Below, in pieces: positions 1 through 64,000 of a DNA stretch of 64,000 nucleotides (position 1 is the first letter of the stretch; every line of letters starts with the position of its first letter). The notes under the pieces were generated by a model. The model made no database searches, was not told where the DNA came from, and was given only the letters and a program-made list of their open reading frames with translations. Position numbers and translations under genes: made by a program. Origin of the DNA: an uncultured Alphaproteobacteria bacterium (GTDB taxonomy: Bacteria > Pseudomonadota > Alphaproteobacteria > CAAHEQ01 > UBA3637). The stretch lies in NCBI GenBank assembly GCA_944392795.1, contig CALXXX010000034.1, forward strand, positions 8,995 to 72,994, read 5' to 3'.

Positions 1-1085
1 CAAGGATTTTCTTGGCATTGTTTTATTCCTAAAGAAATACGACGTTTGCTTTGATCAACATCTAGAACAACGACATCTACTTCTTCACTGGTTGAAACTA
101 GTTTGGAAGGATGAATGTTTTTCTTTGTCCAACTCATTTCAGATACATGAACCAGTCCTTCAATTCCTTGATCGAGTTCAACAAAAGCACCATAATCTGT
201 AATATTGGTGATACGTCCTTTTAAATGCGTTCCGACAGGATATTTTGCATCAACACCTTCCCAAGGATCTGTCTCTAATTGTTTCATTCCCAAGGAGATA
301 CGTTGAGTATCCGGATTGAATTTAATGATTTGGACTTTAACATTTTGACCAACAGACAAAGCTTCTGAAGGATGATTAATGCGCTTCCATGAAATGTCTG
401 TCACATGTAATAAACCGTCAACTCCACCTAAATCAATAAAGGCACCGTAATCAGTGATATTTTTAACAACGCCATCGACAACTTGCCCTTCAGAGAGGTT
501 TTTAATAATCTCGGAACGTTGTTCGGAACGAGATTCTTCTAAAACGGCACGACGAGAAACAACGATATTTCCACGTAACTTATCCATTTTTAAAATTTGG
601 AAAGGTTGCGCTACACCGATTAAAGGAGTGACATCGCGAATAGGGCGAACATCAATTTGGCTGCCTGGTAAGAAGGCAACGGCACCGTTTAAATCAACAG
701 TAAAACCACCTTTGACGCGACCAAAAATGGTTCCGATAACTTGTTCTCCCTTTTCAAGAGATTTTTCGAGCTCAACCCAAGCTTCTTCACGACGTGCTTT
801 TTCACGTGAAAGAACGACTTGACCATCTTTGTCTTCATATTTGTCAACGAAGACATCAACTTTATCGCCAACTTTTAAGTCAGCATTAGCGCCAAATTCG
901 CGCAGAGCGATTCTGCCTTCAGATTTGAGTCCGACATCAATTGTTACAGAGTCATCATCAATTGCAACGATGGTTCCATTAACAACAGTACCTTGAAGTC
1001 CTTTGTCGGCACCCATAAATTCATCTAAAAGAGAAGCAAAATCTTCTTTAGAGACAGTAGTCTCAACATTTACAGAGTTATTCAT
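1..1085 (-). CDS. rpsA: 30S ribosomal protein S1 (runs off window start)
   Basis: Manual translation from CAT at 1083-1085: MNNSVNVETTVSKEDFASLLDEFMG..., with S1 motifs (VGLKSEGRI, DGLLHVTDISWKRINHP); downstream of cmk. Not in ORF track because it is truncated. Confidence 0.97.
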   Translation of the reverse strand, partial: MNNSVNVETTVSKEDFASLLDEFMGADKGLQGTVVNGTIVAIDDDSVTIDVGLKSEGRIALREFGANADLKVGDKVDVFVDKYEDKDGQVVLSREKARREEAWVELEKSLEKGEQVIGTIFGRVKGGFTVDLNGAVAFLPGSQIDVRPIRDVTPLIGVAQPFQILKMDKLRGNIVVSRRAVLEESRSEQRSEIIKNLSEGQVVDGVVKNITDYGAFIDLGGVDGLLHVTDISWKRINHPSEALSVGQNVKVQIIKFNPDTQRISLGMKQLETDPWEGVDAKYPVGTHLKGRITNITDYGAFVELDQGIEGLVHVSEMSWTKKNIHPSKLVSTSEEVDVVVLDVDQSKRRISLGIKQCQENP

Positions 1086-1143
1086 ACAAAATATCCTTTA
1101 CTTTTTATTTTTTTTCCTGCCATCCGGTTGGCTCCGACGGTCT

Positions 1144-1806
1144 TTAAATTAAACCTTTGCCTTTCATTTCTCTGAGGACAACGGCAAAGACATCATCCGC
1201 AGTCATCAAGGAAGTATCAAGGAACAGAGCATCTGATGCTGGTTTTAAAGGCGCAGCTTCACGATTGGTATCTCGCTCGTCGCGCTCCTTGACCTTTTTC
1301 AAGATTTCGTCGTATATAGCACAGATTCCTTTTTCTTGCAACTCTTTTAATCTTCTTTGTGCACGCACCTCAGCTGATGCTGTTAAAAAGATTTTCATTT
1401 GAGCATCAGGACAAACGACAGTACCAATATCTCGACCGTCTAAAATAGCGCCATCTGCAGATGTTCCATCTTCCTTTACCGGATTGAGTGCGAATCGACG
1501 TTGAAACTTTAATAAAATTTGACGAACTTCTGGAATGGCAGCGACTTTCGATGCGGCAGAGCCACATTCTTCTGTACGAATAGATGGATCTTTTTGTAAA
1601 CTTAAAATGCTCTCTGGAGATAGGCTTTCTGCAGCTTTTATGGCTTTTTCTTTATCTTCCGGATTTTGTTTTTCTTTAATTAAAATTTGTCCAACAGCTC
1701 TAAATAGAGCACCTGTGTCTAGGTATGCGAGGTTAAATCTTTTTGCTAAATTGGCAGCTAAAGTTCCTTTTCCTGCTGCCGATGTTCCATCAATTGCAAT
1801 AATCAT
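1144..1806 (-). CDS. cmk: cytidylate kinase
   Basis: IAIDGTSAAGKGT P-loop, DGRDIGTVVCP, RDERDTNR; upstream of rpsA. Confidence 0.97.
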   Translation of the reverse strand: MIIAIDGTSAAGKGTLAANLAKRFNLAYLDTGALFRAVGQILIKEKQNPEDKEKAIKAAESLSPESILSLQKDPSIRTEECGSAASKVAAIPEVRQILLKFQRRFALNPVKEDGTSADGAILDGRDIGTVVCPDAQMKIFLTASAEVRAQRRLKELQEKGICAIYDEILKKVKERDERDTNREAAPLKPASDALFLDTSLMTADDVFAVVLREMKGKGLI

Positions 1807-1931
1807 CGTTTCTCCTTTTAAAAAATGATAAAAACATCATATTTTTAAAATTTTATGTTGACAAGAGGAAAATATAGTAGCATACGCATTCTTGAGAAGA
1901 ATATTTTACTTTAATGATAACGGAGAGAAAT

Positions 1932-2276
1932 ATGGCGAAACCAGAATGGGGAACAAAAAGAAAATGCGTCGGTTGTGGTACTTTTTTTTATGATATGTGT
2001 AAAAAAGAGTTCGTTTGCCCAAAATGTGGTGCACAATATAATGCTGATGAATTTCATGAAGCTCACGCAAAGGCAATTTTAAAAAATGCAAAAAAGGATA
2101 TGCCTGAGAAAGAAGTTAATGAAGAAGAACTGATCGCAACAGTCGTTTCTGATGATGCTTTTACAGATGCCGAAGAAGCTGTGGATGTTTTGGAAGATGC
2201 TTCTGAATTGGGTGATGATAATCATGATATGGCTGAAGTGATGGATAACATCGGACTCAGTAATGACGAAGAATAA
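1932..2276 (+). CDS. FYDLN-acid (TIGR02300-like) Zn-ribbon protein
   Basis: MAKPEWGTKRKCVGCGTFFYD..CPKC plus acidic tail; start moved to ATG 1932 after GGAG. Confidence 0.9.
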   Translation: MAKPEWGTKRKCVGCGTFFYDMCKKEFVCPKCGAQYNADEFHEAHAKAILKNAKKDMPEKEVNEEELIATVVSDDAFTDAEEAVDVLEDASELGDDNHDMAEVMDNIGLSNDEE

Positions 2277-2850
2277 AACTTTTCCTTTTGTTTCAGGGCC
2301 TCTGGTTGATAAATGTTTGGTTGCCATGCCTGGAATGCGGGATCAGCGTTTTGAAAAAGCAGTTATTTATATTTGCTCTGATGATGAAAATCAAGGAACA
2401 ATGGGGCTTGTTATTAATAAGGTAGCTCATCATGTCGCTTTTTCAGAAATACTGTTGCAACTTAAACTGCCGTTGGGAGAGAAAAAGAATTATCCGCCTG
2501 TGTTAATAGGAGGACCAGTAGATTCTATTCGAGGTTTTATTTTACATTCATCGGATTATGGTAATGAACAGACAGTTCCTATTGCAAAAGATGTCTCATT
2601 AACAGCAACGACGGATATTTTAAAAGATATTGCAGATGGAAAAGGCCCTAAAAAGCATTTAGTAGCATTAGGGCATTCCAGTTGGGCAGCCGGGCAATTG
2701 GAAGCTGAAATCGCTGGTAATGCGTGGTTTGTTCTGCCAGCAGACGATGCTTTGCTATTTGATTGTCCTTTAAAGGAACGGTGGAAAACAGCATTGCTCA
2801 GATTGGGTGTCGATCCAGTTATGTTATCGTTAGAGCAGGGTAGTGTATGA
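2263..2850 (+). CDS. YqgE/AlgH family protein
   Basis: LVAMPGMRDQRFEKAVIY, GGPV, WAAGQLEAEIAGNAW. Confidence 0.95.
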   Translation: MTKNKTFPFVSGPLVDKCLVAMPGMRDQRFEKAVIYICSDDENQGTMGLVINKVAHHVAFSEILLQLKLPLGEKKNYPPVLIGGPVDSIRGFILHSSDYGNEQTVPIAKDVSLTATTDILKDIADGKGPKKHLVALGHSSWAAGQLEAEIAGNAWFVLPADDALLFDCPLKERWKTALLRLGVDPVMLSLEQGSV

Positions 2851-3701
2851 TGAATATAGCAGATGCCTATAAAGAAGGGAAAATAGGTCGTTTTGAGATT
2901 ATGCACTTTGCTGAGGTTTTAAGCGATTTAAATAAACAAAATCGTTATTCCTCTTTAAAAGAGGTTGAGTTTCGTGATGGGCATTTTCTTTTTCCTCAAA
3001 CAGACTTTATCAAGAAGAAAGAAGTCTTATTATATTTTTCTCTTTTTATGTCTGCAATTTTAACGATTACAGATAAAAGAATCGGTTCGATTTTCTTTAA
3101 TCATTATTTGGCTTGTCAAAATAATACTGATTTTTTCAAATTTCTTCCTAAAGCACGTAAAAAGCCATTTTTGGTTTGTTGCGGAGGGTTGTCTGGTAGT
3201 GGAAAATCTCGTGTTGCGCGCGAGATTGCCTGGCAGTTTCCTTGTCCTTTCGGAGCAGTTATTATTCGAGATGATATTGTTCGAAAACAGTTGGCAGGAG
3301 TTCGCTTTGATGTTGAACTAACAGATCAATACTATACTTCTCAGATGGAAAATCGAGTTTATAAAGAGATGCGTCGCCAGGCAAAACAGGCTTTAAAAGC
3401 AGGTTATTCAGTTATTATGGATGCTTTATTTTATAGCCCAAGAGAACGCTCTCTTGCAGAGAATTTAGCAAAACGAATGAATTTAAGAAGTGTCGGATTT
3501 TGGATGGAAGCACCCTTGCGAATTAGAGCTAAACGAGTTCAAGAAAGACTAAATAATCCTTCAGATGTTAAAACAAAAGAAGCTTTAAAAAAACAAGAAG
3601 AACAGGAATTGGGTGAGATTTCTTGGCATTATATTCGAACGGATGGAGAAAAAGACGAGACAATTCGTAAGGTTATGAAAATCGTTAAGAGGTATTTTTA
3701 A
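2847..3701 (+). CDS. AAA_33-type P-loop kinase with short divergent N-terminus
   Basis: GGLSGSGKS Walker A, DIVRKQL, VIMDA, R..NPSD. Confidence 0.8.
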   Translation: MMNIADAYKEGKIGRFEIMHFAEVLSDLNKQNRYSSLKEVEFRDGHFLFPQTDFIKKKEVLLYFSLFMSAILTITDKRIGSIFFNHYLACQNNTDFFKFLPKARKKPFLVCCGGLSGSGKSRVAREIAWQFPCPFGAVIIRDDIVRKQLAGVRFDVELTDQYYTSQMENRVYKEMRRQAKQALKAGYSVIMDALFYSPRERSLAENLAKRMNLRSVGFWMEAPLRIRAKRVQERLNNPSDVKTKEALKKQEEQELGEISWHYIRTDGEKDETIRKVMKIVKRYF

Positions 3702-3788
3702 AAAATACTTTTTTTGAAAAATCCTTGCAATTTTAAGACAAAGCCAATAAAATAACTTATTGTTCGTTGAATGATAGGGGGCTTTTGA

Positions 3789-5786
3789 ATGAAACGATTT
3801 GTAACTGGTGATTCGGTGTCTGTTTCTCGTGTTCAGGCAATCGCTGTAGCAGAAGATTTAACTTTGTTTCCATCAGAAAAAAAGCCTTTATTAGATGCTG
3901 TCAAACCAGATGATGCCCCGGAACATTTAATTTTGGTTGCGGATGATTTTAATGATGTTCGTTTGAAAGAACTTTTTTCTTTGCCAATTGAAGCTATTAT
4001 TGATGCTCAGGCAATGGATGATTCCATCCATGATTTTATGACAGGAATACAAAGACCTCAATTTGAGAAAAGCTTATCATTTCTTTTAACTTGTCCTGTT
4101 ATTTATAATTGCGATGTTGCTCAGATTTTTGTAAATGCTCTGAATAAAAGGCTTAATTTAACAGAGGATCGTTCTGCCGGAGTTCATATGGCTTTACATG
4201 AAGCAATTGTTAACGGTTTAATTCATGGTAATTTACAAATCAGTAGTGCATATCGACAATCAGCTCGTCTTTTTATGGAGTATGGTCGGATTTTAACAGA
4301 ACGCTTAAATGATCCAGCTTTTGCTCGAAAGAGTATTTATATTTCCGCTCATTGGAATGAGAGTAAACTTGAGATAAAAGTCAGAGATGAAGGTGCAGGA
4401 TACGTTATTAAAGATGCTCTGTATAATCGCTCCTTAGAAAATATGCACAATAAAACAGGGCGAGGGCTTTTGTTTATCGCCGGTATTGCAGATTCTTGCA
4501 CAATTGATGATTATGGTCGAGAAATGAATCTAACTTTTGATTTAAAAGAAGATTATACATCAGCAGAAAATGCTTATATTCATCCCGAAGAAGAGGAAGA
4601 TACTAATAGTCATCACGCATATATTCGTCCGAATGTAAGTGAGTGTCGTGTTTTAATTATTGAAGATAATTTATCTAATCAAACGATGCTTTATCGCTTG
4701 TTAAATGTTATTGGTATTAACATGGTCGAATGTGCAACGGATGGTATCGAGGGATTAAAGAAAGTTGAAACATTTAAGCCAGATTTAATTATTTTAGATA
4801 TAACAATGCCTCGAATGAATGGTTATGATGTATTACATCATTTAAAATCCTCTCCTACTACTCAAAATATTCCCGTTTTAATTGAAACGGCAAGTGATAC
4901 ACGAGAAGCACGTGATAAGACTTTTCGTACAGGTGCTACGGACTTTATTACCAAACCAATTAACCCTTTAGAGTTTTTCTCAAGAATTAAGGTTCATTTG
5001 GAAAATAGGTTGCTTATCAAACACTTAGAAAAACAACTTGAACAAATAGAAGAGGAATTGATTTCCGCTCAAAAAATGCAAAGAACTCTTTTGCCATCTG
5101 AGATGATGCTTCAGAATATTCATGAGAGGTATCATTTAGATTTTGCACAACATTTTGAACCTTCTTCCCGTTTGGGTGGAGATTTTTGGGAACTTATTCC
5201 ACTTTCTGAAACAAAGGTCGCTGTTTATATTTGTGATTTTTCCGGACATGGGATGTCAGCTGCGCTAAATACTTTTCGATTGCATGCTTTGATCACTCAG
5301 ATGGATCATTTGAATATTGAAATTCCGGCTTCCGCAATGGCCATGATGAATTCACAACTATTGACTCTCTTACCGCGAGGTCAATTTGCTACTTTCTTTT
5401 TGGCCGTTATTGATTTAGCAAAAAATATAATGACTTATTCTGCAGCTGGCGTGCCTAAGCCTGTTTTAGTCGTCGATGGAAAAGAGCGTCTTTTAAACGC
5501 AGACGGCATGCCTCTTGGTATTAGTAAGCATGCTATATATCATAATTATCAAACGCCTTTTCCAAAAGATGCTGAACTTTTACTTTATAGTGATGCATTA
5601 ACCGAATCTCCAAATAGGCAAGGAGAACGATTAGGGGAAGAAGCTTTTGCTCAAATGGCTTTGAAGCATATGTCAAATCCGGATGCTAAATCCGTTGTAA
5701 GCGCTCTTATGCAAGATTTTTTTGCCTATGCTCCACCTCCTCCTCCAGATGACGTGACTGTTGTCTTCTTACGTCGGGAGGCATAA
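3789..5786 (+). CDS. HATPase (RsbW-like)-REC-SpoIIE/PP2C partner-switching signalling protein
   Basis: LHEAIVNGLIHGN, DEGAG, GRGL; REC IIEDN..LDITMP..KP; PP2C GGDFW, DFSGHG, YSDAL, DDVT. Confidence 0.9.
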   Translation: MKRFVTGDSVSVSRVQAIAVAEDLTLFPSEKKPLLDAVKPDDAPEHLILVADDFNDVRLKELFSLPIEAIIDAQAMDDSIHDFMTGIQRPQFEKSLSFLLTCPVIYNCDVAQIFVNALNKRLNLTEDRSAGVHMALHEAIVNGLIHGNLQISSAYRQSARLFMEYGRILTERLNDPAFARKSIYISAHWNESKLEIKVRDEGAGYVIKDALYNRSLENMHNKTGRGLLFIAGIADSCTIDDYGREMNLTFDLKEDYTSAENAYIHPEEEEDTNSHHAYIRPNVSECRVLIIEDNLSNQTMLYRLLNVIGINMVECATDGIEGLKKVETFKPDLIILDITMPRMNGYDVLHHLKSSPTTQNIPVLIETASDTREARDKTFRTGATDFITKPINPLEFFSRIKVHLENRLLIKHLEKQLEQIEEELISAQKMQRTLLPSEMMLQNIHERYHLDFAQHFEPSSRLGGDFWELIPLSETKVAVYICDFSGHGMSAALNTFRLHALITQMDHLNIEIPASAMAMMNSQLLTLLPRGQFATFFLAVIDLAKNIMTYSAAGVPKPVLVVDGKERLLNADGMPLGISKHAIYHNYQTPFPKDAELLLYSDALTESPNRQGERLGEEAFAQMALKHMSNPDAKSVVSALMQDFFAYAPPPPPDDVTVVFLRREA

Positions 5787-6502
5787 TGGGGATTCGTTTG
5801 TATGTCGAACAAGATTTGGCAGAAAATATATGCTTTTCTCCTTCTGAAAATCACTTTCACTATCTTTTTCATGTTATGCGTCAGGGAAAAGGCAGTCAGC
5901 TTTTCTTGTTTAATGGACGTGATGGAGAGTGGTTGGCTTCTGTTGACGAGCTTTCTAAGAAAAAAGCTCTCATTCGTGTTTTAAAGCAATCTCGTGTTCA
6001 AGATGAAGAAAAATCATTGGATGTTTGGCTTTGTTTTGCGCCTATCAAAAAAGATAAAATGGAATGGTTAATTGAAAAAGCAACAGAATTAGGCGTTTCA
6101 AAGTTTGTTCCGGTTATCACGCATCGAACTGTTGTGTCTCACTTTAATTCAGAAAAGTTGTTTTTAAGAGCAATAGAGGCTGCTGAACAGTGTGAACGAC
6201 TTTCAGTCCCTTCTATTGAAAAAGCAATCAATTTGGATGCTTTTTTAAATTCTTTTCCCGAAGAAAGAACTCTTTTTTATTTGAATGAACGTGGTGAAGG
6301 AGAAATTTTAAAACCTCCGGTGCGTCCTGTCGCTTTCCTGGTCGGACCAGAAGGAGGTTTCGAAAGCTCAGAAATACAAAAATTAGCACAATCTCAACAT
6401 TCTGTCAGTTTGAACTTAGGCTCCAGAATTTTAAGAGCTGAAACAGCTGGAGTTGCTATTTTGGCTGCATGGAATCAATGTTTGGGGTGGCGTGATAAAT
6501 AA
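5786..6502 (+). CDS. rsmE: 16S rRNA m3U1498 methyltransferase
   Basis: EKATELGV, EAAEQCER, VGPEGGF, LGSRILRAETA. Confidence 0.97.
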   Translation: MGIRLYVEQDLAENICFSPSENHFHYLFHVMRQGKGSQLFLFNGRDGEWLASVDELSKKKALIRVLKQSRVQDEEKSLDVWLCFAPIKKDKMEWLIEKATELGVSKFVPVITHRTVVSHFNSEKLFLRAIEAAEQCERLSVPSIEKAINLDAFLNSFPEERTLFYLNERGEGEILKPPVRPVAFLVGPEGGFESSEIQKLAQSQHSVSLNLGSRILRAETAGVAILAAWNQCLGWRDK

Positions 6503-6568
6503 GTATTGCAAAATATTTTGGAATGATTTAAAAAGAAAAAAGGTTATCAACATAAAGGTAGAATAAAC

Positions 6569-7534
6569 ATGGTAAATTCAAAACTATTCTTTTCAGTCAT
6601 GGCAAGTGCTTTTATTTTAAGCTCGTGGACTGCTGCAGCTCAGGTTGTTTCTCCTGACGCTGTCGTTGTTTGTCGCTCAAAGCAATGTAAGGCAGCTCAT
6701 TCTATGATGACACGTGAGTTCTTGTATAATAAATTAGGTTCAATGTTGGCTAATAACATTAACCGTCGCGTTTTGCTTTGCGATGCGGATCCATCTGTAA
6801 AAGTATGTTTAAATGATGGTATAGAATTTAATGTCCAAGCTGGTGTTGCTGGTTCTTTGGTAACTATTCCGTCTGCCAGAGTGATTGATACAAAACCATC
6901 AGATCAACCCTCTACATTGACTTTTATCTTGGATTATAAAATTAATGTAAATGACACTTATCCGGAATGTCAGGCTTCTTTGAATGAGCTTGTTGTTTCT
7001 TCTCCTGATAAAATTACAGTTGAAGCTCCGGGATTTGAATGTCGTTTTACAGCAAATGGCGTCACTGCGGTTAATGCCACTTATAGTATTGATTATATTG
7101 ATTTTGATTATGGAATTTTAGGAGCTTACTACACCTTTGGTGTCGGACAGACCTCTCGTGGCGGTGGAACAGGATATGCGCTTTTGCGCTTTTCAGAGCC
7201 AGCCAATCCAAATAATGAACTGTTAGAAGGATGTGATTGTGCGTGTGATGATGCCTTAGTTCCACCTTGCCAATGTGAAGAACCAAAGACAATTATTCAT
7301 GAAAAAACAGTGACTGAATATGAAGTAGCTCCAATAGAGGTTATTGTTAAAACAAAAGCTCCGGTAGATGGGACTAAAACACAAGATATTAAAATCAATG
7401 GAGTAACAGTTCCCAATGTTCCCGTTGTTGTGGATACAGAATCTATACCTTCTCGAGAAATCATAGAAGAGACAGTAACGGAAGTCGCTCCAGGAGAGGT
7501 TTCTGTTAGTTCTAATAAAGAAATTTTAGAGTAA
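6569..7534 (+). CDS. secreted hypothetical protein with Cys-containing domain
   Basis: Signal peptide ending AAA-Q, several Cys, SD AAAGG, own terminator. Confidence 0.75.
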   Translation: MVNSKLFFSVMASAFILSSWTAAAQVVSPDAVVVCRSKQCKAAHSMMTREFLYNKLGSMLANNINRRVLLCDADPSVKVCLNDGIEFNVQAGVAGSLVTIPSARVIDTKPSDQPSTLTFILDYKINVNDTYPECQASLNELVVSSPDKITVEAPGFECRFTANGVTAVNATYSIDYIDFDYGILGAYYTFGVGQTSRGGGTGYALLRFSEPANPNNELLEGCDCACDDALVPPCQCEEPKTIIHEKTVTEYEVAPIEVIVKTKAPVDGTKTQDIKINGVTVPNVPVVVDTESIPSREIIEETVTEVAPGEVSVSSNKEILE

Positions 7535-7550
7535 ACTATTATAAAAGGTT

Positions 7551-7590
7551 AGCCCTTCCACCTCAGAAGGAACGGAAGGGCTTTTTTTTT
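7551..7590 (+). terminator. intrinsic terminator
   Basis: AGCCCTTCC...GGAAGGGCT followed by a long T run. Confidence 0.75.
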
Positions 7591-7601
7591 GGAGAGAAAA
7601 A

Positions 7602-8855
7602 ATGGTAAAGGTTACACAACTATCAAATAAAATTCGTGTATTAACAGATGAAATGCCTGATGTGGAGACGGTTTCTTTGGGAATTTGGGTCTCGGTAGGC
7701 GCTCGTTATGAAGAAGAAAAAATCAATGGTATTTCTCATTTGTTAGAGCATATGGCTTTTAAAGGAACAACATCTCGTTCAGCTTTAAAAATAGCAGAAG
7801 AAATTGAAAATGTCGGAGGCATTATTAATGCTTATACTTCTCGAGATGTGACGGCTTATTATGTAAAAGTCTTAAAAGAGAATACCAAATTGGCTTTGGA
7901 TATTTTGACAGATATTTTTCAAAATGCAACGATGGATGAAGAAGAATTAGAGCGAGAAAAAGGTGTTATTATTCAAGAAATTGGTCAAACATATGATGCT
8001 CCGGACGATGCAGTTTTTGAGTATTATCAAAGTACTGCTTATCCAAATCAAGCTTTTGGGCGGTCTATTTTGGGAACGACTCAAACAGTTTCTGATATTT
8101 CAAGAGAAACTTTATTATCTTATATGCATGATGAATATACTGCACCACGTGTTATTGTTTCTGCCGCCGGGAACATTAAACATGAAGAGTTGGTTGCAGA
8201 GATAGAAAAATTGATGACAAAACTGAAATTAACAGGAGGTCGTCAAATGTCAGCGGCGTGTTATGAAGGTGGGGAGTATCGAGAAGAAAAGAAAATAGAG
8301 CAGGTTAATTTGGTTTTAGGTTTCCCTTGTGTAACCTACAGTCATCCTTTGTATTATGCACAAACAATATTATCTACTCTTTTGGGGGGAGGTATGTCAT
8401 CTCGCCTTTTCCAAGAGATTCGAGAAAAAAGAGGCTTAGTTTATGCTATTTATGCTTTTGCTTCAGCATATGAAAACGGAGGGACTTTTGGTATTTTTGC
8501 TGGGACAGGAGAAAAACAAGCAGCAGAACTTTTACCTGTTGTCTGTGATGAGTTGAAAAAGGTTAGTGATACTTTAAAAGAAGAGGAAATTGAACGAGCA
8601 AAGGCTCAGCTACGGGCGCATGTTTTGATGAAACGTGAAAGCACATCTGCTCGGGCAGAAAGTAATGCAAGAAGTATGGCTATTTATGGGCGGGTCATTT
8701 CAAAAGAAGAAACCATACAACGTATCAACGAAGTAGATGTACATATGCTGAAACAGATTGCGGATTATTTATTTACACAAAAGCCAACTTTAGCTTCTTT
8801 GGGACCTGTAAGTCATGTGATGAGCTATGAAAAGTTGTTAGAGACTTTAAAATGA
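7602..8855 (+). CDS. M16 family zinc peptidase
   Basis: HLLEH inverted zincin motif, SSRLFQEIREKRGLVY. Confidence 0.95.
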   Translation: MVKVTQLSNKIRVLTDEMPDVETVSLGIWVSVGARYEEEKINGISHLLEHMAFKGTTSRSALKIAEEIENVGGIINAYTSRDVTAYYVKVLKENTKLALDILTDIFQNATMDEEELEREKGVIIQEIGQTYDAPDDAVFEYYQSTAYPNQAFGRSILGTTQTVSDISRETLLSYMHDEYTAPRVIVSAAGNIKHEELVAEIEKLMTKLKLTGGRQMSAACYEGGEYREEKKIEQVNLVLGFPCVTYSHPLYYAQTILSTLLGGGMSSRLFQEIREKRGLVYAIYAFASAYENGGTFGIFAGTGEKQAAELLPVVCDELKKVSDTLKEEEIERAKAQLRAHVLMKRESTSARAESNARSMAIYGRVISKEETIQRINEVDVHMLKQIADYLFTQKPTLASLGPVSHVMSYEKLLETLK

Positions 8856-8876
8856 TCGTAATATTATAAAAAATAC

Positions 8877-8905
8877 AAAAAGGCTTCGTTAAAAGAAGCC
8901 TTTTT
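8877..8905. terminator. bidirectional terminator
   Basis: AAAAAGGCTTC-loop-GAAGCCTTTTT between convergent genes. Confidence 0.8.
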
Positions 8906-8921
8906 ATTTCGAATTTTCAAC

Positions 8922-9791
8922 TTATACACATCTTAATGCTTTTTTCTGATGTCCTAAATCCCAGAAGATTTGAGTAGAGGCTTTGGAGGCATCACAACAA
9001 CCATCTTTTGTATAAACTTTTCCCATTGGACAGCACGCATCATTAAATGTATCAACATCCCATCCGCCATCTCCATTTGGAACATATGAATAATAAGCAG
9101 AAGCTATTTCATCCGAATTACAACATCTTCCACTTGAAGCAGTCGCTCCTTCAGGGCAACATAATCCTTTTGATTTATTGGCGGCTAAAGTATATTGAGG
9201 GTTATCTCCTGGTTGGCAACAAGTTTCAAAAGTAGAGCCTGGTGTACAACATTTAAGACCTCGATAGGGCTTTTGCAAATACCAGTGCTCACCGGATACC
9301 ACTTCCATATTAGAAGGGCAACAACCCAGCGTTCTGCCAAGATAGCTGGCTGCAAGAGAATAAAAGGGATTTTCTCCTGGGTAACAACATACACTCGATG
9401 TATTCGTTTCATCGTAACTACTTGTAGGTTGCGGATAAACATAAGTCATTTCCATCATGCCAGGGAGACAGCATCCTCGACCTTGATATTGAGAGCCTGA
9501 ATCCGCTGCATAATCAACATCTTCTGAACAACAATAGCGATTTCCTTTTATATCTTTAAGTGCTTTTGGTGTTGGTTCTTGACAACAAGCCCACTGATAC
9601 TGACTAATTTCGTAAGGCATTCCATTACAACAAGCAGAGCCGGATCCATTCCAATATGCCGTTTCATTTTCTTTACAAACTCTGTAGGCTTGTCGTTGAA
9701 TGGTTTCAGCATAACTAACACTTATCACATTGCTAAAAATCGCTAAGCTTATAGCGATAGAACAGTAAAGGCGAGAAAAAAATGTCTGCAT
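8922..9791 (-). CDS. secreted Cys-rich protein with 12 CC doublets
   Basis: Start moved to ATG 9791 after AAGGAG; signal peptide ..SYA-E; repeated xCCxxG units. Confidence 0.8.
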   Translation of the reverse strand: MQTFFSRLYCSIAISLAIFSNVISVSYAETIQRQAYRVCKENETAYWNGSGSACCNGMPYEISQYQWACCQEPTPKALKDIKGNRYCCSEDVDYAADSGSQYQGRGCCLPGMMEMTYVYPQPTSSYDETNTSSVCCYPGENPFYSLAASYLGRTLGCCPSNMEVVSGEHWYLQKPYRGLKCCTPGSTFETCCQPGDNPQYTLAANKSKGLCCPEGATASSGRCCNSDEIASAYYSYVPNGDGGWDVDTFNDACCPMGKVYTKDGCCDASKASTQIFWDLGHQKKALRCV

Positions 9792-9870
9792 TTTTACTCC
9801 TTTTTTTGTTATTATAAACGAATACCCTAAAACCGCAATAGGAGTTTTAGTCTTTGTTTTAAGAAAATTT

Positions 9871-10599
9871 TTAAGTAAAATGGCAAACACGAGCCAGTGT
9901 TAACCCTTCCACACGCTTTGCCCCCGCAGCATATAAAGCTTCGGCACAAGCATTAAGAGTGGCTCCAGTTGTGTAAACATCATCAATTAGCAAGACTTTT
10001 TTGCCTTCTACATCATTTTTCTTTTTTACAAGAAAAGCATTTTTGACATTATTCTTTCGTTGAAGACGATTATCATGTCCTTGTGGTTTGGTGTTGACTG
10101 TTCTCAATAAAGTATGAGGGAGCATCTTTTTCTGACAAGTTGAAGCAATCTTACTAGCTAATAAAGTAGCTTGATTATATTTGCGTTTAAGTAGTCGCCG
10201 ACGGTGTAAGGGAACTGGAATAATAATATCACAGTGTTCAATTAACTCTTGTCCTATTTGTATCATTAATTGAGAAAAGAAAGGAGCCATATCTGTTCTG
10301 TCAGTATGTTTAAAGGGTAAAATAAGTTCTCGTGAATAGGCATCATAACTGAAAACAGCTCTTAGCCTTTTCAGTTTTGGTTTCTCTCTAAGGCAGTTTT
10401 GACAAATCAAATCCTTTTCAGAAGGGAAAATATAAGGTTTTCCACAAATTGGGCAGCATTGATCAGATAAAAATGTTATTTTACCATAACATTCTGGACA
10501 CAGAGCACTTTTCCCTTCAATAATTTGTCCACACATATAACATCTTCCTGGCATGAGTAGATCTATCAGTGAAGAAATTACTTTTTTTAGATATTTCAT
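9871..10599 (-). CDS. comF: ComF family protein (Zn ribbon + PRTase fold)
   Basis: CxxC pairs, PVPLH..R.YNQA, LLIDDVYTTGATL. Confidence 0.93.
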   Translation of the reverse strand: MKYLKKVISSLIDLLMPGRCYMCGQIIEGKSALCPECYGKITFLSDQCCPICGKPYIFPSEKDLICQNCLREKPKLKRLRAVFSYDAYSRELILPFKHTDRTDMAPFFSQLMIQIGQELIEHCDIIIPVPLHRRRLLKRKYNQATLLASKIASTCQKKMLPHTLLRTVNTKPQGHDNRLQRKNNVKNAFLVKKKNDVEGKKVLLIDDVYTTGATLNACAEALYAAGAKRVEGLTLARVCHFT

Positions 10600-10672
10600 T
10601 TCAGTTTCCTATTTCTTTTTTCTATTTATTGTATTATCTTATTTTATGAAAAAGAGCAACTAAGGAAATTAA

Positions 10673-11422
10673 ATGACAACAGGAATATATCATCGTTCTA
10701 ATGGAACTTTTCTCAGTTATGAAAAGGTGGAAAGATCTTCTCCAGGATTGATTTATCTGCATGGACTAATGTCCTCTAAGGATAGTAAAAAGGGCGCTTT
10801 TTTAAAAGAAACAGCAGAAAATTTAGGACTTTCTTATTTATCTTTTGATTTCTCTGGCCATGGAGCTTCTTGGGGAGAACCTAAAGATATTCGTATTAGT
10901 CGTTGTTTGCAGGACGCTTTGGATATGATAGAAAAGTTTACAACAGGTCCTCAGATTTTATTGGGAAGTAGTATGGGAGGATGGATAGCTCTTTTAGCAG
11001 CCATGAATTTACCAACTCGAATTATGGGTGTTGTTGGTTTAGCTGCAGGGCCAGATTTTACAAAACGTCTTTGGGAAGATGTTTTGACAGATGATTATCG
11101 TAATCGTTTGAAAAAAGGAGAGGTATTGGGTCCTTCTGAGGAAACTCAAGGATATTGTTTTACTTATGATTTATTTAAAGATGCAGAATCTTATTTGTTG
11201 CTTGAAAAGCCTATTTCTTATGAGGGACCTGTGTTGCTATTCAATGGGGATAAAGATACATTAGTCTCTCAGAAAATTGCTTTTCAGATTAAGGAACAAT
11301 TAGTCAGCCAGGATGTTGAAGTCCGGATTATTAAGGGAGCTGGACATTCTTTATCTGCTCCTTCTGAATTAGAGAGAATTGAGAATGCCATCTTGTATTT
11401 ACTAAAAAGAAAGGAAAAATAG
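10673..11422 (+). CDS. alpha/beta hydrolase
   Basis: GSSMGG nucleophile elbow, GDKD, GAGH. Confidence 0.92.
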   Translation: MTTGIYHRSNGTFLSYEKVERSSPGLIYLHGLMSSKDSKKGAFLKETAENLGLSYLSFDFSGHGASWGEPKDIRISRCLQDALDMIEKFTTGPQILLGSSMGGWIALLAAMNLPTRIMGVVGLAAGPDFTKRLWEDVLTDDYRNRLKKGEVLGPSEETQGYCFTYDLFKDAESYLLLEKPISYEGPVLLFNGDKDTLVSQKIAFQIKEQLVSQDVEVRIIKGAGHSLSAPSELERIENAILYLLKRKEK

Positions 11423-11896
11423 ATGATTCAATTTCAGCCTTTGTCGCTTAAGAGTTCGTTCAGACTTTTCTTGTTGATCGTTTTAACTTACGGAGCTGGT
11501 TTTATTATGAGTACATGGACGAGTAATCCTGTAAATATAAATTGGTATCATAATTTGTTTCAAGCACCTTGGTCACCTCCAGATTTTGTATTTGCTCTTG
11601 TTTGGCTCATTTTATATGGAATGATTTCAATATCTGCGTGGCTCGTTTGGTCTTTAGCTTCTCATCGATATTTCTATTATCAGTTAATAACGCAGATTTT
11701 ATGGGTTTATACTTTTTTTGAGGCCCATATGCTTTTTTATTCTTTTTTAATTATATTTGCCTTAACATTTTTTGTGGTTGAGATGATGAAAGAATTTTAT
11801 CGATATTCTAAACTATCGGCTCGTCTTTTAATTCCTTATTTGCTATGGATCATCTTTGCCGCTTATTTAAATGCTTATGCTTTTATGTATAATTAA
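11423..11896 (+). CDS. tspO: TspO/MBR family membrane protein
   Basis: WY..L..APWSPPDFVFALVW, LLIPYLLWIIFAAYLN. Confidence 0.9.
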   Translation: MIQFQPLSLKSSFRLFLLIVLTYGAGFIMSTWTSNPVNINWYHNLFQAPWSPPDFVFALVWLILYGMISISAWLVWSLASHRYFYYQLITQILWVYTFFEAHMLFYSFLIIFALTFFVVEMMKEFYRYSKLSARLLIPYLLWIIFAAYLNAYAFMYN

Positions 11897-12666
11897 AAAT
11901 CTAAGTTATAATTAAGCCAATTATCATGTGTCGCACTCGGTATAGCTTTAACTTGCGCTGAAACGGGCTTAGGTAATTTTTTCACAAAGTCTTTTGTAAA
12001 AGCGATGGGCATAATTTGATCTTGCCCGCCGACATAATGGACTTGAGGAATACGCGCGGAAAGATAACTTTCATCTGCTGGATTTAAAGAACCTTCAGGA
12101 AGTTCTTCATCATGAAACAAGGCGTAATGTTCTGTATTGACAATACCGGCAATTGTGATGACTTTTACTGGAATTTGGCGAATTCGTGTTGCCAAGAGAA
12201 GGGCAATCGTTCCGCCGCCATCATAACCAACAAGCTCTATTTCAGAAATACGATACTTCTTTTGTAGTCTTTCAATTGACAATTTCATCTCATCAATGAT
12301 TTCTGGCATATATTTTCCTTTTTCCCAGGTGATAGGTTTACAGACACTTTGTTCAATATAATAACAGGTTCTTCCAAGATAAATGATATAAGGGTAAGGA
12401 TCTTTAAGAGCTAATTCTTTTGCTATCGGGTTTTCTACTGTTGGTCTCTTTTTTCCAAAAAATCCAGTTGTCTTAGCATTTCCGTCAATATAAATACGAA
12501 CTTTTTGAGAAGGTTTCATGCCGTTTTTTACCCAAACAGCCATCATGGTATGATTTGCAGGGATTTGATAAGATTTAAAACCTTTCATGCTTGGAACAGT
12601 TTGTTGAGATGTTATTGAACAGGCTGTTATTACAAAGGAGAAAATTATTAAAGCAATTTTTTTCAT
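11893..12666 (-). CDS. lipoprotein, alpha/beta hydrolase fold
   Basis: Lipobox ITAC; GYDGGG at the expected GxSxG position; start MKKIAL at 12666. Confidence 0.75.
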   Translation of the reverse strand: MKKIALIIFSFVITACSITSQQTVPSMKGFKSYQIPANHTMMAVWVKNGMKPSQKVRIYIDGNAKTTGFFGKKRPTVENPIAKELALKDPYPYIIYLGRTCYYIEQSVCKPITWEKGKYMPEIIDEMKLSIERLQKKYRISEIELVGYDGGGTIALLLATRIRQIPVKVITIAGIVNTEHYALFHDEELPEGSLNPADESYLSARIPQVHYVGGQDQIMPIAFTKDFVKKLPKPVSAQVKAIPSATHDNWLNYNLDF

Positions 12667-15600
12667 TTCAACTCCATCAGTTCCATTGTTGTTGTCCATA
12701 ATAAAAAGCTTCTTATTTTTTTACTCTGAAAAAGATTTTTAAGCAAGCATTTATATGCATTCATTTGCTCTATATAAAGAGGAGGAACATCTGAAAGTTG
12801 TTTTGGTGGGTTAGTATTTGTTTTGAAATCAACAATAAGTACCTCATCTGGTAAAATAACAAGTCGATCAATTTGTCCGGAAATAACAAGTCCGTTCACC
12901 GTTCCGACAATCGGAACTTCTGATAAAGAATTTGATGAGAAAAGTTTTTTAAGATTTTGATTATTAAATAAATCTAATAGATTAAGAGGAGCTTCAAACT
13001 CTTTTAGTTGAAGATCTTTTAAGAAAGTTGTTCGCTCTTTTGGAGACATATCTGGTAAGACTTGTAATAGCCGATGAATATATGTTCCTCTGCGCATAGC
13101 TTGTTCTTGCTGTGGTGTGAGAGGAGAAGCTTGCGGAGGTTCTTCATTTTTCATCTTTGAAGGTGATAAAGGTTTGGGTGGCATGGGTTCTTCAGGTGCT
13201 TCTTTAAAGAACCAATTTGGTAAAACTTTTTCTTCTTTAAAAGTTTCTATTTCTTTTTTTTCTGGTATTTGTTTTGTTTGTTCAGAAGTTAGAATAATTT
13301 TTGTTTTAGCGTCATATCCAGGAATGGCAGAAGAAATCATTTCATGCCAGTTATTGCTTAAAGAGGGTCTTCCTGTTTCGTAGCCGGCAATATAGAGTCT
13401 GTCTTTTGCCCGAGTGACAGCGACATATAATAGTCGATTATATTCTTCTTCATCTTGTTTTTTGACAGCATTGATCCAAGGTATGCATAAACTACTTTGA
13501 ATTTCTTTACGAGGGAGCCATAAAGGAAGCTGATTCATCCAGACGAAAGATGGAGCTTTGTTTGGTTTTCGACATGTGTCTGGTAAAAAGACAATATTGG
13601 CCTGTAATCCTTTTGAGCCATGAACAGTCATAATACGAACAGCATCAATTGTATCTTGCTCTAAGTCACGTTTAATTTCAATTTCATCACTTTTTAACCA
13701 TTTTAGAAAGCCTTGTAGAGAAGGTGTATTTGTTTTCTCAAATTGTAAAGCAAGATTTAGAAATTCATCTAAAGCCTCTCCGGCTTCATTTCCCATTTGT
13801 TTTAAGAAAGCTTCTCGTCCTTTTAGAACGCTTAAGATATAGGTGTAGAGTTCAAATGGAGGCATGGTATCTGTTAAAGCCAGAAGTTCTTTTAATTGAG
13901 CATAAATAGTAGGTTGCTTTCGATGGAGTTGAGACCATAAAGTTTGAACACCGCGATGATATGCAAGATTAAAAAGTTCTTCTTCTGAAAGATTGAAAAG
14001 AGGACTTTTTAAAACTTCTGCTAAAGTTAAATCATCTTCCGGTAAAAGTAGAAATTCACCAAGAGAAATTAAATCCATGACGGCCATATCTTGAGTTAAA
14101 ATTAATCTGTCAAGTCCGGCAACAGGAACATTATTTTCTTTTAATGCTCGAACTAAATCTGATAAAAATTGATTACGCCTTTGAACAAGAATCATAATAT
14201 CTCCGGGACGGATAGGACGATTTTGAGAGACAAGAAGTTCTTTTTCCGCCAACATTTTTTTTATGCGGATTGCAATTTTTCGTGCAAGTCTGACAGAAGG
14301 TAAGGCTTCGTTAGAGTGAATGCGAGGAAGAGGCCAAACTTTCTCTATTTTATTTTCTTTCTCATATTCTTCTACAGGCCAGACTTCAACTAATCCACCT
14401 TCATCTTCTCGAGAGGCTAAGTGTGTCGTGTCTTCATGATCAAGAACAACTCCGGCTTTTGCATGTTGATGTTTAAGCAAGTAGTTTACAAGATCTAAAA
14501 TCGGTTGTGTTGATCTAAATGAAATATTTAGAGGAACATCTTTCCATTCATGTTTAGATGTTAAAACACGCTCTTTAAATAAAGCGTGCATTTTTTCAAA
14601 AGCATCCGGATCTGCTCCCTGAAAACGATAAATAGATTGCTTTCTATCTCCAACGACAAATAAGGTTCTATTTTTTTCACTACGTCCTTGACCACTGAAA
14701 AATTCTTCACATAAATATTGAATAACAGACCAAGCATCCGGAGAGGTATCTTGTGCTTCATCGACTAAGATATGATCAATGCCACCGTCCAGTTTGTATA
14801 AAACCCATGCAGCCATATTGGATTCTTCTAATAAGTGACGCGCATATAGAATTAGATCATCGAAATCTAAAAGTCCTTTTTGTCTTTTTAAATCTTCATA
14901 TTTTTCTAAAACAGCTAAACTTAACTTTAAAAAAGCCATAGTGGCCTGAACTGTTTTAAGCGCTTTTATTTTATCGAGCGTTTCTAAAATTTCTTGGGCA
15001 GTTTGAAGCTGATGTGGGTCTGAAGATTTTTTGACTTTTGATAAAATTTCTTTTTTCTGTGTTAAAAATTGACTTTGATAACCTTCCCAATCGTCTCCGG
15101 TATAAATTTTTTGTATTAAGCTTTCTTCTGTATCTAAGGGAGAAAAGGAAAATAATTGATAAAGTTTTTCTTCAATTCCTTTTAAACCCATGGCGGAATC
15201 GAGTACTCTTTTTAGCTTATTACGTTCTTTCCCTAATGATTGCATCAATTCTGTAAAGCTTTGTTCTGTTTTATAGTCAGATACGATTCTTAATGATTCA
15301 GCATACTGGGCGTCTGTTACGATTATTCGAATAGCTGTTGATAGTAAAATTTTAGCATCTTTATTATCATCCAACACTTCAAAAGAAGGGGAGATTCCTG
15401 TTTCTAGAGGAAAACGTTTTAAAACACTCTGGCAAAAACTATGAATAGTCATAATTTTCATTCCCCCTTTGACTTCCAGAATATACGCAAAAAGACTTCT
15501 TGCTTTATCTAGTAAGTGAGATATATCGCCTTGTCCTGTTAATTTCTGGAGTTGTTGTGTTAATTCAGAAGTCGGAAGCATAGCCCATTCGCGGAGGATT

Positions 15601-15821
15601 TTGTTTAGACGATTTGCCATTTCGGCAGCAGCTGTTTTTGTAAAGGTAATGCAAAGAATTTTTTCTGCTTCTGCACCAGATAATAACAAATTTAAGACAC
15701 GATCAGTTAGAACTTTCGTTTTGCCTGAGCCAGCGGAAGCTGAAACCCAAGCAGAAATTTCAGGTTGACAAGCAATTTGTTGAGCTTTTGTAGCTTCTTC
15801 TTTTAGAGAAAGGCTAGTCAT
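12663..15821 (-). CDS. addA: double-strand break repair helicase-nuclease AddA
   Basis: ASAGSGKT, VDEAQD, MTVHGSKG, RLLYVAVTRA, GQIDRL..DFKT. Confidence 0.96.
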   Translation of the reverse strand: MTSLSLKEEATKAQQIACQPEISAWVSASAGSGKTKVLTDRVLNLLLSGAEAEKILCITFTKTAAAEMANRLNKILREWAMLPTSELTQQLQKLTGQGDISHLLDKARSLFAYILEVKGGMKIMTIHSFCQSVLKRFPLETGISPSFEVLDDNKDAKILLSTAIRIIVTDAQYAESLRIVSDYKTEQSFTELMQSLGKERNKLKRVLDSAMGLKGIEEKLYQLFSFSPLDTEESLIQKIYTGDDWEGYQSQFLTQKKEILSKVKKSSDPHQLQTAQEILETLDKIKALKTVQATMAFLKLSLAVLEKYEDLKRQKGLLDFDDLILYARHLLEESNMAAWVLYKLDGGIDHILVDEAQDTSPDAWSVIQYLCEEFFSGQGRSEKNRTLFVVGDRKQSIYRFQGADPDAFEKMHALFKERVLTSKHEWKDVPLNISFRSTQPILDLVNYLLKHQHAKAGVVLDHEDTTHLASREDEGGLVEVWPVEEYEKENKIEKVWPLPRIHSNEALPSVRLARKIAIRIKKMLAEKELLVSQNRPIRPGDIMILVQRRNQFLSDLVRALKENNVPVAGLDRLILTQDMAVMDLISLGEFLLLPEDDLTLAEVLKSPLFNLSEEELFNLAYHRGVQTLWSQLHRKQPTIYAQLKELLALTDTMPPFELYTYILSVLKGREAFLKQMGNEAGEALDEFLNLALQFEKTNTPSLQGFLKWLKSDEIEIKRDLEQDTIDAVRIMTVHGSKGLQANIVFLPDTCRKPNKAPSFVWMNQLPLWLPRKEIQSSLCIPWINAVKKQDEEEYNRLLYVAVTRAKDRLYIAGYETGRPSLSNNWHEMISSAIPGYDAKTKIILTSEQTKQIPEKKEIETFKEEKVLPNWFFKEAPEEPMPPKPLSPSKMKNEEPPQASPLTPQQEQAMRRGTYIHRLLQVLPDMSPKERTTFLKDLQLKEFEAPLNLLDLFNNQNLKKLFSSNSLSEVPIVGTVNGLVISGQIDRLVILPDEVLIVDFKTNTNPPKQLSDVPPLYIEQMNAYKCLLKNLFQSKKIRSFLLWTTTMELMELK

Positions 15822-15823
15822 TC

Positions 15824-18625
15824 TTACTCCTCTTCATTAATGAGCCATTCTTGAACTCTGGCTAGATGTTCGTAGTCATTATACCGCGGCTTGTTCTTGG
15901 GATCTGGACAAGAGGCGTAGGGATTGTTTTCATCATTAAAAAAAGCAATTAACTCTTTTAAGCCTTCTAACGATTGCTCGATAAGAGCGTTCAGCGAAAA
16001 GTTTTTATTGCGTTTAGGTAAGATAGAATGGATTTCTCCACCTTTCTTTGTTCCAGAAAGTCTCCAATAACTTAAATCGGTAATTTGCAGGTTAGAAGTT
16101 TTTTCTCCGAAAGCATCATTCATTAACAAGATACCCTCTAAAACCAATTGTGGCGCATAACCAGATTTTACATCTGTTTGTGTCGGAGGTGTTCCGGTCT
16201 TATAATCAATAATTTCTGCTGTTTTGTTTGGAAAAATATCTATTCGATCTGCTTTTCCGTATAGTTCAAAGTTTTTTCCTTCGACGTCAATCTGTAAATT
16301 GGCTGGTGCTTCTAGAATAAAATGTGCTTTTCTATTCAATCGTTGATTTTGTTGGTTAAAGAACCAATTTGCCATCCGTTCAAATTTAGGTTTCCAGAAG
16401 GCAGTATTTGCTTCATTAAATCCAGCTTTTTCAAATTCTTTTTCGCCTAACTGTAATAAGTTTTCTAAAGATTGTTCGTTTTCCTTAAGCTTTAGGAAGC
16501 TTTCTAAAGCTTGATGAACAGCAATTCCGTATTCTTTTATAGATAAAGGCTCATCAAGATCAGACAACTTGCGTAATTTTAAAATTTGTTTAGCATAAAT
16601 AGAGTAAGGATCTTTCATGAGTGTTTCAATTTGAGTGATAGAAAGGCGATTCGGACGACTTTCTAAAGGAGGTTTGGGTTGAGGTCTTTGAATAGGTTTA
16701 AAATTCTTTGTTTCAATCAGTTGTTCCAGAATTTGATCCGTTTGAATAGGCAGAGTTAATTTTGAGGCTTCTAAAACAGCTTCTAGTCTTGATAGCCATC
16801 GAGAAGGAATAGTGGGTGTTCCGTTCTTTTTTAAAGAGCGTGTTAAAATAACTTCAGGAGCGAGAAAGATATGAGAAAAATCATGCGCTGAAATACCGAT
16901 TTTTTCTTCTGGAGCACGCATACCTAAAGCATTACGCATTGGTCGACTGAGCCAAGGATCACAGCTTGGCAATTCTGGGAAAGTTTCTTCATTTAAGCCG
17001 GCAATAATCACAACATCTGGATTCTGTAATCTGGCTTCAATAGGTCCTAAAATATCTAGTCTTGGATGCATGCCATATTTAGGGCGAACAACGACTGTAT
17101 CTAAAATAGATTTTAATAAAGAGGGATAAAAAGCAGGTTCTATTTCCTCCATTTTATCGGCATAAGCTATTAAAGTTGTTAACAATTCAGAAGTTGCTTG
17201 TCCATCTTCATGAGACCAAAGGCGATCTGAACCAGACTTGTCGGCACTTGTGGCGAGTTGTTGAGCAACCTCTAAATGAGCTTTTAAAAGTGTAGGAAGA
17301 GGAATTTTAATCGGGTTATTAAAAAATTTGAAAAAGCTTTGTATATCTGTTTTAAGAGGAGGAGAAAAGTTTTTTTCTGAAAGCCGAGCTTCTTTTTCCC
17401 AAAAATGTACTTTTCGGCGAAATTCTGTAAATGATGCACCGTCTGTTGTTAAAGGATGTTTTAAAAGTGCCAGTAAATCTTGAGCTTTTCCTGTATAAGC
17501 AGCTTCAGCCAATAGTAAAAGAAAAGTTCCAACATTCGTCCTGGATAAAGGTGTTCCAGCACTATCATCAAGCTGAATGTTCCAACGTCGCATTTCAGCA
17601 GTCACTCGTCGGGCTAAATCACGATCTGTCGTGACAAGTGCTCCTGTTTTCCCGGGTGTTTCTAGCACTTTTCTTAAGTTTAAAGCAATGATCATTGCTT
17701 CTGTTTCAGGACCTTTACATAAAAAATAAGTTAAGTTATCAAGGACGTTTTTATCCAACGGAGTTTCATTTGACCATGTATGTGTTCGAGAGGCTGGTTT
17801 TAAGGCACGTTCAATTAATAATTTACGGGGAGTCATGATAGGTTTTAATTCTTTCACATCTGAACGCTTAATGCCGATTTCTTTTAATAGTTTCTTCAAA
17901 TGGAATTGAGGGTGTGTTTCATCTAAAGCTTTCCAATCTTCTTCATCTGACTCTAAGTCAAGATTAGGTAAGAAAATTTCTCCTTTAGGCAAAGAAAATA
18001 TTTCTTTTAAAAAATTTTCTAGATAAGGAAATCCACCGGTAAAACCTGCTGCAATAATAGGATTTTCAGGGAGTTGATTATGCCAAGATTGTGCTAATTT
18101 TTCTAAAATTTTTATTTGTCGTTTGGCTGGATCTATTAAATTCAGTTCTTTTAAAATACGAGGCCAATGTGTACGAATGATATCTAAAAAACAAAGTGTT
18201 TGTTGCCAATGTTCGGAGAATATGTCTGGAACAATATTATCTAAACGTTCAAAAGGAATATCAAACTGTATTATTTCATCCAAAAGCTCTGCTAAAGAGG
18301 ACGCTAAACCAAAGGCTTGCTCAGGATTAATTCCTCCTGTTTTTTGAATGAGACGCATCAGCAAAAGTTGGCGCTCTAAAGGCGGTATTGCTTCAGGTAT
18401 GTCCGGACTGATGACTTCAATATCAGAAATAGGTGTTATTTTAGGAAGTAAGATTACTTTACCAAAGCTCTGTCTTAAAAAAGCCTCTTTGATTGTCTTT
18501 GCGGCTCGTCTTGTCGGAACAATTAAAGTTGTTTTAGATAACCCCCACTCGTCAGTTTGTTTTTCTAAAAGATGAGAAGCTAATAAGTCACTGAAAGAAT
18601 GAACAGAAGAAATGGTATAAATCAT
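15824..18625 (-). CDS. addB: double-strand break repair protein AddB
   Basis: PTRRA, DDSAGTPL, GPIEARL, DPYSIYA, ADRID..DYKTG, DYEHLARVQEW. Confidence 0.96.
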   Translation of the reverse strand: MIYTISSVHSFSDLLASHLLEKQTDEWGLSKTTLIVPTRRAAKTIKEAFLRQSFGKVILLPKITPISDIEVISPDIPEAIPPLERQLLLMRLIQKTGGINPEQAFGLASSLAELLDEIIQFDIPFERLDNIVPDIFSEHWQQTLCFLDIIRTHWPRILKELNLIDPAKRQIKILEKLAQSWHNQLPENPIIAAGFTGGFPYLENFLKEIFSLPKGEIFLPNLDLESDEEDWKALDETHPQFHLKKLLKEIGIKRSDVKELKPIMTPRKLLIERALKPASRTHTWSNETPLDKNVLDNLTYFLCKGPETEAMIIALNLRKVLETPGKTGALVTTDRDLARRVTAEMRRWNIQLDDSAGTPLSRTNVGTFLLLLAEAAYTGKAQDLLALLKHPLTTDGASFTEFRRKVHFWEKEARLSEKNFSPPLKTDIQSFFKFFNNPIKIPLPTLLKAHLEVAQQLATSADKSGSDRLWSHEDGQATSELLTTLIAYADKMEEIEPAFYPSLLKSILDTVVVRPKYGMHPRLDILGPIEARLQNPDVVIIAGLNEETFPELPSCDPWLSRPMRNALGMRAPEEKIGISAHDFSHIFLAPEVILTRSLKKNGTPTIPSRWLSRLEAVLEASKLTLPIQTDQILEQLIETKNFKPIQRPQPKPPLESRPNRLSITQIETLMKDPYSIYAKQILKLRKLSDLDEPLSIKEYGIAVHQALESFLKLKENEQSLENLLQLGEKEFEKAGFNEANTAFWKPKFERMANWFFNQQNQRLNRKAHFILEAPANLQIDVEGKNFELYGKADRIDIFPNKTAEIIDYKTGTPPTQTDVKSGYAPQLVLEGILLMNDAFGEKTSNLQITDLSYWRLSGTKKGGEIHSILPKRNKNFSLNALIEQSLEGLKELIAFFNDENNPYASCPDPKNKPRYNDYEHLARVQEWLINEEE

Positions 18626-19341
18626 AATAATTTCTCCGCAATTTTAACAGCTTCAGGCGTTCCGACATGGAAAAGACGCTTTTGATGAATAACATAACCT
18701 AATTTATGTTGTTTTTCTGCTTGATCATAAATATCACGTAATGAAAAAGGTCCTTGTGGCGCATTTCGGAATGCGCGTGGATGTAAAATTTGAGTGCCCG
18801 CAAATAAAAACGGAATATTTCTTTCATTCGGCTTTTGTCGTCTGGGAAGATTGTTTTCTAAAAAATAATTGCCGTCTTGTCCTTGCGGATACAACATTTC
18901 CACAGGTTGAAATAAAAGCAATACATCCATTTCTTGAGGGTTCCAATGTTGTTGAAGCCTTTCTAAAGATAATGGAGTACTTTCTTCTAAAACCATATCA
19001 CTATTTAAAACAAAAAATCCATCAGGAGCTTGCTGTGTTAATTCAGGCAAGATTTGGAAAACTCCTCCACCTGTTTCCAAACCAGGCATGTAATCTTCTA
19101 TAAAATGGAAATCAACATGAGGATAATTTTTTTCTAAGTGAGTTCGTATCATATCTCCTTTATAAAACAAATTGACATAAATTGTTTTAATGTGTGCCGC
19201 AAGAAGTCTTTCTACATTATAATCAATTAAAGCTTTTCCTTTAACTTGGATTAAAGGTTTAGGACAAGCTTCCGTTAATTCTCGCATACGCGTTCCGCGT
19301 CCTGCAGCCAAAATAAAACCTATGTTGATGTTTGAAGACAT
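18622..19341 (-). CDS. murU: MurNAc-1-phosphate uridylyltransferase-like nucleotidyltransferase
   Basis: LAAGRGTRM..PKPL, LETGGG; follows amgK-like gene. Confidence 0.8.
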   Translation of the reverse strand: MSSNINIGFILAAGRGTRMRELTEACPKPLIQVKGKALIDYNVERLLAAHIKTIYVNLFYKGDMIRTHLEKNYPHVDFHFIEDYMPGLETGGGVFQILPELTQQAPDGFFVLNSDMVLEESTPLSLERLQQHWNPQEMDVLLLFQPVEMLYPQGQDGNYFLENNLPRRQKPNERNIPFLFAGTQILHPRAFRNAPQGPFSLRDIYDQAEKQHKLGYVIHQKRLFHVGTPEAVKIAEKLL

Positions 19342-20318
19342 GCGGGGACCTTTCGATATTCTGAGGGAAGATAAGCATTTAGCCAATCTTTTAAAGATTT
19401 TAAGTAGGGCTCATCCAAATGACTTTCCAATAGCTTCCATACACGAGGAATATGACACAGATATTTATTTTTATGATCGCGCGCTTTTAAACGAGTAAAA
19501 ACGCCAATAACACGAATGTGGCGTTTGGCCGCTAAAATATGATAAGCTTTTTCAAAGATGGCTTTATCTCCGACAACCCCTTTTTCCATATAATAAGACC
19601 ACATTTTTTCCCGAACGGAGGGAGAGACATCTCGTCTTGCATCTTCTAAAAGAGAAACTAAGTCATAAGCAAAAGGGCCAAAACGAGCGTCTTGAAAATC
19701 TAAAAGTCCACATGCTTGATAACCAGGTCTATCGGAAAGACGAATCATGTTGTCCACATGATAATCAATTAAAATTAAACCTTGAGGAGATTTCATAGCT
19801 TCTTGATAAAGTTCTTGCCATAGCTGATAAAAGTCTTGTATAGCAGCATTTGAAAGTGGCTTAGGGTTGGCCAGAGGAACAAACCAATCTAAAAAAGTGG
19901 AAAGGCCATAAGTTAACCAATTATGGTCGTAAAAAGGAATACCTTCGAAATCTCTAATTTCTTGAATTTTAAATAGTGAATCAAGCGCTAATTTATATAA
20001 ATTTTCTTCATTTTCTCCTTGTGCAAGCAGGTGTGTGTAAGTATCATTTCCGAAATCCTCGAGTAATAGAAAGCCATTTTTAAAATCGTGTTCATAAATA
20101 AAAGGAACGCTAAGACCGTTTTTGGAAAGTATTTTATCTACTAATTCGAATTGTTCAGGCAGTTCTGGTGCGGGAGCGTCCATAAGAATATAAGAGTTTT
20201 TTTCATCTTTTATTCGTCCATAATGACGAAAAGAGGCATCTGAGGGAAGCCATGTTAACTTTGAAGCATCCAGTCCGCAATGCCTTAAAAAATATTGAAT
20301 TTGTTCTATTCTTTCCAC
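19320..20318 (-). CDS. amgK: anomeric MurNAc/GlcNAc kinase-like phosphotransferase
   Basis: DASFRHY.R, LMDAP, DYHVDNM, LDFQDA, YDLVSLLEDAR. Confidence 0.85.
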   Translation of the reverse strand: MERIEQIQYFLRHCGLDASKLTWLPSDASFRHYGRIKDEKNSYILMDAPAPELPEQFELVDKILSKNGLSVPFIYEHDFKNGFLLLEDFGNDTYTHLLAQGENEENLYKLALDSLFKIQEIRDFEGIPFYDHNWLTYGLSTFLDWFVPLANPKPLSNAAIQDFYQLWQELYQEAMKSPQGLILIDYHVDNMIRLSDRPGYQACGLLDFQDARFGPFAYDLVSLLEDARRDVSPSVREKMWSYYMEKGVVGDKAIFEKAYHILAAKRHIRVIGVFTRLKARDHKNKYLCHIPRVWKLLESHLDEPYLKSLKDWLNAYLPSEYRKVPACLQTST

Positions 20319-20764
20319 GATTTTAACCTTTCAATCCAGCTTGGATTTTGAGAGGAAAAAGTAAAATCGCGTTCTTCATTTTGAAGGTCAATTTTAATTG
20401 TTAAGACTTTTTTTAAAGGCAGGAGATGCTCCATTTTATTTGGCCATTCAATTAAAGAAACACCTTCTGCAAAAGCATCTTCTATGCCAAGCTCATAAAC
20501 ATCTTGAGGTCTTTCTAATCGATATAGATCAAAATGATAAATCGGAAAATCAGGAGTATCATATGTTTGAAGAAGGGTAAAAGTCGGGCTTGGTACTTCT
20601 TCATTATTTTTTGTCAATGATTGAATGAGAAAGCGTGTAAATGCTGTTTTGCCGACTCCTAGATTTCCTTCTAAAGCGATAATGTCACCTATCTTAAGCA
20701 GCTTAGCAAAATGAGCAGCTAATTTTTTTGTTTCTGTTAAGGAAGTAATATGAAATTGTTTCAT
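20306..20764 (-). CDS. tsaE: tRNA t6A biosynthesis ATPase
   Basis: GNLGVGKT, VPSPTFTL, HFDLYRL, LIEWP. Confidence 0.97.
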   Translation of the reverse strand: MKQFHITSLTETKKLAAHFAKLLKIGDIIALEGNLGVGKTAFTRFLIQSLTKNNEEVPSPTFTLLQTYDTPDFPIYHFDLYRLERPQDVYELGIEDAFAEGVSLIEWPNKMEHLLPLKKVLTIKIDLQNEERDFTFSSQNPSWIERLKSWKE

Positions 20765-21634
20765 TTAAAATAATCCGAAGAGCTTTTTTTTCTGAGTATT
20801 TTGTTTGTTGGAGGAGGGAATAACATTATTCATACGTCTCCAATCCCAAGGAGCAATGAATTTTCCTTCCCATAAACCTTGCTTTTTCCTATGAGCATCT
20901 TCTTCATAAGGAATATACACTTTCGAAGCAGAGCGATCTGCAATAGCCCAACCACTGTAAACAATAGCTGCACCGACATCGACATTGTCGATACGGCAGG
21001 TTGCAATAAAGTTACCGACATTATCTCCGCCGACTGGAGAACAAAATAGAACTTTATTTAAAACAAGTCGTTCCATCGCTTCTTTGCTCATAACGCCACA
21101 GGGATAATTTTGTCCCATACGATCTTTACATGTTTGAGCAGGATCAGGTCCATCAATTCCATAAAGTTTAATATAAGAGGGACCTACTTTAATCAAATAA
21201 GCACTTCGAACTTCTGTGACTTTCCCGGAAATTTCATCTGTTGAATTGGCGTATTGAGAAATTTCTTGAGCCCTTCGAGTATCTTCTTCAGAAAGTTCTG
21301 GCAGAGGAGCTGAATCATTAGCTTTTTCTTGTAGAGTTTCAACTTGTTGTGGCATTGATTTTGTTTCTTCGCGCTCTGGTAAAAGCCCAAAAGTTAAACC
21401 GAAGACTTTCCAAAGTAAAAAACAAAAACCGCCAATAACTAAAACAAATAAAAGAAATTTTAAAAAAAAGCGAAGAAGATATGGAAAAGCCCAAATTAAA
21501 AAACTGACTGCAAGGATTAAAATAGCAGCAGAAGTTTTTGGATTTTCATTAATAAAAGGAAAATCAAAATAAGCTTTTAAAATACCCCCAAAAATGGTTG
21601 CCATTAGAAAAAATTTAATGATATATCCAACCAT
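20765..21634 (-). CDS. membrane-anchored thermonuclease (SNase) family protein
   Basis: N-terminal TM segments; KLYGIDGP..QTC, G.A, GLW.GKF..PWDWR. Confidence 0.85.
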   Translation of the reverse strand: MVGYIIKFFLMATIFGGILKAYFDFPFINENPKTSAAILILAVSFLIWAFPYLLRFFLKFLLFVLVIGGFCFLLWKVFGLTFGLLPEREETKSMPQQVETLQEKANDSAPLPELSEEDTRRAQEISQYANSTDEISGKVTEVRSAYLIKVGPSYIKLYGIDGPDPAQTCKDRMGQNYPCGVMSKEAMERLVLNKVLFCSPVGGDNVGNFIATCRIDNVDVGAAIVYSGWAIADRSASKVYIPYEEDAHRKKQGLWEGKFIAPWDWRRMNNVIPSSNKQNTQKKKLFGLF

Positions 21635-21690
21635 GTTTCCCTTCCTTTTCTATTGAACTAAAGATAGCTTAGTATAAAATCGAAGTTCGG

Positions 21691-24228
21691 TCAAGAAAAG
21701 GAAAGGGCTTTTGAAACAGATTCCTGTAAATTAACGGATAAATCAGGTGTTTTTAAAATACGCGTTAATTCATTTTTCATAAGAGTCCTTCTGTTTTTAT
21801 CAAAGAATTTCCAACGTGTTAAAGGTCTGACTAAGCTTTCAGCTATTTGTGGATTTAAAGCATTCAGCTCTATAACATAGTCAGCAATAAGGGCATATCC
21901 TTTACCATCTGGTCTATGGAAAGCTTTTAAATTATGCGAAAAACTACCTAATAAAGCTCGAACTTTGTTCGGGTTTGTAAGAATAAAAGCAGAACTTTGT
22001 GCCAGACGACGAACAGTATCTATTACATTCTCATTTTCTTCAGACGCCTGTAAAGCAAGCCACTTGTTGATAACAATATGATCATCTTTATATTTGTTAT
22101 AAAAATCTTCCAGTGCTTCTTCTTTTCCCTTCAGTTGATTATTTATTAACGCTGAAAGAGCAGCAATACGGTCTGTTAAATTGTCTGAGGTTTGATATTG
22201 AATAAAGGCCTCTCCCTTTCCAAGTAGAGATAAATAGCTCAAGGCTACATTTTTTAGAGCACGTTTTCCTGCTTGCTCAAAAAGAGGCGAATAGGGTTTT
22301 TCTGTTTTCATTTCATCATACAGTTTTTCCAAATCCTTTTGATATTTTTGAGCAAAAGCCTTTCTTAATGTTTTGCGTGCCTTTAAAATACCCTCTATAT
22401 CAAAGATTTGTAATTTTTCTCCTACATATGTTTCCGAGGGAAAAATGAGAGCTCGAGCAACAAAAGCCGGATCTGCTTTTGCTAATTTTAAGTAAGTTCC
22501 AAAGGCTTCCAATAGCTCATTTCGAACAGACATATCTTTCTTTTCTACCATTTCAATCATGCATTGAGTAGCATACTCTTGTCCAACCTCATATCGATTG
22601 AATAAATCTGTGTCATGTTGAATGAGGCAAAGTCTTTCTTTATCGGTGTAGTTTATATTTAGAGACACTGGAGCCGTAAAGTCGCGGTTAATAGAGAGAA
22701 TAGGTTTTTCCGAAAAGTCGGAAAAGGTGAATGTTTGTTCATTTTGAGTTAACAGAAGAAGTTGATGATGTCTTTCGTTGCCAGAAGAATCTAATAATCC
22801 AATTTCAAGAGGAATCATAAAAGGCTCGGAGCAATTCTTTATTTCTTGCTTTAATTTTATAGAATAAGTTTTTGATTTATAATCATATTTTTCTTCTACA
22901 GAGACTGTCGGTCGACCGGCAATACTATACCAGCGCATAAATTGAGAAAGATCTTTTTGATTAGCATCTTCGATACACTTCACAAACTCATCAATTGTAA
23001 CTGCTTGACCATCGTGACGAGAAAAATATAAATCACATCCTTTTCTAAATCCCTCTTTGCCAACAATTTTTTGCTGCATACGGATGAGTTCTGCACCTTT
23101 GTCATAAACAGTCGTTGTATAAAAATTTTCGATTGTTGCAAAAGATTCAGGACGTACGGGATGAGCCAAAGGACCATCATCTTCCGGAAATTGATATTGC
23201 TTTAATAAAGCAACATCATCCATTCGTTTTACAACGGCGGAACGCATATCGGCGGTAAAGCTTTGATCACGAAAAACAGTAAAGCCTTCCTTTAGTGAAA
23301 GGTTAAACCAGTCTCGCGCCGTGACACGATCTCCACTCCAGTTATGGAAATATTCATGACCAACAACGCCTTCAACATATTCAAAAGTGGCATCTGTCGC
23401 TGTTTGAGAATCTGCTAGCAGACAAGTATCATTGAAAATATTTAAGCTTTTATTTTCCATCGCTCCGGCATTAAAATCACTAATAGCAACGATATTGAAT
23501 AAATCCAAATCGTATTCACGACCAAAAGCTTCCTCATCCCATTTCATGGCACGTTTTAAGCTTTCCATAGCCCACTGTAAACGCTCTTGTTTTCCTTGTT
23601 CGCACCAGATTTTAAGAGTGACATGACGGCCCGATGAAGTGGTATAAAAATCTTCTATATGAGCTAAATTTCCCGCAACCAAAGCAAATAGATAAGATGG
23701 CTTTTTAAAAGGATCTTCCCAAATAACAGTTCCTTCGTCTTCATAAATTTTATTTCCATTGGAAAGTAAAACAGGGTATTTTTTTCTGTCCGCATGAATA
23801 GTTACCTTAAAGGGAGCCATAATATCTGGATGATCCGGATAATAGGTAATGGTTCTAAAGCCTTCCGGTTCACATTGCGTGGCTAATCCGATATTGGTTG
23901 CATAAAGACCGGATAAACGAGTATTTTCTTTCGGATTTATTTGAGTTTCTATATCTAAAATAAATTCTTCTGGTAAATTCGTTAGAGTAAGGCCCTCTGA
24001 ATCTAATTGATACTCTTTTTCAGATAATTCTCTGTTATTGAGGGCAATGCGGTTCAGCTTTAAATATTTACCATCTAGTCGAAGAGGAGCTGTTTTATCT
24101 GCGCTTATTCTTTTTAAGCACATATGATTTTTAACGATTGTTTGTTTTTCATCTAATGTAAAATCTAATTCTACAGCTTCAACTGCATAAGTTGGAGCTT
24201 GATAATCTTTACGGTATGTTATTTTCAT
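21691..24228 (-). CDS. pepN: aminopeptidase N
   Basis: GAMEN, HEYFH..LKE, NPNKVRAL. Confidence 0.97.
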   Translation of the reverse strand: MKITYRKDYQAPTYAVEAVELDFTLDEKQTIVKNHMCLKRISADKTAPLRLDGKYLKLNRIALNNRELSEKEYQLDSEGLTLTNLPEEFILDIETQINPKENTRLSGLYATNIGLATQCEPEGFRTITYYPDHPDIMAPFKVTIHADRKKYPVLLSNGNKIYEDEGTVIWEDPFKKPSYLFALVAGNLAHIEDFYTTSSGRHVTLKIWCEQGKQERLQWAMESLKRAMKWDEEAFGREYDLDLFNIVAISDFNAGAMENKSLNIFNDTCLLADSQTATDATFEYVEGVVGHEYFHNWSGDRVTARDWFNLSLKEGFTVFRDQSFTADMRSAVVKRMDDVALLKQYQFPEDDGPLAHPVRPESFATIENFYTTTVYDKGAELIRMQQKIVGKEGFRKGCDLYFSRHDGQAVTIDEFVKCIEDANQKDLSQFMRWYSIAGRPTVSVEEKYDYKSKTYSIKLKQEIKNCSEPFMIPLEIGLLDSSGNERHHQLLLLTQNEQTFTFSDFSEKPILSINRDFTAPVSLNINYTDKERLCLIQHDTDLFNRYEVGQEYATQCMIEMVEKKDMSVRNELLEAFGTYLKLAKADPAFVARALIFPSETYVGEKLQIFDIEGILKARKTLRKAFAQKYQKDLEKLYDEMKTEKPYSPLFEQAGKRALKNVALSYLSLLGKGEAFIQYQTSDNLTDRIAALSALINNQLKGKEEALEDFYNKYKDDHIVINKWLALQASEENENVIDTVRRLAQSSAFILTNPNKVRALLGSFSHNLKAFHRPDGKGYALIADYVIELNALNPQIAESLVRPLTRWKFFDKNRRTLMKNELTRILKTPDLSVNLQESVSKALSFS

Positions 24229-24944
24229 TTTAAAGTTTGTATCCCTGCATTTGTTTTTTGTAGTTGATCACGCCAGTAAGCGGCTCGTTTTAGATTTTTT
24301 GGAATATCATCATTTCCTTCTGAATAAATAGCAATTAAACTAGTCATCGCATTTTTATGACCACGTGCTGCAGCTTGCTCATACATAGATAGAGCAATTA
24401 ATGGTTCTGGTTGTCCTGAATATCCTCTTTCTAACCAAACGGCGACGGCATAAAGGGCTGCAGTATCACCTTGCGCGGCGGCAAGAAGTCCCCAATCAAG
24501 AGCTTTTTCTTTGTTTTCCGGCGTATCTTTTTTACGATCATAAAGTAAAGCAGCCATATATTGACCATCCATAGAGCCAAGATTAGCGGCTTGTTCAAAG
24601 TATTTTAAAGCCTTTTCTGGATTTTGCTGTTTGTCTTGTGTTTTCCCATCTAAATAAAGAGAACCCAAAACAAACGCAGCTTGTGCTTCATTTGATTGAG
24701 CTGCTTGTATTAAATGTCGTTCAGCTTTTGCATAGTCTTTTGTATGCACGGCAAGTAAGCCAATTTTTAAATGATCTTTCGATTCCATAGAGGAAAAGCG
24801 AGCAATTGGAATAATGACGATGAGTGCCAAAATCAATAAGAAAGCCGCAATGAGCCATGTTAAACGAGAAGGATGAAGTAGTTTAGATGAAGATTTTTTT
24901 TCCTGATTTTCTTTCTTTTTGAGGCTTTTATCTGTGCTGTTCAT
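24225..24944 (-). CDS. membrane-anchored Sel1-repeat protein
   Basis: TM segment then repeated A..LG.LY..G / A..W...AA.QG units. Confidence 0.85.
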   Translation of the reverse strand: MNSTDKSLKKKENQEKKSSSKLLHPSRLTWLIAAFLLILALIVIIPIARFSSMESKDHLKIGLLAVHTKDYAKAERHLIQAAQSNEAQAAFVLGSLYLDGKTQDKQQNPEKALKYFEQAANLGSMDGQYMAALLYDRKKDTPENKEKALDWGLLAAAQGDTAALYAVAVWLERGYSGQPEPLIALSMYEQAAARGHKNAMTSLIAIYSEGNDDIPKNLKRAAYWRDQLQKTNAGIQTLK

Positions 24945-25029
24945 TCTATTCTCCTTTAAAAAAGCTTGAATATTTTTTTATAATATAAGATATTTATTTG
25001 ACTTCATCAATAAAAAAGAAAGGCTTTTT

Positions 25030-26337
25030 GTGACGACATCGTTTTGTTTCGAAAAATATGATTTTAATACAGAGACAGGAAAATTATCTCTTTTTTATCG
25101 TTGTGGTGATTTTCTTTTCGAGGAGAAAATTTTCTTTCCGGGAGCACCTTTTGTCGATTTAAATTTATCACTGGTCAGAAGATGCTGCGAGCTTCTTCAT
25201 ATTGCGGCAGGCATTAGTTATTTTAAAGCTTTGTTGCCTTCTGTCATAGAAATAAAAGCTTACTCTTTAACTCAACAAGAAGCCAACTTTTTTGAAACTT
25301 TTTATGTCGCAGGATTAGGACAGTTTGCTGTTGAAAACGGAATTAATTTACAAGGGAAAATTCATTTTCCCTTTAAGTCGACTCTATCGGAAAAACCGGT
25401 TTATTTAAACTTACCTTCTGAAGCTTTTGTTCCGGTCGGAGGGGGAAAAGATAGTTGTTTGACAATTGAGATGTTAAGAAATGCTCCCATTAAGACAACT
25501 CTTTTTTCCGTTAATACAGCTTCTCCTATAGAAGCGTGTAAAAAAGCCGCGTGTCTTCCAGAGATAACAATTCAACGCGTTTTGTCTCCTCTTTTGTTCG
25601 AAAAGAACCCCTTATTTAAGAACGGGCATGTGCCTATTACAGGAATCATTGCTTTTATTTTGCTTTTGTCAGCCGTTTTATACCGTAAACGATATGTTGT
25701 TATGAGCTGTGAGCGTTCAGCTAATGAAGGAAATTTAATGCAGGGAGAGCTGAATGTTAATCATCAATGGAGCAAATCTATTGAGTTTGAGAAGCGTTTT
25801 TTTGAATTGACGCAACCTATTTTACCTGAATTTCATTATTTTTCTTTATTGCGGCCCTTTTCCGAAATGAAAATTGCCGCATTGTTTAGTCAGAAATGTA
25901 AAGATTATTTTACCGCTTTTACAAGCTGTAATCATGCGTTTCATTTAAATCAAGCTAAAAGGTTGGATAGGTGGTGTGGTGCGTGTGATAAATGTCGTTT
26001 TGTTTTTTTGATGCTAGCTCCTTTTATGGCAAAAGATACTTTAATTAGCTCTATTGGCTTTAATCCGCTTAATGATTTAAAACAAGCAGAAGGTTATTCT
26101 GAACTATTGGGATTTTCAGGGCATAAGCCGTTTGAATGTGTCGGAACGGCTGCCGAATGTCGGTTAGCTTTTTTAAAATTAGGGCAAATGAAAGATTGGA
26201 AAGAGGATGTATTAGTTCAACATTTTTATCCACGGATACAAGACGATCAAGCTTCTTTAGAAAAGGAAGTGTTTGAATATGTTCCATCTGATTTAATACC
26301 AGAGGAGTTTTTTGATGCGTTTAACGGAATTATCTAA
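25030..26337 (+). CDS. murL: UDP-MurNAc-L-Ala-L-Glu epimerase
   Basis: PP-loop PVGGGKDS, NGHVPITG, ERSAN, NHQWSKS, SCN, WCGACDKC, KPFECVG; overlaps a murD-like gene. Confidence 0.9.
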   Translation: MTTSFCFEKYDFNTETGKLSLFYRCGDFLFEEKIFFPGAPFVDLNLSLVRRCCELLHIAAGISYFKALLPSVIEIKAYSLTQQEANFFETFYVAGLGQFAVENGINLQGKIHFPFKSTLSEKPVYLNLPSEAFVPVGGGKDSCLTIEMLRNAPIKTTLFSVNTASPIEACKKAACLPEITIQRVLSPLLFEKNPLFKNGHVPITGIIAFILLLSAVLYRKRYVVMSCERSANEGNLMQGELNVNHQWSKSIEFEKRFFELTQPILPEFHYFSLLRPFSEMKIAALFSQKCKDYFTAFTSCNHAFHLNQAKRLDRWCGACDKCRFVFLMLAPFMAKDTLISSIGFNPLNDLKQAEGYSELLGFSGHKPFECVGTAAECRLAFLKLGQMKDWKEDVLVQHFYPRIQDDQASLEKEVFEYVPSDLIPEEFFDAFNGII

Positions 26338-27589
26338 TTTAAAAATCGCTGTTTGGGGAAAAGGAAGAGAAGGAGAAGCTTTAAAGCGTTTCTTCGATGA
26401 ACATGGTATAAAGTTCGATTGGCTTGATGGAAATAATGTTGATTTATCTTCTTTTAATGTTGTTTTTAAAAGTCCGGGTATTAGTCTTTATTTACCTATT
26501 ATACAAGAAGCCAAAGAGAAGGGCGTTCAATTTTTATCAGGAACAAATTTGTATTTGATGAATAATCGCCCTCGTTTAAAAAGAATTGCCGTAACGGGAA
26601 CAAAAGGGAAAAGTACGACTTCTTCCTTAATCGCGCATGTTTTAACAGGAATGGGTTTTAAAACAGGACTCGGGGGTAATATTGGTGTTCCGTTGATTTC
26701 TTTATGGGGGAAAAAATTAGATTATTTAGTCGCGGAGCTATCTAGTTATCAATGTGCGGATCTGACAGAACCGTTTGATATGAGTATCGTTGTTAATTTA
26801 TATCCGGAACATGTGGATTGGCATGGTTCTCACGAACAATATTATAATGATAAAATAAATTTATTAAAAATTCGTCATTCTGCTCAAATCGCTTTTTTGA
26901 ACGCTCAAAATGATTTGTCTATGCGTTATGCTCAAAAATTGGCAAATGTTATTTTATTTAATAATACAGAAGGGATTCATATAGAGAACGGATGGTTTTA
27001 TGACGCTTCACAAAAGTTATTTGAAACATCACAAATTACTAACTTAAAAGGTCAGCATAATTTAGAAAACATTTGTGCCGTTTTAAGCGTTGTTAAAGCG
27101 TTAGGTCTACCTTTAAAGGGAATTGAAATTTTGCTGAACTCTTTTCAACCACTTCCTCATCGTTTACAGACGATTGCTGAAATAAAAGGTGTTTGCTTTG
27201 TTGATGACAGTATTTCAACAACTCCTGAAACGGCTGTCGCTGCGTTAAAAGCTTTTGAAGGTCGGAAAATTTTTCTTCTCGTCGGAGGTTTTGAACGTCA
27301 GCAGGACTATCAGATTTTATTAGAGTATGTTCAACAACATCCAACTATTTATTTGTTTACTTTGCCAGATACAGGAGAGCGTATTTATCAAGAAGCGCTG
27401 AATAGAAAAATTAAGACACAAAAGTGTAGTTCTATCGCTGATGCAGTTAAACAAGTGCAACAACAAGCTGTTTCAGGCGATGTTGTTCTTTTATCTCCCG
27501 GAGCGCCGAGCTATCATCTTTATCACTCTTTTGAAGAGCGAGGAGAAGATTTTAAACAGTGTATTGAAAAATATTTTAAGTTGAAATAA
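26315..27589 (+). CDS. murD2: Mur ligase, MurD2-type (L-Glu adding)
   Basis: WGKGREG, TGTKGKSTT, ELSSYQ, EHVDWH, DDSISTTP, LLSPGAPS; coupled to murL. Confidence 0.85.
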   Translation: MRLTELSNLKIAVWGKGREGEALKRFFDEHGIKFDWLDGNNVDLSSFNVVFKSPGISLYLPIIQEAKEKGVQFLSGTNLYLMNNRPRLKRIAVTGTKGKSTTSSLIAHVLTGMGFKTGLGGNIGVPLISLWGKKLDYLVAELSSYQCADLTEPFDMSIVVNLYPEHVDWHGSHEQYYNDKINLLKIRHSAQIAFLNAQNDLSMRYAQKLANVILFNNTEGIHIENGWFYDASQKLFETSQITNLKGQHNLENICAVLSVVKALGLPLKGIEILLNSFQPLPHRLQTIAEIKGVCFVDDSISTTPETAVAALKAFEGRKIFLLVGGFERQQDYQILLEYVQQHPTIYLFTLPDTGERIYQEALNRKIKTQKCSSIADAVKQVQQQAVSGDVVLLSPGAPSYHLYHSFEERGEDFKQCIEKYFKLK

Positions 27590-27646
27590 AAAGATTGACA
27601 AAGCCATTTTTATTTGAGATAGTAAAAAAAGAAAAGGAAAATAAAT

Positions 27647-27724
27647 ATGCGTTTTATCAATAAAACTTTGAACCTACTACTACTAGAATTTGATATCAAA
27701 TCCTGGAGGGGTTCACATATTTAG
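27647..27724 (+). CDS. leucine attenuator leader peptide (25 aa)
   Basis: MRFINKTLNLLLLEFDIKSWRGSHI*; CTA x4 at 27674-27685; SD AAAGGA; TTGACA at 27595-27600. Confidence 0.85.
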   Translation: MRFINKTLNLLLLEFDIKSWRGSHI

Positions 27725-27778
27725 TATTTAATTAGATTTTACTGAACCAAGCACTTCCTCCGGGAAGTGCTTTTTTTA
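27705..27778 (+). promoter_or_regulatory. attenuator: antiterminator/terminator pair
   Basis: Terminator AAGCACTTCC-TCCG-GGAAGTGCTT+T run (27749-27777); alternative pairing of GGAGG/GGTTCA (27705-27715) with TGAACC (27743-48) and CCTCC (27757-61). Confidence 0.85.
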
Positions 27779-27797
27779 TATTGAAAGGAAAATAAGA

Positions 27798-28124
27798 ATG
27801 GAAGTTAACATTGAAGGTGCAAAAAAAGCAGACATTATTTATGAAGAGTTTCGGAGAAGTATGTTCTTAGGAATGGAAAAAGAGTTTGAAACCCATTTTA
27901 ATCAGCCTGGGAACGAAGCTCAAATGTTGGCTAATATGGTTGTTGCTCGAGCGCTGTTAACGGGATGTATGCCTTATCAGGAAAGTCATATTCCTCAAGC
28001 TATGCGATCGGTGGCTGCGGAATTCCAACCTTATGTGGATACTGTTGAAGAACATTATCCGCACCATTCTATAAATGATAAAATCAAAAAAGTGATAGAG
28101 TTGCATCAAGCTCATCAAAAATAG
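27798..28124 (+). CDS. hypothetical protein downstream of Leu attenuator
   Basis: SD AAAGGA, 108-aa ORF, no family recognised. Confidence 0.75.
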   Translation: MEVNIEGAKKADIIYEEFRRSMFLGMEKEFETHFNQPGNEAQMLANMVVARALLTGCMPYQESHIPQAMRSVAAEFQPYVDTVEEHYPHHSINDKIKKVIELHQAHQK

Positions 28125-28203
28125 TTTTTTGATTTTCTATTGCCAATCTGAAAAAAATTAGCTACAACTGTAAAAAAGCATTTATAGGATTAAAGGGGGC
28201 TAA

Positions 28204-28383
28204 ATGATAAGTTATGGTTGGATGTTAACTTTGGTTGGAATGGGAAGTGTTTTCGCTTTCTTATGGTTATTGATGCTTGTCATTCAGTTTTCCTCTTGGA
28301 TTATCCGCAAATACGAATCGTCTAGCGAAGGATTAGACAAAGTTGCTTTAGCCATCGCTGTTGGCTTGAAGGAGAGGAAATAA
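28204..28383 (+). CDS. oadG: oxaloacetate decarboxylase gamma subunit (59 aa)
   Basis: Manual translation MISYGWMLTLVGMGSVFAFLWLLMLVI...VALAIAVGLKERK*; single TM; directly before oadA; below ORF-track cutoff. Confidence 0.9.
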   Translation: MISYGWMLTLVGMGSVFAFLWLLMLVIQFSSWIIRKYESSSEGLDKVALAIAVGLKERK

Positions 28384-28384
28384 A

Positions 28385-30169
28385 ATGGCAAAAAAGAAAA
28401 TCAAGTTAACTTGTACAGCATTTAGAGACGGTTTTCAATCGGTATATGGTTCTCGTGTTCTCTCTAAGGATTTTTTGCCAATTGTTAAAATGGCACGGCA
28501 AGCTGGTATTGATCGCTTTGAGTCGGGCGGCGGAGCTAGTTTTCAGTCTGCCTTTTTTTATCTCAACGAAAATGCTTTTGATGTGATGGATGCTTTTCGT
28601 GAGGCAGCAGGACCTGATGCTCATTTACAAACTTTAGCACGAGGTATCAATGTCGTTGGTTTAGACAGTCAAAGTTCTGATATTATTCGTTTGCATGCTC
28701 GGTTGTTTAAAAAACATGGCGTCAGTATGATACGCAATTTTGACGCGTTGAATGATCCTGAAAATTTAGCTTTTAGCGGACAATGCATTGTCGATGCCGG
28801 TTTGGAGCATCAAATTTGTATTGCAATGATGTCTTTACCTCCGGGAGCAACCGGAGCGCATACCCCTGATTTCTATGAAGAAACTTTGAAAAAAATTATA
28901 AAATCGAAGATACCATTCCATTCTTTATGTTTTAAGGACGCTTCTGGTACCAGTGTTCCAGCAGTTGTTTTTGAAACTATTCAAAGAGCCCGTAAACTTC
29001 TTGGAAAAAAAACAATGATAGAATTTCATTCTCATGAAACAGCAGGAGTGGGAACGGCTTGTTATTTGGCTGCCATTCAAGCCGGTGCCGATATCGTTGA
29101 TTTATCAATGGCTCCTGTTTCTGGCGGAACGTGTCAACCGGATATTGCAACCATGTGGCATGCGTTGCGTCAAACAGATTATGAGTTAGAAGTCGATGTT
29201 GATGCGGTTATGAAAGTTGAAGATGCTTTTAAGGAAGCTTTAAAAGATTATTTTTTACCACCGGAAGCCTTACGAGTTGAACCGATGATACCATGGTCTC
29301 CTATGCCTGGAGGAGCATTGACAAGTAATACGCAAATGCTTCGTGATAATGGCATTATGGATAAGTATAGTGAAATTATTAAAGCAATGGAGGAGGTTGT
29401 TCGAAAAGGCGGCTTTGGAACTTCTGTCACTCCTGTTTCTCAATTTTATTTCCAGCAGGCATTTAATAATGTCATGAGCGGACCTTGGAAAAAAATTGCG
29501 GAAGGATATGGTAAAATGGTTTTAGGATATTTCGGAAAAACACCTAAAACACCAGATAAAGAAGTTATAAAAATTGCTTCAGAACAGTTGAATTTGCCTC
29601 CGACAAAAGAGTCTCCTTTGGTCTTGAATGATGCTAATCCGAACAAGGGTATTCAACATGCTAAAACGATTTTAAAAGAAAATAATCTGCCAGAAACAGA
29701 TGAAAATATCTTTATTGCTGCTACTTGTGGAGATAAGGGAATTACTTTCCTTAAAGGACAAGGAAAGGTGATGGTTCGATATAAAGAAACTGAAACTCCT
29801 AAAAAAATGGCATCTTCCTATAAGATAAATATAGAAGGGAAGGATTTTGATGTTGTGTTTACTTCTTCTGGAGCAGAAGTGAATGGAAAGGCCTATGAAT
29901 ATCATCTAGAAGAAGAAAAAAAATCAACATTACCTGTTCAAGCATCTTTAGCAGGAGGACAAGCTATTACAGCTCCGATGTTGGGAACAATTACAAAAGT
30001 TCTCGTTCAAAAAGAGGATATGGTTAAACGTGGTCAAACACTGTTTGTGATTGAAGTTATGAAAATGGAAAATGAAATCAAAGCACCAGCCGATGGTCGA
30101 ATAACAGAGATTGTTATTTCGGCAGGAACACAAGTTCAAGCTGGTCAATTACTTGCGAAAATGGGGTAA
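28385..30169 (+). CDS. oadA: oxaloacetate decarboxylase alpha subunit
   Basis: RDGFQS, KDASG, HSH, PGG, VTPVSQ, biotin site VMKM. Confidence 0.92.
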   Translation: MAKKKIKLTCTAFRDGFQSVYGSRVLSKDFLPIVKMARQAGIDRFESGGGASFQSAFFYLNENAFDVMDAFREAAGPDAHLQTLARGINVVGLDSQSSDIIRLHARLFKKHGVSMIRNFDALNDPENLAFSGQCIVDAGLEHQICIAMMSLPPGATGAHTPDFYEETLKKIIKSKIPFHSLCFKDASGTSVPAVVFETIQRARKLLGKKTMIEFHSHETAGVGTACYLAAIQAGADIVDLSMAPVSGGTCQPDIATMWHALRQTDYELEVDVDAVMKVEDAFKEALKDYFLPPEALRVEPMIPWSPMPGGALTSNTQMLRDNGIMDKYSEIIKAMEEVVRKGGFGTSVTPVSQFYFQQAFNNVMSGPWKKIAEGYGKMVLGYFGKTPKTPDKEVIKIASEQLNLPPTKESPLVLNDANPNKGIQHAKTILKENNLPETDENIFIAATCGDKGITFLKGQGKVMVRYKETETPKKMASSYKINIEGKDFDVVFTSSGAEVNGKAYEYHLEEEKKSTLPVQASLAGGQAITAPMLGTITKVLVQKEDMVKRGQTLFVIEVMKMENEIKAPADGRITEIVISAGTQVQAGQLLAKMG

Positions 30170-30175
30170 GAAATT

Positions 30176-31354
30176 ATGTGGGATAAATTGCAAGGATTGT
30201 TCCAGGAAACAGGGCTTTATGGCTTCTTCTCATCTTATGAGGTTATGCCTGGAGCTTTGATGCCGGAAGGGCTTGGACAACTTTTAATGATTGTCGTATG
30301 TTGCGTTTTATTGTACCTTGGAATTGCCAAGAAATTTGAACCACTTTTATTAGTTCCTATCGCGTTTGGCGGAATTTTAGCTAATATTCCTTTTGCCGGA
30401 TTATCTGACCCCGGCGGTTTATTGGATGTCCTATACCGTATGGGAATTGAAAACACTTTGTTTCCTTTATTGATTTTTATGGGGGTTGGTGCAATGACCG
30501 ACTTTGGTCCTTTGATTGCCAATCCAAAAACGCTTTTACTTGGAGCTGCGGCGCAATTTGGTATCTTTGGAACGGTTTTAGGTGCCCTTTACTTGGGAAG
30601 TGTTTGGGATGCTGTTGATTTTTCTTTAGCAGAGGCTGCTTCGATTGGAATTATCGGTGGCGCTGATGGTCCTACTTCCATTTTCTTGACAACTAAGTTA
30701 GCACCTCATTTATTAGCGGCTGTTGCAGTCGCAGCTTATTCTTATATGGCTTTGGTTCCAATTATTCAGCCGCCGGTTATGAGAGTATTAACAACACAAA
30801 AAGAGCGTCAAATTCAAATGAAACAGCTTAGGGAAGTTAGTCGTTTAGAAAAGATTTTGTTTCCGTTGATAGTTTTATTCTTGTGTATCTTATTTTTCCC
30901 AAGTGCGACTCCGTTGATTGGCATGCTCATGTTTGGTAATTTATTGAGAGAGAGTGGTGTGACTGCTCGTTTATCTGATACAGCCCAAAATGCACTCATC
31001 AATACGGTGACTGTTTTTTTGGGTCTTTCTGTTGGTTCTAAGATGATAGCAGAGAATTTTTTAGTGACTAAAACGCTTTTGATTTTACTCTTAGGCGTTA
31101 TTGCTTTTATTTTCGGAACAGCATCAGGAGTTCTCATGGCTAAATTGATGAACCTCTTTTCAAAAGATAAGATTAATCCTTTAATCGGATCAGCCGGCGT
31201 ATCTGCAGTTCCTATGGCCGCGCGTGTTTCAAATCGTTTGGGACAGGAAGCAGATCCGTCTAATTTCCTATTGATGCATGCAATGGGACCAAATGTGGCC
31301 GGTGTTATTGGCTCAGCTGTAGCAGCGGGAATTTTATTAACATTAGTGGGGTAA
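30176..31354 (+). CDS. oadB: Na+-translocating decarboxylase beta subunit
   Basis: [39 protein letters not shown]. Confidence 0.95.
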
Positions 31355-31357
31355 AAG

Positions 31358-32671
31358 ATGGAAAACACACAAGAAGTCATGTCAAATTTGAATTATTTAT
31401 TCGAAAGTGGACAATATGAGGAACTGTTAAATCAATCAGAACGTTTTTTAACAGAGGATCCACGTTTTCCTGCTTTGCATGTATTTAAAGGTGATGCATT
31501 ACGCGCATTAAGTCGACCAGAAGAGGCTTTGGATGCGTATCGTGAAGCTATTTTATTGGACCCCAATGATGCTTTGGCACGAACAAATTATGCTTCTCTT
31601 TTATTTGATCAAAAAGATTATGCAAATGCTTTAAATGCTTCTGATTCTGCTATTTTTATTGACCCTGCCTTTACTGATCCTTATATTGTTTCCGGTAATG
31701 TTTTGTCTGCTTTAGGATATGCAGATCAGGCTGTTTTCGCTTATCATCGAGCTTTTTCTTTAGATGAAGGCAATAAAGAATTAGGAGAATATGTTGCAGA
31801 ACTTTATACGGAGCAACAAATGCTAGATCAAGCGATGCCCGTTTACTTTACTTTAGCTGAAAAAGAACCGGATAATGCAGCTTTACAATTAAAAATTGGG
31901 GGTGCTTTATTATTCTCCTTACAAAATGGAGCTTCTTTTGATGCTGTTTCTCAATATGCTTCCACTTGGGAAAAAACATTTAATAATAATTCGCTTATTC
32001 ATTCTTTTGCAGAAGAAATTAAGACTAATAATGTGAATTATAATCCTTTAACTGTTGAGCATCTGACGGCTTTTTTTGATACTTCTGCGGCGGATTATGA
32101 TACAGCAATGATGGGCGAGGGGTATGCTATTCCGGATCTGTTAAAAGAAGCTATGGAAAAGAATTTTTCTAATCGTACAGATTTAGAAATATTAGATGTC
32201 GGATGCGGAACGGGATTATGTGGGATCGTTGTAAAGCCTTATTCGGCCTCAGAAGGATTACATGGTGTTGATCTTTCTTCTAAAATGTTAGATCTCGCTT
32301 ATGATAAAAAAATTTATGATAAAGTCTTTAACGGAGATTTTGTTAGCTATTTTGCTCAAAATGACCGAAAATATGATTTAATCTTAGCTGGAGATGTTTT
32401 GCCGTATAATGCTGATTTTGCCGCTGCTCTTTCTTCTATTAAGACAGGATTAAAAGATAAAGGGTATTTAATGTTCAGTTTGCGCTTGAATCAATTTAAT
32501 GAAGAAGAAGCGGTCTTTTATCCACCATTTAATGAAATTTTTAATAAAACGGCTGTTGAGCATATTTTGAAGGAAAACGGTTTTATTCTTGTTTCAGAGA
32601 CACCGGTTGATGAAGAAGGGCAAAATTTAAAGGCTCCCGAATATTTTTATGTAGTTCAAAAGATAGCATAA
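31358..32671 (+). CDS. TPR-repeat protein with C-terminal SAM methyltransferase
   Basis: TPR-like helices; FD..AADYD; LDVGCGTG; GVDLS..ML. Confidence 0.9.
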   Translation: MENTQEVMSNLNYLFESGQYEELLNQSERFLTEDPRFPALHVFKGDALRALSRPEEALDAYREAILLDPNDALARTNYASLLFDQKDYANALNASDSAIFIDPAFTDPYIVSGNVLSALGYADQAVFAYHRAFSLDEGNKELGEYVAELYTEQQMLDQAMPVYFTLAEKEPDNAALQLKIGGALLFSLQNGASFDAVSQYASTWEKTFNNNSLIHSFAEEIKTNNVNYNPLTVEHLTAFFDTSAADYDTAMMGEGYAIPDLLKEAMEKNFSNRTDLEILDVGCGTGLCGIVVKPYSASEGLHGVDLSSKMLDLAYDKKIYDKVFNGDFVSYFAQNDRKYDLILAGDVLPYNADFAAALSSIKTGLKDKGYLMFSLRLNQFNEEEAVFYPPFNEIFNKTAVEHILKENGFILVSETPVDEEGQNLKAPEYFYVVQKIA

Positions 32672-32727
32672 AGTAAATATTCGAAAAAACAGTTGACAAA
32701 AAGTTTTTTGTTTGATATTCTCTTTTT

Positions 32728-32817
32728 TATCAAAAAAGGATCTCCCCCTTTATTTCATGTATCTCCTTTTTTGATGGTTGTTCAGGAAAGCCTCTTCTTT
32801 GGAAGAGGCTTTTTTTT
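32728..32817 (+). ncRNA. candidate ~90-nt sRNA with CU-rich anti-SD loop
   Basis: TTGACA(32693)-17-TATTCT(32716); stem ATCAAAAAAGGA/TCCTTTTTTGAT around TCTCCCCCTT; terminator AAAGCCTCTTC/GAAGAGGCTTT+T run. Confidence 0.6.
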
Positions 32818-32883
32818 CTAAAAGGGGAAAATAAACCAGGAAAAAGGATTGACAAGCATAAGAAGAGTTGGTAGTTTTGGCTC

Positions 32884-33092
32884 AAGAATGATTTTTCATT
32901 CGAGGGCTTAGAAAACCCTATCTACCGGTCGTTGTGCATAACGACCTTAAAGATGTATGCCGATTTCTGCTCTTTAATGGGCGGATGTCGGCGAATAAGG
33001 TTTTGACCAAATAAGTCGAGCCGTCTGGTAGTAACGGTTTTCTAACATCCGCCCGCCTTTGGCGGGCTTTTTTTCAAGGAAGTTAGAAAATG
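32884..33092 (+). ncRNA. C4/CI-like antisense RNA element with flanking target sites and overlapping terminator
   Basis: Stem GGGCGGATGT(32979-88)/ACATCCGCCC(33045-54); GGTTTTCTAA(C) complementary to TTAGAAAACC(32908-17) and GTTAGAAAA(33082-90); GGTAG complementary to CTACC(32922-26). Confidence 0.7.
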
Positions 33093-33335
33093 GATACAAA
33101 AATTTTAAAACAACTTGGTTTGCAAATTTGTCAATTGCGTTTACAACATAATAAAACAATTAAAGAAATTTGTACTTTATATGGTGTTTCAGAGAGTTTT
33201 TGGGAACAAATTGAAAACGGGAAAAAGTTTGATTTGACTCTTTTACAATGTTTGTGGATTGCTCATGTTTTCAATCGAAAAATCATTTTTGAATTTGTAG
33301 AAAATGAAGTATCACACTTAAATCAGCAACTTTAA
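33090..33335 (+). CDS. XRE-family HTH protein
   Basis: LG.QI..LR....TI.E.....GVS.....QIENG pattern; SD AAGGA. Confidence 0.75.
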   Translation: MDTKILKQLGLQICQLRLQHNKTIKEICTLYGVSESFWEQIENGKKFDLTLLQCLWIAHVFNRKIIFEFVENEVSHLNQQL

Positions 33336-33471
33336 GAATATGTTTTTTAAGATTTTTTGTCACAGCTTTCTTTAGATGAAAAAATATCGTTAAAAGGTAA
33401 AAAAAAACTTTTCTTTTTTGAGAAAAATGCTATGCTGAAAACATGTAAAACTAAATAAGAAAGGATATCAA

Positions 33472-33939
33472 ATGGCTGGTAGTGTGAATAAAGTCGTTCT
33501 TGTCGGAAATCTGGGAAGAGAACCCGAAATTCGTCATACAAATGCGGGGAAAAAAATAGCAAGTTTTTCACTTGCAACGTCCGATGTCTGGAAGGACGCT
33601 AATGGCGGTCGCCAAGAAAAAACTGAATGGCATCGTGTTGTCGTTTTTAATCCAAGCACAGCAGATTTTGTGGAACGTTATTTAAAAAAAGGTTCTAAAG
33701 TTTATGTAGAAGGTTCTTTGCAAACACGAAAATGGACTGATAATGCTGGTCAAGATCGATATGCAACAGAAGTTGTTGTCGGAAATTATAAAGGAGAAAT
33801 AGTCCTTTTAGATCCTAGAGCTGATGCTGGAACAGATATGGGAATTTCAAGTGGTGCAGCTCCTGATGCCGGTTGGGATTCTTCCGCTTCAGAGGGAACA
33901 GCTCCAGCTTCTGATTTTGATGATGAAATTCCATTTTAA
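33472..33939 (+). CDS. ssb: single-stranded DNA-binding protein
   Basis: MAGSVNKV.LVGNLG, TEWHRV, C-terminal DDEIPF. Confidence 0.98.
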   Translation: MAGSVNKVVLVGNLGREPEIRHTNAGKKIASFSLATSDVWKDANGGRQEKTEWHRVVVFNPSTADFVERYLKKGSKVYVEGSLQTRKWTDNAGQDRYATEVVVGNYKGEIVLLDPRADAGTDMGISSGAAPDAGWDSSASEGTAPASDFDDEIPF

Positions 33940-33974
33940 GCTGATTAAATAAAAGTTGTAATTGATTTTTTAAG

Positions 33975-36749
33975 GTGATTGATGTGACTGATACGATTGT
34001 GCAAAACAGTGATATTGTGCCTGTTTCTATTGATGAGGAAATGAAAAAGTCCTATTTGGACTATGCTATGAGTGTCATCGTTTCTCGAGCGCTGCCAGAT
34101 GTTCGAGACGGCTTGAAACCAGTTCATCGGCGAATTTTGTTTTCCATGTATGAAAATGGTTATGATTATAATAAACCTTTCCGAAAATCTGCGCGTATTG
34201 TTGGTGATGTCATGGGTAAATACCATCCACACGGAGATTCTGCCATTTATGAAGCAATGGTCCGTATGGCACAGGATTTCTCAATGCGTTTGCCTCTTAT
34301 CAGTTCTCAAGGCAACTTTGGTTCTATGGATGGCGATAAAGCTGCCGCTATGCGTTATACCGAAGCTCGTTTGGGACTGTCTTCTCATTGGTTGTTGGAA
34401 GATATTGATCGAGATACGGTTGATTTTCGTCCAAACTACGATGAAACATGCCAAGAGCCAGTCGTTTTGCCAGCACGTTTCCCGAACCTGTTAGTTAATG
34501 GTTCAGGTGGTATTGCCGTAGGTATGGCAACAAATATTGCACCTCATAATCTTGGCGAAGTTTTGGATGCTTGTATTGCGATGGTTGATAATCCGGAAAT
34601 TACACCAGAAGAGTTATATGAGATTGTTCCTGCTCCGGACTTTCCAACCGGCGGTATTATATTAGGTCGTGGCGGTGCTCGGTCTGCTGCGATGACAGGA
34701 CGTGGCTCTATTATTATGAGAGGTCGTTGTTCGATTGAGGAAATTAAAAAAGATAAAACTGCCATTGTTGTGACTGAAATACCTTATCAAGTTAATAAAG
34801 CCGCTATGATTCAGCGAATTGCTGAGTTGGTTAAAGATAAAACAATCGATGGGATTACTGATTTAAGAGATGAATCAGATCGTCAAGGGGTTCGTGTCGT
34901 TATTGAATTAAGAAGAGATGCTCATCCTGAGGTCGTTTTAAACCAATTATATAAGTTTACGCCTCTTCAAACGAGTTTTGCTGTAAACTCTTTGGCGTTA
35001 AATAACGGTCGACCAGAGATTATGAATCTGCAAGATATCTTGCGTGCTTTTATTTCCTTTAGAGAGGAAGTTATTCGTCGGCGCACTATCTTTGAGTTAG
35101 GAAAGGCAAGAGATAGAGCTCATTTATTAGTAGGTTTGGCTATCGCTGTGGCTAATATTGACCGCGTGATTGAGATGATTAGAACAGCGCCGGATCCTAA
35201 TATAGCCAAAACGCAGTTAATGGAAACTAAATGGCCTGCTTCAGATGTTGCTCCATTGATTGAGCTGATAGATGAGCCAGATCGTAAAGTTGTCGATGGT
35301 TATTATTATCTTTCTGAAGCACAAGCTCGTGGTATTTTAGATTTGAAGTTGCAGCGCTTGACAGGTTTAGAACGAGACAAAATTCATGCTGAAGTTGGAG
35401 ATTTAGGTTCTCAAATTAAGGAACTTTTATCTATTTTATCTTCTCATGAAAAACTGTATGGTATCATGCGCGAGGAATTTGTAAAAGTCAAAGAAGATTT
35501 TGCTACGCCACGTAAAACCACAATAGAAGAGGGTGAGTTTGATCAGGATATGGAAGATTTAATCGCTCGTGAAGATATGGTTATTACGGTCACAAGCACG
35601 GGTTATATTAAACGTGTTCCTGTCGGAACTTATCGCGCTCAACATCGAGGAGGTAAAGGACGTTCGGGTATGTCGACACGTGAGGAGGATCAAGTTTCAA
35701 AATTATTTGTTGCTTGTACGCATGATCCGATTTTGTTCTTCTCCAGCCTGGGAATGGTTTATAAAATGAAGGCTTATCGTTTGCCAGAAGGAACGCCTCA
35801 AAGTCTTGGAAAGGCCCTGATTAATTTGCTTCCGTTAGATCAAGGGGAGACGATTACTGCTGTTTTACCGCTGCCTGAGAAACAAGAAGATTGTGAAGGA
35901 CTTAGTATTATGTTTGCGACACAATCTGGTAATGTTCGTCGTAATAGATTGGATGATTTCTATAATGTGATGAGCAATGGTAAAATTGCCATGAAATTAG
36001 ACGAAGGGGATAAGTTGGTTGATGTTCAGATTTGTAAAGAAAATCAAGATATCTTATTATCGGCCGCTGGAGGTAAATGCGTTCGTTTCCCGGTGACAGA
36101 TGTTCGTGTTTTTGAATCTCGTGCTTCAACGGGCGTTCGTGGTATGAAATTGGCAACAGGTGATAAAGTTATCTCTATGTCTGTTTTGGAGCATGTTAAA
36201 GCGGAAATAGACAAACGCGATGCTTATCTGAAAATGTCAATAGCTAAACGTCGTGCAGCTGGAGAGGACAATTCTGAGGATACAGCAGATTATGAGAGTT
36301 CTACAGATATAGTGTTATCTCCAGAAGAATTTGAGCAAATGGAACAAGAAGAACAATTTATTTTAACAGTCACTGAAAGAGGCTATGGTAAACGTTCTAG
36401 TGCTTACCAATATCGTATTACCTCTCGGGGAACACAAGGTGTCACCAATATTGATACTGTTAAAGTGCCGGCTGCTGTTGTTGCTTCCATGCCTGTGAAG
36501 GATGAAGAGCATGTAATGATGGTAACCGATGCCGGAAAATTGATTCGGATGCGCGTTTCAGATATTCGAATCGTCGGACGTAATTCAAAAGGCGTCATCT
36601 TGTTCCGATTGGATAATGATGAAAAAGTTGTTTCTGTCTCTGTCGTTAAGGATTATGAAGAGGATGAGGTGACGGAGGATAATGTCGCTGATGAAAATCA
36701 GACTGTAAATGAAGAAATAGAAGAGGTAAAGAATGAGGAAAATACTTAG
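33975..36749 (+). CDS. gyrA: DNA gyrase subunit A
   Basis: [29 protein letters not shown], GyrA box QHRGGKG. Confidence 0.98.
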
Positions 36750-37269
36750 TTTTTTAATAGGTCTATGTTTAATAACAACAGGAGTAAATGCAATGGATAA
36801 AGAAAATACGCTTTACATGGATTTAGACTATGGTCGAGTAGTGATTGAATTATTGCCGGATGTAGCGCCTAATCATGTGAAACGGATTAAAGAATTAACT
36901 CGCGAGGGTTTTTATAATGGTTTAAAGTTTCATCGTGTCATAGATGGCTTTATGGCACAAACAGGAGATCCTTTGGGTAATGGAACAGGAGGAAGCGGTA
37001 CAAAATTAAAAGCAGAATTTAATGCAACTCCTCATGTCAGAGGGACGGTCTCAATGGCTCGAGCTCAGGATCCAAATAGTGCAGATAGTCAATTTTTCAT
37101 TTGCTTTGATGATGCTCGTTTCTTGGATGGACAATACACCGTATTTGGTAAGGTTGTCGAAGGAATGGAATATGTCGACATGATTAAAAAAGGCGATGAA
37201 AGAATGAATGGAACAGTTTCAAATCCTGATATTATTGTTAAAATGCAGGTAGCTGCAGACGCTGAATAA
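36733..37269 (+). CDS. cyclophilin-type peptidyl-prolyl isomerase
   Basis: [24 protein letters not shown]. Confidence 0.95.
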
Positions 37270-37288
37270 GAAAAATCTAAGATAAATT

Positions 37289-37316
37289 AAAAGGCTCCAA
37301 TTAAAAGGAGCTTTTT
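37289..37316 (+). terminator. intrinsic terminator
   Basis: AAAAGGCTCC...GGAGCTTTTT. Confidence 0.7.
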
Positions 37317-37382
37317 AATTTGAAAAAAATATTGACAAAAAATAAAAAAAATGTATCCTTTTCTCAGATAAAGAGGATAAGG

Positions 37383-38102
37383 ATGCTAAAACAAAAAGAA
37401 CAAATTTCTCTTTCAGAACGGCAATTTCTGATAGATATTAAAAATGGAAATGAAATGGCGGTTGAACATTACCTTCAATCGGGAGGAAATATTGATTTTG
37501 AGTTTCGCATGAAGGAAGGTGTGATAGCTAATTCTCTCGTTTTGGCCGCAAGGGAAGGGCAAATAAATATTGTTCGTCAACTGATCAGTAATGGAATTAA
37601 TCCATCTTGTGATGTAATGGCATATGTTATGGCGATTAAAAATGATTATCAGAAAATCGCAGAAGAAATTTTAAGATCTGATTCAATCGTTGAAATTCGA
37701 CCCGAAGATTTTAAAGTTTTAGTTGATGATGAAAAAGAAAAAGCAATTTTGCAGTTAGCTGATTTAAAAGAAAATCTTGATCTTTTGAAAGATACGGAAC
37801 AGAATAGTTTCATTAAATCAAAGCAAAAGCTTTCCAGAGAATTAGCTGAAGTTTTGGGATATGCTTGTTTTAAGCTAAAGTATCAGTTGGTCCACGATCT
37901 AATTGTAGATGGGTTTGATGCATCTTTTTTTGTCCAAGAAGCAACGAAAGGAAATAACACTTCTTTTTTAAAGTTTTTATTTAAAGCTTATCAAGAGCGT
38001 TATGAACATTGTCCTGGAGATTCTCAAGCTTGGGTTATTTTAACCGAAAATAAGTCTAAGATCAAAAACTTACTTTCTCGAGAGGTAAAGGAAAGGGAAT
38101 AA
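37383..38102 (+). CDS. ankyrin-repeat-like hypothetical protein
   Basis: LVLAAREGQINIVRQLISNGIN; start moved to 37383 because TTGACA (37332) lies in the longer ORF. Confidence 0.65.
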   Translation: MLKQKEQISLSERQFLIDIKNGNEMAVEHYLQSGGNIDFEFRMKEGVIANSLVLAAREGQINIVRQLISNGINPSCDVMAYVMAIKNDYQKIAEEILRSDSIVEIRPEDFKVLVDDEKEKAILQLADLKENLDLLKDTEQNSFIKSKQKLSRELAEVLGYACFKLKYQLVHDLIVDGFDASFFVQEATKGNNTSFLKFLFKAYQERYEHCPGDSQAWVILTENKSKIKNLLSREVKERE

Positions 38103-38659
38103 TGGAAATAAGAGATTTATACCATTCTGATAGTATTAAAAATTATCTTCCAGATGATTTATATATGCTCCATTTGATGGAAAGTGGACAGAATAATATG
38201 TTATTTCAGGCATTGATTAATAAAGATGTCAAAATGTTAAAAATGATGTCTTTAACTAAACGAGATTTATCAGATTCTTTATTATTCCAAGATGATTTAG
38301 GGACGATTCAATGCATTCCTCCATTAGTTTTATCTGCTATGATCAATGATACAAAAATGGTTCATTTTCTGCTTGAAAAAGGAGCTCCTGTTAATTATCC
38401 GGATTGGATGGAAAGAACAGCTTTAATGTTTGCTTCCTATAGAAATAATAAGACGATTGTAAGAGATTTATTAAGACATGGAGCATTAGTCTCTTTGCAA
38501 GATCTTGTTATGAACAAGACTGCTATAGATTATGCAAAGACCGAGGAAGTTCGTCAACTTTTGAAAAAAGCTTTAGAAAAAGAACAGTTTAATCATCTTG
38601 TATCAGTTCGTTATCATAAAATACCTTTTTCTTATAAGGAAACTTGCAAAACAAGATAA
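38102..38659 (+). CDS. ankyrin repeat protein
   Basis: PLVLSA...MVHFLLEKGAPVN; TALMFAS...IVRDLLRHGA; TAIDYA. Confidence 0.88.
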   Translation: MEIRDLYHSDSIKNYLPDDLYMLHLMESGQNNMLFQALINKDVKMLKMMSLTKRDLSDSLLFQDDLGTIQCIPPLVLSAMINDTKMVHFLLEKGAPVNYPDWMERTALMFASYRNNKTIVRDLLRHGALVSLQDLVMNKTAIDYAKTEEVRQLLKKALEKEQFNHLVSVRYHKIPFSYKETCKTR

Positions 38660-38693
38660 AATGCATACAATTAGATGACGAGGGAAAATTTAA

Positions 38694-39188
38694 ATGAGAA
38701 TTATTTTTACACGTCAATCTATTCAAGAAACTCGTCATTTAAGACATACCTTTAAGCGAGAAGATGTAACAAGTTGTTTTTTAAAGCATCTTTATTTTTC
38801 CGGTTATGCAAAAGAATTTCAAAATAGGCTAGATTTAGATTTGTTGAAAGCGGGAATTATACCTGAAAAGTTTGATATTCATCATATTTGTCCTTTATCT
38901 GGAGGCGGTAATAACGAGCTTTCTAATCTTTGTTTAATTGAACAGGCATTTCATAGATTTATTAATCGACATTGTTTTGATCCAGCTTTGCGCCACATAA
39001 AAGAAGGTGAGCGAGTTGAAATTGAGGTACCGGATTTGGCACCTATAGCGTTTTATCAGGATTATACTTCTTTTGTTGGAGAAATCTTACATCGTCCGAC
39101 ACGCAACAGCGAGCATAAAATATTACCAAGTTTATTATATTCACAATCCAATGTTTTTTCATTGAATATATCAGAACAGGTGAGATAA
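38694..39188 (+). CDS. HNH endonuclease-domain protein
   Basis: DIHHICPLSGGGNNELSNLCLI...H. Confidence 0.8.
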   Translation: MRIIFTRQSIQETRHLRHTFKREDVTSCFLKHLYFSGYAKEFQNRLDLDLLKAGIIPEKFDIHHICPLSGGGNNELSNLCLIEQAFHRFINRHCFDPALRHIKEGERVEIEVPDLAPIAFYQDYTSFVGEILHRPTRNSEHKILPSLLYSQSNVFSLNISEQVR

Positions 39189-39211
39189 GCCCTCTTGTTT
39201 AGAGGGCTTAT
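39185..39211. terminator. hairpin between convergent genes
   Basis: ATAAGCCCTCT-TGTTT-AGAGGGCTTAT. Confidence 0.7.
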
Positions 39212-39215
39212 TATA

Positions 39216-39641
39216 CTAACTATTGTTAAAAGTAAATACAACACTGTTGCTTGTTGTTCCTTCAACAATATTAACAAGTGTTGAAGAACGATTTTCCAGT
39301 GCATTTGCAATACTTGTATTTGCTAGATTTTGAACGGTTACGACAACTTTATCGTTTGTCTTATTATTTTTATTTACCGTGCAATTTAGATTTTCAAGAG
39401 GTTCTGTTTCGTCATCTAACAGAGATTTACAAGTTTCATTATTAACATCTTGTGAACCATCACCCTTTGTTAAAGCAATGACAGCCGCTCTGGAAACATA
39501 ATCTAAAACTTGGTTAGCTCTGTGGCGATTCATAGCCATTGTATAACCGGCTAAGCCGCCGATAGATAAGACGCCGATGATAGCTAAGACACCTAACATC
39601 TCAATCATGCTGCGTCCAGATTGTGTGTAATTATTTGTCAT
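39216..39641 (-). CDS. type IV pilin-like protein
   Basis: Class III signal QSG|RSMIEMLGVLAIIGVL, Glu at +5, one Cys pair; SD AAGGAG. Confidence 0.88.
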   Translation of the reverse strand: MTNNYTQSGRSMIEMLGVLAIIGVLSIGGLAGYTMAMNRHRANQVLDYVSRAAVIALTKGDGSQDVNNETCKSLLDDETEPLENLNCTVNKNNKTNDKVVVTVQNLANTSIANALENRSSTLVNIVEGTTSNSVVFTFNNS

Positions 39642-39662
39642 TTTGTCTCCTTTTAAATAGAC

Positions 39663-39688
39663 AGCCCCTTTTAAAAAAGGGGCTTTTC
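39663..39688. terminator. hairpin between tandem pilin genes
   Basis: AGCCCCTTTT..AAAAGGGGCT; only a weak U tail on the minus (pilin) strand. Confidence 0.55.
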
Positions 39689-39692
39689 TTTA

Positions 39693-40133
39693 TTAAGATG
39701 AAGCTGTTGAAGCTGTACCACACGTCATTTCTGTTGAGGGATTAAATGTGAAAGTCGTTCCGTCTGTGGAAATGTGAACTTGCTTTGAGCATCTATTTGC
39801 GACTGCACTTGCAATACGTTCATTTTCATAACTAACAGTCACTTCGACTTCATCACTGTTTGCATCTTTTGAGACGGAGCAAGTACTTAAACCAGTAGGT
39901 TCGTTTTCTTGATCTAAAAGTGAAGTACATGTGCGACTAGATACTTCTTGACTACCGTCACCGTAAGTTTGAGCAATGACTGCCGCACGAGAGACATAAT
40001 CTAAAATTTGATTTGCTCTGTGGCGGTTCATCGCCATTGTGTAACCGGCTAAGCCACCGATGGACAGAACGCCAATGATGGCTAAAACACCTAACATTTC
40101 GATCATGGAACGACCAGATTCATTTCTTATCAT
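39693..40133 (-). CDS. type IV pilin-like protein
   Basis: ESG|RSMIEMLGVLAIIGVL, 4 Cys; paralog of neighbouring gene. Confidence 0.88.
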   Translation of the reverse strand: MIRNESGRSMIEMLGVLAIIGVLSIGGLAGYTMAMNRHRANQILDYVSRAAVIAQTYGDGSQEVSSRTCTSLLDQENEPTGLSTCSVSKDANSDEVEVTVSYENERIASAVANRCSKQVHISTDGTTFTFNPSTEMTCGTASTASS

Positions 40134-40451
40134 TTTTTATGTCCTTTATCATGTTAATATTAAAATCAGCAGCGGGCTGAAACCGGGGACACTGAGTCCC
40201 ATTCTCCTTTTGATAAACTTTCTTTTTACAGAACATCAAAAGGAATGCTTTTAAAAATCCATTCTTTTTGGGATTTTTATTATGCATTTTTATAAAAGTA
40301 AAATGAAGGATGCATCGCTCAACAAGGTCGTGCCAAAACAATGCATCCATCTTTTCACTTTTGAATAATGTATAGAAGATCGAGTTTTTTACTCGATATA
40401 CAAAAAAACTATTAAAAAATATTGAAGTTTTTTGCTTATTTAAATAAAAAT

Positions 40452-40464
40452 GGGGGGGGGGGGG
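40452..40464. repeat. G13 homopolymer tract
   Basis: 13 consecutive G in an AT-rich intergenic region. Confidence 0.9.
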
Positions 40465-40696
40465 CGAGCGTGGCAAACAAAGAACAAGATAAATCTTGTT
40501 CTTTTAAAATATGTGTTTGCTCAAAATTCATAATATACTTGTCCTTTTTATTTCTTTTATAGTCTTTTTACATATTAAACTATTAATTTTGGGTTAATGT
40601 CAATAAAAAAATTCAAAAAAAGTATTAATGAAAAAAATTGACAAAATATTTAAAATAGGATAAAATATTATTTTAAAAAGAAATTAAGAGGTTTAA

Positions 40697-41494
40697 ATGT
40701 CTCCTGAAATAAGTCAAAAAATAAATAAAATTTTATCTCAGAAAAAATCTTATCAAAGTTTTTATGTGCGCCAAGTTGACAAAACGCCTTACCATGAGTG
40801 GTTAAAAAATCACCTTAATCAAATGGGACGAATCACGCCAGAACGCTTAAAAAGAATGGGAGCAGATCCAGAACGTATTGACTTTATTATGAAAGCAGAA
40901 ATTCAAAGTTATAGTGATGCCTTTGACTTGGCCTTGAGTTATAAAGATAAGGATTTGGAAGCTCTTTTTTCTGAAAACTATCTAAAAAGAATTCACTATG
41001 AACTTCAAAAAACATTTTTTGGATACGAAGCTATTTCTTATAGAGAAAGTAGAGCATTTATGCCAGGAGCAGAAATAGTTCCTTGTAATCCTCAACGTAT
41101 TCCTGCCGAAATTGCTCGGCTATTCTACGAAGTGAGCCAAATAGATTCTCCTATTTTGCAAGCGTTAGAATTGCATCATCAAATTGTAGTTACTCAGCCA
41201 TTTTCTGATGCAAATAAAAGAACGGCTCGACTGATGATGAATACTTGTTTAATGAGAGCTGAATTTGCACCTATTATTATTCCTCCAGAGAGTAGAGCTC
41301 CTTATGTTCGTGCAATTGAAAGTTATTATTTAAATAAACAATCAGAAAACTATCATAGCTTTATGCTAAACGAAATGGAGAAAAGCCAAGAAGAGGCTAT
41401 TCGTTTTTTAAAAACTCAGCCTTTAAGGCAAGCATTACATCATTCACAGGTTCCTGTTTGTTCTATCAGACAAGGGAAAGAACGAGAAGATTAA
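40697..41494 (+). CDS. Fic/Doc family protein with degenerate active site
   Basis: QPFSDANKRTAR (His replaced by Gln); TTGACA(40638)-17-TAAAAT(40661). Confidence 0.85.
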   Translation: MSPEISQKINKILSQKKSYQSFYVRQVDKTPYHEWLKNHLNQMGRITPERLKRMGADPERIDFIMKAEIQSYSDAFDLALSYKDKDLEALFSENYLKRIHYELQKTFFGYEAISYRESRAFMPGAEIVPCNPQRIPAEIARLFYEVSQIDSPILQALELHHQIVVTQPFSDANKRTARLMMNTCLMRAEFAPIIIPPESRAPYVRAIESYYLNKQSENYHSFMLNEMEKSQEEAIRFLKTQPLRQALHHSQVPVCSIRQGKERED

Positions 41495-42285
41495 GCTTTT
41501 TGAATAATATCTCCAGGTTTGGGATTGCCGAAATGTTTTGCGGCTGATCCGCCACGAAGGCAAATCTCAGTAAAATGACGGTTATCCCAACCAGAAGAAC
41601 CAGGAGCTACGATTAAACAACCATCTGGAACAGAAAAAATTCCGTCGCCGGTTGCAACTTGATGTGAAATATCTCCGATTTGAATCATTTTAATATCTTG
41701 GATATTTGTCAGATTACATTTAATGTTGCCATATCCGTCAATACTTAAAATAACATTTGTCGGAATTGTCGGAATTTCCGTTACTTCTTCTCCTAACAGT
41801 TCCCAAGTTTCAAGAGGCTTTCCAGCGTGTTGAGCCAGACTTGCAACACAAGGTGGAAAAACGTCTCTGGATCGAAATTGAGAGCCATCACGAGCACATT
41901 TGACTTTGTAAACTTTTGTAATTCCTTTTAAAAAGGAGAAAGTATAGCCTCCAAAAACACCAATAATTCTAACTTTATTTGGTAATTCTGCGACTGCTAA
42001 AAATTCTCCGGCGTTTTGAACGCGCGCTTCCAAAGTATCTTTGCGTGGTGCCGTATTGTGGTAAATAATATGTTGTTCTTTTAACTTTGAGTTAAAAGCT
42101 AACTGAGCAACAACAAAGCCGGTTTCGATTGTGTTAAACGGACAGACAGATAACGTTTTGATTTGAGGAAAAGACATTTGACGCATCATGAACTCCTCAC
42201 ACAAACGACGACAAACTTCTGAAAAAGCCAAATCTTCATGTCCTGTGGATTGTCCATAATCTGCAATAAAGTCAATATAAATCAT
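41491..42285 (-). CDS. SAM hydroxide adenosyltransferase/halogenase (DUF62) family protein
   Basis: ADYG, NTAPR, SQFRSRDVF, IDGYGNIK; start at 42285 after AAGGAG. Confidence 0.75.
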   Translation of the reverse strand: MIYIDFIADYGQSTGHEDLAFSEVCRRLCEEFMMRQMSFPQIKTLSVCPFNTIETGFVVAQLAFNSKLKEQHIIYHNTAPRKDTLEARVQNAGEFLAVAELPNKVRIIGVFGGYTFSFLKGITKVYKVKCARDGSQFRSRDVFPPCVASLAQHAGKPLETWELLGEEVTEIPTIPTNVILSIDGYGNIKCNLTNIQDIKMIQIGDISHQVATGDGIFSVPDGCLIVAPGSSGWDNRHFTEICLRGGSAAKHFGNPKPGDIIQKA

Positions 42286-42421
42286 CTTTTTCTCCTTTTT
42301 TATTAACACGTTTTTTCAGCCTAGCACTTCTTAAAAAAATCGCAAGTCTTTTTAAAAGAAACTTGCAATTGATAAGCCTTTATGGCTATACTATAAGCGT
42401 TAGTACGAAAAAGAGGAAAAA

Positions 42422-44194
42422 ATGTTAGTTTTAGGTGTTGAGAAGTCTTTGAATAAAATGCGTTGGATTTATCGTAATCAAGATGAAAGACTTGTTCAAC
42501 ATATCATTCAAAAATTCGACTTTCCTGAAATTATTGCTCGCGTTCTTGTGGCAAGAAAAGTTGAAGAAGATCTTATTCAAAGTTATTTAGCTCCTACTCT
42601 AAAGGCTAATTTACCAAATCCTTCTATTTTAAAAGATGCAGAAAAAGCAGCTGCACGGATTGCCGATTCTATTGAAAGAGGGGAAAAAATCGGGATTATG
42701 GGGGATTATGATGTGGATGGAGCAACTTCCAGTGCTTTACTTAAGTTATTTTTAAATAGTGTTGGAGTAAAAACGCGCGTTTTTATTCCAGATAGAGATG
42801 ACGGTTATGGACCAAATGCTATTCAAATGAAAAAATTTTATGATGATGGTATTCGGTTAGTTGCAACAGTTGATTGTGGTATGACGGCTTTTGATCCCAT
42901 AGATTATGGAACAAAATTAGGTTTAGACGTTATTATTATTGATCATCATGAGCCGGAAAGAGCATTACCAAATGCTTATGCTGTTGTAAATCCAAAAAGA
43001 TTAGATGAAGACACGCACCATCCTTGTCATTCTATGGCAGCTGTCGGAGTTGTTTTTTTAGTCGTTGTTGCGATTAATAGATTGCTTCGTCAAAGAGGCT
43101 TTTATAAAAGCAGACCAGAGCCTGATTTAAGGGAGTGGCTTGATTTAGTTGCTTTTGGGACCATATGTGATGTTGTTCCTTTACGGGGGGTAAATCGGCT
43201 GTTAGTAAAAGCAGGATTAAAGCAACTAAAAAGTGGTCACAATATAGGTTTAAAAGCTCTCTCTGAAAAAGCTAAAATTTCAGAACAAATCGGCGCCTAT
43301 CATATGGGATATATTTTAGGACCAAGAGTAAATGCAAGCGGTCGAGTAGGGCAATCAGATTTGGGAATGCGATTATTATCTACTTTTGATGAAATAGAGG
43401 CTCAAACAATAGCTGCAGAGTTGGAAGAGCTTAATATTTTGCGTCGAGAAATTGAGGCCGATGTTTTAGAACAGGCTGATGAACAAGCAAAAGAAGCAAT
43501 TTCAGCAGGAAAACCATATTTGCTTGTAAAAGGAAATATGTGGCATCAAGGGGTAGTCGGTATCGTTGCCGGACGATTGAAAGAGCGTTACAATTTACCA
43601 TCGTTTGTTCTCAGTATGGAAGGTGATGATATTAAAGGTTCCAGTCGTTCAATCCCTGGGATTGATTTAGGTGCTTTAGTTATTACAGCTTTGCAGAAAG
43701 GGATACTTTCTCGAGGTGGTGGTCATCCGATGGCAGCCGGTTTTTCTTTAGAAAAAGAAAAATTGCCGGAGTTTGATCATTTTTTAATGACATATATTGC
43801 CCCTAAAATGGCAAACCTTCAAAATGAAACTCAAGATCTGGAAATTGATGGTATTTTAAATTTATCTGGAGTGAATTTAGATTTATTGGAAAAAATAAAT
43901 ATATTGGAACCATTTGGAGAAGGTAATCCTGAACCACGCTTTGTTATTCAAGATGTTTATATTGCAAAAACAATTCTGACGAAAAATGGTCATATTATCT
44001 GTAAGCTTACAGGGAAAAGTGGTGGATATTTAGATGCCGTTTCCTTTCGTTCTGAAAATACACCATTAGGGCAAGCATTATTAAATGGCGGAAAAGAACA
44101 ACGTTATCATATGGCTGGAAATTTGAGAATAGACAGCTGGAATGGGAGAAGTAAAGCTCAGTTGTTGATACAAGATGTGAGTATAGCAGGATGA
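42422..44194 (+). CDS. recJ: ssDNA exonuclease RecJ
   Basis: GDYDVDG, TVDCG, DHH, GPRVNA.GR, GGHPMAAG. Confidence 0.97.
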   Translation: MLVLGVEKSLNKMRWIYRNQDERLVQHIIQKFDFPEIIARVLVARKVEEDLIQSYLAPTLKANLPNPSILKDAEKAAARIADSIERGEKIGIMGDYDVDGATSSALLKLFLNSVGVKTRVFIPDRDDGYGPNAIQMKKFYDDGIRLVATVDCGMTAFDPIDYGTKLGLDVIIIDHHEPERALPNAYAVVNPKRLDEDTHHPCHSMAAVGVVFLVVVAINRLLRQRGFYKSRPEPDLREWLDLVAFGTICDVVPLRGVNRLLVKAGLKQLKSGHNIGLKALSEKAKISEQIGAYHMGYILGPRVNASGRVGQSDLGMRLLSTFDEIEAQTIAAELEELNILRREIEADVLEQADEQAKEAISAGKPYLLVKGNMWHQGVVGIVAGRLKERYNLPSFVLSMEGDDIKGSSRSIPGIDLGALVITALQKGILSRGGGHPMAAGFSLEKEKLPEFDHFLMTYIAPKMANLQNETQDLEIDGILNLSGVNLDLLEKINILEPFGEGNPEPRFVIQDVYIAKTILTKNGHIICKLTGKSGGYLDAVSFRSENTPLGQALLNGGKEQRYHMAGNLRIDSWNGRSKAQLLIQDVSIAG

Positions 44195-44727
44195 TTTATT
44201 TTCAACTTTTTTTGGCTTTTTTTAAAATAGGTTTGTTCACTTTTGGAGGTGGATACGCCATGTTGCCGATGCTTCAAAAAGAACTTGTCTCTCGAGGCTG
44301 GACGACAGATGATGAACTGATGGATTATTATGCAATTGGTCAAGTGACACCAGGAATAATAGCTATTAACGTTTCGACTTTTGTAGGGTATAAAGTAAAA
44401 GGAATTATCGGTGCTTTGTGTACGATGATAGGTATTGTTATGCCATCAATTATTATCATCGGAATTTTAGCAACTGGATTAACATATGTATGGGACAATT
44501 CTTTTGTTCAAAATGCTTTTAAAGGAATACGACTTGTTATTCCTGCTTTGCTTTTGCCAATTATTATTAAAATGTTAAAAAAGAGCCTTGTTGATTTAGG
44601 GGCGGTTTGTATTTTAATTTTAGCCTTTATTTCAAACTTTTATTTTGGGTTATCTCCTATTTTAATTGTTCTTGGCGCAGGTAGTTTAGGGATTTTAGTG
44701 TGCTGGATTAAAAGGAAAAAAGCATGA
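44191..44727 (+). CDS. short-chain chromate transporter subunit
   Basis: FTFGGGYAM, GQVTPG. Confidence 0.9.
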   Translation: MIYFQLFLAFFKIGLFTFGGGYAMLPMLQKELVSRGWTTDDELMDYYAIGQVTPGIIAINVSTFVGYKVKGIIGALCTMIGIVMPSIIIIGILATGLTYVWDNSFVQNAFKGIRLVIPALLLPIIIKMLKKSLVDLGAVCILILAFISNFYFGLSPILIVLGAGSLGILVCWIKRKKA

Positions 44728-45260
44728 TTTATTTGACGCTTTTTTGGGAATTTTTTAAAGTCGGATTGTTTGCTGTAGGGGGAGGTTTAGCAACCATTCC
44801 TTTTCTCTATAATTTATCAGAAAAGTTTAATTGGTTTTCTGTGAGCGAATTAACGAATATGATAGCCATTTCCGAATCGACACCAGGCCCCTTAGGTGTG
44901 AATATGGCGACTTATGCCGGCATACAAACGCTGGGTTTAGGGGGAGGTGTTATCGCGACTTTTGGGTTAGTTATGCCATCTTTATTTATCATTATAGCTA
45001 TTTCTCACTTTTTGAATAAATTTAAGGAAAATCAACTAGTTAAATCAATTTTTTATGGTCTTAGACCAGCCGTTGCTGTGATGATTTGTATTTTTCTTAT
45101 GACCCTTTTGGCCGTCGTTTTCAAAGAAACAAAAGGTTTTTATAATATAACGATAAGTATTATTTTATTCTTATGTTATTTAGTCTTGGTTTTTCGTTTT
45201 AAATGGCATCCTATTTTCTTTATTATCCTTGGAGGTTTTATGGGGATTTTATTAGGATAA
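44724..45260 (+). CDS. short-chain chromate transporter subunit
   Basis: FAVGGG, SESTPGP; paired with upstream gene. Confidence 0.9.
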   Translation: MIYLTLFWEFFKVGLFAVGGGLATIPFLYNLSEKFNWFSVSELTNMIAISESTPGPLGVNMATYAGIQTLGLGGGVIATFGLVMPSLFIIIAISHFLNKFKENQLVKSIFYGLRPAVAVMICIFLMTLLAVVFKETKGFYNITISIILFLCYLVLVFRFKWHPIFFIILGGFMGILLG

Positions 45261-45382
45261 AAAACATATCAAAGGGTAATATAGAATAAGAAGATTTTTT
45301 TTATGAGCTTTTATGAAAAAAGTTCTTGCTTTTTTTGTGAAAGACGTGTATAGATAACCGTGTTTTAAAAAAAGCCATAGAT

Positions 45383-45458
45383 GACCCCATCGTCTAGAGG
45401 CCTAGGACATCGCCCTTTCACGGCGGTAACGAGGGTTCGACTCCCTCTGGGGTCGCCA
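45383..45458 (+). tRNA. tRNA-Glu (TTC)
   Basis: GACCCCA/TGGGGTC acceptor stem, loop CTTTCAC, GGTTCGACTCC, encoded CCA. Confidence 0.97.
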
Positions 45459-45464
45459 ACTATG

Positions 45465-45490
45465 AAAGCTGCATTGCTGCAGCTTTTTTT
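45465..45490 (+). terminator. terminator after tRNA-Glu
   Basis: AAAGCTGCA-TTGC-TGCAGCTTT+T run. Confidence 0.8.
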
Positions 45491-45558
45491 GTTAAATAAT
45501 TAATCCTTCGTTATTTTTAAAGATATCTAAATATTAAAATTTTTTAAATAAAATGCTC

Positions 45559-45589
45559 TTGACTTATAGTTAACTCTAAGGATTATCCT
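45559..45589 (+). promoter_or_regulatory. MerR-type promoter with NmlR/AdhR-like operator
   Basis: TTGACT-19 bp-TATCCT containing dyad CTTATAGTTAACTCTAAG (45563-45580). Confidence 0.8.
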
Positions 45590-45616
45590 GACTTAGAATC
45601 GAAAAAGGAGGAAGCT

Positions 45617-46114
45617 ATGTCTCAAAAAATAATAACTACTTTAGCTATTTGTTTTTCTTTGATAATAACGAATGCATCTTCACTAGGAGCACAAGAAATG
45701 AAAAAAAGTGAAATTGATACAATTTTTGAACAAGGCGAGATCAATCCATATGGGGCGTTTTTTACAGGAACAACTTATTTAACTCGACTAAGTCCTTATG
45801 ATGAAACTTGGCACGCCTCGATTGCCAATGTTACTTTTGAACCAGGAGCAAGAACAAATTGGCATACCCATTCAGGTGGTCAAATCTTACTTGTTTTGAA
45901 TGGAAAGGGCTTTTATCAAGAAAAGGGGAAGCCAGCAAGACTATTAAAAAAAGGAGATGTTGTTCGTATTCCATTGAATGTTGAACACTGGCACGGAGCA
46001 GCACCAGATAGTTGGTTCGTCCATATTTCGTTAGAGACAAATGGAGCAGAAAACAAAACAATTTGGTTAGAACCTGTAGAAGAAGCAGATTATCAAAAAG
46101 CTGTTTTTGAATAA
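45617..46114 (+). CDS. cupin domain protein with signal-like N-terminus
   Basis: VTFEPGARTNWHTH.GGQ.L, HWHGA. Confidence 0.9.
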   Translation: MSQKIITTLAICFSLIITNASSLGAQEMKKSEIDTIFEQGEINPYGAFFTGTTYLTRLSPYDETWHASIANVTFEPGARTNWHTHSGGQILLVLNGKGFYQEKGKPARLLKKGDVVRIPLNVEHWHGAAPDSWFVHISLETNGAENKTIWLEPVEEADYQKAVFE

Positions 46115-46237
46115 AAAATCTGAAGCTGTTTTTATCATTTTTAAACAATCAAGGATTTTCTGAAGGCTTGAAAAAAAGATAAGAATATGATAAAGTTTTT
46201 CTTTAAGTGATTAAATTTTATAAGAAAGTTCGATGAA

Positions 46238-47221
46238 ATGGCATTTTATTCAGATCTTTTAACAGCTAGAGACATACGTTTTCTACAAACAAGTTTTAAA
46301 CCAAAATATGTAAACAGAGAAGATAATTTATTTCCAGCATATGATTTTTACACAAATTTTTTAAAACGGAAATTAGAGCATGCTTTGCTATCTGTTCAGA
46401 TGGCAGAGAAAATTATAAAAAAAGAAGACAGTCTTTCTCTTCGTCAGAAAACAATTCAAAAAGATTATGCTAAAGCTGCTTTATTTATGGATTTGGGGCG
46501 CTCTATTGAGGTAACGCCAATGAATAAAATGCCTTTATTTAAAAATCATGGTTTGGAGAGCGCATTTATTCTTCAACAAGAAAAAACGTCAAAATCTTTA
46601 AATGTTTATATTCCAATTTTATTACATGAATTTCATGATGCCGTTGGTATTTTAGCAAATCCAAACAAATTAAAAACGATTCTTGAGCCTTTAACAATGT
46701 CAAACGGATATGTTTTACAAAATCGAGAAGAAGCAATAAAAAATGCTCAATTTTGGATAGAAAATTTTTATAAAGCAGATTCTTTAGCTCAACAAACAGC
46801 TCTAGAAGGAATTAAAATTTTAAAAGATTCAGACAAATTATCTTTTCTTTTAGAAATTAAAAATCTTTTACCGATTAAAAATTTAAGAGCGGATTTTTCT
46901 TTTTCTTCTGACGCAAAACAGGCTTTGTTGAGTTTTAGAACAGTCAATCCTTCTTTTATTAAAACAATTCCAGATATGTCTCTTTATTATTTATCTTCGT
47001 TTGGAAAGTTTCATTATCGTAGCTCTTTATTATTAGCTTTGGCTGAAAAACTTCATGAAAAAATAGCACAGCATTTCTTAGAATTGACGATAAGAAAGAA
47101 AGGTCATTTATCTCCTTCTTTTTCTCAAGAAATGTTTGAAACCTGTGATATTTATATCAAAAAGTTGCAGCAATCTCGTTTTAATCAGCTGCAAAATTTT
47201 TATGCAGCTCATGTTCGTTAA
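46238..47221 (+). CDS. degenerate HD-domain protein
   Basis: K.EH, AALFMDLGR (HD to MD), NHG, LLH, KDSDKL. Confidence 0.65.
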   Translation: MAFYSDLLTARDIRFLQTSFKPKYVNREDNLFPAYDFYTNFLKRKLEHALLSVQMAEKIIKKEDSLSLRQKTIQKDYAKAALFMDLGRSIEVTPMNKMPLFKNHGLESAFILQQEKTSKSLNVYIPILLHEFHDAVGILANPNKLKTILEPLTMSNGYVLQNREEAIKNAQFWIENFYKADSLAQQTALEGIKILKDSDKLSFLLEIKNLLPIKNLRADFSFSSDAKQALLSFRTVNPSFIKTIPDMSLYYLSSFGKFHYRSSLLLALAEKLHEKIAQHFLELTIRKKGHLSPSFSQEMFETCDIYIKKLQQSRFNQLQNFYAAHVR

Positions 47222-47278
47222 AAAGCTTGATTGACGAAACTTTATTTTTTGTATATCCTTAAACAAAAGGAGATGAAC

Positions 47279-48154
47279 ATGTCTCATATTCATATGCATA
47301 CGGTTGAACCAAAAAGAATTTTTTTGCTTTTAATCGCTTTTTTTGTCAATATTCTATTAAGTCTCTTTGAAATAGGCTTTGGTATTTATGCACAAAGTGT
47401 CGCGTTGATTGCAGATGCATTACATAATACAAGTGACGCTTTTTCTATTTTAATAGCCATCATCGCTTATAAAATTGGAACAAGAAAAGCAAATGAACGT
47501 TTTTCTTATGGATTTAAAAGGGCAGAAACAATAGGGGGATTCGTTAATTTAATTTTGCTTTTTGTTTCTGGTTGTTATCTTTTGTATGAAGGAACGGTTC
47601 GATTGTTTTTTCCTAAAGAAGTAAATGGCTCTGTTATTATTTGGGTTTCTGTTTTAGCTTTGTTAATTGATAGTTTAACTGCAAAGTTGTCTCATCATGA
47701 TGCAAAACATAACATGAATATGAAGATGCTTTTTGTTCATAATTTGGCAGATGCTTTAGGTTCTATTGGCGTTATAATATCAGGTGTATTTGTTCTATTT
47801 TTAAATTGGACATTTGTTGATGGATTAATTGCCTTAGCTATTGCCGTGTATATGCTGTTTCAGGCGCTTTTTTCTTTTCCGGAAATTGTGAGTTTGCTGA
47901 TGAATGCTGCGCCAGAAAACATGAAGGTTTATGATATCAAGCAAACGCTTTGCAAAATAAAAGGTGTGACAGATGTTCATCATATTCATGTTTGGAGAAT
48001 TGATGAAAGTGAAGTCTCTTTAGAGTGCCATATCGTAGGTCAGGATTTGACTTTAATACCAAAAGTAGAAAAAGTTCTAAAAAAACAATTTGGTATTCAT
48101 CATTGCACTATTCAGTTAGAGATGAATAAAAATTGTAAAGCTTGTCATCTTTGA
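47279..48154 (+). CDS. cation diffusion facilitator (CzcD/ZitB-like)
   Basis: ADALHNTSD, HNLADALGS, VHHIHVW, HCTIQLE; start after AAGGAG. Confidence 0.93.
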   Translation: MSHIHMHTVEPKRIFLLLIAFFVNILLSLFEIGFGIYAQSVALIADALHNTSDAFSILIAIIAYKIGTRKANERFSYGFKRAETIGGFVNLILLFVSGCYLLYEGTVRLFFPKEVNGSVIIWVSVLALLIDSLTAKLSHHDAKHNMNMKMLFVHNLADALGSIGVIISGVFVLFLNWTFVDGLIALAIAVYMLFQALFSFPEIVSLLMNAAPENMKVYDIKQTLCKIKGVTDVHHIHVWRIDESEVSLECHIVGQDLTLIPKVEKVLKKQFGIHHCTIQLEMNKNCKACHL

Positions 48155-48975
48155 TATATATTTTGCCGAAATTGTCTCAGGTTGATATATCCTTTATAAA
48201 CTGTTGTAGCTGGTCCAGTCATAAAAATGTGTTTGCTTTTTGGATCCCATTGGATGAAAAGGGATCCACCGAGTAAATCAATTTTAACTTCTGGAAAACA
48301 AATGCCTTTAGATATTGCAGCATAAGCAGTTGCACATGCTCCTGTCCCACAGGCCATTGTTTCTCCGCTTCCACGTTCCCAAACGCGCATTTTTAAGTGA
48401 GATTGATTAATGATTTCAACAAACTCAACATTTGTTCTATTTGGAAAACAAGAGGCTTTTTCAAGTAGTGGACCAGACAGTAGAACATCTTCATCTGTTA
48501 AAGTTGGGACAAAGGTAACAAAATGAGGATTACCCATGGAAATTTGAACTCCTTCAAATTCCTTACCATTAGGAAGCAAAATTGATAATTTTGATGACAC
48601 AATTTTAGGTTCTCCCATATTGACTTTCACTTCTTGGACTTGACCATTCAAAACGGTTAAAAAAAGTTGTTTTATACCGGCTTTTGTTTCTATAGAAAGT
48701 TCGGTTTTTTGCGTCATCTTGTTGTCATAAACATATTTTCCGACACAACGAATGCCATTACCACACATTTCCCCTTCAGAGCCATCAGCATTAAACATCC
48801 TCATTCGAAAGTCAGCTTTGGAGGAGGGAAGAATCAATATAAGACCATCAGCTCCGATTCCTGTATGCCTTGTACTTAAATAATGAGCTAGTAAAGACCA
48901 ATCTTTTTTCTTTTCTTTTAGACCATTTACATAAATATAGTCATTTCCTAGACCGTGCATTTTAGTAAATTCCAT
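48145..48975 (-). CDS. dapF: diaminopimelate epimerase
   Basis: FTKMHGLGND, MCGNGIRC, ERGSGETMACGTGA. Confidence 0.97.
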   Translation of the reverse strand: MEFTKMHGLGNDYIYVNGLKEKKKDWSLLAHYLSTRHTGIGADGLILILPSSKADFRMRMFNADGSEGEMCGNGIRCVGKYVYDNKMTQKTELSIETKAGIKQLFLTVLNGQVQEVKVNMGEPKIVSSKLSILLPNGKEFEGVQISMGNPHFVTFVPTLTDEDVLLSGPLLEKASCFPNRTNVEFVEIINQSHLKMRVWERGSGETMACGTGACATAYAAISKGICFPEVKIDLLGGSLFIQWDPKSKHIFMTGPATTVYKGYINLRQFRQNIYQR

Positions 48976-49104
48976 TTTATTCCTCCTGTTTGAGTAAAAT
49001 ATCATAAAAAAGCCTCTTCGTAAAGTATTAATAAAATCTAAAGAGAAAAGTTGACAAATAAAATAAAGAATGATATGATTTCATTTTACACAAAGGAGAA
49101 AACA

Positions 49105-50142
49105 ATGATTTTTAAAGACTTCTTTTCAGCAAAACCTATAGAGGTTAGTTTGCGAGAAGATGAAGAAGGAAACTTATATTTTACAGATAAAAAAAATCGC
49201 TATGATTTAAGAAAACTACCTAAAAATAAAATTTTTCATGCTCGTGTTTTGAAACTTGAAGGAGTAGATTTTTCGAAACTTGGTGATTTGTCAAATGTTT
49301 TTGCTGATCAGATGTTTTTAAATGGAACAGCTTCTACTTTAGTTAGATTACCAAAAGCGGAAATATTATATTTAATGGGAATACATAATTTAGAACCTCT
49401 TTTACTTCATCTTCCGAAAGAAACAAAGGCTTTAGACATTTTTGACTGTAGTATAGAAGGGAAGTTAAATTTTCCAAAAGAAAATGAAGTTAACTTTTTA
49501 AGTTGGAATCGTGGTTATCTGCCGGATGGTTTTGCTTATTTTTTACCGACAGGATTGAAAGAGCTTGTGATTCGAGATGTTCCATCTTTAAATCTTGCCG
49601 GACTATCTTCAAAAACAAAGTTGACGTCTCTTGTTCTATCTGAAATTGAAGACTTAAAGGGAAATATTGGTGCAAATTTACCTATTTCTCTTTTAGAATT
49701 ATCCATAGGAAATTGTAATAAATTTAAAGACTTGGATGGAATTTCTAAACAATCAAATTTAGAAAAACTTAAAATTATTTTGTGTCCAAATCTCTCAGAG
49801 AACTTGGCGTCTTCTTTTCCTGCTTCTCTCAAGGAGTTAGAAATAATGCAATCTTCTTTTAAAAATTTTAAAGGTATTCACTCGGATGTTTTATTAGATC
49901 GCTTTGTTTTTAACCTTTATTACTCTGAGAATAAGCCAGATAATCTTTTAGATGGCCTTAATCATCAACAATTAAGTCGATTAAACTTTGACTGGGTCCC
50001 ACCGACGTATCGTCCAAATCTAAGAATGTTACGTTGCCGTGCTTATCATCGTCTTAATCAAAGAGAAAGAAAAAAAATTAGTTTTACGCATCCTATTGTA
50101 AGATATTTGGTAAGAAATGTTCGTCATTTTCTTACACGTTAA
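49105..50142 (+). CDS. leucine-rich repeat protein
   Basis: LP.GLKELVI / KLTSLVL / LP.SLLELSI / NLEKLKI / FP.SLKELEI; TTGACA(49051)-17-TATGAT, SD AAGGAG. Confidence 0.8.
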   Translation: MIFKDFFSAKPIEVSLREDEEGNLYFTDKKNRYDLRKLPKNKIFHARVLKLEGVDFSKLGDLSNVFADQMFLNGTASTLVRLPKAEILYLMGIHNLEPLLLHLPKETKALDIFDCSIEGKLNFPKENEVNFLSWNRGYLPDGFAYFLPTGLKELVIRDVPSLNLAGLSSKTKLTSLVLSEIEDLKGNIGANLPISLLELSIGNCNKFKDLDGISKQSNLEKLKIILCPNLSENLASSFPASLKELEIMQSSFKNFKGIHSDVLLDRFVFNLYYSENKPDNLLDGLNHQQLSRLNFDWVPPTYRPNLRMLRCRAYHRLNQRERKKISFTHPIVRYLVRNVRHFLTR

Positions 50143-50683
50143 AAACCGTATGCAGGTGCTTTCTCAGAGAGTTTAAGTATTCTTGAATGTTTGGTTGGTG
50201 AACGACATTATGGCATGAGAAGCTCGGAAGAGCTTTCATTCCAACAAATCTTTGAGTTTCATGAAAAGAGATTAAAATATCGTCAACCGATAATCCTTTA
50301 AAAAATCCCATTGGATTGTTAAAAGCTTCTTTTGGCGCATTCCAAGTTGTGGAAAGCATATATTTTTTATTTATAAGTAGGCCGCCACTTCCGTAATCAT
50401 TTGAGCCTTTAAAGAAAAGACCATGTTGGTAGACTTCTTCCAGATATTGCTTCAATAGAGCCGGAACAGAGAACCAATAAACAGGAGTTTGAAAAATAAT
50501 TATATCTGCCCATTGAAATTTTTGAATTTCTTCTTCTACGTTCCAACCTTTTTGAAGAATAGTCATTTTCAAATCAAACTCATCCTTTAAGCATTCAGCT
50601 ATTTCATTCATGAGTGTTTGATTTAATCTTCCTTCATTATACGGAAATTTTTGATGTCCATTAATAATTAAAGCTTTTTTCAT
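50132..50683 (-). CDS. NAD(P)H quinone oxidoreductase, MdaB-like
   Basis: LIINGH, QTPVYWFSVP..LK, YGSGG, STTWNAP. Confidence 0.9.
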   Translation of the reverse strand: MKKALIINGHQKFPYNEGRLNQTLMNEIAECLKDEFDLKMTILQKGWNVEEEIQKFQWADIIIFQTPVYWFSVPALLKQYLEEVYQHGLFFKGSNDYGSGGLLINKKYMLSTTWNAPKEAFNNPMGFFKGLSVDDILISFHETQRFVGMKALPSFSCHNVVHQPNIQEYLNSLRKHLHTVFNV

Positions 50684-50819
50684 TTTACTTCTCCTTTTTA
50701 TTTTAATTAGATTTTATTTTAAAAAAAATCAAGTTCTAAAGCAAAATTATCAGAAAGATTGACAAAATAAAATTTAAACATTATAATTTGCTTCTTTTAA
50801 AAGTTAAAGGTGAAAGAAA

Positions 50820-51698
50820 ATGGAGACTAAAATAGCTTTAAAACCTAAAACAATCTATCGTTTGCGCAAAAATGAAGAGTATGTGAAGCGTTATTTAAAA
50901 GAATTTTTAAAGTTTGAAATTTATTCTTTAGCGGTTATTAACGCATTGAAAAAGGCTCCTCAGGAATTTAAAAAGCTACCTCAAGATATTCAAGAATTGG
51001 TAAAAGCAAAGCTTTCAAATGAAGAAATTAATTCCTTTTTATCTGAGAGAATTGTGATAAAAGCTGTTAAAATTTTAGAAAGCTATGATCGTTGTCAGGC
51101 TTTAAAAGATGTTCGTTATCTTTCTAGAGCCGGTCATCGAACATTAAAGCGTTTAAAAAATGCTGTAAACGAAAAAAAATTAACTCCTGAGATTGTTGAT
51201 GAAGCTATGCATACGGCTAATAAGTTTTTAGTCAATTTGGACTTATTTTTACCATTAAGTTATTTAAAACAAAGTAATTTATTTATGACAACACGACCGG
51301 TTGTTTTTGAATTAAAAGGAAACCAAGTTTCTGAAATAGAAAATGCAAAGTTAATGCCATTTCCGGTTATGATGAAAGCTTATGAATTGTTATCAAGCCA
51401 ACAGGAAAAAGGAATCTTTCTTCTGCAAAGAGAAGATGAATATTGTGATCCCGTTATGAATGCTTCTGTAAAGGATGTTATTTTATTTGCTCGGACAAGA
51501 CTTCTTCAGGAAAGGCCAACTATTTTGACATCTAAAGAAAATGTACGTTTAAATAATGCTTTGCTCATTAATTCGAATGGGACTGTTGAATATCATAATC
51601 TCTTGATAGGTTATATTTTAAATGATAGAGTAAAAAAAGTAACATCTCATCTTTTGCATAAGAATCCAAGCATTCGTGGGGCTTGGGAATTAGAGTAG
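50820..51698 (+). CDS. hypothetical protein
   Basis: 292-aa ORF behind perfect TTGACA(50759)-17-TATAAT(50782). Confidence 0.75.
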   Translation: METKIALKPKTIYRLRKNEEYVKRYLKEFLKFEIYSLAVINALKKAPQEFKKLPQDIQELVKAKLSNEEINSFLSERIVIKAVKILESYDRCQALKDVRYLSRAGHRTLKRLKNAVNEKKLTPEIVDEAMHTANKFLVNLDLFLPLSYLKQSNLFMTTRPVVFELKGNQVSEIENAKLMPFPVMMKAYELLSSQQEKGIFLLQREDEYCDPVMNASVKDVILFARTRLLQERPTILTSKENVRLNNALLINSNGTVEYHNLLIGYILNDRVKKVTSHLLHKNPSIRGAWELE

Positions 51699-51739
51699 AG
51701 ATTTATTTTTGGGGAAGTTATCTTTTGGGAGGAGAAAAC

Positions 51740-52135
51740 ATGAAAAAAACTTTTTTATTGGGATTAGGATTAGTTTTAAGTTTGAATACTTTAGGATATG
51801 CTCAATCTTTCGCAGGGAAAGAGTATTATTATGTGGATGTTCCTTCGGACGTTCAAGCGACATTAACTTTTGATGAAGAAGAACAACGTGTTTTTGGTTT
51901 TTCGGGAGTTAATCGTTTTTTTGGATCTTATAAATATGACGAAAAAGGAAAACAACTTCAATTAGGTCCTTTAGCTTCCACAATGATGGCTGGACCAGAG
52001 GAAGCGATGATGTTTGAGAGTGATTTTTTGAAAAAGCTAAATTCGACAACCTCGTATTTTATGGATGAGGAAACATTAATTTTAAAAACTCCTTCTGGTG
52101 ATTTAATTTTTAAATCAGTCGATTCAGCAAAATAA
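51740..52135 (+). CDS. META domain (HslJ-like) secreted protein
   Basis: Signal peptide; GFSGVNRFFGSY, GPLASTMMAG; start after GGAGGAG. Confidence 0.88.
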   Translation: MKKTFLLGLGLVLSLNTLGYAQSFAGKEYYYVDVPSDVQATLTFDEEEQRVFGFSGVNRFFGSYKYDEKGKQLQLGPLASTMMAGPEEAMMFESDFLKKLNSTTSYFMDEETLILKTPSGDLIFKSVDSAK

Positions 52136-52166
52136 ATTCTTTTTATACTTTTTGAAGAAAATAAAA

Positions 52167-52739
52167 ATGGATAAAGCTACAATCAAGTTAAAGCAGCAGC
52201 TTTTGAATTTTGTTCCCTTCGATGAAGAAGAGGCAGTTAATATAGATGTTTTCTTACAATTTATTGACGGATTTCATGAACATATTTGGACCAGAGATAA
52301 TTCTGTTGGTCATGTGACAGTTTCCGCTTGGGTGACAAACTCATCTAAAGATAAAGTTTTAATGGCTCATCACAATATTTACAATAGTTTTGCTTGGTTG
52401 GGCGGTCATGCGGATGGCGAGTATGATTTATTGAAAGTTGCACAGAAAGAAGTCAGAGAAGAAACGGGTGTATTTCAACTAAGGCCAATTAAGACAGATT
52501 TTGTTGATGTCTGTTCAATGATTGTTAAACCGCATATTAAAAATAATCATCCTGTTGCATCTCATCTACATTTCAATTTAACATATTGGTTGGAAGCAGA
52601 TGAGAAGGCTATTCTTCAAAATGCACCAGCAGAAAATTCTGCAGTGTGTTGGCTGCCGATAGACCGTCTTTTCGATTTTATTTCAGAAGAGCATATGAAG
52701 CCTGTTTATCAACGTTTAATTCAAAAAATGTATAAATAA
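52167..52739 (+). CDS. NUDIX hydrolase
   Basis: GHVTVSAW, GGHADG....A.KEVREETG. Confidence 0.9.
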   Translation: MDKATIKLKQQLLNFVPFDEEEAVNIDVFLQFIDGFHEHIWTRDNSVGHVTVSAWVTNSSKDKVLMAHHNIYNSFAWLGGHADGEYDLLKVAQKEVREETGVFQLRPIKTDFVDVCSMIVKPHIKNNHPVASHLHFNLTYWLEADEKAILQNAPAENSAVCWLPIDRLFDFISEEHMKPVYQRLIQKMYK

Positions 52740-52824
52740 TCTTTTGTTCTGTTTACAGTCTTTTTAAAATAGATTATCTTAATAGTCTATATTAAGGTTC
52801 ATTATAGTTAAATAGGGGAAAAAT

Positions 52825-53457
52825 ATGAAAAAATTAATATTAGCATGTATTTTCTTTTTGAGCTTATCTGGATCTGTTTGGGCTGAGACAATATTTTTGC
52901 CGGCTCCAGTTAAAGAAGGCGGTATGCCTTTAATGCAGGCGCTGAATGAGCGTCATGTGAGCCGTCAGTTTAATCCTGAAAAAAAGATGGATTATCAGAC
53001 GTTGTCTAATTTGTTGTGGGCGGCTTTTGGAGAGAATCGTCCGGATGGGAGAAGAACAGCTCCGACTGCTCGTAATGCTCAAGATACAATGATTTATGTT
53101 GCCTTACCAGAGGGCGTTTATCTTTATAATGCTCAAAAAAATGCTCTGGAAGAAGTTTCAAAGGAAGATATTCGTGCAAAAACAGGAAAGCAGTCGGAAA
53201 TGTTAGCTGATGCATCTGTTGTTTTAATTTATGTCTCAGACTATGATAAACTTGATTTTGCGAAAGGAGAAAAGAAGTTATTCTATTCTGCTTTACATAC
53301 AGGTTCAATTTATCAAAATGTCGATTTGTTCGCTGCATCTGAAGGCTTGAATACGGTTATGCTTGGTATGGTGAATTATGAAGAGCTCCCTACCTTATTA
53401 AAATTACCAGAGAATCAAAAAGTATTGATTGTTCAACCGGTTGGATATAAGCCATAG
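52825..53457 (+). CDS. nitroreductase family protein with signal peptide
   Basis: LMQALNER...R.F, LSNLLWAA.G, RTAPTA.N, QNV.L.AAS.GL. Confidence 0.88.
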   Translation: MKKLILACIFFLSLSGSVWAETIFLPAPVKEGGMPLMQALNERHVSRQFNPEKKMDYQTLSNLLWAAFGENRPDGRRTAPTARNAQDTMIYVALPEGVYLYNAQKNALEEVSKEDIRAKTGKQSEMLADASVVLIYVSDYDKLDFAKGEKKLFYSALHTGSIYQNVDLFAASEGLNTVMLGMVNYEELPTLLKLPENQKVLIVQPVGYKP

Positions 53458-53466
53458 AATAGAGAT

Positions 53467-53494
53467 TTAAGAAGGGCTTTGAGGCCCTTCTTAA
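53467..53494. terminator. bidirectional terminator hairpin
   Basis: TTAAGAAGGGC...GCCCTTCTTAA between convergent genes. Confidence 0.75.
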
Positions 53495-53499
53495 GTTAT

Positions 53500-54009
53500 T
53501 TAACTTCTAAGATAATCAGAAATACTTTTTGTTAAGTCGCAAAAACTGGCATGAATTAAATGAGCCAAAACTTCAGCATTTACTTCTAAAGAAATTCCGA
53601 TTTTTCCTCCGCTAACACAAAAAGTATCAAAGAGAAGAGCCGTCTCATCGATAAAAGTAGGAAAACTTTTTTTCATACCAACAGGAGAGCAACCACCATG
53701 AATATATCCGGTTAAAGGTAATAGTTTTTTCATCGGCATCATTTCAAGATTTTTAACCCGAGCTGCTTTTGCTGCTTTTTTTAAGTCAAGTTCTTGATTT
53801 GAAGGAATCACAAAAACGTAATAGTCAAAAGAGTGCTGATGAGTGGGAGCTTGTGTAACTAAAGTTTTAAAAACTTGCTCAGTTGGCTTTTTGATTTGTT
53901 TAGCAACAGAAATAGCATCAATTCCTTCCTTGGGATTATATGAGAATGCTTGGAAAGGAATAGAAGCATCTTCTAAAATACGCATAACATTTGTTTTAGT
54001 AATATTCAT
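53500..54009 (-). CDS. ybaK: Cys-tRNA(Pro) deacylase
   Basis: KTNVMRIL, VFKTLV, TGYIHGGCSPVG, VSGG. Confidence 0.93.
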   Translation of the reverse strand: MNITKTNVMRILEDASIPFQAFSYNPKEGIDAISVAKQIKKPTEQVFKTLVTQAPTHQHSFDYYVFVIPSNQELDLKKAAKAARVKNLEMMPMKKLLPLTGYIHGGCSPVGMKKSFPTFIDETALLFDTFCVSGGKIGISLEVNAEVLAHLIHASFCDLTKSISDYLRS

Positions 54010-54319
54010 AATTCTTTATTTTTTTCTTTAAAAAAGTGAAAAACTGATGAAGTGAAGATGATCTTTTGGGAAGGTATTCCAACGTTCTTATACCTTCTTT
54101 TGTCAGTTGAGCATAGGCTATAATATTATTATTTTCATCAACAGCTAAAGAGAAGGTAACAGAGCGACCATTGAAATTATAGTCTTCTAGTATAGCTTTC
54201 TCTTGAAGAGAAGAAATAAATGCTCCATTTTTAAATTTTTTTAAAATTTCGTATCGTTCACATAATGGAGTGGAACTGACGATTCGTTTTTGTATTTGTG
54301 AAATTGATAAACAAGACAC
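53996..54319 (-). CDS. hypothetical protein
   Basis: SD AAAGGA, TTGACT upstream, overlaps ybaK start; no family recognised. Confidence 0.6.
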   Translation of the reverse strand: MSCLSISQIQKRIVSSTPLCERYEILKKFKNGAFISSLQEKAILEDYNFNGRSVTFSLAVDENNNIIAYAQLTKEGIRTLEYLPKRSSSLHQFFTFLKKKIKNYEYY

Positions 54320-54480
54320 TATTTTATCCTTTCTTTTTTAGAAGGATAAGAATAAGACAATTAAAAGTCAATGCTTCTTTGAAAGTGAAAAGAAAAAAGA
54401 AAATAAAATTTTTCTTGATTTTTTTTATTTTTTATCTTAAAAAGAAGCATCTTTTAAGTTTGATGAACTTAAAGTTATGC

Positions 54481-54568
54481 GGATGGGTGGCAGAGCGGTT
54501 TAATGCGGCGGTCTTGAAAACCGTTGAGGGGCGACCCTCCGGGAGTTCGAATCTCTCCCCATCCGCCA
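54481..54568 (+). tRNA. tRNA-Ser (TGA)
   Basis: GGATGGG/CCCATCC acceptor stem, loop CTTGAAA, long variable arm, GTTCGAATC, CCA. Confidence 0.97.
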
Positions 54569-54647
54569 AATCAAAATCCGTTAAATCAAAAAATTCTTCT
54601 TAAAATATCTGATTGACTTTTATAAGAAGCTTTTCTAAAGTCAAAAT

Positions 54648-55835
54648 ATGAGAAAATTAAAGTTCATTTCCTATTTATGCTTAGTTATACTCTGTAGTAC
54701 TCCAATTCAAGCAGAGCAGGGGTTTGAGCTTTGGAAAAAACAATTTGCACAAGAAGCTGCTCATCAAAATGTTTCTTTAGATGTGATCGAAAATTATCTT
54801 CCTCAGATGGTATATTTGCCACAAGTTATAGAACTGGATCGTAAACAGCCTGAATTTAAGCTCTCTTTTTCGAACTATATAAAACGCATGGTAACAGCTG
54901 AACGTGTTCACAAAGGACAGCGTTTGTTGAAAGAAAAAAATGAGATTTTATCTAAAGTTCAAGCGAAATATGGTGTTCCTCCGGCTTATTTGCTTGCTTT
55001 TTGGGGATTAGAAACAAATTTTGGTCAGACAAAAGGAAAAACAGACGTTTTGAGTGCTTTAGCAACCCTTTCTTATGATGAAAGACGCTCTTCTTTTTTT
55101 ACTGAACAATTAATAGCAGCTTTGAAAATTCTTCAAAAAGAAAAAGTCAATTCTCCCAAAGGTTCTTGGGCCGGGGCTTTTGGACATTTTCAATTTATGC
55201 CAACGACTTTTTATCAATATGCCGTTGATGCAGACGGAGATGGACAACGTGATATTGTTAATTCTTTTCCTGACGCTTTGGCTTCAGCTGCGAATTATTT
55301 ATCTCGTATGGGGTGGGATAAAAATTTAATTTGGGGAAGGGAAGTAGAATTACCTCCTGATTTTTGGAATACTACATTTGATAAAACAAAAACTTATCCA
55401 CTTTCTTTTTGGAAAGAACAAGGCATCTTACGAATGGATGGAAAAGAGTATCAGCCAGATGAATTAAATATTTTAGCTCATCTTGTCCTGCCGAGTGGTT
55501 CTAAAGGTCCTGTTTTCTTGGTTTATCGTAATTTTGATGTGATTAAACGTTGGAATCGCTCTGATTTTTATGCATTAGCTATTGGGATTTTGGCTGATAA
55601 AATAGCAGGAAAAGAAACTTCAGACATAAATTCTTTTGAAACAGAGGATAATTTGTATAAGAATGATATTATCCTTGTTCAGCAAAAATTGAAAAGTATG
55701 GGGCTTTATCAAGGTCCTATAGATGGTCAATTCGGTAGTGGGACAAAAAAAGCATTATTAGCCTATCAAAAAAAGTATCATCTTCCTCAGGATGGATTTT
55801 TATCAAAAGAAGTTCTTGAAAAAATCCTAAAATGA
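54648..55835 (+). CDS. mltB: lytic murein transglycosylase, MltB family, with PG-binding domain
   Basis: WGLETNFG, GSWAGAFGHFQFMP, DADGDG, C-terminal DGQFG..T..A. Confidence 0.92.
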   Translation: MRKLKFISYLCLVILCSTPIQAEQGFELWKKQFAQEAAHQNVSLDVIENYLPQMVYLPQVIELDRKQPEFKLSFSNYIKRMVTAERVHKGQRLLKEKNEILSKVQAKYGVPPAYLLAFWGLETNFGQTKGKTDVLSALATLSYDERRSSFFTEQLIAALKILQKEKVNSPKGSWAGAFGHFQFMPTTFYQYAVDADGDGQRDIVNSFPDALASAANYLSRMGWDKNLIWGREVELPPDFWNTTFDKTKTYPLSFWKEQGILRMDGKEYQPDELNILAHLVLPSGSKGPVFLVYRNFDVIKRWNRSDFYALAIGILADKIAGKETSDINSFETEDNLYKNDIILVQQKLKSMGLYQGPIDGQFGSGTKKALLAYQKKYHLPQDGFLSKEVLEKILK

Positions 55836-55876
55836 TGTAAAAACAAAAAAGGAAACATATAACAAAGGAATGTCAG

Positions 55877-56821
55877 ATGAAAAAAGTATTTTTAAGTCTT
55901 TCAATTCTTTCCATTTGTTTGACAGGTTGTACAGATAACGGCAGCTTGTTGCGGAGTAATGGTAAGAATTATGTCTCTTTAGAACCTAGCGGAGTTTATA
56001 AAATAGGAACACCTTATCAAGTTAATAATATCTGGTATTACCCACAAGAAGATTACGATTATCGAGAAGTCGGTATAGCCTCTTGGTATGGTCCTGATTT
56101 TCATAATGGGGTTACAGCTAATGGTGAAAAATATGATATGTACGCATTAACGGCGGCTCATCGAACATTGCCTTTGCCTTCTATTGTTAAAGTAACAAAT
56201 TTAGAAAACGGCAAATCAGTCGTCGTTCGGGTAAATGATCGAGGTCCGTTTGTTAATAATCGAATTATAGATGTTTCTAAAACTGCTGCCGAAATTCTAG
56301 GTTTCGATGCTCAAGGAACAGCTAAAGTACGTGTGGAAGTTTTAAAAGATGAAAGTAAAGAGCTGAAAAAAGAAATTTTAAAAAATGGTGGAAAAGTAGT
56401 CGGAGGTCCTCCTTTGCCAGATGTTTCTCCGGACAGCACAGTTCAAGAACAAACAAGTCCTATTCCTTTGGCAAACCCTGTTATGGCTGAGACAGTTTCT
56501 ACTTCAACTATTGAAGAGTTAGAGCCGACTGAAACAGAAGCTTCTCGTGTTAAACCAATTTATACGCCGCGATCAGCTTCTTCCGGGAATTACTACGTTC
56601 AAGCAGGAGCTTTTTCTAATCCGGAAAATGCTCAACGGATGAAAGAACGCCTATCTTCTTATGGATCGGTTGTTATTTCTGAAAAACAGACTAATAACGG
56701 TGTTTTGTATCGTGTTCGTTTAGGACCTTATTCAAGTGGAGATGAAGGTGTCGCCATAATGGATCAGCTAGGTGCAGCTGGAATAGATGATACACGGTTA
56801 ATTCAGGAAATGATTAAGTAG
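55877..56821 (+). CDS. rlpA: septal lytic transglycosylase lipoprotein with SPOR domain
   Basis: Lipobox LTGC, ASWYG..FH, AAHRTLP, NDRGPF, VQAGAF. Confidence 0.95.
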   Translation: MKKVFLSLSILSICLTGCTDNGSLLRSNGKNYVSLEPSGVYKIGTPYQVNNIWYYPQEDYDYREVGIASWYGPDFHNGVTANGEKYDMYALTAAHRTLPLPSIVKVTNLENGKSVVVRVNDRGPFVNNRIIDVSKTAAEILGFDAQGTAKVRVEVLKDESKELKKEILKNGGKVVGGPPLPDVSPDSTVQEQTSPIPLANPVMAETVSTSTIEELEPTETEASRVKPIYTPRSASSGNYYVQAGAFSNPENAQRMKERLSSYGSVVISEKQTNNGVLYRVRLGPYSSGDEGVAIMDQLGAAGIDDTRLIQEMIK

Positions 56822-56829
56822 AGTTAGAA

Positions 56830-57999
56830 ATGAAAAAATTTGGATTATTAAGTTTATCTTTTTTGTTATTAGCATCAACAGCTTATTCTGCGGAGTTTGA
56901 TACTTCTGCTTCTTATGCTTATTTGGTGGATTACGATACCGGAAGTGTTCTTTTAGATAAAGGCGGAGATGAGCTGATGGCGCCGGCATCTATGAGTAAA
57001 CTGATGACAGCTTATATCGTTTTTGAAAAACTTAAAGAAGGACAGCTTTCTTTGGACGATGAGTTCGAAGTCAGTGAAAATGCTTGGCGAAAAGGTGGCG
57101 AAAAAAGCGGTAGTTCTACCATGTTTTTAAAACCACATTCTAAGGTAAAGTTGGATGATTTATTAAAAGGAATTATCGTTCAATCTGGAAATGATGCTTG
57201 TATAACCGTTGCTGAAAACATTTCAGGTTCGGAAGAAAATTTCGCAGCTGAAATGACAATTAAGGCTCGGGAATTGGGATTACCAAAAAGCACCTTTAAA
57301 AACTCTACAGGTTGGCCGAACAAAGAACATTTAATGACACCTAAAGAGCTTGCTCAATTAACAAAGCTGATTATTCAAAATTTCCCTGAGTATTATCCTT
57401 ATTATTCTATTAAGAGTTTTAAGTACAATGGGATCAATCAAGAAAATCGTAATCCCCTTTTATACAGTATGCCGGATCAAGCAGACGGTGTTAAAACCGG
57501 ACATACCGGAAAATCAGGGCATGGATTGGTTGGCTCTGCAAAAAGTAAAGACGGAAAACGGCGTTTGATTTTAGTTGTAAATGGGTTAAAAACAATGAAA
57601 GATAGAGGAATGGAAGCTAAGCGTATTATGGAATGGGGTTTCCGTGAATTTGATAATTATTCTCTATTTAGTCCAGGGGAAACAATAGAAAATATACCTG
57701 TTTGGATGGGCGCTCAAAAAACAGTTCCTGTAACACTGAAGAATCCAGCTCTTGTCACGCTCAATAGATTAGATAAACTTAATGCCAAAGTGACTGTGAC
57801 AGCTGATGGTCCGGTTAAAGCTCCTGTTAATAAAGGAGATAAAGTTGCAGAACTCAATATTGTTCTTAAAGACGGGACGAAATATTCTTTTCCCTTGATT
57901 GCGCAAGAAAACGTGGAAAAAATAGGCTTTTTCGGAAAGATGGGATTAGTTTTAAAAAGCTTATTTTATGGAACGGATGGAGCTTCGAATGCCCAATAA
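56830..57999 (+). CDS. dacA: D-Ala-D-Ala carboxypeptidase (PBP5/6)
   Basis: PASMSK, SGN, KTG. Confidence 0.92.
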   Translation: MKKFGLLSLSFLLLASTAYSAEFDTSASYAYLVDYDTGSVLLDKGGDELMAPASMSKLMTAYIVFEKLKEGQLSLDDEFEVSENAWRKGGEKSGSSTMFLKPHSKVKLDDLLKGIIVQSGNDACITVAENISGSEENFAAEMTIKARELGLPKSTFKNSTGWPNKEHLMTPKELAQLTKLIIQNFPEYYPYYSIKSFKYNGINQENRNPLLYSMPDQADGVKTGHTGKSGHGLVGSAKSKDGKRRLILVVNGLKTMKDRGMEAKRIMEWGFREFDNYSLFSPGETIENIPVWMGAQKTVPVTLKNPALVTLNRLDKLNAKVTVTADGPVKAPVNKGDKVAELNIVLKDGTKYSFPLIAQENVEKIGFFGKMGLVLKSLFYGTDGASNAQ

Positions 58000-58633
58000 A
58001 AAAGGTGTTTTTATTACTCTGGAAGGTGGAGAGGGTTGCGGAAAATCTACTCAAATAAAAATGCTGGATGCTTATTTAAAAGAGCAGGGGATTCCGCATC
58101 ATATTACTCGAGAACCTGGAGGCTCTTCCGCAGCAGAGGAAATTCGTAAGATTATTTTATCTGGATCAGTCGATAAATGGGATTCTGTTTCTGAAACACT
58201 TTTATTTTCTGCGGCAAGACGAAGCCATTTAACAGAAGTTATTTGGCCTAATTTGGAAAAAGGAGTTTGGGTTATTTCTGATCGATATGCCGATTCAACA
58301 ATGGCTTATCAAGGTTACGGTCGAAATGATCATTTGTTATCGCGAGCAGATATAGAGACGTTATATCGGATAACAGCAGGAGATTTTAAACCTGATTTAA
58401 CTTTTATTTTGGATATCGAACCTCAAAAGGGACTTGAAAGAGCTCAAAAAAGGGCTAATTTAGATAGAATGGAAGAGCAAAAGCTTGCTTTTCATGAGAA
58501 TCTACGGCAGGCTTTTTTAGACATTGCTTCTCGGGAGCCTATGCGTTGCGTTATTATCAATGCGGATCAAACACCAGAGCTCGTTCATAAGGATATTCTA
58601 GACGTTTTGAAAGAGCGCTTTCATGTCTGTTAA
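57989..58633 (+). CDS. tmk: thymidylate kinase
   Basis: EGGEGCGKSTQ, TREPGG, DRYADSTMAYQG. Confidence 0.97.
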   Translation: MPNKKGVFITLEGGEGCGKSTQIKMLDAYLKEQGIPHHITREPGGSSAAEEIRKIILSGSVDKWDSVSETLLFSAARRSHLTEVIWPNLEKGVWVISDRYADSTMAYQGYGRNDHLLSRADIETLYRITAGDFKPDLTFILDIEPQKGLERAQKRANLDRMEEQKLAFHENLRQAFLDIASREPMRCVIINADQTPELVHKDILDVLKERFHVC

Positions 58634-59573
58634 TCAAACTTTGGAAGAGTTGGAAAATATCCGACAAAAAGGAAAATTAGCAGGCTCTTGGCTGATTACT
58701 GGGCCTTATGGCGTTGGTAAGTCAACGCTTGTTCGTCGTTTTGCCGGTCAATTACTGATAGGAAAAGATCAAGAAATTAGTTTTCATCAGGATTTAAAGT
58801 GGATCGAACGCGATTACACAGAAGAAGAAAAAAAAGACATTATAAAAACGCTTAATGCAGGAAAAGCTTTAGATGCAGATGCTGAAAAAAAACGTTCCAG
58901 AAAGCAAGAAATTACAATTGATGATATTCGAGGAGCGTTACAGTTTTTGTCTTTAACGGCGGGAAATAATCAATGGCGAGTATTGGTTATTGATCCTGCG
59001 GATGATATGAATGCTTCTGCTGCGAATGGCTTATTGAAAATTTTAGAAGAGCCTCCTGCGGGAAGCGTGATTTTTCTTATCAATCATAATGTTGGAAAGC
59101 TTTTACCAACAATACGTTCTCGGTGCCGGATATTGAGTTTAAAACCTCTCTCGGATGTTGAAATGAAAACTTATATTATGGAGAATTATCCCAATGCTTC
59201 TTGTGTTGATACTTTAGTTCAACTTTCAAATGGAAGTATAGGAAAATTAAGGGAAATTTTAGAAAATAATGGCCTTATTTTATATCAAAACGTTCTGTCT
59301 GTTTTTGAAAATTCTCCGTTGGATGTTTCTATCGTTTACCAAATATGCGATGCCGCTGTTAAAGAACCATCAAAATACACTCTTTTGAAAGATTTTCTCT
59401 TACATTATCTTCTACAACTTATTCAAAAAAACAATTTATCTCTTTCTACAAGAAATGTCATTTTACAGCTTTGGGAGGAAATTAATCAAGCTTTTAAGGA
59501 TACAGATACCTTATATTTAGATAAAAAAAATATGTTAGCTAATATCTTTTTTAAAATAGGACGAATTAAATGA
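58623..59573 (+). CDS. holB: DNA polymerase III delta' subunit
   Basis: GPYGVGKS, AANGLLKILEEPP, LLPTIRSRC; follows tmk. Confidence 0.93.
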   Translation: MSVNQTLEELENIRQKGKLAGSWLITGPYGVGKSTLVRRFAGQLLIGKDQEISFHQDLKWIERDYTEEEKKDIIKTLNAGKALDADAEKKRSRKQEITIDDIRGALQFLSLTAGNNQWRVLVIDPADDMNASAANGLLKILEEPPAGSVIFLINHNVGKLLPTIRSRCRILSLKPLSDVEMKTYIMENYPNASCVDTLVQLSNGSIGKLREILENNGLILYQNVLSVFENSPLDVSIVYQICDAAVKEPSKYTLLKDFLLHYLLQLIQKNNLSLSTRNVILQLWEEINQAFKDTDTLYLDKKNMLANIFFKIGRIK

Positions 59574-60361
59574 TTATTGATAGCCATTGTCATTTGAGCT
59601 TTGAAACATACGATGAGGAAAGAGAACGCATTATCAATGAAGCGCTTCAAAAAAATGTTGGTTTTATTTTAAATGTCGCTACAGAGCCTAAGGAATATGC
59701 TGATATGGTTGGGGTTATTGAAAAATATCCTTTTATTTATGGCGCTTATGGAATTCATCCAGAATCAGTTGATCCTGACAATATTATCACTTTGCCTGAA
59801 TTATTACAATTTCTTCATCATTTAAAAATTATAGGTGTTGGAGAAACTGGTTTAGATTATCATTACGAAAATGTGGATCGAAAATATCAACAAGAGTCAT
59901 TTATGATTCATATTGAAGCTGCTCGTCAGACTGATATGCCTTTAATTATTCATACGAGGGATGCGGATGCAGATTTAAAGGCTATTTTAACGGAGCAAAT
60001 GTTGTATAAACCTTTTAAAGGTATGATTCATTGCTTTTCTTCCTCGGAAAATTTAGCTAAAACAGCCATAGATTTAGGTCTATATATTTCAATTTCAGGT
60101 ATAATTACCTTCAAAAAAGCAGAAGAGTTAAGGACAATTATTAAAAAATTGCCTTTAGATCGGTTATTGATTGAAACAGATGCTCCTTTTTTAGCCCCGG
60201 TTCCTTATAGAGGTAAGAGAAATGAGCCAGCTTTTGTCGTAGAGACCTTTAAAGCATTAGCGCAGCTAAAAGGAGTTAAAGAAGATGTTCTTGAAGAGCA
60301 ATTGATGCTTAATTTCAAGCATCTATTTAAAAATAAGCTTGGAAAGGAATTATTCGTATGA
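59570..60361 (+). CDS. TatD family nuclease
   Basis: DSHCH, GETGLDY, IHTRDA, ETDAPFL. Confidence 0.95.
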   Translation: MIIDSHCHLSFETYDEERERIINEALQKNVGFILNVATEPKEYADMVGVIEKYPFIYGAYGIHPESVDPDNIITLPELLQFLHHLKIIGVGETGLDYHYENVDRKYQQESFMIHIEAARQTDMPLIIHTRDADADLKAILTEQMLYKPFKGMIHCFSSSENLAKTAIDLGLYISISGIITFKKAEELRTIIKKLPLDRLLIETDAPFLAPVPYRGKRNEPAFVVETFKALAQLKGVKEDVLEEQLMLNFKHLFKNKLGKELFV

Positions 60362-61128
60362 AAATTCGTGTCTTAGGATGTGGTCCCAGTTATGGTCTTC
60401 CGAATGGTTGCAGAGGATTTGGAGAATGCGATCCTCATGAAATTAAAAACTGGCGAACACGAAGCAGTTTAATGATAGAAGAGGGGGATGCAACATTATT
60501 AATTGATACGCCTCCGGAAATGCGCATGCAACTTTTTGAAGCGAATGTAAAACGGATAGATGCTGTTTTGTGGACACATTTACATGCAGATCATATCGCT
60601 GGTATAGATGATGTTAAATGTTATGCTGTGGATAATCAAGTAGTTATTCCAGGTTATCTTCATGAAAAAGATATGGAAGAATTTCAGCGACGTTTTCCTT
60701 TTTATTTAAAACCTATGAGGTATATTGGGCAAGAAAAACCCACATTTGAACTTCATGCTATTCATCCATTTATTCCATTTATGATAAAAAACATTTCATT
60801 TTTACCTATTTTACAGCATCATGGTGACGGAGAAAGTTTAGGCTTTAGAATTGGAAATTTTGCTTATAACACGGATGTTGATGCACTTTCGGAAGAAGGT
60901 TTTAGTGCCTTAAAAGGGATAAAAACGTGGATTTTGGGATGCGTGACACGTTCAGAGAACCATAAGCATTTATATTTAGAAAAAGCCTTAGATTGGATAG
61001 AAAAAATACAGCCTGAACAAGCTTTTTTAACTCATATGGGTGGTAAGATGGATTATAAGTCGCTTTGCGATGAATTGCCGGCTCATATTCGACCATGTTA
61101 TGACGGTATGGAAATAGATCTTTCTTAA
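60358..61128 (+). CDS. MBL-fold hydrolase (PhnP-like)
   Basis: LGCGPS.G.P, THLHADH..GIDD, THM. Confidence 0.92.
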   Translation: MKIRVLGCGPSYGLPNGCRGFGECDPHEIKNWRTRSSLMIEEGDATLLIDTPPEMRMQLFEANVKRIDAVLWTHLHADHIAGIDDVKCYAVDNQVVIPGYLHEKDMEEFQRRFPFYLKPMRYIGQEKPTFELHAIHPFIPFMIKNISFLPILQHHGDGESLGFRIGNFAYNTDVDALSEEGFSALKGIKTWILGCVTRSENHKHLYLEKALDWIEKIQPEQAFLTHMGGKMDYKSLCDELPAHIRPCYDGMEIDLS

Positions 61129-61353
61129 AAAAGAACACGTTAAGATATTCTCGATCCTTAAAACTTAATTAAACGAAACATATTCTGGTGTTTTGTTCGT
61201 TCTTTTTATATTTTATTTCTAAAGTGATTTAAGCTATTGAAGATTAAGTTATTTTTTATTTTTCTCTATTAGTATACATAATATAAATTATGCGACAATT
61301 ATATGAGGGCGAAATAAAAAACTTCCCTTTTATTTCATATACTTAATATAAAA

Positions 61354-64000: not shown

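Follow-up and report, generated by a model that had tools for sequence, protein, structure and literature searches.

The locus considered here lies on the forward strand of a window of 64,000 nucleotides, the whole stretch of DNA that was analysed, and belongs to the genome of an uncultured alphaproteobacterium of bird-gut communities (G000). It comprises a promoter, a short leader ORF with consecutive leucine codons, a set of alternative RNA hairpins with an intrinsic terminator, a small ORF for a protein of 108 aa (p108), and the genes oadG, oadA, and oadB (Table 1). A Mur-ligase-like gene 5′ of the locus ends at position 27589, and the next terminator-like site is that at 27749, which is the strongest terminator-like site between 26500 and 32000 (stem of -16.5 kcal/mol). 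Promoter P1 matched 10 of 12 consensus positions in a consensus promoter scan, with the TG present, and TTGAC(A/G) was read by eye at the equivalent place 5′ of the leaders in G002, G052, G024, G046, G045, and G023. The leader stop codon is located 7 nt 3′ of region 2 (27701-27715), and formation of the antiterminator occupies the terminator loop together with the last part of the 5′ arm and the first part of the 3′ arm. An earlier note on this DNA had described a TTGACA promoter, a Shine-Dalgarno sequence, and a 25-aa leader with four CTA codons and a TTG; each of these elements is present as listed in Table 1. The small ORF likewise has a Shine-Dalgarno sequence and an ATG.

Table 1. Positions of the leader, attenuator, and gene features within the window
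Feature	Position	Strand	Description
Promoter P1	27595..27623	+	-35 TTGACA (27595-27600), 17-nt spacer, TG-extended -10 GATAGT
Shine-Dalgarno sequence of leader ORF	27634..27638	+	AAGGA, 8 nt 5′ of ATG, read from sequence
Leader ORF	27647..27724	+	25 codons + TAG (stop 27722-27724)
Control codons	27668..27685	+	TTG (27668-27670), AAC, CTA x4 (27674-27685)
Hairpin 1:2 (anti-antiterminator)	27669..27715	+	Leu-codon stretch pairs with region 2; MFE, centroid, and RNAalifold consensus
Antiterminator 2:3	27701..27765	+	27701-27709 pairs with 27757-27765; 27710-27715 pairs with 27743-27748
Intrinsic terminator 3:4	27749..27777	+	10-bp stem (27749-27772), TCCG loop, T7 tract
Small ORF p108	27798..28124	+	108 aa, immediate attenuator cargo; Leu-poor, predicted five-helix
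Promoter-like site P2	28140..28168	+	Before oadG; TTGCCA, 17 nt, TACAAC; read from sequence
oadG	28204..28383	+	Oxaloacetate decarboxylase gamma chain; Pfam OAD_gamma E 3.8e-10, 40.7 bits (cut-off 27)
oadA	28385..30169	+	Carboxyltransferase + biotinyl carrier; Pfam PYC_OADA 104.2, Biotin_lipoyl 69.5, HMGL-like
oadB	30176..31354	+	Na+-pumping beta subunit; Pfam OAD_beta E 1.1e-163, 544.7 bits

The codon CTA accounts for 5.7% of the leucine codons in 801 long ORFs of the whole genome, in which a single gene for tRNA-Leu(UAG) was found. The leader holds the sole run of at least four CTA on both strands of the 1.29 Mb genome. Taken alone, this run is weak evidence, because base composition alone predicts about 0.3 such 12-mers in a genome (an estimate); the case for an attenuator is carried by conservation and not by the run itself.

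Conservation and folding of the leader RNA

A sample of 80 genomes of the family was compared, an order-level search having returned the identical 80. Nine more genomes of this one alphaproteobacterial family (genera g1, g11, g14, and g16) carry a like element before a small ORF. G001, G002, and the genera g14 and g11 have the leader with its leucine run, the terminator, and the small ORF. The unit keeps its own promoter behind varied upstream genes, such as a Cys-rich ORF in G002, divergent genes in G045, or a tRNA in the leuA-linked G015. Among 16 listed sequencing runs, no RNA run with the locus was found; DNA contigs of the population from four runs show no substitution in the leader and attenuator.

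Comparisons were extended to 22 leaders, of which 9 precede small ORFs and 13 precede genes of the leuA family. In 22/22 leaders, region 2 adjoins the leader stop codon, and the segment adjoining the stop pairs with the 5′ side of the terminator (z -2.3 to -6.6; equalled by 0-7 of 300 shuffles). A run of at least three leucine codons is also found in all 22, a count that is not independent, since the same run served as the search criterion. The orthologous leader of G002 keeps the run through synonymous changes (CTG CTA CTA CTG), in line with the earlier note, whose reading had depended on this run persisting in orthologous leaders. The small-ORF leaders contain 4-7 leucine codons each, and CTA represents 22 of these 50 codons vs. 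5.7% genome-wide. Beyond the leucine run, the leader peptide differs among genera.

The pairing of the predicted structures was evaluated in the nine small-ORF leaders using an alignment fitted to a covariance model. The terminated-state structure was 87.1% paired, compared with 72.3% in shuffled alignments and 42-57% in slid controls, and 23 of its 35 pairs had changed on both sides, which none of 500 shuffles reached; these counts come from a model-fitted alignment, which favours the structure. The two helices of hairpin 1:2 showed compensatory changes and pairing of 77% and 92%, and the terminator helix was 93% paired, with 6/10 pairs changed on both sides. The antiterminator helix was paired in 89.6% of 67 cells (slid controls 40-68%), its pairing string having been taken from G000, which likewise favours the structure; just three of its nine pairs had changed on both sides, a count reached by 176 of 500 shuffles. 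Two weaker matches of the model elsewhere in the genome (C19 and C27) were rejected as ordinary terminators at gene ends, and a crude screen of this genome for strong terminators preceded by a short ORF with a residue run yielded no convincing attenuator besides this one.

With a folding energy of -38.3 kcal/mol, the leader RNA is more stable than shuffled sequences (-24.2 ± 3.4 kcal/mol; z -4.13; 0 of 200 as good), and, when free, it forms hairpin 1:2 together with the terminator. When CTA codons 2-4 were covered by a ribosome footprint, the minimum free energy structure became the antiterminator, which reaches -23.6 kcal/mol once position 27766 is transcribed, and a footprint on the leader stop codon restored the terminator in constrained folding. 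The pairing of region 2 with the 5′ side of the terminator in G000 beats shuffled sequences (z -5.14; 0/300). However, with slightly shifted sequence ends, the full-length fold with a stalled ribosome retains the terminator in all nine small-ORF leaders, including that of G000, where the terminated and antiterminated states are only about 0.3-2 kcal/mol apart. The switch model would thus require co-transcriptional kinetics, since thermodynamics alone leaves the two states nearly equal. With the 3′ arm wholly left out, the antiterminators of g14 and g11 were not clearly above shuffles (z -0.2 to -1.8). The mutually exclusive antiterminator and terminator hairpins proposed earlier are nevertheless backed by the folding, the ribosome-footprint folds, the pairing in 22 leaders, and covariation.

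The small protein p108 and the downstream oadGAB genes

The leader precedes a helical ORF of 87-110 aa in G000 and in eight other leuA-less genomes, so that the co-occurrence of leader and ORF in related genomes, a point raised in the earlier note, was found in nine genomes of three genera with differing neighbourhoods. In G045 (g11), the small ORF is followed by no same-strand gene before an opposing ORF. The ratio dN/dS of the small ORF was 0.19 between G000 and G002, 0.11 between G000 and G001, and 0.12 between G024 and G046, and among the population contigs six of the nine substitutions in the p108 ORF fall at third codon positions. These values indicate that the small ORF is a real gene under purifying selection. 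Its products are poor in leucine, with 18 of 667 residues (2.7%, seven lineages pooled) vs. 10.3% on average across the genome (binomial P ~5e-14). The AF2 model of p108 had a mean pLDDT of 81.4 from only four sequences.

Searches for relatives of p108 retrieved very few sequences. No Pfam or NCBIfam match was obtained for p108, and Pfam searches at E up to 1 with six members of the family gave just single-member chance rows. A word-indexed search of 5.8 billion proteins returned two proteins, both from the genus of p108; a profile search of 1.84 billion representatives returned one match, p108's own cluster; and a search of genome contigs returned two loci, one G001-like and one G002-like. 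No homologue was detected in JGI metagenome contigs or among plasmids and phages, the ESM Atlas gave no usable match, and the family profile had no match among PDB sequences at E up to 10. Structure searches were similar in outcome: the best E value in Foldseek against the PDB was 2.0, and the best Z in a wide VIA-align search was 5.8, lower than what is quoted as noise for helical models. A 67-aa ORF behind the leader of G017 was rejected as a family member (hhalign probability 0.3%) and treated as a different cargo. Altogether, p108 appears to be a lineage-restricted protein of no detectable family.

The earlier note had described a single ORF of no recognisable family. The absence of Pfam and NCBIfam matches agrees with the second part of this description, but the ORF does not stand alone, as oadG begins 80 bases past the p108 stop codon (28124) with no terminator-like site between them. 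Both the oadGAB genes directly downstream and a second promoter-like site before oadG had been missed. The gamma, alpha, and beta subunits are encoded in one cluster, with OAD_gamma, PYC_OADA, Biotin_lipoyl, and OAD_beta above their cut-offs, and by family assignment the products would form a Na+-translocating oxaloacetate decarboxylase OadGAB. The order leader, small ORF, and oadGAB is common to g1 and three g14 genomes. The site P2 was not listed by the consensus promoter scan; an equivalent TTGCAN-17-TAnAAn was read by eye before oadG in g14 and g11, with or without the small ORF, and we infer that P2 is a promoter of oadG. P2 is no more than a conserved site resembling the consensus, so that read-through into oadGAB is likewise something that we infer.

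leuA-linked leaders and leucine auxotrophy

A similar leader is located directly 5′ of the gene for 2-isopropylmalate synthase (leuA) in at least 13 relatives, which belong to genera g2, g10, and g7, together with G015 of g14. A covariance model built from small-ORF leaders alone also picks up leaders directly upstream of leuA, and the two sets can be aligned over the leucine run, region 2 at the stop codon, and the terminator. The leuA genes of G078 and G015 scored above the NCBIfam cut-off for 2-isopropylmalate synthase LeuA2. The leuA leaders carry 7-11 leucine codons, mostly common ones (CTA 21/106). Because similar leaders precede leuA in relatives, the element is regarded as an attenuator of the leu type; the leucine reading put forward in the earlier note is thus favoured by the structure, its conservation, covariation, and these leuA-linked counterparts.

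In contrast to the relatives with leuA, LeuA, LeuB, and IlvE were undetected in G000 (99.4% complete), with no LeuA_dimer, IPMS, Iso_dh, or Aminotran_4 match, and its sole HMGL-like match is OadA. Since these enzymes are absent from the genome, the element would control something other than leu or ilv genes, as had been proposed, and its cargo is the 108-aa ORF. The gene content points to a leucine-auxotrophic, genome-reduced, uncultured alphaproteobacterium that is unable to make leucine. The branched-chain amino acid transporter families BrnQ and LivH/M were not found in G000. Across the sample, leuA was present in 0/10 small-ORF genomes and in 28/70 others; the naive Fisher P of 0.0096 treats as independent genomes that are kin, and the anti-correlation between the small-ORF leader and leuA is statistically weak.

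The suggestion that an attenuator had outlived a deleted biosynthetic operon and been captured was borne out in part. The leader is of the leuA-leader kind, and every genome that pairs it with the small ORF is leuA-less, which is consistent with capture, but it does not look like a decaying relic, because three genera have retained leader and small ORF together. As for the small ORF as a remnant of leuA, this candidate was rejected after comparison of the family profile with LeuA of G015 by hhalign (probability 0.1%).

Proposed mechanism and comparison with known attenuators

The element is likely to be a ribosome-mediated leader-peptide attenuator of the leu type that has been re-targeted to a Leu-poor small protein under leucine starvation. 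Transcription would start from P1, and a ribosome would translate the 25-codon leader. When charged tRNA-Leu(UAG) is ample, the ribosome would reach the TAG and mask region 2, the 3:4 terminator would form, and transcription would end at about 27772-27778. When leucine is scarce, the ribosome would stall at the four rare CUA codons and block hairpin 1:2, and region 2 would pair with region 3 before the 3′ arm of the terminator is made, allowing the polymerase to enter the 108-aa ORF. As there is no terminator after this ORF, transcription probably runs on into oadGAB, adding to the output of oadG's own putative promoter. The protein p108 is presumably made when leucine runs short, and its induction by Leu-tRNA starvation would agree with both the purifying selection and the leucine depletion observed. 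As a working guess, p108 might act in the cytoplasm as a small regulator or adaptor of the leucine-starvation response. A more tentative proposal is that the p108 family could be a dedicated leucine-starvation effector of leucine-auxotrophic, genome-reduced gut Alphaproteobacteria, whose synthesis would respond directly, via an attenuator of the leuA-leader kind, to how much of the rare tRNA-Leu(UAG) is charged.

Other explanations were weighed against this reading. It is conceivable, if unlikely, that oadGAB is the true target, so that leucine starvation raises the Na+ pump and the small ORF is a passenger or an accessory subunit of Oad. The lack of a terminator-like site between 28124 and 28204 and the gene order found in g1 as well as in three g14 genomes fit this proposal. 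However, the promoter-like site right before oadG occurs in g1, g14, and g11 with or without the leader and small ORF, oadGAB lacks this leader upstream in G015 (g14) and in most of the 51/61 sampled family genomes with OadB, and oadB of G045 (g11) is found on a different contig from the leader and small ORF. The element could also be kept for a function in trans, with either the leader peptide or the short RNA made on termination acting elsewhere, which the absence of substitutions among contigs of four runs would fit and for which rnTrpL and peTrpL of Sinorhizobium meliloti offer a precedent (PMC6614838, PMC7298713). This seems rather improbable, as the leader peptide varies between genera outside the leucine run, and control in cis directly explains both the purifying selection on the downstream ORF and its retention alongside the leader in three genera. 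The trans and cis readings are not mutually exclusive.

A genome without leuA whose relatives have the leader before leuA, and a small ORF without homologues beyond three genera, could also describe a decaying relic in which the leader outlived leuA and the ORF is spurious or a recent functionless frame. This is very improbable in view of the dN/dS of 0.11-0.19 in three pairs, the joint retention of small ORF and leader in nine genomes of three genera and different neighbourhoods, the consistent leucine depletion, the confident AF2 fold, the compensatory changes in the hairpins, and the dissimilarity to LeuA in hhalign. The chance of a purely accidental arrangement, in which the hairpin serves as the terminator of the Mur ligase gene upstream and the short ORF with leucine codons is fortuitous, is close to nil: the Mur-ligase-like gene does stop at 27589 with no other terminator-like site before 27749, and a (CTA)4 run is expected by composition about 0.3 times per genome, but the unit with its own promoter recurs behind differing upstream genes in G002, G045, and the leuA-linked G015.

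Leader-peptide attenuators are textbook devices that tune amino-acid biosynthesis. In the reading preferred here, re-targeting of a leu-type attenuator to p108, such a device would survive in bacteria without the pathway and drive a conserved, leucine-depleted orphan protein instead. If the effector proposal is true, these auxotrophs have retained a sensor whose pathway is gone and connected it to another response, which could be scavenging, growth restraint, or the energising of uptake, and in g1 and g14 p108 could act jointly with the neighbouring Na+ pump OadGAB. The locus would then offer a handle on how gut amino-acid auxotrophs sense and answer the lack of a nutrient that they cannot make, and the sister genera would represent before and after states of an RNA sensor re-used for a new cargo. 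The small protein family would have a predictable inducing condition, which would make it unusually tractable in a surrogate host.

Several known systems are comparable with the element. The enterobacterial leu attenuator (leuL-leuABCD of E. coli and Salmonella) likewise has a short leader with consecutive rare CUA codons, and alternative 1:2, 2:3, and 3:4 hairpins, its first structural gene being preceded by an intrinsic terminator. In the Salmonella attenuator, CUA is the control codon and its replacement by CUG is reported to lower sensitivity (PMC1183508). The cargo, however, is leuABCD in enterobacteria and a 108-aa protein here, in a host without detectable LeuA, LeuB, and IlvE; a cargo of leuA or leuABCD, which strictly defines a leu-operon attenuator, is found in the relatives and not at this locus. 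Scanning of positions 26500-29500 with Rfam gave no row for Leu_leader at E up to 10, and the sole leader row was Phe_leader, at 19.1 bits vs. a gathering score of 55. The leuA-linked leaders of the same family share the predicted three-hairpin logic, but they precede the gene for 2-isopropylmalate synthase. Vitreschak et al. reportedly predicted in 2004 that alphaproteobacteria have attenuators before leuA.

Leader ORFs that control non-biosynthetic genes include mgtL and mgtP of Salmonella (Pro codons) before mgtA and mgtCBR, and the Phe leader before pheST. These resemble the present element in that the supply of aminoacyl-tRNA is sensed for genes that do not make the amino acid concerned, but their hosts are prototrophs and their cargos are known, whereas here the host is a predicted leucine auxotroph and the cargo an orphan protein. 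Alphaproteobacterial attenuator RNAs and leader peptides can also act in trans, as described in two reports (PMC6614838, PMC7298713). There, rnTrpL and peTrpL of Sinorhizobium meliloti are, like the present leader, products of an alphaproteobacterial leader-peptide attenuator with roles beyond the adjacent biosynthetic gene. However, rnTrpL/peTrpL act in trans and still lie before trpE(G), whereas at this locus it is the cis cargo itself that would have changed.

Layout and conservation of the leader and its small ORF

The source genome G000 (1.29 Mb, 37% G+C, 41 contigs, completeness 99.4%) carries a leucine-codon leader and terminator before an ORF for a 108-aa protein, p108, followed by the Na+-pumping oxaloacetate decarboxylase genes oadGAB. 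The window covers positions 8995-72994 of contig C34 of this genome. The earlier note described this region accurately, as the promoter, Shine-Dalgarno sequence, 25-codon leader, four CTA codons, terminator and ORF were all located; its claim of a single ORF holds for the 108-aa frame but not for its isolation, since oadGAB, 80 bases beyond the ORF stop, had been missed. Contigs from two of four runs have one A fewer in the A-run at 27632, just 5' of the leader Shine-Dalgarno, which is the only variant between the promoter and the small ORF among the four. The upstream MurL-like and Mur-ligase-like genes presumably belong to the alternative MurD2/MurL pathway that supplies D-Glu for peptidoglycan. 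In several relatives, large Cys-rich ORFs lie beside the locus and replace the Mur ligase gene, including one of 405 aa with dozens of Cys in the congener G002 (L003, 2040-3257) and others 5' of oadG in L036 and L039.

Features of the locus and neighbouring genes (window coordinates)
Feature	Position	Remarks
845-aa ORF	21691-24228	minus strand; aminopeptidase N-like by eye
435-aa ORF	25030-26337	NCBIfam MurL (UDP-MurNAc-L-Ala-L-Glu epimerase), E 7e-121; 403.8 bits, under the 700-bit cut-off
Mur-ligase-like gene	26312-27589	Mur_ligase_M + Mur_ligase_C; overlaps the 435-aa ORF
Promoter P1	27595-27623	TTGACA, 17 nt, TG-extended GATAGT; near-consensus, 10/12 positions matched
Leader Shine-Dalgarno	27634-27638	AAGGA
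Leader ORF	27647-27724	25 codons
Control codons	27668-27685	TTG, AAC, then CTA x4
Terminator-like site	27749-27772	strongest in region; 10-pair stem + T7 tract
p108 ORF	27798-28124	108 aa; own Shine-Dalgarno, second at the locus
Promoter-like site before oadG	28140-28168	TTGCCA-17-TACAAC; equivalents in genera g14 and g11
oadG	28204-28383	above Pfam cut-off
oadA	28385-30169	above Pfam cut-off
oadB	30176-31354	above Pfam cut-off
TPR + class-I methyltransferase fusion	31358-32671	starts 4 bases past the oadB end

The promoter, leader, terminator and ORF are all kept in both congeners, G001 (protein 97% identical) and G002 (59%). The Leu run reads CTG CTA CTA CTG in G002 and has thus been kept through synonymous changes, so that it is conserved in an orthologous leader, and the G002 terminator differs from that of G000 by one-sided changes that leave the pairing intact. 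When DNA 5' of oadB was taken from 40 same-family genomes, similar units of Leu-run leader, terminator and small ORF (106 and 87 aa, respectively) were found before oadG in G052 and G024 of genus g14. The leader RNA folds at -38.3 kcal/mol, against -24.2 +/- 3.4 for shuffled sequences (z -4.13; none of 200 as good). CTA is a rare Leu codon in G000 (5.7% of Leu codons in 801 long ORFs) and the leader holds the only (CTA)4 run on either strand; about 0.3 such runs per genome are estimated from composition alone, and the case for the element therefore rests on conservation.

For p108, searches of Pfam, NCBIfam, PDB (sequence and structure) and the ESM Atlas gave no family, solved relative or fold match, in agreement with the absence of a recognisable family noted before, and sequence searches of proteins, genome and metagenome contigs, plasmids and phages gave no homologue outside genus g1. 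Profile comparison by hhalign linked it to the small ORFs of G052 (E 1.2e-5, probability 81%), G023 (E 9.4e-5, 59%) and G051 (E 4.4e-4, 34%); taken by itself, the 87-aa G024 ORF gave no significant match to the profile of the genus (E 0.11). A profile built from six small ORFs matches eight of 80 family genomes, all in g1, g14 and g11. These ORFs have in common an A-x-x-x-G-x-x-P motif at the end of helix 3, and AlphaFold gives p108 a five-helix model (mean pLDDT 81.4, four input sequences). Three pairs of small ORFs gave dN/dS values of 0.19, 0.11 and 0.12 (dS close to saturation for two of them), and nine substitutions in the p108 ORF, six at third positions, were seen in contigs from two of the four runs, the leader and attenuator having none. 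By these patterns the p108 ORF behaves as a real gene.

The small ORFs contain 0 to 6.1% Leu (pooled, 18 of 667 residues in seven lineages), against a G000 mean of 10.3% and a first percentile of 3.5% (809 long ORFs; pooled binomial P ~5e-14 versus the mean), and CTA accounts for only one of those 18 codons. Such poverty is expected if the protein has to be synthesised during Leu shortage.

Kinship with leuA leaders and predicted leucine auxotrophy

A covariance model from five small-ORF leaders was run on 80 family genomes, and the 18 matches inspected comprised five small-ORF leaders (G046, G045, G023, G051 and G017), eight leaders before a leuA-family gene and five plain terminators. Upstream of eight LeuA_dimer genes, a Leu leader with terminator was present at all five of the long LeuA2 type, including that of G015, and absent from the three citramalate-synthase-like ones; the NCBIfam LeuA2 2-isopropylmalate synthase (IPMS) model scored 530.0 bits for G015 and 506.7 for G078 (cut-off 500). 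Small-ORF and leuA leaders can be aligned from the Leu run via region 2 to the terminator, which places the window element in a family-wide group of leu attenuators that usually control leuA. Duplication from leuA leaders, or transfer, may have given rise to the small-ORF leaders. The leader-controlled leuA of G015 (L126, G015:C20, 6849-8375) stands alone, without leuB, leuC or leuD beside it, the next genes converging from the opposite strand.

In G017 (C67, L093, minus strand, ~1283-1678), the leuA-kind leader and terminator appear to drive a different, 67-aa ORF that has zero Leu residues, is unrelated to p108 and shows no link to it by profile comparison, which suggests that the sensor was re-targeted a second time, independently. 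A 324-aa membrane-protein-like ORF comes after it.

The earlier note had asked whether leu/ilv genes exist in the host. G000 has no match to LeuA_dimer, the IPMS catalytic model, Iso_dh/LeuB or Aminotran_4/IlvE, searches each positive in 13 or 14 of 14 control genomes, and its only HMGL-like match is OadA. The gene content thus predicts a Leu auxotroph. Neither BrnQ nor LivH/M was detected, and an aminopeptidase N-like peptidase would suit an organism drawing Leu from peptides. An IPMS-family gene occurs in 28 of the 80 family genomes and in none of the ten with leader and small ORF, an anticorrelation (naive one-sided Fisher P 0.0096; 0.016 without G017) that is only suggestive because the genomes are kin. 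The contrast is sharpest within g14: in G015 the leader precedes leuA and there is no small ORF, whereas G024, G046 and G052 have it before a small ORF and lack leuA.

Cargo of the predicted attenuator

The proposal that the attenuator outlived a lost biosynthetic operon and was captured fits in part, as leuA-kind leaders do occur in leuA-less genomes; a mere relic is rejected, since the unit is conserved and its ORF behaves as a real gene. The main target could instead be oadGAB: in g1 and g14 the unit lies directly before these genes and the terminator scan found no terminator-like site between, which makes read-through likely. However, a promoter-like TTGCAN-17-TAnAAn precedes oadG in g1, g14 and g11 whether the unit is present or not (in G000 it escaped the consensus scan, its -10 element having no final T), oadGAB stands without the unit in G015, where neither Leu-run leader nor small ORF precedes oadG, and in most other family members, and in G045 (g11) the unit is on a different contig from oadB and effectively monocistronic. 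The small ORF is therefore taken as the probable primary cargo, with oadGAB probably benefiting in second place. Induction of the small protein by Leu starvation, as first proposed, is supported in outline by a leuA-kind leader that would drive a Leu-depleted orphan protein.

The predicted RNA switch and known attenuators

Folding of the free RNA pairs region 1, the Leu-codon stretch, with region 2 (27701-27715), and the terminator (3:4) forms. With the ribosome simulated as a 30-nt footprint at varied positions and the RNA refolded, a footprint on CTA codons 2-4 switches the minimum-energy fold to the 2:3 antiterminator (27701-27709 with 27757-27765 and 27710-27715 with 27743-27748), which occupies the end of the terminator 5' arm, the loop and the start of the 3' arm and reaches -23.6 kcal/mol once polymerase is at 27766; on the leader stop codon, the terminator is restored.

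Across 22 leaders located by a generic pattern (nine before small ORFs, 13 before leuA-family genes), the segment adjoining the leader stop pairs with the terminator 5' side better than shuffles in every case (z -2.3 to -6.6; 0-7 of 300 as good), although a stricter cut omitting the whole 3' arm gives weak z for g14 and g11 leaders (-0.2 to -1.8); the paired sequences vary between genera yet remain complementary. Among the nine small-ORF leaders, the terminated state is 87.1% paired (shuffles 72.3%, slid controls 42-57%), with both sides changed in 23 of 35 pairs, reached by none of 500 shuffles. The nine-pair antiterminator string is 89.6% paired (slid 40-68%), with both sides changed in only three pairs, as many as in 176 of 500 shuffles; both counts are biased towards structure, since they rely on a model-fitted alignment and on a string taken from G000.

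ARAGORN found 41 tRNA genes in G000, four for tRNA-Leu (anticodons CAG, TAA, TAG, GAG), of which a single one carries the UAG anticodon; CAA is absent and TTG ranks second among Leu codons, so either TTG is read by the TAA tRNA or the missing gene escaped assembly. Among the Leu codons of the nine small-ORF leaders 22 of 50 are CTA, against 21 of 106 in the thirteen leuA-linked ones, which have more Leu codons per leader. As discussed in a passage of PMC1183508, isoacceptor choice sets attenuator sensitivity, and an experiment cited there lowered that of the Salmonella leu attenuator by a CUA to CUG swap.

On sequence evidence, the mechanism would be a known one, leu-type attenuation by a leader peptide, and the novelty would lie in its wiring, a leuA-kind leader driving a conserved, Leu-depleted orphan protein in several genera that lost leuA, within a genome-reduced alphaproteobacterial family. 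A limited search of the literature on leader-peptide attenuation found no amino-acid attenuator retained in an auxotroph; proteobacterial attenuators were surveyed earlier in the key work of Vitreschak et al. (2004). The predicted switch at 27595-27777 follows classical attenuation logic. Its full-length terminator and antiterminator states are nearly isoenergetic, and with slightly shifted sequence ends the stalled-ribosome minimum-energy fold retains the terminator in each of the nine small-ORF leaders, that of G000 among them, so that the decision must be kinetic, as the classical attenuation model likewise assumes.
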